DNA of 61,372 nucleotides, filler included. It is 5 parts of 5 records of this genome, joined end to end, with 100 filler letters (N's around TTAATTAATTAA, not from the genome) between each part and the next. Parts side by side here need not be neighbours in the genome. Positions count along the whole stretch, not along the records: positions 9,292 to 27,452 come from DRR378314_1607; 4 more parts are not named here. One strand, 5' to 3'. The translations under genes were made by a program, and so were the position numbers. The number at the start of each line of letters is the position of its first letter. The first letter of the stretch is position 1. Below the pieces are notes generated by a model that searched no databases, was not told the origin of the DNA, and worked only from the letters and a program-made list of their open reading frames with translations. Shown here piece after piece: positions 1 through 61,372 of the stretch.

Positions 1-30
1 CCTTTCGCGGGCTGGGCCCGCTCCTACAAG
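1..30 (-). repeat. GTAG-type REP (repetitive extragenic palindrome) at contig end
   Basis: Minus strand reads CTTGTAGGAGCGGGCCCAGCCCGCGAAAGG: GTAG followed by a GCGGGC/GCCCGC palindrome. Near-identical units occur at 9292 and 27553. Confidence 0.75.
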
Positions 31-39
31 TCCTCCGCT

Positions 40-1029
40 TTAGTGGTGCCCGCCGCTGGCGGCGACTTGCTCGCCGGGCAGCCAGTCCACCACGCCTTTC
101 ACCGCCACCGGCTCACCGTCCACGGTGACCGGCAGCGACCAGGTGGCCACCTGGGCGCGGCGCCCCGCCTCGGACACCTTTTCCGGCGGCCGCAGGTCGC
201 CGTAGGTGGCGCGCGGCTCGGTCCAGGTGTAGCGGGAACCGCCGGCCACTTTCACCCACCGCGGCTCGCCCTGCGCCTGGTTGGCGTTCATAAAGCTGCC
301 GCCGGGGCCGATGCGCAGATGCGCGCGGCCTTCAGCGTCGGCCACCACCACCGGCTTGCCACTCTGGTTATGAATGTGCACCGCCGGCACCGTGCCCGGC
401 GCCAGGCTCACGCTAACGCCCTTGGCCGGCTCCGGGTCCGAGGTCAGCCGTGACTGGAAGGATCCGGGCGGCAGCGGCTCATAGCGGAACTCGCCGGCCA
501 GGGCGCTTTCCTTGCCGTCGAACCGCACCGGCACCGACCACTTGCTGATCGCCCCCGGCTTACCGGCGTGCTCCAGGTCGTGGGGCACTTCAATTTCGTC
601 GGTACGCAGGCGGGGATCAAACCAGCCCCAGTTGGGCTCCTTGTGCACCAGCGCCCAGCGCGGCTCGGCGTCCTGGCCGGCGCCCTCCGGGATCGGCACG
701 CCGCGGGCGGCGGTCTGGCTGCGGTACCAGGCCGGGCTGGCGAGATCCGCCAGAACGCCCTGCTCGTTGATTCGTAGGAAAACCCGCCCTTCCTGGTCGA
801 AAATCTCCAGGGTGCGCGGGCTGTCGTTGGCGACCACCAATTGCGGCGCCACCGTCGTCTGCACCTGGGCGTTGATACCGTCCAGGGTGGTCGACAACGG
901 CGCCAGCCGCGCCTTCACCGCCTTGGCCTCCGGCCCATGGGCCAGGGCCAGAGTGGGTGCCGTGGCAAGCACGGCACCCAGCAAACAGGCGGCAAGACGA
1001 GCGTGGGTGTTGCGGTTACGTCTCGTCAT
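40..1029 (-). CDS. Secreted hypothetical protein with an internally duplicated domain; predicted mature N-terminal His
   Basis: 329-aa ORF. Signal peptide ends ALA|HGPE. AAGGAG RBS overlaps the stop of the upstream oxidase gene. The two halves share N-x-S...EGR-x-(F/H)LRI...PRW-x-x-V...W-x-(D/E)PR...WS(V/L)PV-x-x-DG. Confidence 0.75.
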   Translation of the reverse strand: MTRRNRNTHARLAACLLGAVLATAPTLALAHGPEAKAVKARLAPLSTTLDGINAQVQTTVAPQLVVANDSPRTLEIFDQEGRVFLRINEQGVLADLASPAWYRSQTAARGVPIPEGAGQDAEPRWALVHKEPNWGWFDPRLRTDEIEVPHDLEHAGKPGAISKWSVPVRFDGKESALAGEFRYEPLPPGSFQSRLTSDPEPAKGVSVSLAPGTVPAVHIHNQSGKPVVVADAEGRAHLRIGPGGSFMNANQAQGEPRWVKVAGGSRYTWTEPRATYGDLRPPEKVSEAGRRAQVATWSLPVTVDGEPVAVKGVVDWLPGEQVAASGGHH

Positions 1030-1038
1030 GTCGACTCC

Positions 1039-3516
1039 TTAGCGTTGAACCACCAGGCCCGGCGTGCTGGAAGGCAGCATCACCTGCACCGGTGCGGATA
1101 CGGACGGCACCACCATGCCGGAACCGTCACTGGCGACACGGTTCACGAACAGCATGTAGTGACCGGCCGGCATCACCGCCGCGTTCTCGGGAATCTGCAC
1201 ACGCACGCTGTTGCCGTTGGCGGTATGCGGCAGCACCACGTTGCGCTGATCACCGTCCACCAGGTGGGTAAGGCTGGTGCGGCGCACCATCATGACTTCA
1301 TTGATGGCGGAGGCGTCGTCCACCGCGATTTCGATGGTGTCGCCGTGATCCACTTCACTCGGCGCCTGGATGATTTCCGGACGGTCCTTGAACACGTACG
1401 GCGGGCTGTAGATCTCGAAGGACGGGTCACGACCGTCGTTCGGGGACAGGCCCAGCTCTTCCAGGTTGAGGCTGAACAGGTAGGCGGTGTTGATCGGCGC
1501 GTGGCCGCCCACCAGCACCCGGCCGTCGGGGAGCAACAGCGCGGTGTTGTGGTAGGTCCGCGGGTTCAGCGAGGTGGCCATTTCGGTCCACTCGCCGGTC
1601 TCGGGATCAAACCGTTCGGTCATCTGTACCGGGGTGGCGGAACCGGGCAGCACCACTTCGTCCCGGTTGGCGCCGTTGAACGCCATCACTGAACCGTCGG
1701 GCAGCAGCACACCGGTGGAGTACCAGCGCGGGCCGTTCAGGTTACCGACGATCTCGGAGGAGTAACGCATGCCGGTTTCGGTATCCGCGTTCACTTCCAC
1801 GGTATCCAGACGGCTGTTGGGTACCGCCAGGTAGCTGCCCGGGCTGGTGGCCGCCACCGCGCCCAGTACACCGCCGGCGGTAAGGAAGCTGGCTTCGTTG
1901 TAGTTGCCGCTCTCATCCTGACGCAGGGGCATCATGATGGAGAAGCTGGAACCGCGGAAACCGGCGCCGATCAGACGGTTGGCCACCTGCGGGTCGGCCA
2001 CGTCGCCGAGCACGTTTTCAAGCTGTTCCAGGCTGCCGATGGGATCGCCGAGCAGGTTGGTCAGCAGGCCTTCGCCGGTGCCGATCAGGTCTTCCAGCAG
2101 ATTGGGGCTGGTCAGGCTCAGCGCCGAGGTGATGCGCTCCAGGCCCAGCTCATCGAGCTGCACGTTCAGACCGGCGTAGCCCAGGTCGGTCCAGAGTTGC
2201 TCTTCCGGATCGTAGGCGGACACGAAGTTCCACTGCGCCTGGTTGTAGGACTGGCCGAACGGGTTGAACGCTTGCCCGGCGGCGTTATAGAACACCTGGC
2301 CGTTGGGCAGCAGGTGCAGACGCGGGTACAGCGGCAGCGCCTTGCCGGCGGTGGTGTCGAGACCCGGCAGCGGACGCTCGCCGTTCTCGGACCAGGTGCC
2401 GGTGTCGAGATCATAGGTTTCGCTGGTGCGCACGTTGTCCGCGGACTGCAGCAGCTCACGCAGGCCGGTGCTTTCGCCACCCAGCAGCGCACCGGTGTAG
2501 ACCGGCTTGAGCAGCTTGGTCACGCCGCTGGCCACGAACACGTCACCGTCCGGCAGGGTCACCATGCTCGGGTACCAGCGGCCGTGATTCATGTGGCCGG
2601 TCTGGGTCCAGCTGTTGTCGTCCGGGTTGAAGATACGGGCGTCTTTCAGACCTTCCAGCTCCACCACGCCGATGTCGTCGGGCACGCTGATTTCGCCGAA
2701 GTTACTGGGCAGCGGGACTTCGTTGTCAATCGAGCCCAGCACGTCGCGGGCCTGCGGGAACACGGAACCCAGGGACGGCTCGGTGTAGTAGTCGGTGCCG
2801 CCCACCGCCATGATGCGGCCGTCGGCGAGCTGGATCACGTCGGCGCAGAACAGGGCGCCGTCGTTGCCGGCGGTGCTTTCCGCGTCGCTGAGCTCGGCGC
2901 CGGGCAGCAGGGTGTCGCTGTCGTTGCCGTCCACGTTGGCGCCGCCGCGAACCGGTGACGGACGCTCCCAGGAGATCTGGTCACTGGCGCCGGCGGGGCC
3001 GAAGTTCAGCACCCGGGTCTGGTCGTTCACCGCCACGAAGCCGAATTCGGCGACGATGGAGAACTCCACGTTCTCGGTGCCTTCCAGGGCGTTGAAATAG
3101 ATCAACCGGTTATCCGGCAACAGCGCGATGGAACCGGCGGCGGGCTTACAGCGCAAGGCACCGTCCGCGTCCTCCAGACATTTGTCCTCGGTGGTCACCA
3201 CTTTCAGGTTGTCGCCGGTGCTGGAATCGCTGTAGCGGATGGTGGGCTCGGCAAACGGGCCTTCAAATTTACCCACCAGACACTCATCGCCTTCACAGCT
3301 GTACTGACGACCACTGAAAGACGATCCCTGAGGCGCCGGGGCAGGCGCCATCGGATCGTCAGCGCGGGGCGTGCCGGGGTCGGTGGCGGGGGTACCGCCA
3401 CCACCGCCGCCGGTGCTGGCCGTTGTGCCGGCACCACTGGAACCGCTGTCGCCGCCACAGGCGATCAGCGCCGTGGTCAGCAAGCCCAGTCCGATAAACC
3501 GTTCAAGGTTTTTCAT
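1039..3516 (-). CDS. Lipoprotein galactose-oxidase-like copper radical oxidase (AA5; Kelch propeller plus C-terminal early-set/DUF1929 domain)
   Basis: Lipobox LIAC. Motifs LFCA (cross-link Cys), RWYPS (cross-link Tyr), LYP, RTYHNTALLLPDGRVLVGG (Tyr/His ligands), EIYSPPY, THLVDGDQR (His ligand) and PAGHYMLFV. Confidence 0.88.
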   Translation of the reverse strand: MKNLERFIGLGLLTTALIACGGDSGSSGAGTTASTGGGGGGTPATDPGTPRADDPMAPAPAPQGSSFSGRQYSCEGDECLVGKFEGPFAEPTIRYSDSSTGDNLKVVTTEDKCLEDADGALRCKPAAGSIALLPDNRLIYFNALEGTENVEFSIVAEFGFVAVNDQTRVLNFGPAGASDQISWERPSPVRGGANVDGNDSDTLLPGAELSDAESTAGNDGALFCADVIQLADGRIMAVGGTDYYTEPSLGSVFPQARDVLGSIDNEVPLPSNFGEISVPDDIGVVELEGLKDARIFNPDDNSWTQTGHMNHGRWYPSMVTLPDGDVFVASGVTKLLKPVYTGALLGGESTGLRELLQSADNVRTSETYDLDTGTWSENGERPLPGLDTTAGKALPLYPRLHLLPNGQVFYNAAGQAFNPFGQSYNQAQWNFVSAYDPEEQLWTDLGYAGLNVQLDELGLERITSALSLTSPNLLEDLIGTGEGLLTNLLGDPIGSLEQLENVLGDVADPQVANRLIGAGFRGSSFSIMMPLRQDESGNYNEASFLTAGGVLGAVAATSPGSYLAVPNSRLDTVEVNADTETGMRYSSEIVGNLNGPRWYSTGVLLPDGSVMAFNGANRDEVVLPGSATPVQMTERFDPETGEWTEMATSLNPRTYHNTALLLPDGRVLVGGHAPINTAYLFSLNLEELGLSPNDGRDPSFEIYSPPYVFKDRPEIIQAPSEVDHGDTIEIAVDDASAINEVMMVRRTSLTHLVDGDQRNVVLPHTANGNSVRVQIPENAAVMPAGHYMLFVNRVASDGSGMVVPSVSAPVQVMLPSSTPGLVVQR

Positions 3517-3828
3517 TTGTCTCTCTCCCGAGGGCGTTGTTATTCAAACCTGAGGTGTTCAAAACCAATCAGTGAGACGCGATGTATACGTCTTCTCACG
3601 CAAGATTGTGCGCCGGGGGAAAGAGGGGCGTCATGAAGGTAGTGCCAGGTCTTACCACATCACGACAGTTATTCACCGCATGAACATGCGGCTTAACAAA
3701 GACGCCTTAAAATTTTCACGCGCTGCTGACGGGGAAAACAAATTGAGGGGGTTTGTGTAGCGGAATCAAGCACTTATGGAGACTAACGTACTAATACCAA
3801 AGAACGATTGCAAGCGCGGCGGATCAGA

Positions 3829-5058
3829 TCACACCGCCTGGCCGGCGCACCAGCCGCTCGCCCAGGCCCACTGGAAATTGAAGCCGCCCAGCTCGCCGGT
3901 CACGTCCAGTGCTTCGCCGATAAAATACAAACCGGGCACGCTTTTCACTTCGAACGTCTTGGAGGAAACCGCGTCCGTGTCGATGCCGCCCAGGGTCACT
4001 TCGGCGGTGCGGTAGCCCTCCGTGCCGGACGGCTTGAACCGCCAGCCTTTCAATACCGAGGCGATTTCCGCCAGGGCCTCGTTGCTGTAATGCTGCAACG
4101 GTCCGGACCAGCCGAAGTGCTCGGCCAGCGCGGCGGCCAGCCGCTGCGAGAAAAACCCCCGCAGCCACTTTTCCACGCCGGCGGCGGGCTGCGCCTTGCG
4201 CGCCTCGCGCAACGCCGCCAGCGGGTCCGCCAGGGCCGGCAGCCAGTCCACGGTCACCGCCTCCCCCGGCGACCAGAAGCTGGAAACCTGCAACATCGCC
4301 GGACCGGACAGACCACGGTGGGTGATCAACATGGGCTCGGCGAACGCGCGCCCCCCGGCCTCGGCCCGCACCTCGGCGCTGACGCCGCTGAGTGCCGCCA
4401 GCCATTCCTTATCGGCGGGCTGCAGCGTGAACGGCACCAACCCGGCCCGGGTGGGCAGCACCCGCAGACCGAATTGCTCCGCCACCCGGTAGGCGAACGG
4501 GCCGGCGCCCAGGGTCGGAATCGACAGCCCGCCGCTGGCGATCACCAGCTTGTCACAGCGAATCGATTCGCCTTCGGCGCGCAGCACAAAGCCGTCGTCC
4601 CCCAACGCTTGTGATGAGGCGCCACTGTCGGCGCCCTCGCCCACCGGCCGGTTGTTAATGTGCGTCACCGATGTCTTGAGGTGCACCTCGGCCCCGGCCC
4701 ACTCGCACTCGGTAAGCAGCACCTGAAGAATCGCCTTGCTGGAGGTGTCGCAGAACAACTGGCCCGGCGCCTTCTCCACATGACCGACGCCGTGACGCTC
4801 CACCATCTCGACGAAGTGCCAGGGGCTGTAGCGGTGCAACGCGGATTTGCAGAAATGCGGGTTGGCGGACACGAAATGGTCCGGCGTGGTGTTCAGGTTG
4901 GTGAAATTGCAGCGCCCGCCGCCGGACATCAGGATCTTCTTGCCGGCCTTGTTGGCGTGGTCCAGCACCAGCACCGAGCGGCCGCGGTAACCGGCGCTGG
5001 CGGCGCACATCAAACCCGCCGCGCCGGCACCGATTACCACCACATCGTACTGCTGCAT
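3829..5058 (-). CDS. HI0933/YhiN/BaiN family FAD-dependent oxidoreductase
   Basis: GAGAAG, GKKILMSGGGRCNFTN, EVTLGG, GELGGFNFQWAWASG. Start trimmed to ATG 5058 (MQQYDVVVIG). Confidence 0.92.
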   Translation of the reverse strand: MQQYDVVVIGAGAAGLMCAASAGYRGRSVLVLDHANKAGKKILMSGGGRCNFTNLNTTPDHFVSANPHFCKSALHRYSPWHFVEMVERHGVGHVEKAPGQLFCDTSSKAILQVLLTECEWAGAEVHLKTSVTHINNRPVGEGADSGASSQALGDDGFVLRAEGESIRCDKLVIASGGLSIPTLGAGPFAYRVAEQFGLRVLPTRAGLVPFTLQPADKEWLAALSGVSAEVRAEAGGRAFAEPMLITHRGLSGPAMLQVSSFWSPGEAVTVDWLPALADPLAALREARKAQPAAGVEKWLRGFFSQRLAAALAEHFGWSGPLQHYSNEALAEIASVLKGWRFKPSGTEGYRTAEVTLGGIDTDAVSSKTFEVKSVPGLYFIGEALDVTGELGGFNFQWAWASGWCAGQAV

Positions 5059-5062
5059 TCGC

Positions 5063-6351
<1,289 letters not shown>

Positions 6352-6362
<11 letters not shown>

Positions 6363-7605
6363 CGGCGTCCTCCTCGGATTGGTCCTGGTCGCCTTTCCAG
6401 GTCTGGTTACGGTCGCGACGGTTGCGGCTGCGGCGGCGCGAACGGCGTTGCGCGGCGCGCCCTTCGGCGACCTCGTCCTCGTCGTCCTCGAATTCCTCGT
6501 CCCCTTCATCGTTGGCCGCCATGTACAGCGTGCGGCTGGGGAAGGCGAACTCGGCGCCGTGCTCATGGACAATGGCCATGATGCGCATCAGCACGTCCTG
6601 TTTGATTTCATGGTAGGTGACCCAGTCCGTGGTCTTGGTGAAGGTGTAGATAAAGAATTCAATGTGCGACGCGCCGTAGCTGTCGAAGTTGACGATCAGG
6701 GTGCGGTGTTCGGTTTCCAGATCCTTGTGCTTCTTGGCCATCTCGCGCACCGCGTCGACGATGGCGGGCATCTTCTCCCAGTCGTCGAAGCGGATGCCCA
6801 CCTTCTCGTTGATGCGGCGGTTAAGCATGCGCGACGGGTTTTCCAGGATCACCGTGGTGAACATGGCGTTGGGCACGTACAGCGGCCGCTGGTCGAAGGT
6901 GCGGATGCGCGTCAGGCGCCAGCCGATGTGCTCCACCGTGCCTTCGATGCTGCGGTCCGGCGAGCGCACCCACTCGCCCACTTTGAACGGCTTGTCCATG
7001 TACACCATGGCACCGCCGAAAAAGTTGGCGAGCAGATCCTTGGCGGCGAACGCCACCGCCATGCCACCCAGGCCGCCGAACGCCAGCACCCCGGAGATGC
7101 TGTAACCGAGCGTCTGCAGAATGATCAGAAAGGCGGTGATCAACACCGAAATGCGCAGCAGCTTGCCCACCGCCGAGGCGGTGGTCTGATCCATCGGGTT
7201 GCGCATGCGATCGGGGTCGATCAGGTTTTTTTCCACGTTGCCGACCAGCTTGGTCAGGAACAGCGCGACGATAAGAATGAACGCCACGCGGCGGGCGTCG
7301 CCGACGTAATCGAACACCGCCGCCTCGGACACCGCCTGCATCATTTCCGCGGCCACCGACAGGCCCACCACCCAGATCAGCAGGCGGATCGGAATGCGCA
7401 GGGAATCCAGCAGGGCGTCGTCCCACAGGTTGTGGGTTTCGCGGCTGAAGTGATCAATGATGTCGATCACCCGCATCAGGATAAAGTTGACGGTGACGGT
7501 GCACAGCACCACGGCGAAGACCTGAGTCACCCACAACGCGGTTTCGGTGTCCGGCCCGGGCCACACCAGAAGTTGTCGCCAGTCGGTCAGCGCTTCCCAA
7601 TTCAT
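6352..7605 (-). CDS. MscS-family mechanosensitive channel (YnaI-like)
   Basis: N-terminal TM helices; LAFGGLGGMAVAFAAKDLLANFFGG, KPFKVGEWV, EGTVEHIGWR, AEFAFPSRTLY. Confidence 0.92.
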
Positions 7606-8624
7606 TACAGGTCCTTATTAAGCAGGTCGGCCACGTCGCCGGCCTGCCGGCGGCGGCTCAGATGCATGGGGGCGCGGGGCTTGCCGCGCAGGGCGGCGGC
7701 GCCGACCCGGTGCTCGAAGCGTCGGCCTTCCAGCCATTGCGCCACGGCCACGGCGCCGGGGCGGTCGTTGCACACCAGCACCATGTCGCAACCCGCCCCC
7801 AGGGCGGCCTGGGCGCGCTGGGAAAAGTCTCCGGCACCGGCGGCGCCGGCCATGCCCAGATCGTCGGAGAAGATCACACCGCGGTAGCCGCAGTCACCGC
7901 GCAGCACCTTGCCCAGCCAGTGGCGGGAAAAACCCGCCGGCTCGGCGTCCACCGCCTGGTAACGGACATGGGCGGGCATGATGCCGTCCAGACGCGGCGC
8001 CAGCGCCTTGAACGGCACCAGGTCGTCGTGCAGCTGTTCCCAGGTACGCGGGTCTTCCGGCAGCTCCAGATGGGAGTCCGCCGCCACGTGGCCGTGGCCG
8101 GGAAAGTGCTTGCCGGTGGCGGCCATGCCGGCGCGGGCCATGCCGTCGATAAAGGCGCCGGCCAGTTCGGTGACCGCGTGCGGATCGGCGTTGAAGCTGC
8201 GGTCGCCAATCACGCTGCTGGTGCCGAAATCCAGATCCAGCACCGGCGCGAAACTGATGTCGATGTCGTAGGCGCGCAGCTCGTCCGCCATCAGTTCGCC
8301 GAGCAGGTCGGCGGCGTGGCAAGCGGCTTCGGGATCGCGCCCGTGGTAACGGCCCAGCGCCGCCATCGGCGGCAGGCGGGTGAACTCGGTGCGGAAACGC
8401 TGCACCCGGCCGCCCTCCTGGTCCACGGCGATCAGCAGGTCCGGGCGCGCCGCCCGCACTTGGTGAATCAGCTCGTAAAGCTGGTCCGGTTCCTGGTAGT
8501 TGCGGCTGAACAGAATCAGGCCGCCCACCGCCGGGTGACGCAGCAACTCCTGCTCTTCCGCCGTTACGGTAAGGCCTTCCAGGTCCAGCATCAGCAGCGG
8601 CTGGGTATCGGTTTGGTTCGACAT
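7605..8624 (-). CDS. nagZ: Beta-N-acetylhexosaminidase (GH3)
   Basis: AVDQEGGRVQR, KHFPGHG..AADSH, IFSDDLGMAGA. Confidence 0.95.
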   Translation of the reverse strand: MSNQTDTQPLLMLDLEGLTVTAEEQELLRHPAVGGLILFSRNYQEPDQLYELIHQVRAARPDLLIAVDQEGGRVQRFRTEFTRLPPMAALGRYHGRDPEAACHAADLLGELMADELRAYDIDISFAPVLDLDFGTSSVIGDRSFNADPHAVTELAGAFIDGMARAGMAATGKHFPGHGHVAADSHLELPEDPRTWEQLHDDLVPFKALAPRLDGIMPAHVRYQAVDAEPAGFSRHWLGKVLRGDCGYRGVIFSDDLGMAGAAGAGDFSQRAQAALGAGCDMVLVCNDRPGAVAVAQWLEGRRFEHRVGAAALRGKPRAPMHLSRRRQAGDVADLLNKDL

Positions 8625-8636
8625 AAGCGGGGTGTC

Positions 8637-9110
8637 TTACTCGACGATGGTCACCGGCGTGGCCACCGGTACCCGTTCAAAAAGAGTGATCACATCCGTG
8701 TTGCGCATGCGGATGCAGCCATGCGAAGCCGGCTCGCCCATGGGCTGGTCGTCCGGCGTGCCGTGAATATAAATAAAGCGGCGGAAACTATCCACGTCGC
8801 CGCCCTGATTGACGCCCGGCTGCAGACCGCCGAGCCACAGAATGCGGCTGAGAATCCAGTCCCGTTCCGGGGCTTCCCGTGCCCGCTCCGGGTCGTAAAA
8901 CTCACCGTGAAAGCGACGGCCCGCGAACACCGCGCCCGCCGGCAAACCGGCGCCGAAGCGGGCCCGCACCAGATGCCGGCCGCGCGGCGTGGCGCCGCTG
9001 CCGTGGCGCTCACCGGCGCCCACGGCGGCGGTGGACACCGGAAACCGCAGCGTGTCTTCAGGGCTTTCCAGAGTCAGGGTTTGATCGCTGAGCGACACGA
9101 GAATAGGCAT
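8637..9110 (-). CDS. L,D-transpeptidase family (YkuD domain) protein
   Basis: TPRG and the catalytic motif IYIHGT...ASHGCIRM. Confidence 0.9.
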   Translation of the reverse strand: MPILVSLSDQTLTLESPEDTLRFPVSTAAVGAGERHGSGATPRGRHLVRARFGAGLPAGAVFAGRRFHGEFYDPERAREAPERDWILSRILWLGGLQPGVNQGGDVDSFRRFIYIHGTPDDQPMGEPASHGCIRMRNTDVITLFERVPVATPVTIVE

Positions 9111-9161
9111 AGCGAGAAGATACAGGATGGGCGCCGGGTTGTAAGCACTGTGGCGGCGGAA

Positions 9162-9191
9162 CCTTGTGGGAGCGGGCCTTGTGGGAGCGGG
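9162..9191 (+). repeat. REP-derived tandem 15-mer (CCTTGTGGGAGCGGG x2) at contig end
   Basis: Two exact copies matching the 5' half of the REP unit seen at 1-30. Confidence 0.7.
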
Positions 9192-9291
9192 NNNNNNNNN
9201 NNNNNNNNNNNNNNNNNNNNNNNNNNNNNNNNNNNTTAATTAATTAANNNNNNNNNNNNNNNNNNNNNNNNNNNNNNNNNNNNNNNNNNNN
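9192..9291. other. Artificial contig-joining spacer
   Basis: N44-TTAATTAATTAA-N44 (stop codons in all six frames). Confidence 0.97.
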
Positions 9292-9333
9292 CCCTTTCGC
9301 GGGCGAGGCCCGCTCGCACAACCGCTCCCACAG
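9292..9333 (-). repeat. REP element at contig start
   Basis: CCCTTTCGCGGGCGAGGCCCGCTCGCACAA followed by a partial copy CCGCTCCCACAGG. Confidence 0.7.
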
Positions 9334-9337
9334 GATC

Positions 9338-10387
9338 TTATTTTTCGCGAAGGCGCCGCAGCGCCCAAGAGGCGTGCTCCCGGACCAAATCGCTGGGATC
9401 GTCGAGCGCCGCCTCCAGGGCCGCCAGCGCTTCGGGTGAGGCCGGGCCGTTGCCCAGCGCCACCGCCAGATTGCGCCGCCAGCGTTCGAAACCGGCGCGG
9501 CGGATCGGTGAGCCTTCGGTGCGGCGCAAAAACGTCTCTTCGTCCCATTGGAACAGCGTCACCAGCTCGCTGTCCGCCAGGCCGTGGCGGGGCTGGAAAT
9601 CGGTTTCCTTGCTGTGCGAGGCGAAGCGGTTCCAGGGGCACATTAACTGACAGTCGTCGCAGCCGAACACCCGGTTGCCGATGCCGCGGCGCAGGTCCTC
9701 CGGAATCGATCCGGGATGCTCGATGGTCAGGTAGGAGATGCAGCGCCGCGCGTCCAGCTGGTAGGGCGCGACAATGGCGTCGGTGGGGCACACCGTCATG
9801 CAGGCGGAGCACTTGCCGCAGTGGTCCTCGGCGGGCCCGTCCACCGGCAGCGGCAGGTCGGTGTAAATCTCGCCGAGGAAAAACCAGCTGCCCGCGTGGC
9901 GATTGAGAATCAGGGTGTGCTTGCCCTGCCAGCCGAGCCCGGCTTTCTCGGCGAGGGGTTTTTCCATCACCGGCGCGCTGTCCACGAAGGCGCGGGCCAG
10001 ACGGGTGTCGGCCACTTCTTCGCGGATCAGCGCCGCCAGCCGCGCCAGCCGTTTGCGCACCAGCTTGTGGTAGTCGCGGCCCAGGGCGTAGCGGGACACA
10101 TAGGCTTTCTCTTTTTGCTGCAGCACCTTGACCGGCTGGGTGTCCGGCGGCAGGTAGTCCATGCGCAGCGACAGCACACGCACGGTGTCCGGCTCCAGCT
10201 CCGCCGGCCGCGAGCGCTTGTTGCCGTGGGCGGCCATCCAGCCCATCTCGCCGTGGCGGCCGGCGGCTAGCCAGTCGTGCAGGCGCTGTTCCGCCTGGCT
10301 CAGGTCCAGGTCGGCGACGCCCATCTGCTGGAAGCCCAGCGCCCGGGCGTGCTCGGCGATGCGTGTTTTCAGGTCGCTGAAATCCAT
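9338..10387 (-). CDS. queG: tRNA epoxyqueuosine(34) reductase
   Basis: SRYALGRDYH, FVDSAPVMEK, and two Fe-S motifs (CGKCSACMTVCP; CISY...GCDDCQLMCPWN). Divergent from nnr. Confidence 0.96.
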   Translation of the reverse strand: MDFSDLKTRIAEHARALGFQQMGVADLDLSQAEQRLHDWLAAGRHGEMGWMAAHGNKRSRPAELEPDTVRVLSLRMDYLPPDTQPVKVLQQKEKAYVSRYALGRDYHKLVRKRLARLAALIREEVADTRLARAFVDSAPVMEKPLAEKAGLGWQGKHTLILNRHAGSWFFLGEIYTDLPLPVDGPAEDHCGKCSACMTVCPTDAIVAPYQLDARRCISYLTIEHPGSIPEDLRRGIGNRVFGCDDCQLMCPWNRFASHSKETDFQPRHGLADSELVTLFQWDEETFLRRTEGSPIRRAGFERWRRNLAVALGNGPASPEALAALEAALDDPSDLVREHASWALRRLREK

Positions 10388-10455
10388 GGAAGCCAGGTGG
10401 GTGATATAGTGTCGGTCAGCCAGTTTGGTGACCCGAAACGCAAGGATAACAGTGA

Positions 10456-11955
<1,500 letters not shown>

Positions 11956-12381
11956 ATGAACGAACAGCATTTTCTCGCCGACGAGCAGGCCACGCTGGAT
12001 CTGGGCGCGGCGCTGGCGTCGCGCCTGGGCGCCGGCCAGTGTGTGTATCTGCACGGCGACCTGGGCGCCGGCAAGACCACGCTGGTGCGCGGCCTGCTGC
12101 GCGCGCTCGGCCACGCCGGCTCGGTGAAGAGCCCGACGTACACCCTGGTGGAACCCTATGACGTGGCCGGCGTCCATATCTATCATTTTGATTTATATCG
12201 GCTCGGGGACCCCGAGGAACTGGAGATGATCGGCATTCGCGACTACTTTGACGGTCATGCGCTGTGCGTGCTGGAGTGGCCTGAACGTGGAAGCGGGGTT
12301 ATTCCGCCGCCGGACCTCACCGTTACCCTGGCCGTGGAGAAACAGGGACGATATGCGAAGCTGGAATGGGCCGATGGCTGA
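11956..12381 (+). CDS. tsaE: tRNA threonylcarbamoyladenosine biosynthesis ATPase
   Basis: GDLGAGKTT, VKSPTYTL, HFDLYRL, EWPE. Confidence 0.96.
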   Translation: MNEQHFLADEQATLDLGAALASRLGAGQCVYLHGDLGAGKTTLVRGLLRALGHAGSVKSPTYTLVEPYDVAGVHIYHFDLYRLGDPEELEMIGIRDYFDGHALCVLEWPERGSGVIPPPDLTVTLAVEKQGRYAKLEWADG

Positions 12382-13723
12382 TAACTGTGTCCGAAGGATG
12401 CGCCGCAACGGACTGAGGATGGCCGTGTTGATCGCCGGCCTGCTGGCGATGGTCGGCGCCCGCGCGGCGATCACCGTGGATTCCGTGCGCCTGCACCGGG
12501 CCCCGGACCACACCCGTATCGTCTTCGATCTGCCCGAGCCGGTGGAGCATACCCTGGACAAGCTGGCCGACCCGGACCGGGTGGTGGTGGATCTGATGGA
12601 CGCGGATCTGGCCTTCGACGTGAGCGCCCTGGACTACAAGGACAGCCCGATCGAGAACATCCGCGTCGGCAAGCACGATGACAAGACGCGGGTGGTGTTC
12701 GACCTCAGCGCCGCGGTGCGCCCGCGCACCAACCTGCTGAAACCGGTGGACCCGCACAGCTGGCGGCTGGTGGTGGATCTGTTCGACAGCGACCCGAAGC
12801 CGGTGAAAACCATCGAGGAACCCGAGGCCGACAGCGGCGAACCGCGCCAGATGATCGTCGCCATCGACCCGGGGCACGGCGGCGAGGACCCGGGCGCCCT
12901 GGGCCCCGGCAATTTGCTGGAAAAAGAGGTGGTGCTGCAGATCGCCCGCAAGGTGAAGGCGCGCATCGACCGCGAGCCGGGCATGAAGGCGGTGATGGTC
13001 CGCGACGGCGACTACTACGTGCCGCTGGCCGAGCGCCGCCGGGTGGCGCGCCAGGACAACCACGCGGATGTGTTTATTTCCATCCACGCGGACGCCTTCA
13101 CCGACCCGCGCGCCCACGGCGCCAGCGTGTTCGCCCTCTCCAATCGCGGCGCCACCAGCGCCCGCGCCGCCTATGTGGCGAAAATGGCCAACGAGTCGGA
13201 CAAAGTGGCCGGGGTCTACGAGGAAGAGAAGGACGATTCCAACCTGCTCAATGTGCTGGCGGACATGCGCATGAGCGGCTCCATGGCCCACAGCCTGTAC
13301 CTGGGCCGCCAGATTCTCGAAGAAATGGGACAGATCACCAAGCTGCACGGCGGCCGCAAGACCGTGGAGCAGGCCGCCTTCGTGGTGCTCAAGGAGCCGG
13401 AGATGGTCTCCGTGCTGGTGGAAACCGGCTTTATTTCCAACCGGGAAGAGGCGCGCAATCTCAGTTCCAGCGCCCACCAGGAAAAGCTGGCGCGCTCCAT
13501 CGTCAACGGCGTGAAGCAGTATTTCCGCACCCATCCGGCGCCGGGCAGCTGGTTCGCCGCCCAGCGCCGTGAGAACGGCGAGCAGCATCGCATCCAGCCC
13601 GGTGATACCCTGTCCGGCATCGCCCGCCAGTACCAGGTCTCCGAGCAGGCCCTGCGCGCCGCCAATGATATTCGCGATGACCGCATCATGGTGGGCCAGA
13701 CCCTGACCATTCCCCGGTCCTGA
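12374..13723 (+). CDS. amiB: N-acetylmuramoyl-L-alanine amidase (AMIN + Amidase_3 + LysM)
   Basis: IDPGHGGEDPGA, FISIHADA, VETGFISN and a C-terminal LysM (GDTLSGIA). Position between tsaE and mutL is conserved. Start uncertain (12374, 12398 or 12419). Confidence 0.9.
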   Translation: MADNCVRRMRRNGLRMAVLIAGLLAMVGARAAITVDSVRLHRAPDHTRIVFDLPEPVEHTLDKLADPDRVVVDLMDADLAFDVSALDYKDSPIENIRVGKHDDKTRVVFDLSAAVRPRTNLLKPVDPHSWRLVVDLFDSDPKPVKTIEEPEADSGEPRQMIVAIDPGHGGEDPGALGPGNLLEKEVVLQIARKVKARIDREPGMKAVMVRDGDYYVPLAERRRVARQDNHADVFISIHADAFTDPRAHGASVFALSNRGATSARAAYVAKMANESDKVAGVYEEEKDDSNLLNVLADMRMSGSMAHSLYLGRQILEEMGQITKLHGGRKTVEQAAFVVLKEPEMVSVLVETGFISNREEARNLSSSAHQEKLARSIVNGVKQYFRTHPAPGSWFAAQRRENGEQHRIQPGDTLSGIARQYQVSEQALRAANDIRDDRIMVGQTLTIPRS

Positions 13724-13757
13724 CGGCACAACCCGGTTTTAGTAAAGAGAGTTCCCT

Positions 13758-15614
13758 GTGGCAAAGATTCATCGGCTGGATTCCCGGCTCGCCAACCAGA
13801 TCGCCGCCGGCGAGGTGGTGGAGCGCCCCGCCTCGGTGCTTAAGGAGTTGCTGGAAAACGCGCTCGACGCCGGCGCCCGCCAGATCAGCGTGGACGTGGA
13901 GCAGGGCGGCACCAAGCTGATCCGGGTGCGCGACGACGGCAGCGGCATCGACCAGGATGACCTACCGCTGGCCCTGTCCCGCCACGCCACCAGCAAGATC
14001 CGCGGCCTCGAAGACCTGGAGGCGATCGGCACCCTCGGTTTCCGGGGCGAGGCGCTGGCGGCGATCAGTTCGGTGTCGCGGTTGAGCCTGGCCAGTAACA
14101 GCGGCGACCAGGCCGAAGGCTGGCAGGTCACCGTGGAAGGGCGCGACATGGCGCCGTCCGTGGCGCCCACCGCGCACCCGCGCGGCTGCACCGTGACCAT
14201 GCGCGACCTGTTCTTCAACACCCCGGCCCGGCGCCGTTTCCTGCGCACCGAAAAAACCGAATTCAACCACCTGGAAGAGGTGTTCCGGCGAGTCGCCCTG
14301 AGCGAATTCCAGACCGGCTTCCGCCTCAGCCACAACCAGAAAGTGATCCACCAGCTGCCGCCCGGAGACGACGAGACCCTGCGCGCCGCCCGTGTGGCGC
14401 GGTTGTGCGGCCGCGCCTTCATGGATCAGGCGCTGACCGTGGATATCGAGCACGCCGGCCTGCGTCTGCACGGCTGGATGGGCCTGCCCACCTTCTCCCG
14501 GTCCCAGGCGGATTTGCAGTATTTCTACGTCAACGGTCGGGTGATCCGCGACAAGGTGGTCAGCCACGCGGTGCGCCAGGCCTACGCGGACGTGCTCTAC
14601 CACGGCCGCCACCCGGCCTATGTGCTGTTCTTCGAAGTGGACCCGGCGCTGGTGGATGTGAACGTGCACCCCACCAAGCACGAGGTGCGGTTCCGCGAAC
14701 AGCGCATGGTCCACGACTTCCTGTTCCGCAGCCTGCACCGGGCCATCGCCGAGGTGCGCCCCGGCGAGGGTCAGCACGGCGAGGGCCGCCCCGGCGACGC
14801 CGCGCCGGCCATGGAAGAGGGGCCGGCGCCCAGCCAGGGCCATATGGCCCTGGGCACCCCGGCCAGTGGCGCGCCGGGCGTCTCGGAGGGGCCGCGCCGG
14901 TCCTTCGGCGGCGGCTACGGCGGTGCGTTCAGCGGTGGCACGATCGCCGACGGCGCCCGCCAGGCCGGCGCCTACGGGCAGATGGTGTCGGCCACGCCCG
15001 CGCCCGGCGGTGACCCGGAGGCGTCGCACACGCCGCCGCTGGGCTATGCGGTGGCGCAGCTGCACGGCATTTTCATCGTCGCCGAGAACGAGCACGGCAT
15101 GGTGCTGGTGGATATGCACGCCGCCCACGAACGGATCACCTACGAGCGTCTGAAACGGGACTGGGCCGAGGAGAAAGTGCGCAGCCAGCCGCTGCTGGTG
15201 CCGGTGTCCATGGCGGTATCCTCCCGCGAGGCGGATTTCGCCGAGCAGCAGCCCCAGGTGTTCCAGCGCCTGGGTTTCATGGTCGAACGGGCCGGCCCGG
15301 AAACCCTGGTGGTGCGCGAGGTGCCGGCGCTGCTGCGCAACGCGGACAGCGAGACGCTGGTCCGGGACGTGCTCAGCGATCTGCTCGCCCACGGCAGCAG
15401 CGAGCGCATCGAGCAGCAGTTGGACGCGCTGCTCTCGTCCATGGCCTGCCACGGCAGCGTGCGCGCCAACCGGCGGCTCACCGTGCCGGAGATGAACGCC
15501 CTGCTGCGCGACATGGAGGCCACCGAGCGCTCCGGGCAGTGCAACCACGGGCGCCCCACCTGGACCCAGATGAGCGTCAAGGAGCTGGACCGGCTCTTCA
15601 TGCGGGGGCAGTAG
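13758..15614 (+). CDS. mutL: DNA mismatch repair endonuclease MutL
   Basis: [38 protein letters not shown]. Confidence 0.98.
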
Positions 15615-15615
15615 C

Positions 15616-16590
15616 GTGCCCGACCCGATTATCCTCCTGATGGGCCCCACCGGGGCCGGCAAGACCGAGCTGGCGATCCAGGCCGCCGAAACCCTGCCCG
15701 TGGAACTGATCAACGTGGATTCGGCGCTGGTCTACCAGGGGCTGGACATCGGCGCGGCGCGGCCCTCGGCGGCGGAGCTGGCGCGGGCGCCGCACCGGCT
15801 GATGGGGTTCCGCGACCCGGCCCGGCCCTATTCGGCGGCGGATTTCCGCGCCGACGCCCTGGCGGAAATCGAGGCGATCAGCGCCGCCGGCCGCATTCCG
15901 CTGCTGGTGGGCGGCACCATGCTCTACTTCAAGGCGCTGGTGGAAGGCCTGGCGCCGTTGCCCGAGGCCGACCCGGCGGTGCGCGCGGAAATCGCCGCCC
16001 TGGCGGAGCGGGAAGGCTGGCCGGCGGTGCACCGCGAGCTGGCCCGGGTGGACCCGCCCAGTGCCGACCGTCTCAAGCCCACGGATGGCCAGCGGCTGCA
16101 GCGCGCCCTGGAGGTGTTCCGCCTTACCGGCCGGCCGCTGAGCGCCTTTCACGGCGAGCACGACACCGCCGCCACGCCCCTGGGGGACGGCTTTTTCCGC
16201 TTCCCGGGCCTGGACCGGCCGGTGCTGAGCCTGGCGGTGGTGCCGCCGCGCCCGGAGCTGCACCGGCGCATCGAACACCGCTTCATGGCCATGCTGGAAG
16301 CCGGGCTGGTGGAGGAAGTGGCGGCCTTGCGCCGGCGCGGCGACCTGCACGCCGAGCTGCCGGCGCTCAAGGCGGTGGGATATCGCCAGGTGTGGCGCTA
16401 TCTGGAGGGCGATTGGGATTACCCTACCATGGTGGAAAAGGGTATTATTGCCACACGGCAGTTGGCCAAACGGCAGCTTACCTGGCTGCGTAAATGGCCT
16501 GGAGTGGAAACCTACGACAACACCCGTGACGAGGGTCGCATCGCCTGTAAAGAGCGGCTTGCAGGGGTTTGTAAAACCGTGTTTAGTTGA
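15616..16590 (+). CDS. miaA: tRNA dimethylallyltransferase
   Basis: [38 protein letters not shown]. Confidence 0.97.
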
Positions 16591-16832
16591 CTCGCGGACT
16601 GTTTTTTTAAGGCTTGTTTTATTGGGACCAAGCCCCATAAAAGAACAACGAGTTAACAGGGCTTTCGGATGGTGGGGTCGGAAACTTTTCCTCGGGAAGG
16701 CTGCCATAGAAGTCCCATGGCCCCAGGACCGACCGGCATGGATGGCCGGCGGCACGTGGCCCGGACGTTAGCGCTGATAATTGCCCGCACTGTTTGGGCA
16801 CCCACTTTTTATGACTCTTAAGGAGATTTGCC

Positions 16833-17126
16833 ATGTCAAAAGGGCACTCGCTACAAGACCCTTTTCTCAATGCCCTGAGAAAGGAGCGCATCCCGGTTTC
16901 GATCTTTCTGGTGAACGGCATAAAGTTGCAGGGACAGATTGAGTCCTTCGACCAGTACGTGGTGCTGTTGAAGAACGCCGTCAGCCAGATGGTCTACAAG
17001 CACGCTATTTCCACCGTGGTTCCGGCCCGTAATCCGCGTGCCGCGGGCACCGGCGGCAACCCGGCCATGGCCGGCACGGCGGCACCGCAGAACGACGGCC
17101 CCGGCGAGGACTTCGGCAATCAGTAA
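16833..17126 (+). CDS. hfq: RNA chaperone Hfq
   Basis: [34 protein letters not shown]...YKHAIST. Confidence 0.99.
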
Positions 17127-17151
17127 GCCGATTCCCGGATTTCGCCCCCGT

Positions 17152-17183
17152 CAAAGCCACGCCGTCCGGCGTGGCTTTGTTTT
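17152..17183 (+). terminator. Intrinsic terminator-like hairpin after hfq
   Basis: CAAAGCCACGCC-GTCC-GGCGTGGCTTTG followed by TTTT. Confidence 0.7.
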
Positions 17184-17195
17184 ATATTGAGGTCT

Positions 17196-18566
17196 ATGGA
17201 TCTATTCGATCGTACAGAACAGGTTCGTACCGGCGCCGGTGAGAAAGCGGTGCTGGTGCATATCGACCTGCCCGACGCCCTGGGCCGCGAGGACCTGGAC
17301 GAATTTCATCATCTGGTGACCTCCTCCGGGGTGGAGCCGGTGGTGGAGTTGCTGGGCAAGCGCGACCGCCCCGACCCGGCGTTGTTCATCGGTTCCGGCA
17401 AGGCCGAGGAGCTGGCGAACCTGGTGCGTGAGCACCAGGCCGACGTGGTGCTGTTCAACCACGGCCTGAGCGCCGGCCAGGAACGCAACCTGGAGCGCGC
17501 GGTGAAATGCCGCGTGCTCGACCGCACCGGTCTGATTCTGGATATTTTCGCCCAACGGGCGCGTACCCACGAAGGCCGTCTGCAGGTGGAGCTGGCGCAA
17601 TTACAGCATCTCTCCACCCGGCTGGTGCGGGGCTGGACCCACCTGGAGCGCCAGAAGGGCGGTATCGGCCTGCGCGGCCCGGGTGAGACCCAGCTGGAAA
17701 CCGACCGCCGCCTGCTGCGCGAGCGTATCCGCTCGATCCAGGCGCGGCTGGACAAGGTGCGCAAGCAGCGCGCCCAGGGCCGGCGCGCCCGGGACCGTTC
17801 GGAAACCCCGCTGATCTCGCTGGTGGGGTACACCAACGCCGGCAAGTCGACGCTGTTCAACGCGCTCACCACCGGTGACGTCTACGTGGCCGACAAGCTG
17901 TTCGCCACCCTGGACCCGACCCTGCGCAAGGTGCGGGTGCCCGGGGTGGGGCCGGCGATTCTTGCCGACACCGTGGGCTTTATCCGCCACCTGCCGCACC
18001 GGCTGGTGCAGGCGTTCCGCGCCACCCTCGAGGAGACCGTTAACGCGTCCTTGCTGCTGCATGTGACAGACAGTAGTGTCGAAGAGAGCGACGCCAACGT
18101 GGCCGCGGTGAACGAAGTCCTGGAAGAAATCGGCGCGGATACCGTGCCCGTGCTGCATGTTTACAATAAGGTGGACGCCCTGGAAGACGCGTCGCCGCAC
18201 CTGGAACGCGATGAACAGGGGCTGCCCTGGCGTGTCTGGTTGTCGGCGCGCACCGGCGAGGGCTTCGACCTGTTGCATCAGGCGATCGCCGAGCGGCTGG
18301 CGGACCGCTGGGTGGACCGCTGGTTGCGGTTGCCTCCGGAGGCCGGCCGGCTGCGGTCGCGCCTCCATGAGGCCGGCGAGGTGCGCGAGGAACAGGCGGC
18401 CACCGACGGCGGCATGCTGCTGCGGGTACATGTCAATCGGGTGCACTTCGAACGTCTGCTGCGCGAAGCCGGCCTGCGTGAAGAACAGGTCCGTGTTCAT
18501 GACCCTTCGGTTGCAGAGACGGATACCCCTTCCTACAATCCTGAACGCTCGCACAGAGCGGGATAA
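17196..18566 (+). CDS. hflX: Ribosome rescue GTPase HflX
   Basis: GPGETQLETDRR, GYTNAGKST, FATLDPT, DTVGFI, NKVD. Confidence 0.97.
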   Translation: MDLFDRTEQVRTGAGEKAVLVHIDLPDALGREDLDEFHHLVTSSGVEPVVELLGKRDRPDPALFIGSGKAEELANLVREHQADVVLFNHGLSAGQERNLERAVKCRVLDRTGLILDIFAQRARTHEGRLQVELAQLQHLSTRLVRGWTHLERQKGGIGLRGPGETQLETDRRLLRERIRSIQARLDKVRKQRAQGRRARDRSETPLISLVGYTNAGKSTLFNALTTGDVYVADKLFATLDPTLRKVRVPGVGPAILADTVGFIRHLPHRLVQAFRATLEETVNASLLLHVTDSSVEESDANVAAVNEVLEEIGADTVPVLHVYNKVDALEDASPHLERDEQGLPWRVWLSARTGEGFDLLHQAIAERLADRWVDRWLRLPPEAGRLRSRLHEAGEVREEQAATDGGMLLRVHVNRVHFERLLREAGLREEQVRVHDPSVAETDTPSYNPERSHRAG

Positions 18567-18577
18567 CGGAGAATTCA

Positions 18578-19774
18578 ATGGCCTGGAATGAACCCGGCGG
18601 AAACAAACCCAGGGACCCCTGGGGCGGGGGCGGCGGCGGTGGCGATCAGCGACCGCCCGATCTTGATGAAGCGCTGAAAAACCTTAAGGACCGCATCAAC
18701 AACCTGTTCGGCGGCAAAGGCGGCGGCGGTGGCGGCGGCAACAAGTCGTCCGGCGGCTTCCCCGGCGGCCTGCTGGCGGTGGCGCTGGTGGTGCTGGTGG
18801 TCGGCTATGTGCTGATGGGCTTTTACCTGGTGGATCAGCGCGAGCGCGGCGTGGTGCTGCGCTTCGGTGAGTTCAACCGCATGGTGGACCCGGGCCTGAA
18901 CTGGCGCGCGCCGATCATCGAGCAAAGCATGTCGGTGGACGTGGGCCAGAACCGCAGCTACGAAATCAGCGAGGAAATGCTCACCGAGGACACCAACATT
19001 GTCGCGGTGACCCTGGAAGTCCAGTACAAGGTACTCGACCCCCAGGCGTTCCTGCTGCGCGTCGGCGCCCCGGAAACCATTCTTCAACACGCCACCAGCT
19101 CGGCGCTGCGCCATGTGGTGGGCAGCTCGACCATGGACGACGTGCTGCGCGACCGCCGCGAGGACATTCGTCTGCTGGTGCGCGAGCGGTTGCAGGAGTA
19201 TCTGGACCGTTACAACACCGGCCTGGTGATCAACCAGGTGGTGCTGGACAAGACCGCCGCGCCGGAAGCGGTGCGTGATGCCTTCGACGACGTGGCCAAG
19301 GCCAAGGAAGACGAAGACCGCTTCAAGAAAGAAGCCGAGGCCTACTACAACTCGGTGATTCCGGAAGCCCGCGGCCAGGCCGCGCGCATCACCGAGGAAG
19401 CGGAAGCCTACAAGGTCCGCGTGGTGGCCGAAGCCGAGGGTGACGCCGCCCGCTTCAGCGACCTGGTGGCGGAATACCGCAAGGCACCGGAAGTGACCCG
19501 TCAGCGTCTCTACCTGGACAGCCTCACCGAGGTGTTCAGCAACTCCAGCAAGGTATTGCTGGACGCGCAGGGCAGTGACAGCCTGATGTACCTGCCTCTG
19601 GACCAGATGTTCAAGGGCAAGCAGCCGGTGTCCGGTGACAGCGGCGCCGCCAACCGTGGCAGTGGAACCGGCTCCTCTTCGCCGACCACCTCGAGCGCCG
19701 GCGCCGATGACGGCGGCAGTGGCCGCTCCGGCTCGCGCAGTCTGTACCAAAGCAACCGCACGGAGATTCGCTAA
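18578..19774 (+). CDS. hflK: FtsH protease modulator HflK
   Basis: MAWNEPG N-terminus, one TM helix, SPFH domain, APEVTRQRLY. Confidence 0.97.
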   Translation: MAWNEPGGNKPRDPWGGGGGGGDQRPPDLDEALKNLKDRINNLFGGKGGGGGGGNKSSGGFPGGLLAVALVVLVVGYVLMGFYLVDQRERGVVLRFGEFNRMVDPGLNWRAPIIEQSMSVDVGQNRSYEISEEMLTEDTNIVAVTLEVQYKVLDPQAFLLRVGAPETILQHATSSALRHVVGSSTMDDVLRDRREDIRLLVRERLQEYLDRYNTGLVINQVVLDKTAAPEAVRDAFDDVAKAKEDEDRFKKEAEAYYNSVIPEARGQAARITEEAEAYKVRVVAEAEGDAARFSDLVAEYRKAPEVTRQRLYLDSLTEVFSNSSKVLLDAQGSDSLMYLPLDQMFKGKQPVSGDSGAANRGSGTGSSSPTTSSAGADDGGSGRSGSRSLYQSNRTEIR

Positions 19775-20847
19775 TGGGCACACGTAGCTGGCTTATGCTG
19801 GTGGCATTGGGCGTGCTGTTGCTACTGGCTCTGGACTCGTTTTACATCGTCAACGAAACCGAAAAAGCCGTGCTGAAGCGATTCGCGCGGGTGGAGAAAG
19901 CGGACATCGAGCCGGGGATTTACCCGAAGGTGCCGCTGATCGACGACGTGGTGCGCGTAGACGGCCGCCTGCTCACCCACGACGTACCCACCCAGTCGTT
20001 TCTGACCGCGGAAAAGAAACTGCTCAACGTGGACGCTTTCGTGACCTGGCGCATCGCCGACGTGCAGCGCTACATCGTCAGTGTCGGCGCCGGCGTCAAC
20101 GACGGCCTGGCCATGGAACGCCGTGCCCGGGAGCTGCTCGATCCGCGTGTCAACGAGGCGCTGCGTAACCAGTTCGCCAATCGTACCGTGCAGGAAGTGG
20201 TGGCCGGCCAGGGCGGGGCTTTGCCCGACGACGCCCTGGATCCCACCGCGGACCTGCTCAGCGGTGGCGACGGCGAGCCGAAAACCACCTCCGAAGTGGA
20301 GGCGGACGCCGAGGCTGAGGCGGAGGCCGCCGACGACGGTGGAGAGTCCACCGACACGGCGGCGTCGTCACTGGGCGACGAGACCGATCAGCGCGAGAAG
20401 CTGATGAACTCCGTGGCCCAGGAAGTGAACGCCGCCACCCTGGAGGATCTGGGTATCGAAGTGGTCGACGTGCGCGTCAAGCAGGTGGACTGGCCGGATC
20501 AGGTGCGTGGCCGGGTATTCGACCGGATGCGCGCCGAACGTGCCCGTGACGCCGCCGAGCACCGGGCGCGGGGCCGCGAGGACGCCGAGCGCATCCGCGC
20601 CGCCGCCGACCGCCAGCAGACGCAGATCGTGGCCCAGGCCTACGAGGAAGCGCAGCGCCTGCGCGGCGCCGGCGACGCCCGCGCCACCTCGATCTACGCC
20701 AACGCCTATGGCAAGGACGAGGAGTTCTTCCGCTTCTACCGCAGCCTGCAGGCGTACCGGGAAAGCTTCGACTCCAAGGAAGACGTGCTGATCCTCTCCC
20801 CGGACAGCGAGTTCTTCCAGTACATGAAGCAGAATCGCGGACGCTGA
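19774..20847 (+). CDS. hflC: FtsH protease modulator HflC (with a 60-aa acidic insertion)
   Basis: SPFH domain; LGIEVVDVRVKQ, RMRAER, FYRSLQAY, LSPDSEFFQY. Confidence 0.95.
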   Translation: MGTRSWLMLVALGVLLLLALDSFYIVNETEKAVLKRFARVEKADIEPGIYPKVPLIDDVVRVDGRLLTHDVPTQSFLTAEKKLLNVDAFVTWRIADVQRYIVSVGAGVNDGLAMERRARELLDPRVNEALRNQFANRTVQEVVAGQGGALPDDALDPTADLLSGGDGEPKTTSEVEADAEAEAEAADDGGESTDTAASSLGDETDQREKLMNSVAQEVNAATLEDLGIEVVDVRVKQVDWPDQVRGRVFDRMRAERARDAAEHRARGREDAERIRAAADRQQTQIVAQAYEEAQRLRGAGDARATSIYANAYGKDEEFFRFYRSLQAYRESFDSKEDVLILSPDSEFFQYMKQNRGR

Positions 20848-20910
20848 ACGCCGGGTGCCCGCCGCCGGGCGGCGGGTATCTGCCCCTCGGGGGACGTGTT
20901 AGAATCCATC

Positions 20911-20937
20911 AACCGGGTCACGAGGCCCGGTTTTTTT
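20911..20937 (+). terminator. Intrinsic terminator-like hairpin between hflC and hisZ
   Basis: AACCGGGTC-ACGA-GGCCCGG followed by T7. Confidence 0.6.
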
Positions 20938-21004
20938 GTGGCCGCCACCTCTGCCGGCCCTCCGTTGGACCCCTGTGTCGATTGAATACCCTCGGGATCG
21001 TAAG

Positions 21005-23495
<2,491 letters not shown>

Positions 23496-23513
23496 CGCCG
23501 TCGCGGCCGGCCG

Positions 23514-25178
23514 TCACTCCGTGGCGCCGGCCGCCGACCAGTCCAGGCGGATGTCATAGCCGTCGATACGCTTCTCCGGTTTCAGTGGCGTCACTTCGTC
23601 CGGATTGATGTGCCGGTAGACGTTCTCCGCCGGCTTCAGCGTGGCGTCGCGGCCGTACAGATAGCTCTGCTCTTCGACGATCAGCTTGTAGGCCTTGTTC
23701 AGCGCCAGGGCCCGTTCGCGGCTGGGCGTGATCAGCTCGTAGACGTCGGCGCCGGCCACCTTGTCGCGCTTGAGGCTGCCGTCCTCGTTGAACCAGCGCG
23801 CCTGCATCTCGTCGTTTTCGCGGAACTCATTGCCGCCGCCCACCAGCCGCAGGTACTGGGCGATCTCGCCCTCGTCCTGGTTGATCGCCGGGGCGTCGCG
23901 CATGCCCTTGATGTCGATGTAGCCCCAGCCCTCGGCGCCGGTGACCTTGCGCGGGAAGGCGAAGGTCTGGTCGATGGTGGTGCCCACGGTGGTGTGGCAG
24001 CCCATGCAGAAGCGCTGCTCCTGATTGCTCTGCGGGCGCAGGCTGCCGTCTTCTTTCTCGATGAAGCCCAGCACCATCCAGCCGAAGCCGTTGTCCATGC
24101 CCCGGTCGCCGTGGTCGGTGTAGTAGGGCAGGTTGCCTTCGGCTTTTTCCTGGTGCTCGTTGCCGTACAGGGATTTCAGGTGGGCGCTGTTGTAGAAGCG
24201 GATCTTGTTCATATAGCGCACTTCCTTCATGCGCGGCGGCAGGCCGATGCCGCCGTGCGCGTCCACGCCCACATAGCGGACCGTGTGCAGGAACTCGATA
24301 CCCTGCGGGTAAAGCATGTCACTGACCGGCACGTCGGCGGCGCCGCCCAGGTAGTGGTCCCGCTTCAAGAGGCTGCGGGCGGTGCCGAGGGTGCCGTCGC
24401 CGTCCAGGTCGGCGCATACCGCCTGCTCGTCGATGGGCGGCGTGCTGATGCGGTCGAGCTCCTTGATCGCCATCTCCATCAGCGACAGGTTGGCCAGGTA
24501 GACGTCCCGGGACGCCTGGCCCTCATCGGCGCAGGTGCTGGTGCGGAACGGCTCCGGCAGCCGCACCATGACGTCGTCGGTGCTGCCGTTGGTGGGCCAG
24601 AAGGTGCTCGGCAGCGGCTTGTAGTTGAACGCCACCCAGTGGCTGCCGTCCTTGGCGAAGCCTTGCTCGTCGAACGCCCGGGCGCCCTGCTGCAGGCCTT
24701 CGATGTAGGGCACCGGGCCCTGCCAGTCGCTGTCCTCGGCGAGGGCGGTCATCGCCGGGGTGTAATTGTCCTGGTTGATGTAATCGATGATGGCCTGGTC
24801 GGACATCTTCGCCACCTGCTCGCGGCGGTCCACGAACAGGTTGAGCCAGTGGTTGGTTTCCCCCAGCTCGGAAAAGTCATAAGCGCCCTGCAGATAGCCG
24901 TCCCACATGGTGTTCGGGCGGGCCCGGTCCTCGTAGGTCTGGTGGCAGGTGTAGCAGGGGTTGAAGTCGCCTTCGGTGCGGGTATAGCACTGCGGCGGAA
25001 TCGGTGCTTCCTGGTTATAGATGCTGTCGAGGTCCGGCGGCAGCTGGCGCCGCAGCGCCGTGTTGTCGGCGGCGGCCGGGCCGGATTTGCCCGCGCCGGT
25101 GTCCGCCGGTTGGCTCTCCGCCGGGTCGCAGCCCGCCAGAACCAGTGTGGCAAGCAGCATTGGGATGATCATTTTCAT
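23514..25178 (-). CDS. Uncharacterised lipoprotein with two c-type heme motifs (putative di-heme cytochrome c)
   Basis: Lipobox LAGC; CYTCH and CMGCH; DLDGDG Ca-binding-like loop; 554 aa. Confidence 0.75.
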   Translation of the reverse strand: MKMIIPMLLATLVLAGCDPAESQPADTGAGKSGPAAADNTALRRQLPPDLDSIYNQEAPIPPQCYTRTEGDFNPCYTCHQTYEDRARPNTMWDGYLQGAYDFSELGETNHWLNLFVDRREQVAKMSDQAIIDYINQDNYTPAMTALAEDSDWQGPVPYIEGLQQGARAFDEQGFAKDGSHWVAFNYKPLPSTFWPTNGSTDDVMVRLPEPFRTSTCADEGQASRDVYLANLSLMEMAIKELDRISTPPIDEQAVCADLDGDGTLGTARSLLKRDHYLGGAADVPVSDMLYPQGIEFLHTVRYVGVDAHGGIGLPPRMKEVRYMNKIRFYNSAHLKSLYGNEHQEKAEGNLPYYTDHGDRGMDNGFGWMVLGFIEKEDGSLRPQSNQEQRFCMGCHTTVGTTIDQTFAFPRKVTGAEGWGYIDIKGMRDAPAINQDEGEIAQYLRLVGGGNEFRENDEMQARWFNEDGSLKRDKVAGADVYELITPSRERALALNKAYKLIVEEQSYLYGRDATLKPAENVYRHINPDEVTPLKPEKRIDGYDIRLDWSAAGATE

Positions 25179-25205
25179 GAGCGCGAACCCTGAACATAAA
25201 AACAG

Positions 25206-25236
25206 AAAAAGGGGAGGGCGCTATGCGCTCCTCCCC
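25206..25236 (-). terminator. Intrinsic terminator after phoX
   Basis: Minus strand reads GGGGAGGAGCGC-ATA-GCGCCCTCCCC followed by TTTTT. Confidence 0.6.
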
Positions 25237-25257
25237 GGGTCCGGAAAGCCGGATCAA

Positions 25258-27012
25258 TCAGGCTTTCGGGTCCAGCAGCCACACCATGTTGTTCTCGTGG
25301 TTGCCGGTGTCTTCGCCGATCAGCAGGCGACCGTCGTCCATCACTTCCACGTTGTCCGGGCCGGACAGGCCGTCCACGCTGCAGGTGTTGGCGGCGTCGG
25401 TGGGGTCGTAGGGACCGCCGAGCTCCACCATCTCCAGGCGTGACACGTTGTAGTCCGCTTCCAGGGGCATGCGGAAGGCGCCGCCGCAGCGGGCGTCCTG
25501 GTTGGTCAGCTGGATCGCGCCTTCGCTGTCCAGCATGTTGCCGGCGATGTCGGACATCACCACATAGACGTGCGCCTGTTCACCGTCGCCTTCGACGCTG
25601 GCCTGGGCGCGCTTCTGGTTCACGTTGATGCCTTCCATCTTGTTGAACTCGCCGGTGGCGCCCAGCTTCACCGCCGCCTTGCGCGATTCCAGGAACGCCG
25701 GACGGTCGTCGGCGAACGGGCTGGCGGCGACGCTGCCGCTCTCGTCCAGGTCCTGGTTGAGCTTGGCTTCCGCCCAGTCGTTGATCTGCTGGTCGGAGAT
25801 GTAGCTGTTGGCGCCGTCCACGTAGTCGGCGGTGGTGACGTCGTCGTACTCGTCCACCCAGCTCTCGATGTCCGCGTTGCTGGCGCTGGCCAGTTCCACC
25901 CAGTCGATGTCGAAGCCGGCTTCGGCGGCGTCCATGGGCAGGGTGTCCTGGGTCACCGCGGCGGCGTACAGGGTGCCGCTGCTCAGATCACCGGCGGTGT
26001 CGGCCACGAACTTGAACAGGATCACGCCGCCGCCGTCGTCGCTCATATAGACGGTTTTCTGGTCCGGCATCACCACCGCGTTTTCATGGGAGTAGCGGCC
26101 CAGGGTGAAGTGCTTCACCGGGGTCGGCGTGCCGGTGGGGTCGGTAATCTCGACGATGTAGCCGTAGTCGTAGGGGTTGGGGTAGGTCACCGTGTAATCG
26201 GTGTTGATCTCGCCGGCCAGGTAGTCGGCCAGATCCTGAACGCTGCCCTGGCCGGGTGCGTTCCAGTTCACGGTATTGTCAAAGTACAGCTCTTCGGAGG
26301 TGAGCGGCGTGTTCCACGGGGACACGGTGCCGAAGCAGTTCACCCAGGTGCCCTTCACGGCGGAGAAATCGACCATGGAAGCGTCGTTGTCCTGGACCAC
26401 CCAGCGGCCTTCGTCGGTGCGGATCAGGTGCAGGCGGCTCATGCCGCCGGGACGGTCTTCCCAGTTGGTGAAAAGGTAGCCTTCGTCTTCGCTGACTTCC
26501 ACCCAGCCGTTGAAGTCCGGGTCGTTGGAGACCTTGATCAGGGCGGTGCCGTCCTGCACGGCGATGCCGCCCAGGCCGGGCTGCGGGGCGCCGGCCCAGG
26601 CGTCGCCCTGCTGGCCGAGCACGTTATAGCGGCCGGTGGCCACCCGCATGATCTGCTTTTCTTCGTCGGTTTCCGGTACCGAGACGCCCTCGAACGGCTT
26701 GTTGATGTCGGTGTTTTCGATCAGGCCCACGGTGGCGTGGCGGTAGACGTGCCCTTCGGCGTCGGGCGTCACGTTGGCGTCGGAGGGGTGCTGGATGTTG
26801 GTGAACACTTCGCCGTCCTGTTTCAGGAACAGGCCGGTGGCCTCGGAACCCAGGGGGAGGGTGGCGACGCGGGTCAGGCGTTCCATCTGGATGCCGCCGG
26901 TGTCACCGCCACCGTTATTGCTGTCGCTATCACCGCCGCAGGCGGCCAGGGCGAGCGAGGTGGCGATGGCCAGCGCGCTCAATTTAAAACGGGCGTCGTT
27001 CCGCAGATACAT
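25258..27012 (-). CDS. phoX: PhoX/DUF839-family alkaline phosphatase-like lipoprotein, circularly permuted
   Basis: Lipobox LAAC; NCFGTVSPWNTPLTSEE, GRYSHEN, YMSDD, KMEG, PDN..IGED. The GSEATG..FTNIQHP segment is at the N-terminus. Start trimmed to ATG 27012. Confidence 0.8.
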   Translation of the reverse strand: MYLRNDARFKLSALAIATSLALAACGGDSDSNNGGGDTGGIQMERLTRVATLPLGSEATGLFLKQDGEVFTNIQHPSDANVTPDAEGHVYRHATVGLIENTDINKPFEGVSVPETDEEKQIMRVATGRYNVLGQQGDAWAGAPQPGLGGIAVQDGTALIKVSNDPDFNGWVEVSEDEGYLFTNWEDRPGGMSRLHLIRTDEGRWVVQDNDASMVDFSAVKGTWVNCFGTVSPWNTPLTSEELYFDNTVNWNAPGQGSVQDLADYLAGEINTDYTVTYPNPYDYGYIVEITDPTGTPTPVKHFTLGRYSHENAVVMPDQKTVYMSDDGGGVILFKFVADTAGDLSSGTLYAAAVTQDTLPMDAAEAGFDIDWVELASASNADIESWVDEYDDVTTADYVDGANSYISDQQINDWAEAKLNQDLDESGSVAASPFADDRPAFLESRKAAVKLGATGEFNKMEGINVNQKRAQASVEGDGEQAHVYVVMSDIAGNMLDSEGAIQLTNQDARCGGAFRMPLEADYNVSRLEMVELGGPYDPTDAANTCSVDGLSGPDNVEVMDDGRLLIGEDTGNHENNMVWLLDPKA

Positions 27013-27067
27013 GGGTTTCTCCGTCTTATTCAGAATGGGATTGGGGAGGCGGCCAATCCTGACGGAG

Positions 27068-27111
27068 AAAAATGTCAATTCAGTGTTCGTAAAATGGCGG
27101 CTATGTGAACG
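27068..27111 (-). promoter_or_regulatory. Candidate PhoB (Pho) box array
   Basis: Four heptamers at exact 11-bp period on the minus strand: CGTTCAC-ATAG-CCGCCAT-TTTA-CGAACAC-TGAA-TTGACAT-TTTT. Each is degenerate relative to CTGTCAT. Confidence 0.4.
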
Positions 27112-27137
27112 CGGTCTTCACGGAGACGCCGGTCACA

Positions 27138-27362
27138 CTATTTCTTGCGGCGGCGGGTGATTACGATCAGAACGATGGTGAGGCCCAGGGCGCCGGCGGG
27201 GAACAGCAGCAGCAGGCGTTCACGGCGTTTGGCCTTCTCCAGCTGGGCGTCGGCTTTCCGGACTTCCGGGTTCACGGCCTGGTCGGCCTGTTCCTGGGCG
27301 ACCACCGGAGTGGCGGCACTCAAACCCAGAGCCAGAATCAGGGAAGCAAGGAAAAGGCGCAT
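27138..27362 (-). CDS. Small exported protein (74 aa) with C-terminal TM anchor and basic tail
   Basis: Signal peptide MRLFLASLILALGLSAATPVVA|Q; C-terminus LLLLFPAGALGLTIVLIVITRRRKK. Confidence 0.6.
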   Translation of the reverse strand: MRLFLASLILALGLSAATPVVAQEQADQAVNPEVRKADAQLEKAKRRERLLLLFPAGALGLTIVLIVITRRRKK

Positions 27363-27388
27363 GCTGAAGGGGCCTTCAGAGCGGATAC

Positions 27389-27417
27389 AAAAAGGGCTCC
27401 CATGGGGAGCCCTTTTC
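27389..27417. terminator. Bidirectional intrinsic terminator downstream of the tRNA
   Basis: AAAAAGGGCTCCC-ATG-GGGAGCCCTTTT. Confidence 0.75.
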
Positions 27418-27422
27418 TGAAT

Positions 27423-27452
27423 TGGTGCCGAGGAGAGGACTTGAACCTCCAC
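27423..27452 (-). tRNA. tRNA 3' portion (T-arm, acceptor strand, CCA), probably tRNA-Leu; truncated by contig end
   Basis: Minus strand reads GTGGAGGTTCAAGTCCTCTCCTCGGCACCA. The anticodon is not in the window; Leu is inferred from the acceptor stem, discriminator A and purA synteny. Confidence 0.8.
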
Positions 27453-27552
27453 NNNNNNNNNNNNNNNNNNNNNNNNNNNNNNNNNNNNNNNNNNNNTTAA
27501 TTAATTAANNNNNNNNNNNNNNNNNNNNNNNNNNNNNNNNNNNNNNNNNNNN
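27453..27552. other. Artificial contig-joining spacer
   Basis: N44-TTAATTAATTAA-N44. Confidence 0.97.
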
Positions 27553-27581
27553 CTTTCGCGGGCGGGGCCCGCTCGCACAGG
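27553..27581 (-). repeat. REP element at contig start
   Basis: CTTTCGCGGGCGGGGCCCGCTCGCACAGG, same family as 1-30 and 9292-9320. Confidence 0.72.
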
Positions 27582-27591
27582 GGTGCCGGTT

Positions 27592-28866
27592 TTAGGGGGC
27601 CTCGGGCTCGTTTGAGGCGTGGCGTACCTTGGCGGCCTTCACCATGTTGTCCTTCACCTGCAGGATCTCGATCAGATAATCGCCGATGCGGATCGAGATA
27701 TTGGCGTCCGGTATGTCCTGCAGGTATTCCAGGATCAAGCCGTTGAGCGTGCGCGGCCCGCCGGTGGGCAGGTCCCAGTCCAGTGAGCGGTTGATCTCCC
27801 GCAGGTGGGTGGCGCCGTCGATCACATGGCTGCCGTCCTCCTGGGGGTGGATGTCCTGGCTGGTGGCGGCCAGGTCGGTGGTGAATTCGCCGACGATTTC
27901 CTCAAGAATATCTTCCAGCGTCACCAGGCCGAGCACGTCGCCGTACTCGTCCACCACGATACCGATGCGCCGCCGCGCGTTCTGGAAATTGATCAGCTGA
28001 CGGTTCAGCGACGTGCCTTCCGGCACGAAGTAGGGCTCCACCGTGTGCTGCATCAGCTCCGCTTTGTTGATGTCTTCCTTGAGCAGCAGCCGGCTCAGTT
28101 TGCGCAGGTGCAGCAGGCCCAGCATGTTGTTGGGGTCGCTGCGGTAGACGGGCAGCCGGGTGTGCTGGCTGGCGCGCAGGGTGGACATGATCTCGTCCAT
28201 GTCGTCGTCGATATCCACGCCCACCATCTCGTTGCGCGGGATCATGATGTCTTCCACCGTGACGCTTTCCAGATCCAGGATATTGAGCAGCATCTTCTGG
28301 TGCTTTTCCGGGATCAGGCCGCCGGCCTCGTTGACCACGGTGCGCAGCTCCTCGGGGCTGAGGTGGTCGTCGTCGCTGTTGCGGGTCTGGGCGCCGGCCA
28401 GCTTCAGGAACACCATGCTGATGCCGTTGACCAGCCACACCAGCGGCGCCAGCAGCACCTGCAGAGGCTTGAGCACCACGCTGGCGGGGAAGGCAATGCG
28501 CTCCGGCTTCAGGGCCGCGTAGGTCTTGGGTGTGATCTCGGCGAATACCAGCATCACCAGGGTGATCACCACCGGCGCCACCGCCGCGCCGCTGTCGCCC
28601 AGCCAGCGGATCGCCAGAATCGCCGCCACCGTGGCGGCGAAGTTGTTGACGAAATTGTTACCGATCAGGATCACCGACAGCAGGCGGTCGGTGCGGCGCA
28701 GCAGGCTCTCCACCCGCACGGCGGCGCGGTGCCCCTGGCGGGCCAGATGCCGCAGGCGATAGCGGTTGATCGCCACCATGCCGGTTTCACTGCTGGAGAA
28801 GAAGGCGGAGCCGAGAATCAGGATGATCAGGGCGGTGATCAGCCACCCGTCGGAGAAACTGTCCAA
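27592..28866 (-). CDS. HlyC/CorC (CNNM/DUF21 + CBS + CorC_HlyC) transporter, YfjD-like
   Basis: SAFFSSSET, ILIGNN, FAEITPKT, HTRLPVY, VDEYG...TLEDILEEIVGEF. TTG start. Confidence 0.92.
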   Translation of the reverse strand: MDSFSDGWLITALIILILGSAFFSSSETGMVAINRYRLRHLARQGHRAAVRVESLLRRTDRLLSVILIGNNFVNNFAATVAAILAIRWLGDSGAAVAPVVITLVMLVFAEITPKTYAALKPERIAFPASVVLKPLQVLLAPLVWLVNGISMVFLKLAGAQTRNSDDDHLSPEELRTVVNEAGGLIPEKHQKMLLNILDLESVTVEDIMIPRNEMVGVDIDDDMDEIMSTLRASQHTRLPVYRSDPNNMLGLLHLRKLSRLLLKEDINKAELMQHTVEPYFVPEGTSLNRQLINFQNARRRIGIVVDEYGDVLGLVTLEDILEEIVGEFTTDLAATSQDIHPQEDGSHVIDGATHLREINRSLDWDLPTGGPRTLNGLILEYLQDIPDANISIRIGDYLIEILQVKDNMVKAAKVRHASNEPEAP

Positions 28867-28923
28867 GAGGAAGTCGTTTCGTTGCTTATTGGCAGCACAT
28901 TGTTTGGTGCCGGCGGTGGGCTG

Positions 28924-29706
28924 TCAACTGTGTCCCAGCCACAGGGCGGTCAGCTCCGCGCGGCTGCGCACATTGAATTTGCGGAACAGGGTTTTCACGT
29001 ACTGGTGGGTGGTGTGCGGGCTCTGGCCCATGGCCTCGGCGATATTTTTCTCGGCGCTGCCGGCCAGCATATGCTTGAGCACGCCGCGCTCGGTGGGGGT
29101 GAGCGGGGCGTCGGCCATCAGCTGGCCGTAGCTGAGGTGGATCTGCCGGTTCAGCCAGCCCAGGCTGCGCAGGGCGTAGCTGGCGATTTCCAGGTCCTGC
29201 GGGGTGAAATCGGGCTGGCCGCGCAGCCGGTCGAACATAAAGTAGCTTTCCACGTCCTCGTTCACCGGCATCACCACGAACAGGCGGTCGGTGATGCCGC
29301 GCCCCAGATAATGGTGGATGTAGTGGTCGCCGGAGTAGAACCCCTCGGAGACGTGGTCCACCAGCAGGGTGGCGCGGAATTCCCCGGCACGGCGCACATG
29401 GTTGTAGGTGGATTCGTCCGGGATACCCTTGTCGAGCCGTTTCACCGCGCCGGTGTAGGCCTGCTGGTCCGCCGGCAGCTCACCGTGGAAGAACACCGAA
29501 CGCGCCCGCCAGCCCAGCAGCGGGTCGTTGTCGGCGTCGTCGGCGAGGCGCAGGGAGGAAAGCCACAGGCCGTGGTGTGAGTCGATCAGCGCGCTGATCT
29601 CGGTGAACAGTTTGTTCAGGCAGACTTCCGGGGCGGAGGCGGGCAGTTCGGCCATCTCGTCCCACAGGCGGTGGATGGCGGTCCGTGTCTCCTCATCGAT
29701 GTGCAT
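28924..29706 (-). CDS. LuxR-family HTH transcriptional regulator with an uncharacterised N-terminal sensor domain
   Basis: C-terminal LTPTERGVL...EKNIAEAMGQSPHTTHQYVKTLFRKFNVRSRAEL; GGAGG RBS. Confidence 0.85.
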   Translation of the reverse strand: MHIDEETRTAIHRLWDEMAELPASAPEVCLNKLFTEISALIDSHHGLWLSSLRLADDADNDPLLGWRARSVFFHGELPADQQAYTGAVKRLDKGIPDESTYNHVRRAGEFRATLLVDHVSEGFYSGDHYIHHYLGRGITDRLFVVMPVNEDVESYFMFDRLRGQPDFTPQDLEIASYALRSLGWLNRQIHLSYGQLMADAPLTPTERGVLKHMLAGSAEKNIAEAMGQSPHTTHQYVKTLFRKFNVRSRAELTALWLGHS

Positions 29707-29716
29707 CCCGCCCTCC

Positions 29717-30520
29717 TTAGGTTTTGTCGAGAATCACTTCCAAAACCAGTTGCGAGCCGAAGAAGGCCACCACCAGCACCGCGAAGCCCGCCAGCGTGAA
29801 GCGCACCGCCGTGCGGCCGCGCCAGCCGCGCAGATGGCGGCCGCCGAGAAGCACCGCGAAAATCACCCAGGAAACCAGCGTCAGCACGGTTTTGTGTACC
29901 AGATGCTGGGCGAACAGGTCGTCCACGTACATAAAGCCGAACAGAATCGCCAGCGTCAGCAGGCTCTGGCCCAGCCAGATGGTGTCGAACAGCATCGACT
30001 CCATCACCTGCATGGGCGGGAACAGGCGCATCACCCCGCGGATGTGGCCGTCCTTGAGCTGGCGGTCCTGGACCATCAGCAGCAGCGCCTGGCATGCGGA
30101 CAGCACCAGCACCGCGTAAGCCAGTATCGACAGCAGCACATGCAGGCCGATGCCGTGTTCCAGCGGGTGAGCGTTGTAACCGGTGTCGATCCACAGGCTG
30201 GCGGGGATGATCAATGCCGCGAACGGAAACACCAGCGCGCCGATCCACTGAAACGGCCGGTACAGGCTGGACACCAGCACCAGCCCGGCGCCCACCGCCG
30301 CCATGCAGGAGGCCACCGGGAACAGGCCCAGGCGCAGCCCCTGGTCGGTGACCAGCAGGAAATACAGCCCCACGGCGTGGGTGGCCACCGCCAGACCGCC
30401 GGGCAGCATCAGCACCGCCCGTGACGGCGCCGCCTGACCGCGGAACTGGCGGTACAGCAGCAGCGACGAGAGCGCGTATAAAAAAGTGGCGATCAGGCCC
30501 AGGGCCTCGGCAGCAGTCAT
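29717..30520 (-). CDS. Cytochrome c assembly family inner-membrane protein (YpjD/CcsA-like)
   Basis: About 8 TM helices; DLFAQHLVHKTVL, GWRGR, FFGSQLVLE. Divergent from ffh. Start trimmed to ATG 30520. Confidence 0.9.
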   Translation of the reverse strand: MTAAEALGLIATFLYALSSLLLYRQFRGQAAPSRAVLMLPGGLAVATHAVGLYFLLVTDQGLRLGLFPVASCMAAVGAGLVLVSSLYRPFQWIGALVFPFAALIIPASLWIDTGYNAHPLEHGIGLHVLLSILAYAVLVLSACQALLLMVQDRQLKDGHIRGVMRLFPPMQVMESMLFDTIWLGQSLLTLAILFGFMYVDDLFAQHLVHKTVLTLVSWVIFAVLLGGRHLRGWRGRTAVRFTLAGFAVLVVAFFGSQLVLEVILDKT

Positions 30521-30686
30521 AGGGTGCGATTTCTCCGAAAAAGCCGCCGAAGTCTGGCACAGGTACCCGTGCTTTTGAAGCGCCAGCCATGACGGGCGGG
30601 GCATCGGTGCCCTATAATCGGCGGCCTGTCGTCTCGGCGTGCGCGGTCAGCGCCGCCGAGCGCTCGAAATCTGGAGGTTGATGATC

Positions 30687-32147
30687 ATGTTCGAGAATCT
30701 CACGGACCGCCTGGGTCAGTCGCTGAAAGGCCTGGCCGGCCAGGGGCAGCTCACCGAAGACAATATCCGCGACACCCTGCGCGAGGTGCGCAAGGCGCTG
30801 CTGGAGGCCGACGTGGCCCTGCCGGTGGTCAAGGAGTTCGTGGAGCAGGTCAAGGAAAAGGCCCTCGGTCAGGAGGTGTTGAAAAGCCTTAACCCGGGCC
30901 AGGCGTTCGTCAAGATCGTCAACGACGAGCTGGTGCACACCATGGGCGACGCCAACGACGCCCTGAATCTGGCCTCCAAGCCGCCGGTGGTGATCATGAT
31001 GGCGGGCCTGCAGGGCGCCGGTAAGACCACCTCGGTGGCCAAGCTGGCGCGTTTCCTCCAGGAGCGGGAAAAGAAGAAAGTGATGGTGGTGTCCGCCGAC
31101 GTCTACCGCCCGGCGGCCATCGACCAGCTGCAGACCCTGGCCGGCGAGGTGAAGGCGGAATTCTTCCCCTCCACCGGGGACCAGGACCCGGTTGATATCG
31201 CCAACAACGCCCTGGCGGCGGCGCGCAGCAAATATATGGACGTGCTGATCGTCGATACCGCCGGCCGTCTGCACGTGGACGAGCAGATGATGGGTGAGAT
31301 CAGCCGTCTGCACGGCGCCATCAGCCCGGCGGAGACCCTGTTCGTGGTCGACGCCATGACCGGCCAGGACGCCGCCAACACCGCCCAGGCCTTTAATGAG
31401 GCGCTGCCGCTCACCGGTGTGATCCTCACCAAGGCGGACGGCGACTCCCGGGGCGGGGCGGCGCTGTCCGTGCGCCACCTCACCGGCAAGCCGATCAAAT
31501 TCATCGGCATGGGCGAGAAAACCGACGCCCTGGAGCCCTTCCACCCGGACCGGATCGCCAGCCGCATCCTCGGCATGGGCGACGTGCTGTCGCTGGTGGA
31601 GCAGGCCGAGCGCACCCTGGACAAAAAGAAAGCCGATAAGATCGCCAAGAAGTTCAAGAAAGGCCGGGCGATGGACTTCGAGGATCTGAAGGATCAGTTC
31701 CAGCAGATGCGCAACATGGGCGGCATGGCCAGCCTGCTCGACAAGCTGCCCGGCATGGGCGGCATGATGGAGGCGGCCCAGAACCCGGCCTCCATGAAAC
31801 AGATGAAGCACATGGAAGCCCTGATCGACTCCATGACCCCCAAGGAGCGCCGCAACCCGGACGTGATCAAGGGCTCGCGCAAGAAGCGCATCGCCGCCGG
31901 CGCCGGCCTGGAAATCCAGGACCTCAACCGCCTCATGAAGCAGCAGAAAATGATGGCGAAGATGATGAAGAAGATGCGCGGCAAGGGCGGCATGAAGAAC
32001 ATGATGCGCGGCATGGAAGGCATGATGGGCGGCGGCTCCGGCGGTCCCGGCGGCGGCATGCCCCCGGGCGGCATGGGCGGCGGTGGCGGCATGCCGCCCA
32101 TGGGCGGTGGCGGCGGTGGTCTGCCCCCCATGGGTGGCGGCCGCTAG
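30687..32147 (+). CDS. ffh: Signal recognition particle protein
   Basis: MFENLTDRL, GLQGAGKTT, DTAGR, TKADG, Met-rich M domain. GGAGG RBS; TATAAT at 30613. Confidence 0.98.
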   Translation: MFENLTDRLGQSLKGLAGQGQLTEDNIRDTLREVRKALLEADVALPVVKEFVEQVKEKALGQEVLKSLNPGQAFVKIVNDELVHTMGDANDALNLASKPPVVIMMAGLQGAGKTTSVAKLARFLQEREKKKVMVVSADVYRPAAIDQLQTLAGEVKAEFFPSTGDQDPVDIANNALAAARSKYMDVLIVDTAGRLHVDEQMMGEISRLHGAISPAETLFVVDAMTGQDAANTAQAFNEALPLTGVILTKADGDSRGGAALSVRHLTGKPIKFIGMGEKTDALEPFHPDRIASRILGMGDVLSLVEQAERTLDKKKADKIAKKFKKGRAMDFEDLKDQFQQMRNMGGMASLLDKLPGMGGMMEAAQNPASMKQMKHMEALIDSMTPKERRNPDVIKGSRKKRIAAGAGLEIQDLNRLMKQQKMMAKMMKKMRGKGGMKNMMRGMEGMMGGGSGGPGGGMPPGGMGGGGGMPPMGGGGGGLPPMGGGR

Positions 32148-32301
32148 GGCTTTATCTCGGCTGCGGATGGGCGTACAATCCGCACCCTTCGCGACCCGAC
32201 CGGGCCTTTTTCATGGCGCCGGGCGGGTTTTCAAGCGGATACGATGGCCGGCGGCGGGCGCCGCGGGCCGGGAAACCGGATTGAATTAAGGTAATTGAAT
32301 T

Positions 32302-32562
32302 ATGGTAGTTATTCGTCTCGCCCGCAGTGGCGCCAAGAAACGTCCCTTCTATCACATCGCCGTGGCCGACAGCCGCACTTCCCGCGATGGCCGTTTCATC
32401 GAACGCCTGGGCTTCTACAACCCGATCGCCCGTGGCGGCGAAATCCCGCTGCGCATTGATCTGGCCAAGGTTGACGCCTGGGTCGCCGAGGGTGCTCAGC
32501 CCTCCGAGCGCGTTAAGGCGCTGGTCAAGAAAGCCCGGAAAGAAGCCGAGCAAAGCGCGTAA
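32302..32562 (+). CDS. rpsP: 30S ribosomal protein S16
   Basis: [17 protein letters not shown]...[14 protein letters not shown]. Confidence 0.99.
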
Positions 32563-32586
32563 AGCGCTGCTGGCGAGCGCCTGAAG

Positions 32587-33135
32587 ATGGCGGCAGCCGA
32601 TAACGCCCTGACATCCGAGCAGGTGTTGGTGGTGGGCCGCGTAATGGCGGTCCACGGCGTCCAGGGGTGGGTGAAGGTGTATTCCCACACCGACCCGATG
32701 GAAAACATCTTCGAGTATCAGCCCTGGTATATGCGTCGCGGCGAGCACTGGCTGCCGGTGACGCTCACCGGCAAGCGTCGGCAGGGCAAGGGGCTGGTGG
32801 CCGGCGTGCAAGGTTGCAACGACCGGGACCAGGCCCAGCAAGAGCTGGTCGGGCGGGACATCGCCGTCCCCCGCGACCTGCTGCCCCGCTCCGGCGGGGG
32901 CGATTATTACTGGCGCGATCTGATCGGCCTGCGGGTGAAACTCGCCGACGGCCGGGATCTGGGCCGGGTGCACACTTTAATGGAAACCGGCGCCAACGAT
33001 GTTCTGGTGGTGCGCGGCGACGGCGACAGTCTCGACCGGGAAGAGCGGTTGCTCCCCTGGTTGCCCGAGCAGGTGATTCTGGATGTGGATCTGGAGCACG
33101 GCGAGATGCGGGTGGACTGGGACCCGGAGTTTTAG
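32587..33135 (+). CDS. rimM: Ribosome maturation factor RimM
   Basis: HGVQGWVKV, YYWRDLIG, ETGANDVLVV, VDWDPEF. Confidence 0.97.
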   Translation: MAAADNALTSEQVLVVGRVMAVHGVQGWVKVYSHTDPMENIFEYQPWYMRRGEHWLPVTLTGKRRQGKGLVAGVQGCNDRDQAQQELVGRDIAVPRDLLPRSGGGDYYWRDLIGLRVKLADGRDLGRVHTLMETGANDVLVVRGDGDSLDREERLLPWLPEQVILDVDLEHGEMRVDWDPEF

Positions 33136-33162
33136 CGAAGCGGCTCTAACGGGGGCACGGCC

Positions 33163-33948
33163 ATGCGGATAACGCTGATCACCCTGTTCCCGGAGATGGC
33201 GCGGGCGGTCACCGACTTCGGGGTTACCCGGCGCGCGGTGGAGAACGGCCAGCTGGTGCTGGACACGGTGAACCCGCGGGATTTCACCGAGGACCGCCAC
33301 CGCACCGTGGACGACCGGCCCTTCGGCGGCGGCCCGGGCATGGTGATGAAGGTGGCACCGCTGGAAAAGGCGCTCACCCACGCCCGGCAACGGGCCGGCG
33401 GTGGCAGGGTGATCTACCTGTCGCCCCAGGGGCGGCCGCTGACCCAGGCGAAAGCCGAAGCGCTGGCGGCGGAGCCGGAATTGATTCTGCTTGCCGGTCG
33501 CTACGAAGGGGTCGATGAGCGATTGTTGGAAGCGTCGGTGGACGAGCAGATCTCCATCGGCGACTACGTGCTCAGCGGCGGTGAACTGCCGGCGCTGGTA
33601 CTGATCGACGCGGTGACGCGTCTGCTGCCCGGAGTGCTCGGGCATCAGGATTCGGCGGCCCAGGATTCGTTTTCCGGTGATATGGAAAACCTGCTGGACT
33701 GCCCGCACTACACACGGCCCGAGCTGTATCAGGGCCGGTCGGTGCCTGAAGTTCTGCTCAGTGGCGATCACGAACGGATCCGTCGCTGGCGTTTGAAGCA
33801 GGCACTGGGACGCACCTGGCGGTGGCGTCCCGAACTGCTGGAGGCCCGCCGGGAGCGGGGCTTGAGCAAGGAAGAGAGCGAGTTGCTCGACGAATACATC
33901 CGCGAGTTCGAAGCGCGGGACGACGAGCAGCAATACAGCGATCAATGA
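33163..33948 (+). CDS. trmD: tRNA (guanine37-N1)-methyltransferase
   Basis: [32 protein letters not shown]. Confidence 0.98.
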
Positions 33949-33963
33949 ACCGAGGAGCCTGCC

Positions 33964-34323
33964 ATGAGCGGCAAAAAACCCCTGATTCAGGAAATCGAAC
34001 AGGCACAGCTGAAAACCGACGTGCCCGAGTTCGGCGCCGGTGACACCGTCACCGTGCAAGTGAAAGTGAAAGAAGGCACCCGTGAGCGTCTGCAGGCGTT
34101 CCAGGGTGTGGTCATCGCCCGCCGTAACCGCGGTCTCAACTCCGCCTTCACGGTGCGTAAGGTGTCCCACGGCGTGGGCGTTGAGCGGGTGTTCCAGCTG
34201 CACAGCCCGATCATCGATTCCATCGAAGTGAACCGTCGCGGTGACGTGCGTCGCGCCAAGCTGTACTTCCTGCGTGACCGCTCCGGTAAGTCCGCGCGGA
34301 TCAAGGAAAAAATCCGCAAGTAA
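33964..34323 (+). CDS. rplS: 50S ribosomal protein L19
   Basis: [28 protein letters not shown]. Confidence 0.99.
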
Positions 34324-34415
34324 TCGAACTTGCGGTTGTGCCGCCGCGAGCCATGTCGTCTCAGCCTTTGCTGTAGGGCAATTCGGAGACGACCTCTGGT
34401 CCGGCGGACGCTCCC

Positions 34416-34448
34416 AAAAAAAGGGCCACCCCAGGGTGGCCCTTTTTT
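34416..34448. terminator. Bidirectional intrinsic terminator between rplS and the convergent gene
   Basis: A7-GGGCCACCC-CA-GGGTGGCCC-T6. Confidence 0.85.
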
Positions 34449-34467
34449 ATGCGGCTTGCGGGTGCCT

Positions 34468-34719
34468 CTATTTAGACACCGCCCGGAACACCGCCAGAAT
34501 CACCAGAGCGCCGATCACCGCGGTTACCAGGCCGCCCAGGCTGAACGAGCCCACCGGGCCGCCGATGCCGGCCATGGCGCCCAGCCAGCCGCCGACGATC
34601 GCGCCGATGATGCCGAGAATAGTGGTCAGAATAAATCCCCCGCCGTCGCGGCCGGGCATGATCCATTTGGCGATGATACCCGCCAAAAGCCCCAGTACGA
34701 TCCACGATAAAATGCCCAT
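34468..34719 (-). CDS. GlsB/YeaQ/YmgE family stress-response membrane protein
   Basis: MGILSWIVLGLLAGIIAKWIMPGRDGGGFILTTILGIIGA. Confidence 0.92.
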   Translation of the reverse strand: MGILSWIVLGLLAGIIAKWIMPGRDGGGFILTTILGIIGAIVGGWLGAMAGIGGPVGSFSLGGLVTAVIGALVILAVFRAVSK

Positions 34720-34866
34720 AAAACGTTCTCCTTGGCCGATTCATTGATCACTTTCAGTATGCCTGCGCAAGCCCGGTGGGGCCGGTAATAAAAGGTAAAA
34801 CCGGAACGTGAAAAGAGCGCGAGGACGGCGATTGTGTTTTCCGCCGCGATTGCCAATACTCGCGGC

Positions 34867-35787
34867 ATGAACTCTCCCCGCACGCCCCTCAGCGACACCG
34901 ACCGGACCCTGGTCGACGCTTGGCTGGACAACCAGTGGCTGGAGCGCGGCCTGAGCCGCCACACCCTGGAAAGCTACGGCCGTGACCTGCGCCAGTTCGG
35001 CGAATGGCTCGCCGGCGGCGGGCGGAGCCTGGGGGGCTGTGACCGGGAACGCCTGCTGAGCTTCCTGGCCGACCGGCACCGCCAGGGCGTCGGCGCACGC
35101 TCGGTGGCGCGTCAGTTGTCCGCGTTGAAAAGCTTTTTCCGCTGGATGAAACGGGAGGGGCGCATCGCCGAGGACCCGACCCTGAACGTGGCCCGCCCGC
35201 GCACCGGCCGGGCCCTGCCGAAGACCCTCTCCGAGGCCGATGTGGAGGCCCTGTTGCGCGCCCCGGACCTGGACGACAGCCTGGGCCTGCGCGACCGCGC
35301 CATGCTGGAAGTGTTGTACGCGTCCGGGCTGCGGGTGTCGGAGCTGGTGGGCCTGACACTCAGCCAGGTGAACCCCCGCCAGGGGCTGGTGCGGGTGATC
35401 GGCAAGGGCGACAAGGAACGGCTGGTGCCGCTGGGCGAGGAGGCGCTGCACTGGCTCGAACGCTACCTGCGCGATGCCCGGCCGGCGCTGCTGGGCGAGC
35501 ACCGCGAAGTGTTGTTCCCGAGCCGGCGCGGCGGCTTCATGACCCGCCAGACGTTCTGGCACCGCATCAAGCAGCTGGCGGTGCGCGCCGGGGTGCAAAA
35601 GCCGCTATCGCCCCATACACTGCGACATGCCTTCGCCACGCATTTGCTCAACCACGGCGCCGATCTGCGCGTGGTGCAGATGCTGCTGGGGCACAGTGAC
35701 CTGTCCACCACGCAGATTTACACCCACGTCGCGCAGCAGCGGTTACAAGAGGTGTACCAACAACACCACCCGCGCTCGGGAACCTGA
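34867..35787 (+). CDS. xerD: Site-specific tyrosine recombinase XerD
   Basis: LYASGLRVSEL, GKGDKERLVP, SPHTLRHAFATHLL, TTQIYTHV; xerD-dsbC synteny. Confidence 0.96.
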   Translation: MNSPRTPLSDTDRTLVDAWLDNQWLERGLSRHTLESYGRDLRQFGEWLAGGGRSLGGCDRERLLSFLADRHRQGVGARSVARQLSALKSFFRWMKREGRIAEDPTLNVARPRTGRALPKTLSEADVEALLRAPDLDDSLGLRDRAMLEVLYASGLRVSELVGLTLSQVNPRQGLVRVIGKGDKERLVPLGEEALHWLERYLRDARPALLGEHREVLFPSRRGGFMTRQTFWHRIKQLAVRAGVQKPLSPHTLRHAFATHLLNHGADLRVVQMLLGHSDLSTTQIYTHVAQQRLQEVYQQHHPRSGT

Positions 35788-35837
35788 GGGCGGCCCCGGG
35801 CTCCAACTGGCCTGGGAACCCGAACAACTGGAGAACA

Positions 35838-36587
35838 ATGATGAAAGCGATTGTAAGTGCCCGTATGGCGACCCTGGCGGCCACGCTGCTGGCCGTATCC
35901 GCCGTCGCCCAGGGCGCGGGGGAGATCGACGAGAAAACCTTCAAGAGCAACTTCCAGGACGCCTTTCCGCGCACTGAAATCACCGATATCCAGCCCGCCG
36001 CCGAGGGCCTGGTGGAAGTGGAGCTGAACGGCCGCGAGATCATCTACGCCTCCGATGACGGCCGCCTGGTGTTCACCGGCGACGTGATCGAGCTGCGCGA
36101 CACCGGCCCGGTCAACCTCAAGGAAGCCCGCTACCAGAAAGTGCGCAATGCCGGTCTCGCCGACCTGGACCCGGACGCGTTGATCACCTATCCGGCCAAG
36201 GGCAAGGAGAAGGCCGAGATCTATGCCTTCACCGACATCACCTGCGGTTACTGCCGCAAGATGCACCGCCACATCGAGGAATACAACGACGCCGGTATCA
36301 CCGTGCATTACCTGGCGTTCCCCCGCGGCGGCCCGCAGGCCGGCAGCGCCGAGGACATGCGCCACATCTGGTGTGACGCCAACCCCGACGAGGCGCTCAC
36401 CGCCGCCAAGCTGAATAACACCATCTCCGACTCCGAGCTGGCCGAGTGCGCCGCCGCCGTGGACGAACAGTACCAGCTGGGGCTGGAATTCGGCGTGCGC
36501 GGCACCCCCGCGGTGTACACCGCCGAAGGCGCCCAGCTGGGGGGCTACGTGACCCCGCAGCAGCTTAACCAGCGCCTCGGTCTGTAG
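35838..36587 (+). CDS. dsbC: Thiol:disulfide interchange protein DsbC
   Basis: Signal peptide; FTDITCGYCRKMH, LAFPR, GVRGTP. Confidence 0.95.
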   Translation: MMKAIVSARMATLAATLLAVSAVAQGAGEIDEKTFKSNFQDAFPRTEITDIQPAAEGLVEVELNGREIIYASDDGRLVFTGDVIELRDTGPVNLKEARYQKVRNAGLADLDPDALITYPAKGKEKAEIYAFTDITCGYCRKMHRHIEEYNDAGITVHYLAFPRGGPQAGSAEDMRHIWCDANPDEALTAAKLNNTISDSELAECAAAVDEQYQLGLEFGVRGTPAVYTAEGAQLGGYVTPQQLNQRLGL

Positions 36588-36651
36588 CCGGGCCGCCCGC
36601 TCCAGGCCCCGCCATACGGCGCTTTGCGGCGCCGTTCACCGGTTCTTTACA

Positions 36652-36680
36652 TTGACGGCGCAGGGTTGCGCCGTTAATGT
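36652..36680 (+). promoter_or_regulatory. Candidate sigma70 promoter for alaC-hom-thrC
   Basis: TTGACG-N17-TAATGT, 35 nt before the GTG start. Confidence 0.45.
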
Positions 36681-36715
36681 GTCCGGCTTCCAATGACCCC
36701 GCCCAAGGTGACGCC

Positions 36716-37909
36716 GTGGAAGCTGACTTTCAGCGCATCAAGCGCCTGCCCCCCTATGTCTTCAACATCGTCGGCGAGTTGAAGATGGCGGCCCGTGCGC
36801 GCGGCGAGGACATCATTGATTTCGGCATGGGCAATCCGGATCAGCCCACCCCGAAGCACATCGTCGACAAGCTCACCGAGACCGCCCAGCGCGGCGACAC
36901 GCACCGCTATTCGCAGTCCAAGGGCATTCCCCGTCTGCGCAAGGCGATCACCGACTGGTACCAGCGCCGCTACGACGTCAGCCTGGATCCGGAAACCGAA
37001 GCCATCGTCACCATCGGCTCCAAGGAAGGCCTGGCGCATCTGGCGCTGGCCACCATGGGCCCCGGCGACACCGTGCTGGTGCCCAATCCCAGCTATCCGA
37101 TCCATCCCTACGGCTTCGTGATCGCCAACGCGGACATCCGCCACGTGCCGCTGGTGCCCGGTGTGGATTTCTTCGAGGAGCTGGTGCGCGCCATCAAGGA
37201 AGCCTGGCCCAAGCCGAAACTGCTGGTGTTGAATTTCCCGGGCAACCCCACCGCCCAGTGCGTGGAGCTGGAGTTCTTCGAGAAGGTGGTGGCCATCGCC
37301 CGCGAGTACGGCATCTGGGTGGTGCACGACATCGCCTATGCGGACATTGTCTTCGACGGTTACCAGGCGCCCTCGATTCTGCAGGTGGAAGGCGCCCGTG
37401 ACGTGGCGGTGGAGTTCTTCTCCCTGTCCAAGAGCTATAACATGCCCGGTTGGCGGGTGGGGTTCTGCTGCGGCAACCCGCAACTGATCCAGGCCCTGGG
37501 CCGGATCAAGTCGTACCTGGATTACGGCACCTTCACGCCCATCCAGGTGGCGGCCATCGCCGCCCTGGAGGGCGACCAGAGCTGCGTGGGCGAGATCCGC
37601 GACATGTACCAGCGGCGCCGCGACGTGCTTTGCGACGGCCTGAACGAACTGGGCTGGACGGTGGAGAAGCCCCGCGCCACCATGTTCGTCTGGGCGCGCA
37701 TCCCCGAGACCTATCGGGCGATGGGCTCGCTGGAATTTTCCAAAAAGCTGCTTCAGGAAGCGGGCGTGGCGGTGTCACCGGGCATCGGCTTCGGTGAATA
37801 CGGCGACGACCATGTGCGCTTCGCACTGATCGAAAACGAACAACGTACCCGGCAGGCGTTGCGCGGCATCAAGAAGATGTTCCGCGCCGACGGCGTGTCC
37901 GGCGAATGA
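36716..37909 (+). CDS. alaC: Alanine transaminase (class I/II PLP aminotransferase)
   Basis: [44 protein letters not shown]. Start trimmed to GTG 36716. Confidence 0.92.
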
Positions 37910-37926
37910 AGAGAGAGGATGCCAAG

Positions 37927-39228
37927 GTGAATGCGGTAAAGGTCGGCATAGCAGGTCTGGGCACGGTGGGCTCCGGCACGGTCAACGTTCTGCAGCGTAA
38001 CGCCGGGGAAATCGCCCGGCGCGTGGGCCGCCCGATCGAGATCGCGCATATCGGCGCCCGCCGCGACAATCCGGCGTGCGACATCAACGGTATCCGCGTG
38101 TCGCGGGATATCTTCGCGGTGGCCACGGACCCGGAAATCGACATTCTGGTGGAGCTGATCGGCGGCACCGACACCGCCCGCGAGCTGGTGCTCACCGCGA
38201 TCAAGAACGGCAAGCACATCGTCACCGCCAACAAGGCGCTGATCGCCGAGCACGGCAACGAAATCTTCCAGGCCGCCCATCAGAACGGCGTGGACGTGGC
38301 CTTCGAAGCGGCGGTGGCCGGCGGCATCCCGATTCTGAAATCCCTGGGTGAAGGCCTGGCCGCCAACCACATCAACTGGGTGGCGGGCATCATCAACGGC
38401 ACCGGCAACTACATCCTCACCGAGATGGAGCAGGGCGGGCGCGCCTTCCAGGAAGTGCTGGAAGAAGCGCAAAGCCTGGGCTACGCGGAAGCGGACCCGA
38501 CCTTCGACGTGGAAGGCGTGGACGCGGCGCACAAGCTCACCATCATCGCCTCCATCGCCTTCGGTATTCCGCTGCAGTTTTCCAAGGTGTACATGGAAGG
38601 CATCAGCCGCATCACCATCGAGGATGTGAAGAGCGCCGCCCAGTTCGGTTACCGCATCAAGCACCTGGGCATCGCCAAGGACACCGGCCACGGCATTGAG
38701 CTGCGCGTGCATCCCACCCTGATTCCCCGCGAGACCATGCTGTCGGCGGTCAACGGGGTGATGAACGCGATCATGATCGACGGCGACGCCGTCGGCCCGA
38801 CCATGTTCTACGGCGCCGGCGCCGGCGCCGAACCCACCGCCTCGGCGGTGGTGGCGGACATCATCGAAATGGGCCGCGCCTTGACCGTGGACCACGACGA
38901 GCGGGTGCCTTACCTGGGCTTCCACGCCGACCAGATGTCCGACGACCCGATTCTGACCATCGACGATGTGTCCTGCAGCTTCTACCTGCGCCTGCACGTT
39001 CAGGACAAGCCCGGCGTGCTGGCCAACATCACCCGTATCCTCAGCGACAACCACATCAGCATCGAAGCCATGGTGCAGAAGGAAACCGAGGAAGGCCTGG
39101 TGCCGATCGTGATGATGACCCACAAGGTGCTGGAAGGGGATATGAACGCGGCCCTGGCGGCGATCGCCGCCCTGGACACCGTTGATAACAGTATTATGCG
39201 CATCCGCGTGGAAACGCTGGACGCCTGA
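37927..39228 (+). CDS. hom: Homoserine dehydrogenase with C-terminal ACT domain
   Basis: GLGTVG, VTANK, FEAAVAGGIP, GIINGT, GYAEADP, DKPGVLA. Confidence 0.96.
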   Translation: MNAVKVGIAGLGTVGSGTVNVLQRNAGEIARRVGRPIEIAHIGARRDNPACDINGIRVSRDIFAVATDPEIDILVELIGGTDTARELVLTAIKNGKHIVTANKALIAEHGNEIFQAAHQNGVDVAFEAAVAGGIPILKSLGEGLAANHINWVAGIINGTGNYILTEMEQGGRAFQEVLEEAQSLGYAEADPTFDVEGVDAAHKLTIIASIAFGIPLQFSKVYMEGISRITIEDVKSAAQFGYRIKHLGIAKDTGHGIELRVHPTLIPRETMLSAVNGVMNAIMIDGDAVGPTMFYGAGAGAEPTASAVVADIIEMGRALTVDHDERVPYLGFHADQMSDDPILTIDDVSCSFYLRLHVQDKPGVLANITRILSDNHISIEAMVQKETEEGLVPIVMMTHKVLEGDMNAALAAIAALDTVDNSIMRIRVETLDA

Positions 39229-39247
39229 CGCTTAAGAGAGATACGAC

Positions 39248-40390
39248 ATGCCATTCCGTGACCGCTATACCGGCCTGATCAACCGTTACCGTGACCACCT
39301 GCCGGTTAACGACGACACGCCGTTGATCAGCCTGGGCGAGGGCAACACGCCGCTGATCCGCCTCAAAAACATTCCCCGCCTGCTCGGCAAGGACGTGGAC
39401 ATCTACGTCAAATACGAAGGTCTCAACCCCACCGGGTCGTTCAAGGACCGGGGCATGACCATGGCGGTGACCAAGGCGGTGGAAGAGGGCAGCAATGCCA
39501 TCATCTGCGCGTCCACCGGCAACACCTCCGCGGCGGCGGCGGCCTACGCCGCCCGCGCCGGCATCACCGCCTTCGTGATCATCCCGGAAGGTAAGATCGC
39601 CATGGGCAAACTGGCCCAGGCGATGATGTACGGCGCCGTGATCATGCAGATCCGCGGCAACTTCGACCAGGGCATGGAACTGGTCAAGCAGGTGGCCGAG
39701 AAGGCGCCGGTGACCATCGTGAACTCGGTCAACCCCTTCCGCCTGCAGGGTCAGAAAACCGCGGCCTTCGAAATCATCGAAGAGCTCGGCCGCGCCCCGG
39801 ACTACCACTGCCTGCCGGTGGGCAACGCGGGCAACATCACCGCCCACTGGATCGGTTACTGCGAATACTCGTCCAGCAAAACCGACATCGTTACCGAGGC
39901 GTGCGCGTTCTGCGAAGGCCACTGTCGCTACGCCGGCGGCCCGATGATCGGCGACCGGCCGAAGATGGTGGGTTACCAGGCGGCGGGATCCGCCCCGTTC
40001 CTGCGCGGCGAGCGGGTGTCCGACCCGGAAACCGTGGCCACCGCCATCCGTATCGGCAACCCGCAGTCCTGGGACAAAGCCTGGAAAGTGAAGGAAGAGT
40101 CCGGCGGCTGGTTCGACGAACTCAGCGACGAGGAAATTCTCGCCGCCCAGAAGCTGCTCGCCGAGAAAGAGGGTATTTTCTGCGAGCCCGCTTCCGCCGC
40201 TTCCATTGGCGGTGCCATGCGAGACATCAAATCCGGCAAGATCGCCGAAGGGTCCACCGTGGTGTGCACGCTCACCGGTAACGGCCTCAAGGATCCGGAC
40301 ACCGCCATCGAGCAGTGCAAGGATTCCCGTATGGTGACCATCGATGCGGAGCTGGACGCGGTTCGTGACGCCATCGTCAAGAATATGTGA
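39248..40390 (+). CDS. thrC: Threonine synthase (short type) with a Cys-rich insertion
   Basis: NPTGSFKDRG, CASTGNTS, PVGNAGN, TAIRIGNP, TGNGLKD. Confidence 0.96.
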   Translation: MPFRDRYTGLINRYRDHLPVNDDTPLISLGEGNTPLIRLKNIPRLLGKDVDIYVKYEGLNPTGSFKDRGMTMAVTKAVEEGSNAIICASTGNTSAAAAAYAARAGITAFVIIPEGKIAMGKLAQAMMYGAVIMQIRGNFDQGMELVKQVAEKAPVTIVNSVNPFRLQGQKTAAFEIIEELGRAPDYHCLPVGNAGNITAHWIGYCEYSSSKTDIVTEACAFCEGHCRYAGGPMIGDRPKMVGYQAAGSAPFLRGERVSDPETVATAIRIGNPQSWDKAWKVKEESGGWFDELSDEEILAAQKLLAEKEGIFCEPASAASIGGAMRDIKSGKIAEGSTVVCTLTGNGLKDPDTAIEQCKDSRMVTIDAELDAVRDAIVKNM

Positions 40391-40438
40391 AGCGCGGTTA
40401 AAATCATCCGGCGTCCGTTGAAGGGACGCTTTTAAAGG

Positions 40439-40477
40439 AGGCGCGGCACCGAAAGGGCCGCGCCTTTTCTGTTTTTT
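40439..40477 (+). terminator. Intrinsic terminator after thrC
   Basis: AGGCGCGGC...GAAA...GCCGCGCCT followed by TTTCTGTTTTTT. Confidence 0.75.
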
Positions 40478-40712
40478 GCACAAGCGAATACCGTCTCGGC
40501 CTTGAAACCTGACGCCGAATGGAGGATATATAAAGCATCCTTGAACACCGTGCGGTAATTAGTTCATTGGATTTTTCAATTTTTTTATATTGCTGGAAAG
40601 CCAGAGACAATAAGGGTTTTTTGGCGAAAGTCTGAGCAAGAAAAAGGTCATCGATTTGACATCAGTTCAATGATCTTTAGGCTGCGTGATGACTTCTGCT
40701 GGGGAGACCATA

Positions 40713-41852
40713 ATGAGAAAGTCTATTTTTGCGAAGTCCGCACTGGGCTTGTTCGCGGCATCCGCCGTATGTACACCGATCACGGCCACCGCTGGGGCGG
40801 AATTGAGTGCCGGCGTTTGGTGGGTTTATCAGAACGTAACCAATTCTGATTTCAATTCGGCCTCGTTCAGCGAGGATCTCGATAACGAAACCGGCGGCAA
40901 CTTCGCCGATCCGGCGCTGATTCTGTATGCCGATGACGACGGCAGTCACGGTCCTTGGCATTTCAGCGCGGAAACCCGCATCGGTACCGGTTCCTTTACC
41001 AGCGCCGCTAACAATAACAGTGGCGACAATTTTACCGTGCACAAGGCCTGGATCGGTTACGACCTGACCGAAGAGACCAGCCTCAAGATCGGTAAAAGCC
41101 AGGTGCCGTTCGGTTGGAAAACCGCCAATTTCTGGCCCGGTGACGGCCTGCAAGGCGGTTACGGCGACCAGATGGACGTGGGCCTCAAGCTGAGCGGTGA
41201 CGCCGGCGCCATCCATTACGACGCCGCCTATTATCACCAGGACGACTGGGGCGAAGACAGCACCGACACCGTTGACGACAACGGTCACTGGGGCAGCAGC
41301 GCCACCTACCGCAAGATCAAGACCGGCGTGCTGAACGTCGACTGGAACTTCCTCGAGCATCACACCGTCGGCGCCTCCGCCCAATACGGTCGCATGCAGG
41401 ACCTGGTGCCGGTGGCCGCCGGTAATCCGTCCGCCAGTAACGACGAAGGCGTTCACCAGGCCTACGATCTGCACTACATGTTCGAGATGGACAACTGGTC
41501 CGCGAAGTACCGCTTCATCAGTGTCGAGCGTGATTTCGACGGCATGGACGCGCTGCTTGCCTCCGCCGACGCACCGGTGGACGACAAGATCGAAAACCAG
41601 CGTCACGTGGTGGAAGTGGGCTACAACCACAACAACTGGTTCTACTATGTGGACGCTGGTGTGGCCAGCACCGACACCACCGGCAACGACGCCGATGACG
41701 TCCAGTTCATCGCCCCCGGTGTTCGTTACCAGTACGGTCCCGGCTGGATCTACTTCGAATACCTGCAGTCCGACGGCGACATCAATGCCTATGGCGATGT
41801 CTACGAATCGGATTTCGATGCGGTCTACGTCGCCTTCGATTTCTACTTCTGA
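40713..41852 (+). CDS. Putative outer-membrane porin (beta-barrel), uncharacterised
   Basis: Signal peptide ending ATA|G; alternating aromatic beta-strands; KAWIGY..LKIGKSQVPFG; C-terminal YVAFDFYF (BAM signal). Confidence 0.78.
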   Translation: MRKSIFAKSALGLFAASAVCTPITATAGAELSAGVWWVYQNVTNSDFNSASFSEDLDNETGGNFADPALILYADDDGSHGPWHFSAETRIGTGSFTSAANNNSGDNFTVHKAWIGYDLTEETSLKIGKSQVPFGWKTANFWPGDGLQGGYGDQMDVGLKLSGDAGAIHYDAAYYHQDDWGEDSTDTVDDNGHWGSSATYRKIKTGVLNVDWNFLEHHTVGASAQYGRMQDLVPVAAGNPSASNDEGVHQAYDLHYMFEMDNWSAKYRFISVERDFDGMDALLASADAPVDDKIENQRHVVEVGYNHNNWFYYVDAGVASTDTTGNDADDVQFIAPGVRYQYGPGWIYFEYLQSDGDINAYGDVYESDFDAVYVAFDFYF

Positions 41853-41974
41853 ATCCAATGCCGTCAAGTCGGCCGCGGGCCGGCTTCAGGGTTCGGCCCC
41901 GCCGAACCGACCGCGCGGCGCCGCCTGTCTGGTTCTGAGCCGGCGCCGCGTGACACGGAAAATGGAGCTATGCC

Positions 41975-42477
41975 ATGAGCGTGGAATACGAAACAGACTA
42001 TGAAGTGGGTCAGGATAATGTGCAGGTCCTCGGCATGGACATGCACAATCCGGTCTTCTTCATCAGTGCGGTACTGATCCTGGTATTCGTGATCGGTACC
42101 ATTATTTTTCCCGCCGAGGCCAAGACGGCCCTCGACGGTGCCAAGGGCTGGACCATCGACAACTTTGACTGGTTGTTCATGGTCGGCGCCAATATTTTCG
42201 TTTTGTTCTGTATCGCCCTGATTTTTCTTCCCGTCGGTAAGATCCGCCTGGGTGGCAAAGATGCCCGGCCGGATTTCTCCACCCTGTCCTGGTTCGCGAT
42301 GCTGTTCGCCGCCGGCATGGGCATCGGCCTGATGTTCTGGAGCGTGGCGGAGCCGGTGGGTTACTACACCGACTGGTTCGGCACCCCTCTGAACGTGGAG
42401 CCCAACACCCCGCAAGCGAAAGACATGGCGCTGGGCGCGGTGATGTACCACTGGGGTCTGCACCCCTGGGCGATCTA
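41975..42477 (+). CDS. BCCT-family (betaine/choline/carnitine) transporter, 3'-truncated by contig end
   Basis: GKIRLGG, SWFAMLFAAGMGIGLMFWSVAEP, YHWGLHPWAI. Confidence 0.93.
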
Positions 42478-42577
42478 NNNNNNNNNNNNNNNNNNNNNNN
42501 NNNNNNNNNNNNNNNNNNNNNTTAATTAATTAANNNNNNNNNNNNNNNNNNNNNNNNNNNNNNNNNNNNNNNNNNNN
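42478..42577. other. Artificial contig-joining spacer (bacterial/eukaryotic boundary)
   Basis: N44-TTAATTAATTAA-N44. Confidence 0.97.
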
Positions 42578-43884
42578 GGGGGGCGCGCCGCGCAGAAAAT
42601 ACCAAGATACGTGCTGAAGAAACGCTCAGGGCGGAGGATTAACCGCATGTACGTGTGTAGGAAGGTCCGTGCCGCTACGAGCCGTCACGAACGAACGCAC
42701 CGCGGGGCTGTCGCAGCGGCAACCGGCGTGGTAGTTGGCGTTGGCGTGGCGGCGAAATGCGCTCGATGCGCGGCGGCGGCGCGGCGGCGCGATCCGCGGA
42801 CGCGAGTGCGGCACAATACCAAAAATGGATACACCAAGCCGACACCCCATAAAGGCGATCGGACGCGCTACGGGCGAGTGGATTTTGTTGCAATCATCTA
42901 ATCTCAACCCTAGTCAAAAAGGAAAATCATTTGATGTATTTTTCACTCTCTATATTCTCATTGATTACACGTGGATTTCCTCCTCCTGCGTGACCTTTGC
43001 ACTATTATCGCACCGTGCTTGCTTACGGCCTCGCACATTTGAACGCTGCAATGTCCCACAGCATCAGTACAAAATACTTTGATACAGCTGAGCAGAACCC
43101 AATCGCAACATGAATTCGAGCGCGTATATCACCGAGACGCCCCTTTCAACCCAGGGTGAGAATATACCAGATCGTCTTGTGAGCATATCAGCGCGGCAGT
43201 CTTTGTCTCGCTCCGGCAACGTTCCCCCATGGCAGCCGTACTGCTGTTCGTAGCAAAAAGGTACAGCTTGCGCCTTTCACTCGGTCCACTTTCAGATTCT
43301 GTGCAGACGTCAGGCGTGCTGTTCGGCGTTTCCTTACCAGCGCATCCACAAGAAGGCAGGGTGAAGGACGACGTGCACCCATGCTTGTCTCCCTTTCACT
43401 ACCGCAGGAGCGATTCCAACACGGATTCGCGTGCGCAGCCAACGGAGTATGTGCTAGTCTTGCATGAGCAATTTGGATGCGCATCGGCTCGCCGGCTGCC
43501 AGTGCCAACGCCCACGTTTCCAGCATCGAATTTTATACGGGTGTATCCGTTTGCGCCCGCGCCCGTGGTTCCCGCGGAATCGCGGACTACCCTCTGGCCA
43601 CGATCCGCGGCCGGCGTCGTTTGGGATGTGAGCGAGCGGCGCGGATCCCAGATCCTGTCCCTCCCCACGTTGCCCTATCGCTCAGCTCTCCACCCAAGCA
43701 GTACCAGTCTGTTCGCACGTGTGCAAGTCGACCGCGCCGCGCCGTTGCTCGTGGCGGCGGGCCGCGGGACCTCGCAAGCGGGCGCAGAAGGAGGCGCAAC
43801 AACGCCGTGCCAGCATATCCCAGTCGAGTACCATACATTGAAACGGAAGACACGCGCACCACGAGCTGCCACCACTGCACCGCT

Positions 43885-46800
43885 CTATCGCTTGTACCGC
43901 TGCTGAAAGAGCGGGTGACGGCTGATCGTGCGCCGCTGCGACGCGTCGTACTCCACGTACACGGAGCCGTCCGCGCCCGAGCGCTTGCCGAGCGACTTCC
44001 CCGTGTGACGCACCACGGTCACATCGGCGTTGGCCAGCACGTCAAAGTCCTCCGTCCCTTCGTCCGCTGCAAGCTTGTCGTCTGCAGCGACAACCTGCGC
44101 AAGGAGCTGGAGTTGCTCGTCTTTGCTCTCGTACGCCAGTCCGCGGTCCTTGCAGTGCTCGGTGAGATTGTTGATTACCTTGAACGAGTACCCTTGATCA
44201 ATGAGGAACTGGAAAAGCGGAGCGGAGGAGACGGGAATCGATCAGCAAACAGAACACCGCGCGGCGATCGGCAGCACACGCTCGCAACGCACAATCTCGT
44301 CCCGCACCGCAGCACAATCGTGCAAACACAGTCGCTGCCGCCGATGACACGTCGCTGTCGCCGGTGGAGCAGCACCAGCACCTCGCGTCGCGTCGCCGTG
44401 ACCGCGGCACAGGGTCACCGATCGCACGCATTTCTCGCCGGACACGCACCTGTTGCCGCTTCGACGAATACATCATCTCATCGGTATCCCGCGAAACAAG
44501 GGAGTAGAAAAACGCGTTGAATGCATCGGTCGACTGCTGTTTCGGACGCAGAATGCGCCCCAGGCGCTGCGCTTCCTGGCGACGGGAACCAAAGTGCGAC
44601 GAGATCTGGATGATCACATTCGCCTCGGGCAAATCGATTGCAGTGTCGCCTACTTTGGAGATAAATATGCAATTCAGCATCGGGTTGTGCTGGAACTGGT
44701 GAAGCCACCGCAGTCGCTCCTGCTGTGGCGTCGGTCCGTAAATGTACGGGCGCTTCAGCCTCTTCGCGTACAACTCCAATGCAAACACCTGCGTACATAC
44801 GCGCATTATAAAAGAGGGAGAGAGAGAGAGCATGCGTATGTATATGTGCACGTACGCGGGTGAGAAGAGCGACAACGCCCACGACAGAGAGCGACGGAGA
44901 GCGTGTCCGCGGTCTCGCTGCACGCCGCTCGACTCCGGCGCAGCGTACACGCACATACGTACATCCGCACCAGTGTTCCTCCCGCCACACCACCTCACTG
45001 AACACGTACATTATCACTGAAGACGATCACTTTGTCACCACGCGCTTCGTGGAAGCGAATGAGGAATTCGCACGCCTGGAACTTGGAAGGATTCATGATC
45101 CAGAGGAGCTTCTGCTTCGCGTGCGGAGAGGTGAGGTACTCGCGGTAGAATTCCGGTGTCATATCACACCACACTTCCGCACACGAGACGCGAGCGAGGA
45201 ACCCATCGCGCTGCAGATCCAACCAGTTTGCCTCATACAGCTTGGGTCCGATTAAAAAGTTCAGATCATCAATCAGATCGTCCTCGCGAACCATGGTAGC
45301 GGTCAGTCCCATTCTGCAGTGCGCCTACGCGTACGCAACGCAGAGTCCCCATTCCAAGGAGCGACACACGCGCGCGTAGTACACAGTACGTAGTTCGTGA
45401 ACGAGTGGTGAACGGGCGTGGCGTGGATCGGCGCTTCGGCGCGCGCGTCTGTGTGTGAGAGAGAGATAGAGTGTGTGCGTGTGTGCAGGTCTGTGGTGCG
45501 CGGTGTCACTCGCGCGCGTATCGCGCTTCACTGCCGCGTCGCCGCGCACTCCCACGCGCAAGAACTCGACGGGGTGTGGAATAGCGCGTACACGGGTACT
45601 ACCACACCGCCGGAGCAACAGCGATGGCGGCTTGGGCGTGATTCGCTCGCGCACGGACCTTGGTCACGGCGATGACGCGTCGAAACACCTTGGCCGGTAC
45701 CACGTGCACTTCATCGAGGACACACAGACCCCACTCCGTGCTCGCGAGATACTCCATCATCCGCTGCGACTCCTTTGAACGACCGCGAGCGTGTGACACC
45801 ATCGAATACGTCGAGATAATCACACTCGCCTAATACAGATTGCACAGCAGCGCGCGCGTGCACGTACGAAATCAAGCGGCAGTCAGGCGCGTGGCGGTGC
45901 GAGGGGACACGCACTTTCCCTCCCTCCTCCTCGCGCGCACACGCGCTCACGAGGTGGAATGCTGTGAGAAACAAAGTACAGGAGCGTGCGCGCACACACG
46001 CGCGTGCAAGTGCACACGAGGTCGCGCGCGCGTGACACGTGCTGGTGGGTACACAAGGGGCCGCGTGGAGGCGAGAAGCCGCACAAGGTTCGCTCCCTTG
46101 TCGCCCTCCGCGCCAGCGCACCTCGGTGGGATCGCGCGGGTACTCCTTCCTATCCGAGGTGAACCGGCATATGCGGCGATCATCAATCGTGGTCCACATG
46201 CGCAGCTGGTTCCGCCACTGCTCGACGGAGACGGCGGAGATGGTGAGGATGAGCGACGGCTTCCGCACCGTGGACACGGCGGTGATCCCGACCAGCGTCT
46301 TTCCCGCGCCGCACGGGAGCACCACCGTGCCGGAGCGCGCGCGCCCGTTGGAGAACATCTTCGACAGCGATTTCTCCTGGTACGGCCGCAGTCGCGTCTT
46401 CGGCTGCAGGTCAATGGGGAGCCCAGGCAGACGCGAGTCGTTGCGGAAATCGTACTCCTCCAGCGTAGGCACATCAATGGCAATGCACCGATGCTTCACA
46501 TGCTCCACATGCTCCGCGTTGATTTCGAAGCAAAACACGCTGCGCGGTCCGTCGCGCGCGGCTGCAGCGGCGGCGGTGTCCTCCTCGGTGACGCCGGCGG
46601 CGTCGGCGGCGCGGCGCGCGGCCGCTTCGTCGCTCTCGGCGGCGACCTCGATGATCCCGTCCGCGCCAGCGCCGGGCGAGTCGCGCACAAGCGCCACTTG
46701 CACGTCACGCTCTTGCAAGATACGCTCCAACAGATTGCGCTGGGAAGATTCAATGAAATACTTCGATCGGCGCAGGACGATTTTGACCTTGCCGTACGAC

Positions 46801-47816
46801 GAGGTGCACGCGCGGATGTACTCGGCGACTTCAGGCGGCACGTGGTTCTTCGACAGCTTCTCCAGCACAGACGTGATCGTCTCCGTTTCCAGACCGATCG
46901 AGACGGCCGAGAACAGCGAGTACGCTGACAGCTGGTACTCGTGCACGTGTTCCGGACGCGACACTGGGTCGGACACGGCAACGAGGAAATCGTACGCTTG
47001 CTGGTATAGCGGTGAGAACGCCTCGAGGAAAATCCGCAGATCCGGGCACACCCATATCGGTCGCACCGTGTGATCTTCTTTCAGAGACAGCGACGAAAAA
47101 TCACCGCACTGAAAGAGGCTCGAGAGGGCGTTCCGCGAGTGTTCCCCGTCGCGGCGGACAGTGGGTGGTGCAGGCGCACGCGGAGCTCCGTCCACGCGCG
47201 GGAGCCTGAGTGAGAGCTTCGGCACTGCGCGCAGCACCGGAAACGCACCGCGGCGGAAGCCAAGGCGCACAAGAAGAAGCCAAGGCGCACAAGAAGCGCA
47301 GGGCGGAGAACGAGTGCGAGCGGATACTGTCAGCGCGAGCGACCAGCACGCTGCCAAGGTATGCTCTCATGTCACGAGCAATCGCGCCCCATGTAGCTCA
47401 TGGACCACGCCGTGAAACTACAAAGAGCAACTAGAGGCAATGAAGAGTACATAGAAGAACAGGAGCTCACTGGAAGGACAGAAAGAGAGAGCAGGGAGGG
47501 ACGAGAGGGAAACGAAATACGACCGCAAACGCGCGCGCGGAGCAACTGCAGCACTATCCTCGCAGCACGCGCAGGCAAGGAACAGATAGAGATACAAGCA
47601 AAGCTGCACCCTGCCCGCTCTCGACCCCGCACGCTAGCTGTTTGACACAAGTGTATGCTATTGCACGCACGCGTAACACGCTTCGAAAGAAGCAGCCCGT
47701 GCGCGTGTGTGCGGTAAGCGGTTTCGCGGCGCGCAGGACGCACCGCGCTCGCCGTCGTCCGAGCCACCACTGGACGAACCGCTCCACTCCGACTCCGAGC
47801 TTCCCGCGCTGCTTTC
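43885..47816 (-). CDS. XPB: Eukaryotic TFIIH helicase XPB (ERCC3/SSL2), spliced; first exon unresolved
   Basis: Phase-consistent GT-AG exons: 47816-47744 (tentative), 47224-46122, 45829-45659, 45324-45010, 44788-44450, 44208-43885. Motifs [75 protein letters not shown]. Candidate ATG at 47897. Confidence 0.93.
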
Positions 47817-49569
47817 CTGCTTTCGGACGAGGGACGAATTAGATAGGTTGTGTACATAGGAACGCACGTATTCGCGCGCGATCCACACGTCCACCATGAT
47901 TGTCACATGCAGGGTGTACCGCGTACTGATCGGAAGAGCGAGTGAATGCACGGAGTCCGCACTCGTACCCGCAGCGAGTGCAGTTCTGGCGAAAAAAAGA
48001 AGGCTTCTCTGCGACCGCAATCTCCATGGTGGCAACACAGTATCATTTCATGAAAAAAGTACCATCGCCAGTAGAGCTTGAGGCGAGGCAACGTGCCGCT
48101 GCGAGCACACTGGAACCCGAGAGCGTACCTCTCTCGCTGTGGCGTTGGCGCTCGTGCGCGCTCGCTTCTTCTCCGCGGCGCCACCGCCTGCGAGGAGCAC
48201 AGCGGACGCGAGGGCGGAGCACGACGGCGACGCCAGCGATCATGCGCACGACGCGTAGACAGAGACGAAGCAAGGGAACGTACGCTAGTGGCTCGAGCTG
48301 CACTGTCTCGTTGCAGGGAACTCGCTATGCGTGCGCGCGGGAGCGACGGCGCACACGCGCGCATGGCGCCGCGAGGACGGGCGCACGCACGCACCTTGGC
48401 TGCGCTGCCGCACACGGATCGAGAGCTGCGGCGCGCTGCTCCTCGCCATGGACACGACCACCGAGCACCAGCAGCTATGCCAGTACGAACAGTCCAGAGG
48501 GAAACGGGATGCGCGCCGATGCACCGCTACACTACTGCGAACGAAGAGTCAGCGCGGAAGTTGGCGGGGAAAGCGCACTCCAGCAGCGCGTCGCGCACCG
48601 AAGTTCGCCACGCGGCGCTGCATCACGATACTTTTGACCCTACTTACATTAGACTTACTAATCTACAAAATATCAATTGTCACTTTATCAAAGTCAAACT
48701 GATAGAGGTTTCCGATCCATGAGGAGGACGCCGGTGCCTATACCCTACCATGCGAACTTGTCCGCTGTCGCGCTGCCAGTTTCCCGCGTCGCGCGCGTCG
48801 TGACCGCCGCGGAAAGGAGGCACAGACGCGTTCGCGCTATCTCTTTGGAAGAGCCGGCCTACCGCCAAAAGTCTTTAGGAGAATCACGCTCCAGCGCGCT
48901 TCGTAGACTGCATGTTTGTCGTTTCTGTGTAGCGAGGGCGTGAGCTTCCGCAGTTTGGCCTGGCGGTGGTTGCAGTCACTTTCAGTTCGACTCCTGTTCG
49001 GCCGGCTACGCATTTGCTGCCGCCGCGAGCGAAATCGGAGTCGTCGCGCGGTGTATACAATCGCAGAGAACACATCCAGGACAGCTACTTTATGGTTTTG
49101 ACTGCACTTTTGTTTCCCGTAGCTCCTCTTCTGTTACTGTATCAGGACCAGCGGCATTTCCGGTGCCCACTTGGAGGTCGCGATGGGTGACCCCGACGCG
49201 CCGGCGCGGCCAGCCGACGAGCCCGCGCACGCACCGACTACCCCGGCCTCCGTGCGGCGCGTTGCGCTGCGACTCCAACAAAGTATTGAAAGCCCGAGCT
49301 CTCGAATTAAAGATGTACGCTGAACAACGATGTAGGGCAGGGCGCTCATGCTGCGGCTCCGCGGGCCATCCAGCTGCGCCACTCTCCGCCAGCCCCTAAA
49401 GATCCCCCCCAGCAGCTGCTGCGGCAGCGGCACCACCACCAGCACGCACTCCCGCCGCTGTACAAACCCTGTACCCGCTCACGCTCTTACGCAGAAAGGT
49501 TACGGCGAGTGTTTTTACGCAGTGTCCGTCTCTCATATGGGGTGTGCGTGCGCTGCTGCTTATAAACAG

Positions 49570-50978
49570 CGCTCGTTTGGCTCCGACGAGGAGCTTGCGC
49601 GCGAGCTTGCGCGGCTGGAGGTGGAGGGTCTGCAGGCAGCGCGCACGTTTGACAAGGTGCAAGCGCGCGCGTCCGCGGCCGCCGCGCGCGACCTCGCCGC
49701 GGGTACGCGCGATGTCATTGAGCTCTCTGCATGCGGCTGTGCAGTGGACGCATCGGAGCTGCGCGCCACCGTGCTCGAGTGGATGCAGCGCAGAGCGTTT
49801 GTTCGCTGCCCGGTGATCCCGTGCCCGAGCGCGCACTGCTACGACTACCTTACCCGCGCCGACATCGAGGTGCGCTGCGGCGCACTTTCCGCCCGCACAC
49901 AGCTCCCCTCGCGCATGCACAGCCACTGGAACGCATGTGCACATATTGAGTACTGCTGTATGTACCACCGACTGCGTGCAGGCTGCGCTGGACATGGATG
50001 AGTTCGAGGCGTATGAAGCGCTTCTGAGTCGTGCGCTTCTCGCCCAGCGCGCGTCGACATCGATGTGCCCGCAGTGCGGCCACGCCGTTGAATTTCACGC
50101 CACCGCCACCAGTGACCCCGCCAGCTCGCGCCTGCGGTGCCGCCACTGCAATGTGACGTACTGCACCGCGTGCGGCGCGTCACCGTTCCACGAGGGCCTG
50201 TCGTGCGGCGACTACCGCGCGCTCCAGTCTGCGCCGCCGTGTCGCTTCTGCCGGCGTCCAGCGCGCCGCGACGCGAGCGACAGGTTCACAGACACGTGCG
50301 AAGCGCCAGAGTGTGCCCGTGCGCTCGCCGCGTGCTGTGCAGTGCGTCTAGCATGTGGGCACCGGTGTGCACAGGCCGTCGGGCACGATCCCGCGCCACA
50401 CGCGTGCCTGGCGTGCGGCGGCGGCGGCGGCGAGGACGAGAGCGAGGGCGCCCGCGGCGACGAGCTCTGCGCGCTGTGCATGGTCGACGAGCTCCGCGCG
50501 ATGCCGTGCGTGTTCCTCTCGTGCGGACACGTTGTACACTTGGCGTGTATGCAACAGCGCCTTGAGCAGCGCTGGAGCACGGCATTTGTATCGTTTGGGT
50601 TCTTGGGGTGTCCAGTGTGCCACGCACGCTTGTGCCATCCGCTCCTGCAGGACGCGGTCGACGAGCTCACAGCGGTCGAAGACGCGCTCCATGTACGTGG
50701 CACCGGCGCCAACAAAAAAAAACACACGCAGTGTACTTCCGACACGCCGCATATGCCGAGATACGGTGCACCTTAGACAAACACTGCACCGCTTGGCACT
50801 GCGTGTGTCACAGGATCGCCGCTGCGTCCGCTGTCCGTCGCTGCCGCTGCGCCGCGTCCAGGACCGCATCCGGCAGCGCCTCGCCCGCGAGCGACGCTGC
50901 AACGCGACGGCGGTGTCGACAGCGGACGTGCGCGCGGCGCTGCGCAAGTACGCATACTACGAATGCAGTGCGTGCAAG
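49570..50978 (+). CDS. Eukaryotic E3 ubiquitin ligase: degenerate RING1-like + IBR fused to MYCBP2/PHR-type RING-H2 region; partial at both ends
   Basis: Exons 49570-49869, 49982-50692, 50862-50978 (all phase 0). IBR CPQC..CRHC...CTAC..PFHEGLSC; then LACGHRC, DELCALCMVDEL..LSCGHVVHLAC..LEQRW..SFGFLGCPVC..HPLL..KYAYYECSACK. Confidence 0.8.
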
Positions 50979-51084
50979 GTACGGCGCTGCGCAAGAACGC
51001 GTGCTGCGAATGCAGTGCGTGCAAAGGTACGGCGCTGTGCTCTAAAGCGCTCGCCGCGCACGGCAGCGGTGCGCGAACCGGCTC

Positions 51085-51184
51085 NNNNNNNNNNNNNNNN
51101 NNNNNNNNNNNNNNNNNNNNNNNNNNNNTTAATTAATTAANNNNNNNNNNNNNNNNNNNNNNNNNNNNNNNNNNNNNNNNNNNN
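51085..51184. other. Artificial contig-joining spacer
   Basis: N44-TTAATTAATTAA-N44. Confidence 0.97.
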
Positions 51185-51284
51185 GTGGTGTCACATGCAC
51201 GCTGCTGCCGTACGCACGCGCTTCGGGCGGACCGGTTCTGTTCGTCACTCCGGTTCACGTTTTGCGTTTGTTGTTGTCGTGCAG

Positions 51285-54078
51285 CGCGCCAAAGTACACA
51301 CCCGTGTACGCATGCGCAATTGCCATCGTGAATACGAAGATGCCGGAAACCGGAGAACTCTTGCTGAAGCGGCTCGTGCATCAGTTCCGCCGCGCGTATA
51401 AACGCAACGACAAGCACGTGTGCGTGGGACTCGCAACCTTCCTCGCTCATCTTGTCAACTATCAGGTTGCACACGAAATCCTCGCGTTGCAGCTGCTCAC
51501 GATCCTCCTGGAAAAGCCCACGGACGACTCTGTTGAGGTGCGTCAAGTACCATTGGGCATACGTAGGTACTTCACGCGCGTCAATGTTTGCACAACGAGA
51601 CGGAGTGCTAGCACTTCACTCGCGTGTGTAGATGCGCGTGCTTGTGTCCGCTCAAGAGTATTCTGCTTGTACGGATGCTGATTAGGTTATTATGTGCCGT
51701 CATTTTGGATCGCCTGTGCGAGAACGATTACGATTACTCTCTGAACTGGGTGCTTTCCCCCCTCGCTCTACTCGCTCTCTCTTCCTCATGGATGCCTGTT
51801 TCCGCGCTTATCCGCTGGTGTTCTGTAGATTGCTGTGGAGTTCACAAAGGAATGCGGTGCGATGCTGAACGAAATCACTCCGCAAGGATTGCATGCGATC
51901 TTTGAACGTTTCCGCGCCATCCTTCACGAAGGAGCGTTGGATGTGCGAACGCAGTATGTAATCGAGGTACGTGCTGCTGTGCGCACAACAGTATTCCGAT
52001 GTGTGCTTTCTTGAGGATTTGGTCGCTGCTGCGTGGAGTGCACGGTCTAGCGCGAACAGTATGGTGCAATGTGTGTGTGCGCCGTGACTCTTTCTCCTTA
52101 CCGTTGTTCCTTGGCTACTTCCGATTCCAACTGCACTGCACGATGGCGATAACACAGGGACTTTTTGCCGTTCGTAAGGCGGGATTTGCCGAGTACGTTG
52201 CGGTGAAGCCGGAACTGGATCTGGTAGAATCCGAGGACCAAATCACCCACGAGGTTTCCTTTGATGACGACATTGACGTGGAGCAGAACCTCGGTACGGT
52301 ACTTGGTGGTATTACACGCACTGCGAGCACAGCATATTCGTTGGTGCGACTGTTTTCGTTGCTTTTTTAACTTTCTTTGGCGCGCTGCGGACCTGCATTC
52401 CGAATACGTTGTGCGTGGTCTTGCGTTGGGGTGTCCTGTGATGATGGGAAGAACGTGACTGAGCTTTTCTCCGGGTGCTCCTATGAGCCTCGTTGGAACT
52501 CAATCTATGAGCGTTTCACTTAATTCAAGTCTCTGAGGTTATCCCCTGGTTTCATACGCACTGCATGATATGTTCATGGTTGTATGCATGAGAATGAGTG
52601 TGTATGTGTGCTCGCTTGGCGCGTGAATCGGTGCTCACGAAAGTGGTGTGGTGCGCTATACGGACACGTGTAGATTATTTCCGCGAGGATGCGGACTTTG
52701 AGGCAAACGAGGCTGCGTATGCGGAGTTGCGCAAAGATATCCTCGGTGGTGATGAAGGTAGTGATGAAGAAGGCAGCGGCAGTGGCAGTGGCAGTGGCGA
52801 GAGTGACAGTGATGACGATGATGATGACGAGGATGACGATGAGGATGGAAACGCTGCATCTACGAGTGCTGGCCAGCCGTTGAAGACACAGGTTATCCAG
52901 GATGCCACAGGGACGAATATAGTCAACCTGCGGAAGACGATATACCTGACCATTATGAGTTCAGCGTCGTTTGAGGAGTGTGTACATAAGCTCCTGCGGC
53001 TGCAGGTTCCCGTACAGCTCCAGGACGAGATGTGCAAGATGGTGATTGAGTGCTGTTCGCAAGAGCGCACATACATCCGGTTCTACGGTCTACTCGGAGA
53101 GCGTCTGTGCAGTGTGCACAAATCGTACCAGGTACGACATCGTTACCGCGCAGTTGTACCACTACGCGTGGGAGAGCGGTGAGCTGTGTTTCAAAGGTCT
53201 GTGGGTAGTAGTCGCTGGCATCGCCGTACGTGGTATTGAACGCGGTGGCTTTGCATCGCTCCGCGTCGTCACCTTGGAGCGGAGCGCGAGCATCGCGTTG
53301 TGCGTCGTACACGGACGTGTGGAAGCGAGAGGTGAGTGGGGTCGCCGACGAAGAGGTGTATGGCTACATGCATCGTATGCAGCAGGCTCATCGCTGTTGG
53401 TTTCTCTTTTTCCTCCTCTGGTTCCTTGTTGTGCGCGCGCAGGAGTGCTTTGGAGCGCTCTTCCAGGAGCACTACGGAATGATTCACCGGTTCGAGACCA
53501 ACAAGCTGCGGAACATTGCGAAGCTCTTCGCCCACTTGCTGCATTCCGATGCAATTCCGTGGACGGTGTTCAGCTGTATCCGTATGACTGAACAGGACAC
53601 GACCGCGTCATCGCGTATTTTTGTAAAAATTGTGTTTCAGGAACTCGCAGAGTTTCTCGGTATTCCCAAGTTGCGTGAGCGTCTGGCGGATCCGTTTATG
53701 CAGGAAAGTTTCGCTGGGCTATTCCCCAAGGATCACCCGCGGAACGCCAGATTCTCCATCAACTTCTTCACGGCGATTGGACTCGGTGCCATCACGGAGG
53801 AAATGCGTGAATGGCTCAAGAACGCCCCACGCATGATCCCGACGGAAGTGGATCTATCGTCCGAGTCCGACTCAGAGTCGAGCTCCGCGTCGTCAAGCTC
53901 GTACTCGTCGAGCGCGAGCAGCTCGTCGCGATCGTACTCGGGGTCCTCATCCTCGCCCAGCCGATCACCGTCGCGTTCTGCGTCGCGCTCGCCTCGTCGT
54001 GGTCGCCGCCGCGCAGCATCGCGCTCACGCTCGCGCTCACGCTCGCAGGACCGCGCGAAGCGTTCGCGCCGCTCGTAG
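51285..54078 (+). CDS. CWC22: Pre-mRNA splicing factor CWC22 (MIF4G + MA3), spliced, 5'-partial
   Basis: Exons 51285-51537, 51829-51966, 52158-52293, 52674-53131, 53443-54078. Motifs [77 protein letters not shown]-rich tail. Confidence 0.94.
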
Positions 54079-54332
54079 GGCGAGTGGGGAGTGCGCGTGC
54101 GGTGCGCTCGCTTGGGGAACGGCCACGGCACACCCGCCGTCGGGACTTGACTTGTATTGTAAATGGGATACGATTGTATGTAAGATACTTGATCGATGGC
54201 CGCGTCGATGCGCCGCCTCCGTGCTCGCCACGGGGTGTATGTGTGTGAGCGCCGGAGCCGTACGTGTGATGTACTCGGGCGGCATCGTACAATGTGACGG
54301 AATAAACGGCTCGCTCGTCCGATGCAGCGGTA

Positions 54333-55975
54333 CTACTGCACCGCGAGCTCGTCGCTGAGTGGCTGCTGCTCGATTTCGCGGTGCGTGGGCTCCGGCGGAG
54401 CGGGTGCGCCGCCGCGGAACCTGCAGGGCAAGCGCGGGAGCGGGAGCGGGAGCGTGAGCACGCGCGCGGCACCGCGAGCGTGTGTGCGCGCGTGATCCGG
54501 CGCAACGCACCTGTGCCACGCCTCTTTGTACATGGCGAACAGCCTCGGCTGCATTCCGTCTGCGAGCGCGGCGGAGCGGTAGCGAGCGCGGGTGAGCACG
54601 AGTGTCGGCGGCCGCTGCGACACGCGCGACACGCACACGCGCTACGCACGCGCACTGCGCTCACGTGAACAACACACGATCATCTCCCTCCCTTTCCCCT
54701 TTTCCCCCGTCCCTGCTCGCCCCGGCGCCGGACCGCTCGCAGATCGCGTGTGCGCTTCTCCCGTACACGCGCAGGGAAGAGCGCGCCGTGGCGCCGCGGG
54801 GAGCGGGGAGCGTTGCAGACGTACATATCACAGCGTTTGCAGCACCTGTCCCCGTGCGATCAATGAGAGGTCAAGCGCGTATCCGTTGTACAGTGTGCGT
54901 GTGCATACACGTGAACACGAGCGCACGGAGACGTCGAGTGCGCGTTAGCGTTGCGCGCCGTGCAGCGCGCAGAGCAGCGGAAGAGAGCGCGCGATGAAGA
55001 GTACGCGCCCCACTACCGCTTGTGCCGAGGTGCCAGCACGCGTCGTGTGTGCGTAGAAATATGTATGCACGCTCGTACGCACAGATGCGTGTAGGAATAC
55101 AGTTGCACAGTTTGCTAGCGCAGCTGCCAGTGCACAGAGCAGAGCGCCGCGCCGCGCTCCGCCACAGCGCGTGGCGCTCTCTCCGCAAGTAAAGGGAAGC
55201 GCGCGCATTAGTGCGCACCTTGCAACGGAGAAAAGAATGCCTGCAATGCAAAGAGCTCAAAGTTTTCGTCCCCAGAGATCAACGCGTGAAAACGGTTGAT
55301 AACAGACCAGACGCGGACGAAGAAGAACGCCGCCACGTAGCGCGCTACACGCGCCTCGACCTGCGCGCGCGTCTGGCGCGCACGCGTCGACTCCTCCTTC
55401 GACATTCCAGAGGCGTCCGAGAAGACCGAGCGAATTTTGCGCAAGACCAGCGCGTACAGAACTACTGTGATACCCAGTGATATGATGAGCGGTCCGTAGA
55501 AAGTGACGTATCGCAGGACGGTGCACGTGCCTCCGCTGCGTATCCAGCACCACGGTCCTGCGTCGCCATAGCAGTCTGTGGCGCTCACCGGAATCGCAGC
55601 ACAAAGCGAGAGCGACCATACGCACACGTGTGCATACACAAGATCACGACGACCAACCTCTTTACCACGAACCACCTTTCGATACAGGAGGACGGCTAGC
55701 GAGACCACCCAGAAGAACGAAGCAAGCTCGAAGAACTGGCTCGTCCAGCCCTGCGCCTTGCACGTCGAGCCCTCGTCCATTGGGAAGAAGTACGAAATTG
55801 ACGACGCGAGATCGCTCAGCGTCAAAAACAACACAATATGGGTGACATTTGTCCGCAATGATCGGAACAGCGTGAATGATAACACAATGAACAGGCATCC
55901 TGCCACACTAAGCGACGCGGAAACATTCCGGAGGTCGCGCAGAACGCGGTGCTGCTCTGCCGTGAAGTCGTCCAT
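54333..55975 (-). CDS. cAMP-receptor-like (Dicty_CAR/GCR1/Crl family) 7TM GPCR, spliced
   Basis: Exons 55975-55219, 54845-54825, 54559-54511, 54420-54333. Motifs SLSVAGCLFIV, LSDL, CKAQG, ASFFW, YGDAGPWCWI, FYGPL; spliced TM7 reads SPLQGAANAVIYG. Confidence 0.85.
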
Positions 55976-57092
55976 GCTGGCGCTGACGGCGCAAGCTCAC
56001 GCCCGCACGGCCGCGCAGCCACTGCAGTGCGCTTTCCGCGCGCGCCTGTTGTCCGGAGCGGGAAAAGAGGGTCACAGGAGAGACCCTGCAAAGCTGCTAC
56101 GCAAAGTACTATGTCCGAGTGCTTCGCAAGGAGCTCGTGCGCTCCAGCCGAGCACGGAGCGCACGGTGTCCGCGCGACGCTGCGCTCGCCCGCCGCGACG
56201 GAGCGCGAGCAGCGCGATACCAGCCCGAGGCACGCCGGCGCCAACCGAGCCGTGCGAATGACGGTTCCCAATACTCCGCAGCACCACGTACGCAACTAGA
56301 GTACCGCAAGAGCACTCGTATGCACACACGTACGCCCGACGCAACGCCCAAGCACCGGAGCACAGCACTGGTTTCCGCACACCGCCCGCAGCGCCCAGGA
56401 GCTCGCAGGTGCGTGACGCGCGCCCGCAGTGCGCGCGTCACCAGGCCCGCTATCATCGGTTATCAAACTAGGCTCACACGAACCAGGAAAGCAGCGAGGG
56501 GTCGCTCTATCGATGGTTGGGATACTAGGGTGTTATGGGTGTCCTGGTTGCGCTCGCGCAGGCGGCGACACGCGGACCGCGCGCGAGAACGCGCTGCGCA
56601 AGGGAAGGGGATGTAACCCCTGAGCATAGACAGTGCATACGTGGATACGGGAAAAAGTTGGAGCGATGAATTTCAGGGTTCGTACTCCGGGTAAAGACAC
56701 AACAGCGCCTGGGGTCGTCTTCCCGCAGCGCGCGAGTGCGCCTGTCCGAGACACTGCCAAGGCGCTACGTTGCTATCTCGTTGTATTCCAACTCGGGCTA
56801 TTCGACCCCTTAGAGCGATAGCAGTGCAATTTTTACCAAGTACGAATTTCCGCTCCGCATTCCGCCAAAAAAGAATAACAAGTCAGCGAGGAAAGCGGCG
56901 GCGCATACCGTACGGTTCGATGAGGAAGCCCGACCAGGCAACAGCGGATCGCGGTGCAGACCTCGCCAACTTTCCGCCAGAAACGTGCCGGCGATAAACA
57001 AGATAAAAACCGACAAGTGGGACCGTGTGGGGAAGAATGACATTCAGTCCACACCGGTCTTCCCTTCCCAGCACCGACTCTTCTTTCCTCCT

Positions 57093-60000
57093 CTACAGGC
57101 GCGCAGACGATCCGTCCAGGAGCCCGAGGAGCTGGTGGGCAAACAAGTCGACATCGCTGGCAAACTGCTCCGCCTTTGCTGCGTGGCGCGCGGTCACATG
57201 CACATACGACTCGTCCTTGTGGATGCCGTACCCGACACCGATACCGACATCTGTAACGGGACCGAACCCTGAAATACAATGGGAAGAATAGCACCGATTC
57301 CGCGGGCCCGGGCATTCAGAGAGTCATCGCGCGCTTCCCAACGGGCGAAGCGTACCGTGTCGCGGCGCACAACACCGCGGCGATCACGGAGAGCGCTGCG
57401 GTACGCGCGCACTGGACCGCACCGGCCACCCGCGCGCTCGCAACACTGCGCACCGTCGTGACCCGTTGAACCACTCCTCTATCTACGTACCTGGGAACAG
57501 CGTAGATTTGCTTCCGGTCCCGAGCTGCGAGGTGCTCATCAGGTCCCTACTCCACTGCTGGTACGCGGGCAGCGTGAACAGTCTCGGCACCGGCACGCCT
57601 TTCTCCGCGGCCAAGCACTGCAGCGCGCGCACCGCACAAGGGAGCGGGAGCGCGTTGCACACGTGAGCGCAGGCGTGTCCCTGTGCATCTTCTGCCGTGC
57701 GTAGCGCTGGGCTCCACGCAGCCGCGCGGAAAGCACTCGCCCCGCCCCGGTCCAGCGTCCTCCGTCGCTCGCTCGCTCTGCGTTTGCGCCCACCCGCCGC
57801 ACTGCTGCGCCGCCTCGCTGCTCTTCGCCCCGCACAGCTGCTACGCCGCACCGCCGCACCACCCCGCCGCCGCTCCCGCCCTATCACGAGCTCCGCGGTC
57901 CCGCCCCGCCGCCTTCCCTCCTACCGCGAGGCCGACACTCGCTTACGTGCATCACTACGGGACGCACAACACTTCCGCGTACACACGCCGGACGCACGCG
58001 CGAGCCTCTTTCAGGTACGCTGATACGCTGCTCGGCGCTGCATCGCAATCGCTTCCCGTGCGCCTCCTCGGCTCGCCGCCGCACGCGATGGCGTAGCGCG
58101 GCGCACAAGCGCGCACCTTGAGAGCGTAGAGATGGCGATCAAACCCTCTCCCTTCCTTCCAGTTGCTGCACATTTTGCGATGGACGCGTCCAGCCTGGTC
58201 CAGCATGTCGCGGAGTGCGGGCTGCGGACGGTCCTTGGCGAGGAACGCGCGCACAAACTCGTCCATGGGGCTCGTCAGCGGCCGCACTGCGTCGGTCCGC
58301 CCGTGTGAAAACGACGCGGTGGAGATCGACTCGTACGTCTGCACGGGCTTTCCGAACAACCTGTCCGCCGCACACCACACGCGGCACCGTGTCGCGTGAG
58401 TACGTGCCACTCGCGTAGCGTGAACGCGTGCATTACATTTCAGCTCCGCCGTATCCGGTACGTGCGCACACACAGCCCCAGTGACAAAGATGAACCGTAC
58501 CTGCGCGCCGCGAGCTGGTACGCAGTCTGCAAAAACGCATCCGGGGAGATGCCGCGCTTCACAATGTCCTTCTTGCCGATCTCCAGACGCTTCGCGCAGA
58601 TACTCACGGAGCGGCAGAGTTCCTTGTGGCTCGCTTGCGCAGCGGCGAGGAGCTCTTCCACGGTACGATCCACCACAAATGGTACGTGTTCAACGGGCGC
58701 TTGTGCCGCTTCAGCAGCAGTACGACCCGTATCGCCACACAGCGCGAGACTGCGCGTCGTCGGAGCGAGAGAAAGCAGCGACAACGAGGGTGCAGTGGTG
58801 AGCGAGTGTTCTGCGCCTCTGTGTGATCTCTCCCTGCGGCCGGGAAGCGTTTGCACACGATCCGTACCGCACTACCGTGCAAGCACCCTCCTCACCGGCG
58901 CACATCGTATCGCTATCGCCGTTTGCGTGTGCGTGTCTGTCTGTCTGTGTGGGTGTGGGTGTGGGTGTGGGTGTGTGCGTCCGTACGGCGCATAGAGTGA
59001 TCGCTGCGCACGCACCGCGGCACCGCGGTACTGACACACAACAGTGTAAGGGTGTTTGTTCGCGCGTGTGCTCCGTGTACCCAGTGGCCTCGACCGCCTC
59101 TCGCGCAGCACAACGTGGACGCGTGAGCAGTGTACGTGGCGCATAGTGACGGGTTACGGTGCGTACCTCTTCTCGTACATGCACTCCATTGCGGCAAGCA
59201 TCGGCATACCGTCGACTACGGAGTGCTCCATGAGCACCGCAGCGCGACCGCGACGATCAACCAGCAGACACGACTTGTCGTACCACCTGTATCAACAACA
59301 ACGAAGTAGGACGAACGAGAAGAGCGATGAAGCACACACACACACGTGCGCAAAGAGAGTGTGTGTGTATGTGCGGTGTGTGTGTGTCCTAGCAGGTGTA
59401 AGCGTCGTGTGCGATGAGGCGAGTTGTCCGTGGGCGCTCGCGTTTGGTCATGAGGAGTAGGATCAGACGCGGACGCACACAGTTCCGGCACAGCACGCAC
59501 GACAATACCGCGCGATGCATGCGCACATCTGCAATACATCGCAACGGGTGTGTATACCGCCAACGCATAGAGCAAACCGCGCTGGTGTGCTACACGGACG
59601 GTGAGCGGGACACGACACGTAGAGTCAAGGGAAATGGCACACACGCGCGCGCACACACAACCAAGGCGTCGCACGGCGGCCGTGGCAGGGTGAAGGTGCC
59701 GCGTGCGCCGCAGGACCGCAGCGTGTACGCACCGATCGTGAGCGACCTCCGCAGTGGCGCCGAGGAACGATCGACACACGTCCGACAGATCCGTACCGCC
59801 CGGTCCGTCCAGACACACAACGAACAGAGCGGACTCGACCTTCTCCAGACTCTTGGCGTTGTCGTGGTGCTCAAGGAGGCGCTGGTGAGGGTACGCGTAC
59901 ACGCGCGGACAGCAGCAGTGGACAGTGAGGTGGAGCACGCGTGCACCATAGCGCGGACGCAACTATCGCGCCAAGGCACAACTTCCACGCGCCACATCGC

Positions 60001-61301
60001 TCCAAGGGCAGGTGAGGCGCATAGTACGCGGTCACAGCGCTCGCCCGCGCATGTGCGGGCACGTGTGTTTAGCGAGAGTGCGTCGCTATGCGCACACTGT
60101 CGCTCTTCGGAGTCGCCTTCGATCGCGTACCTGGCGGCCCGCCGCCCACACGTCGCGCGACTGCGACGTCAACACGCCGATGCCACTCCCTGCCTGCATA
60201 CGCAACAGCGACGCGTACAGCACCGCGTGAGACCGCAGTCTTTCACTGCACCAGCGCATGCAGAGACGGGTGCGCAGTGAGGGCAATGTGCGCTCCGTCT
60301 CGCTCCCGGGTGAATACGGGCGCGTACGGAGCGCACGTGGGTAATACCAGCGGTCCAGCACCGATGCCGGAGAGAGTGTACGCGGAAGCGCGCTGGTACA
60401 CGAAGGGACCGAGGGAGGGGAAGCGCACATCACATGTCCACCCGCACGTGAACGCAGGGGAGGGAAAATCGCATGGCACACGGATCCACGTGCGTTGTGC
60501 GCTGCGCTCTCCGGGTACACGGTGCGGTTCTCTGCCTTGCGCGTGGCTACGCAGAGTGTGTGCGTGTACCGCCGGTGCGAGCTCTCCCGCTCCCGAGCAG
60601 CACTCCGGAGCGTAAAAGCGCAGCAAACCGTGTGTGTGCGTGTGTGCAGGAACTGCGGCGCCAGTGCGGCGTGGTGCACTCCGTACCTCGCGTGTGGCGG
60701 CAGAGCGGATAATCGACTCGAGGGCGCTGCGGCACGCACTGGCGTTGGACCACACCGAGCGCTCCACACTCCACACAGAACCCGCGTACATCACTACGAT
60801 GTGATTCGCGTGTTCATGGGTCGCAATGGTATCACGCTCCGCCCCAGGGATGCGCACGGTGCGGAAGAGACGCGTATACGGAACGGCGCAGTGGTCCGGT
60901 ACCGGGTACGAGCCGTTGTCCAGCGACCTGCACCGCGCCGCAGCGAATGAGCGAGTGCGCGCGCCGGTAAGCGCCTTGACGTCGGTACCCGGGGAGCGCA
61001 ATTCGGATTTTTTGCGCCCCACGGCAGCGCAGCGGCGACGCCCGAGAGCTACCGGGGAGTACGCTGCCCCAGCAGGGCGAGGCGGTGCACGCGCCGCGAG
61101 GAGCACGCGCTCGCCCCGTCGCCCTTCCTTCTCCTCCCGCGCGCACGATGCAGCGGCACGGAAGGGACGCATGCACGGTACGTGCGCGCACGAGGCTAGG
61201 CGAGGGTCACGAGTGGCGTCGCGCGCCATTACCGGCAGCAGTGCCGACACGTACGTGATGAAATCGTCGAGTCCGCTGAGGAGGCGCGCCGCCCGATCGC
61301 A
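57093..61301 (-). CDS. Choline/carnitine O-acyltransferase, spliced, 5'-partial; C-terminal PTS1-like ARL
   Basis: Exons 61301-61255, 60927-60687, 60193-60131, 59881-59733, 59286-59167, 58749-58501, 58360-58117, 57617-57491, 57268-57093. Motifs RLFRTVRIPG, VLTSQSRDVW, FVVCLD, RWYDKS, catalytic EHSVVDG, SPDAFLQ, TYES..GRTD, GFDRHL, STS, GFGPV. Confidence 0.9.
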
Positions 61302-61372
61302 CTGCACCCGCACCCGCACCCGCACCCGCACGCCTCTCCGTTAGCGGTAGCGCGGTGCGGGCGCTGCGTCGC

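What the first reader, a model, noticed from the sequence alone, without database searches (positions are those of the whole stretch)
23514..27012. Permuted non-Tat PhoX paired with a di-heme lipoprotein: candidate phosphate-scavenging and cofactor-assembly system
Seen: two co-oriented lipoprotein genes 79 bp apart. One is PhoX-like with a Sec-type lipoprotein signal and no twin-Arg. The other is 554 aa with CYTCH and CMGCH motifs, three additional Cys besides the lipobox Cys, and a DLDGDG loop. Established: canonical PhoX is usually Tat-exported and uses an Fe3+/Ca2+/oxo cofactor. Inference: a Sec-exported PhoX must build its cofactor after export, and the heme partner could oxidise or deliver iron. 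Alternatively the pair performs redox-coupled chemistry other than simple phosphomonoester hydrolysis. I know of no description of this pairing.
Basis: partly seen in the sequence, partly recalled or inferred. Interest (0 to 1): 0.75.

Follow-up and report, generated by a model that had tools for sequence, protein, structure and literature searches.

The report
Di-heme partner of Sec-exported phosphatases
An uncharacterised two-heme protein almost always sits beside secreted phosphatases that are exported unfolded, which suggests it switches them on after export, much as was proposed for an unrelated heme protein in Flavobacterium.

Summary
Observation confirmed. Gene 1 is a circularly permuted PhoX lipoprotein without a twin-Arg signal; it keeps nine of the ten active-site residues and has Lys for Arg385. 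Gene 2 is a di-heme c lipoprotein of the uncharacterised Aq_1262 family (PF27085). Its second heme sits in a P460/c'-beta-like fold, with His at the probable cross-link position and an invariant extra Cys.

The pairing is tight: 70 of 79, 39 of 41 and 67 of 80 heme genes (three samples) lie next to or are fused with a secreted phosphatase. Most misses are contig ends. Permutation is not the cause. Partners are four PhoX lineages without a twin-Arg signal and the unrelated PF04185 family, and 0 of 17 canonical Tat PhoX are partners. Pho boxes are enriched upstream (29 of 67 against 14 of 244).

Best reading: a Pho-regulon post-export activator of the phosphatase metal site. The concept is published for a MauG-type partner (Flavobacterium PhoX, Burkholderia BthA), so this is a non-homologous replacement, not a new principle.

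Against: 15 Sec-type PhoX-like genes lack an adjacent partner, three Guyparkeria genomes have the heme gene alone, and the Tat contrast rests on two independent events.

The parts
25258..27012 (-). Circularly permuted, Lys-type PhoX-family lipoprotein, 584 aa (E57, E185, C226, E241, E310, D326, K458, E460, D553, D568 = E532, E90, C179, E194, E273, D292, R385, E387, D479, D494 of P. fluorescens PhoX)
   Evidence: all ten positions invariant in 76 relatives. The E185=E90 match is by motif and position; hhalign was shifted there.
26938..27012 (-). Lipoprotein signal peptide without twin-Arg, lipobox LAAC (Cys25)
   Evidence: read from the sequence; no signal-peptide predictor was available
26707..26883 (-). 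Permuted segment (about residues 44-102): the C-terminal strands of canonical PhoX, carrying the Glu532 equivalent (E57)
27094..27111 (-). Weak Pho-box-like 11-bp direct repeat, 99 bp upstream of the PhoX start (3 mismatches; not significant alone)
   Evidence: (p 0.10); enrichment is shown only across relatives
25179..25257 (-). 79-bp intergenic gap; no terminator-like site found on the minus strand
23514..25178 (-). Aq_1262-family (PF27085) di-heme c lipoprotein, 554 aa, lipobox LAGC (Cys17)
24987..24989 (-). Cys64, invariant in 61 of 61; candidate thiolate heme ligand or third heme attachment
   Evidence: role inferred
24942..24956 (-). Heme motif 1, CYTCH (75-79)
   Evidence: 61 of 61
23919..24761 (-). 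P460/c'-beta-like beta-sheet domain with insertions (residues 140-420)
24393..24410 (-). DLDGDG loop (257-262), probable Ca-binding loop
   Evidence: role inferred
24285..24287 (-). His298 (His in 56, Gln in 5 of 61) at the column of the probable P460 cross-link Lys
   Evidence: weak alignment, and the identity of that Lys is recalled
23994..24008 (-). Heme motif 2, CMGCH (391-395)
   Evidence: 61 of 61

Best explanation
A two-gene phosphate-starvation module. Gene 1 is a working Fe/Ca PhoX-type phosphatase that crosses the inner membrane unfolded and so must gain its metal site outside the cytoplasm. Gene 2 is its dedicated periplasmic activator. Heme 2 (P460/c'-beta fold, open polar pocket with His298) probably does H2O2- or O2-driven oxidative chemistry, and heme 1 (possibly Cys/His-ligated) stores or relays electrons. 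The product is most likely the mature ferric oxo site; an oxidative modification of the phosphatase, or reductive release of Fe(II) for loading, are the alternatives within this model (roughly 0.25, 0.15, 0.15). It would do the job proposed for the MauG-like partners of Flavobacterium PhoX and Burkholderia phosA, with an unrelated fold. Shown here: linkage, export-signal pattern, conserved ligands, Pho-box enrichment, fold likeness. Inferred: heme binding and ligation, activation, and all chemistry.
For: Linkage: 70 of 79 GTDB loci; 18 of 19 in 41 relatives, the 19th split at contig ends; 39 of 41 in 301 genomes of the order; 7 of 8 in 401 genomes of the phylum; 67 of 80 metagenome loci of the distant subfamily, the other 13 cut by contig ends. 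Reverse: permuted PhoX has the neighbour in 22 of 23 and 6 of 6 (three of these genomes are shared with the first sample). 0 of 17 canonical PhoX lie within 20 kb of the heme gene although 6 genomes carry both; 18 of 18 unpartnered canonical or short PhoX read have twin-Arg (38). Twin-Arg Lys-type PhoX lack it: 4 of 4 and 11 of 11 (one gene is in both samples). On the heme-protein tree five partner classes need only 4 changes, each switch to another phosphatase, including PF04185 neighbours and two fusions. PF04185 also flanks MauG-family dihemes in other genomes (4 of 6 loci examined, plus one PF00149). Pho boxes: 29 of 67 against 14 of 244, specific to period 11, 13 of 20 when the heme gene is first; 19 of 50 in a second set. 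Precedent: Flavobacterium PhoX lipoprotein is in an operon with a MauG-like gene, both are P-induced, PhoX alone was inactive in P. putida, and its deletion lowered inducible activity (PMC8812569, PMC8115612). A c'-beta protein has peroxidase-like activity (PMC11928373).
Against: Nine Sec-type Lys-class PhoX genes lie in genomes with no detected heme gene (8 in family f60, 1 in G585). Six distant Sec-type type II genes have no heme neighbour, five of them in genomes without the gene. Three Guyparkeria genomes have the heme gene but no PF05787 or PF04185 match. The Tat/no-partner pattern reduces to 2 independent contrasts (sign test p 1), and the Sec-type f60 clade is sister to the Tat clade, so the partner may have been lost before Tat was gained. 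Psip1, also Lys-for-Arg385, is activated in vitro by adding Fe and Ca alone (PMC11098088). Known P460/c'-beta hemes have low potentials (-200 to -430 mV), a poor fit for simple Fe(II) oxidation by ferric heme. The fold match is modest (Z 6.1, Foldseek E 0.018). The Flavobacterium failure could be misfolding, as its authors say. The window's own Pho box is weak.
Confidence: 0.55

Rival explanations
1. Protector, not maker: the di-heme protein removes H2O2 or NO near an exposed iron enzyme during P starvation. The phosphatase assembles alone but lasts longer with it.
For: P460/c'-beta proteins bind NO or act as peroxidases (PMC11928373). The heme gene persists alone in Guyparkeria without a Pho box, in L051 two genes from a flavohemoglobin. 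It is fused twice to a cytochrome d1-type propeller. Psip1 reconstitutes without a partner, and many Sec-type PhoX lack it.
Against: No stress gene recurs in the neighbourhoods; every partner switch goes to another phosphatase, and two fusions are to PF04185; canonical Tat PhoX face the same environment and never carry it (0 of 17).
Confidence: 0.2
2. Redox subunit: the pair is an enzyme for oxidative P acquisition (phosphite, hypophosphite or phosphonate oxidation), with the hemes taking the electrons.
For: Pho-box enrichment; partners deviate at the active site (Lys for Arg385 in two lineages, Asp for Cys179 in type II; 40-42); two hemes of probably different type.
Against: All nine metal ligands are invariant; Lys for Arg385 occurs in the active phosphatase Psip1 and in unpartnered Tat proteins; the same heme family serves an unrelated phosphatase fold; no phosphonate or phosphite genes recur nearby (one DUF1045 neighbour in L268).
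Confidence: 0.12
3. Parallel scavenger: a low-potential surface cytochrome that reduces Fe(III) to free mineral-bound phosphate or iron. It is co-regulated with the phosphatase but does not act on it.
For: Low potentials in the fold family; lipoprotein anchor; Pho boxes when the heme gene is first; the unpartnered f60 genomes all carry a Cyc2-like motif (7 of 7 against 0 of 13; 103-106), which suggests iron-rich habitats.
Against: No electron-donor or porin gene is conserved in the loci; it would not explain absence beside Tat PhoX or fusion to PF04185. The f60 point is a single lineage, fits the best model equally, and G585 has neither that motif nor an MtoA-type gene over cut-off.
Confidence: 0.1

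Closest known systems
Flavobacterium PhoX-like lipoprotein fjoh_2478 with MauG-like fjoh_2477 (PMC8812569, PMC8115612; passages read)
   Same: PF05787 lipoprotein in an operon with a c-type heme protein, both induced by P depletion; a cofactor-making role was proposed and not resolved.
   Different: That partner is PF03150 (bCCP/MauG); ours is PF27085 with a P460-like domain and no PF03150 match. Whether the two PhoX proteins belong to one lineage was not tested.
Burkholderia BthA with phosA (PMC6405878; passages and Discussion read)
   Same: Periplasmic di-heme enzyme always next to a putative secreted phosphatase; oxidation of the partner proposed. MauG-family dihemes flank PF04185 genes in genomes examined here, the family that the Aq_1262 domain also neighbours and fuses with.
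   Different: MauG fold with His/Tyr heme; induced anaerobically in that paper; partner is not PhoX. The genes were not shown to be BthA orthologues.
Canonical PhoX (P. fluorescens, PDB 3zwu/4amf; PF05787)
   Same: Family match over the cut-off; nine of ten active-site residues kept.
   Different: Circularly permuted, Lys for Arg385, lipoprotein signal without twin-Arg, conserved Cys509/Cys544 pair, and a conserved heme partner that canonical genes lack (0 of 17).
Psip1 (PMC11098088; sections 5 and 6 read)
   Same: PhoX-like Fe/Ca propeller with Lys for Arg385; an active phosphatase.
   Different: Psip1 has no conserved-domain hit and lacks the Asp292 equivalent in MED4; ours hits PF05787 and keeps it (D326). 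The paper's main text does not mention cytochrome, heme or operon. No direct sequence comparison was made.
Cytochrome P460 / c'-beta superfamily (PF16694; PMC11928373, abstract, passages and section 8 read)
   Same: The five best of 48,161 folds are all of this family (Z 6.1, rmsd 3.8, 135 aligned for 6hiu); CxxCH at the end of the sheet; weak Pfam hits in many homologues (best E 6.8e-6, 26.9 bits against a cut-off of 27).
   Different: 554 aa with large insertions and a second heme; His rather than Lys, Phe, Met, Leu, Val, Ile or Glu at the probable cross-link position; tied to phosphatases rather than nitrogen metabolism.

Membership tests
PhoX (PF05787) | Profile match above the gathering cut-off | tested here: met
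   118.9 bits against 24
PhoX (PF05787) | Nine acidic/Cys metal ligands | tested here: met
   E57, E185, C226, E241, E310, D326, E460, D553, D568 invariant in 76; the ligand list is recalled, the numbering checked on 3zwu
Canonical Tat PhoX | Arg385 | tested here: not met
   Lys458, invariant in 76
Canonical Tat PhoX | Twin-Arg signal and canonical strand order | tested here: not met
   no RR; permuted
PhoX (PF05787) | Fe/Ca-dependent phosphatase activity | not testable with these tools
   needs assay
Psip1 | Sequence kinship to PMM1416; no conserved-domain hit | tested here: inconclusive
   ours hits PF05787 whereas the paper reports no domain for Psip1; no Psip1 sequence was on hand
Aq_1262 (PF27085) | Family assignment | tested here: met
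   precomputed on all 120 listed homologues, including a 98% identical one; Atlas score 0.97. The local Pfam copy returned no such model, so its text was not seen.
Cytochrome P460 / c'-beta | Beta-sheet fold ending in CxxCH | tested here: inconclusive
   top five VIA rows Z 6.1-4.2, Foldseek prob 0.90 at E 0.018, Pfam 18.9 bits under the cut-off of 27: consistent across methods but each below a firm threshold
Cytochrome P460 | Cross-linking Lys | tested here: not met
   His 56, Gln 5 of 61 at the aligned column; the alignment is weak (9%)
bCCP/MauG (PF03150; BthA, MauG, fjoh_2477) | PF03150 profile | tested here: not met
   no match at E up to 1
bCCP/MauG (PF03150; BthA, MauG, fjoh_2477) | MauG fold | tested here: inconclusive
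   not listed in the fold searches, which does not exclude it
Pho regulon | PhoB box upstream | tested here: inconclusive
   enriched across relatives; the window's own site has 3 mismatches, p 0.10; consensus recalled

The most novel reading that the evidence does not exclude
Aq_1262 proteins are a new class of heme enzyme: a P460-fold heme with a histidine at the cross-link site (possibly a His-porphyrin bond) wired to a cysteine-ligated heme. They act as maturases that build the ferric oxo cofactor, or an unrecognised residue modification, in secreted phosphatases of two unrelated folds. With the MauG-type partners this would show a general, twice-evolved rule that Sec-exported iron phosphatases need a di-heme oxidase, tying ocean organic-P recycling to heme and peroxide supply.
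Probability: 0.22. Interest if true: 0.87.

Novelty: new variant of a known kind. Interest (0 to 1): 0.7.

Why it matters
How a PhoX exported unfolded gets its iron cofactor, and what the MauG-like partners of Flavobacterium PhoX and BthA do, are open questions; a second, unrelated heme fold in the same slot makes them testable in easy marine hosts. Surveys that keep only Tat-type PhoX (as in PMC12594817) leave these phosphatases out, and expressing them without the partner may give false negatives. The predicted heme environments would be new to the P460/c'-beta superfamily.

Tried and rejected
Complex prediction (PhoX 45-581 with heme protein 57-519, alignments not used by the tool): no answer, score 0.00; it says nothing either way.

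Sequence searches of solved structures with the heme protein or its deep profile: no real match. NCBIfam: nothing at cut-off. No MauG-type or other multiheme fold was listed in the fold searches.

Direct PhoX-heme fusion: none seen among the long representatives scanned. The search for longer forms covered only 1804-5000 residues and found none, so 970-1804 residues was not searched that way.

Phage carriage: none in viral contigs.

Strict Pho consensus over the window: 2 matches, fewer than chance, none at the locus (80). No sigma-70 promoter found.

RNA: four metatranscriptome assemblies laid. X2 covers the whole stretch evenly, like DNA. X4, X7 and X8 cover much of the PhoX gene, X4 and X8 parts of the heme gene. 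No listed contig except in X2 bridges the gap, so co-transcription is not shown. Contigs of X4 and X8 both stop at 27022, a weak hint only.

Permutation as the cause of pairing: rejected, since none of the PhoX neighbours in the distant set showed the permuted order. Modification of the Cys179 ligand as the partner's job: unlikely, since type II partners have Asp there. Psip1 identity: not supported. MtoA as an explanation for G585: not found.

Residues found only in partnered Lys-type PhoX (D154, M191, G228, Y264, C509) are confounded with phylogeny and are a lead only.

The scan's earlier notes held nothing. Ten literature searches found no description of the Aq_1262 pairing; subscription papers are mostly not covered, Yong 2014 was not available, and the supplements of PMC8115612 (which residue differs in Flavobacterium PhoX) could not be read.
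Full report
OBSERVATION. The two genes are as described: 25258-27012 (584 aa) and 23514-25178 (554 aa), both on the minus strand, 79 bp apart, with purA converging on them downstream. Near-identical proteins are named as Alcanivorax by their sources. Signal types throughout were read by eye or by regular expression, not by a predictor.

GENE 1. It matches PhoX (PF05787, 118.9 bits). It is circularly permuted: canonical 29-576 aligns to 5-584 and canonical 564-638 to 35-102. With numbering from 3zwu and a recalled list of ten active-site residues, nine metal ligands are present and Arg385 is Lys458; all ten positions are invariant in 76 relatives. Lys at this position occurs in the active phosphatase Psip1 (PMC11098088, section 6), so it does not argue against hydrolysis. 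The two-iron, three-calcium, oxo cofactor of PhoX is recalled from Yong 2014, which was not available.

GENE 2. It belongs to PF27085, named Aq_1262 in the Atlas output; 3137 relatives were found among 7999 candidates scored. In a deep alignment of 61 sequences C64, both CxxCH motifs and a few core residues are invariant, H298 is His in 56 and Gln in 5, and no Met is conserved. The AlphaFold model (pLDDT 84) and a model of residues 140-420 (pLDDT 88) resemble cytochromes P460 and c'-beta. The five best of 48,161 chains are all of that family (Z 6.1, 5.9, 5.7, 5.1, 4.2), Foldseek gives probability 0.90 at E 0.018, and homologues give sub-threshold PF16694 hits. Each score is modest; the agreement between methods is the evidence. 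A weak profile alignment (9%) places H298 on the column where 4 of 9 PF16694 members have Lys; that this is the cross-link Lys is recalled. [quoted passage not shown] Inference: heme 2 is a ligand-binding or peroxidatic heme, and C64 may ligate a heme.

LINKAGE, FORWARD. 42 have a permuted PhoX alongside, 27 an unpermuted distant PhoX class ('type II': Arg kept, Asp for Cys179; 8 members scanned with Pfam, all over the cut-off), and one a PhoX fragment at the contig end: 70 of 79. Of the other nine, three end within 264 bp of the gene, four are Guyparkeria, and two (L058, L094) have a non-Tat PhoX elsewhere in the genome. In 41 relatives, 18 of 19 heme genes adjoin a PhoX-like gene and the 19th is split at contig ends. 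In 301 genomes of the order, 39 of 41 full-length heme genes do (three fragments dropped). In 401 genomes of the phylum, 7 of 8 do. For the distant subfamily, 80 metagenome loci gave 63 PhoX neighbours (60 unpermuted Lys-type, 3 of a further lineage), three PF04185 neighbours (two scanned, one a near-copy) and one PF04185 fusion; the remaining 13 are cut by a contig end. A second PF04185 fusion is P0321. These samples overlap in part and kin are not independent.

LINKAGE, REVERSE. Permuted PhoX has the neighbour in 22 of 23 (order) and 6 of 6 (phylum; three genomes shared). None of 17 canonical PhoX has it within 20 kb, though six genomes carry both systems, and all 18 unpartnered canonical or short PhoX that I read have twin-Arg signals. 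Among unpermuted Lys-type genes in the order sample, 7 Sec-type are partnered and the 4 unpartnered all have twin-Arg. In the phylum sample of 22, 11 have twin-Arg and no partner, one is unresolved, one Sec-type has the heme gene unlinked, and nine Sec-type lie in genomes with no detected heme gene (one read from an uncertain start). Eight of those nine are in one family, f60, whose seven genomes all carry a Cyc2-like motif against 0 of 13 other genomes (motif and its link to iron oxidisers recalled); G585 is unexplained. Type II genes are partnered in 10 of 16; the six lower-scoring ones are Sec-type and alone.

TREES. The Tat Lys-type genes form one clade nested among Sec-type genes, sister to f60. 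There are only two independent Sec/Tat contrasts (p 1), so the export correlation is strong in counts and weak in events (71 chosen rows, quick method). On the heme-protein tree (73 chosen rows) five partner classes need four changes, the minimum: heme lineages keep their partner class, and each switch was to another secreted phosphatase.

REGULATION. Pho-box-like repeats with at most 2 mismatches lie upstream of 29 of 67 pairs against 14 of 244 control genes from the same loci (Fisher p 1.5e-12, overstated by kinship). Other spacings give 6-8 of 67, and 13 of 20 loci with the heme gene first have one. A second set gave 19 of 50 against 7-10 at other spacings; heme genes without a neighbour gave 1 of 8. 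The window's own site is weak.

COMPARISON WITH PRINT. Passages of PMC8812569 and PMC8115612 describe a Flavobacterium PhoX-like lipoprotein in an operon with a MauG-like gene. Both are induced by P depletion, the PhoX was inactive when expressed alone in P. putida, its deletion lowered inducible activity, and the authors proposed a need for a cofactor. PMC6405878 (passages and Discussion) reports BthA always next to a putative phosphatase. In five genomes checked here there were nine PF03150 matches; of six loci examined, four have a PF04185 neighbour, one a PF00149 neighbour and one neither evident; two more look like near-copies and one was not examined. So two unrelated di-heme folds occupy the same slot beside the same phosphatase families. 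Ten searches found no paper on Aq_1262 or on this pairing. I also read passages of PMC12594817, PMC5768637 and PMC13700237, which do not describe it. Supplements of PMC8115612 could not be read and may show which PhoX lineage Flavobacterium has.

MECHANISM. The best-supported reading (0.55) is a post-export activator of the phosphatase. No electron-donor gene is conserved nearby, which favours chemistry driven by H2O2 or O2, as in MauG-type enzymes. The low potentials of the fold family leave reductive Fe(II) delivery open. The partner is not universally required: Psip1 is reconstituted with Fe and Ca alone, 15 Sec-type PhoX-like genes lack it, and three Guyparkeria genomes have it with no PhoX or PF04185 match. 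Rivals are protection from H2O2 or NO (0.2), a redox enzyme for reduced phosphorus (0.12), and parallel Fe(III) reduction (0.1).

VERDICT. Real, conserved, and undescribed for this family in the library searched. It is a new variant of a kind that is known but mechanistically unsolved. Interest 0.7.

Noticed in passing
P0243, P0393, P0265: The Aq_1262 domain is fused to a cytochrome d1-type propeller (PF02239), apparently twice independently, giving a cd1-like architecture. Unexplained by the phosphatase model.
   Followed up: partly
P0283; L257:1-2832, L262:5467-8949, L268:5242-8487, L291:4587-7619: Aq_1262 fused to a TolB-like PD40 propeller, with a third CxxCH in L262, L268 and L291; these three still sit beside a Lys-type PhoX.
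   Followed up: partly
L048, L050, L051, L052 (Guyparkeria): Heme gene with no PhoX or PF04185 match in the three genomes searched and no Pho box; in L051 a flavohemoglobin lies two genes away. Possible repurposing.
   Followed up: partly
L363, L364, L365, L369, L370: MauG-family di-heme genes beside PF04185 or PF00149 phosphatases; in G607 the MauG-type gene also converges on a Tat Lys-type PhoX.
   Followed up: partly
L018, L019, L025-L027, L029, L044: A PhoA alkaline phosphatase family cluster (PF00245, L027 member scanned) occurs in 7 of 79 loci; phytase-like and 5'-nucleotidase genes occur in L240 and L286.
   Followed up: no
L251:567-3839, L265:2505-5858, L278:2512-5817; L060:4494-7730, L062:4305-7571, L348:6345-10202: PhoX fused to a choice-of-anchor I domain, and tandem double-PhoX proteins; L062 has two heme genes close together.
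   Followed up: no
L337-L343 (family f60): Sec-type Lys-class PhoX without the partner in genomes that all carry a Cyc2-like motif; two copies sit in polysaccharide gene clusters.
   Followed up: partly
window 27138-27452: A small membrane-protein ORF lies upstream of the pair, then a tRNA 3'-end-like sequence cut by an assembly gap (read; ARAGORN found no whole tRNA). Genes beyond the gap may come from another contig.
   Followed up: no
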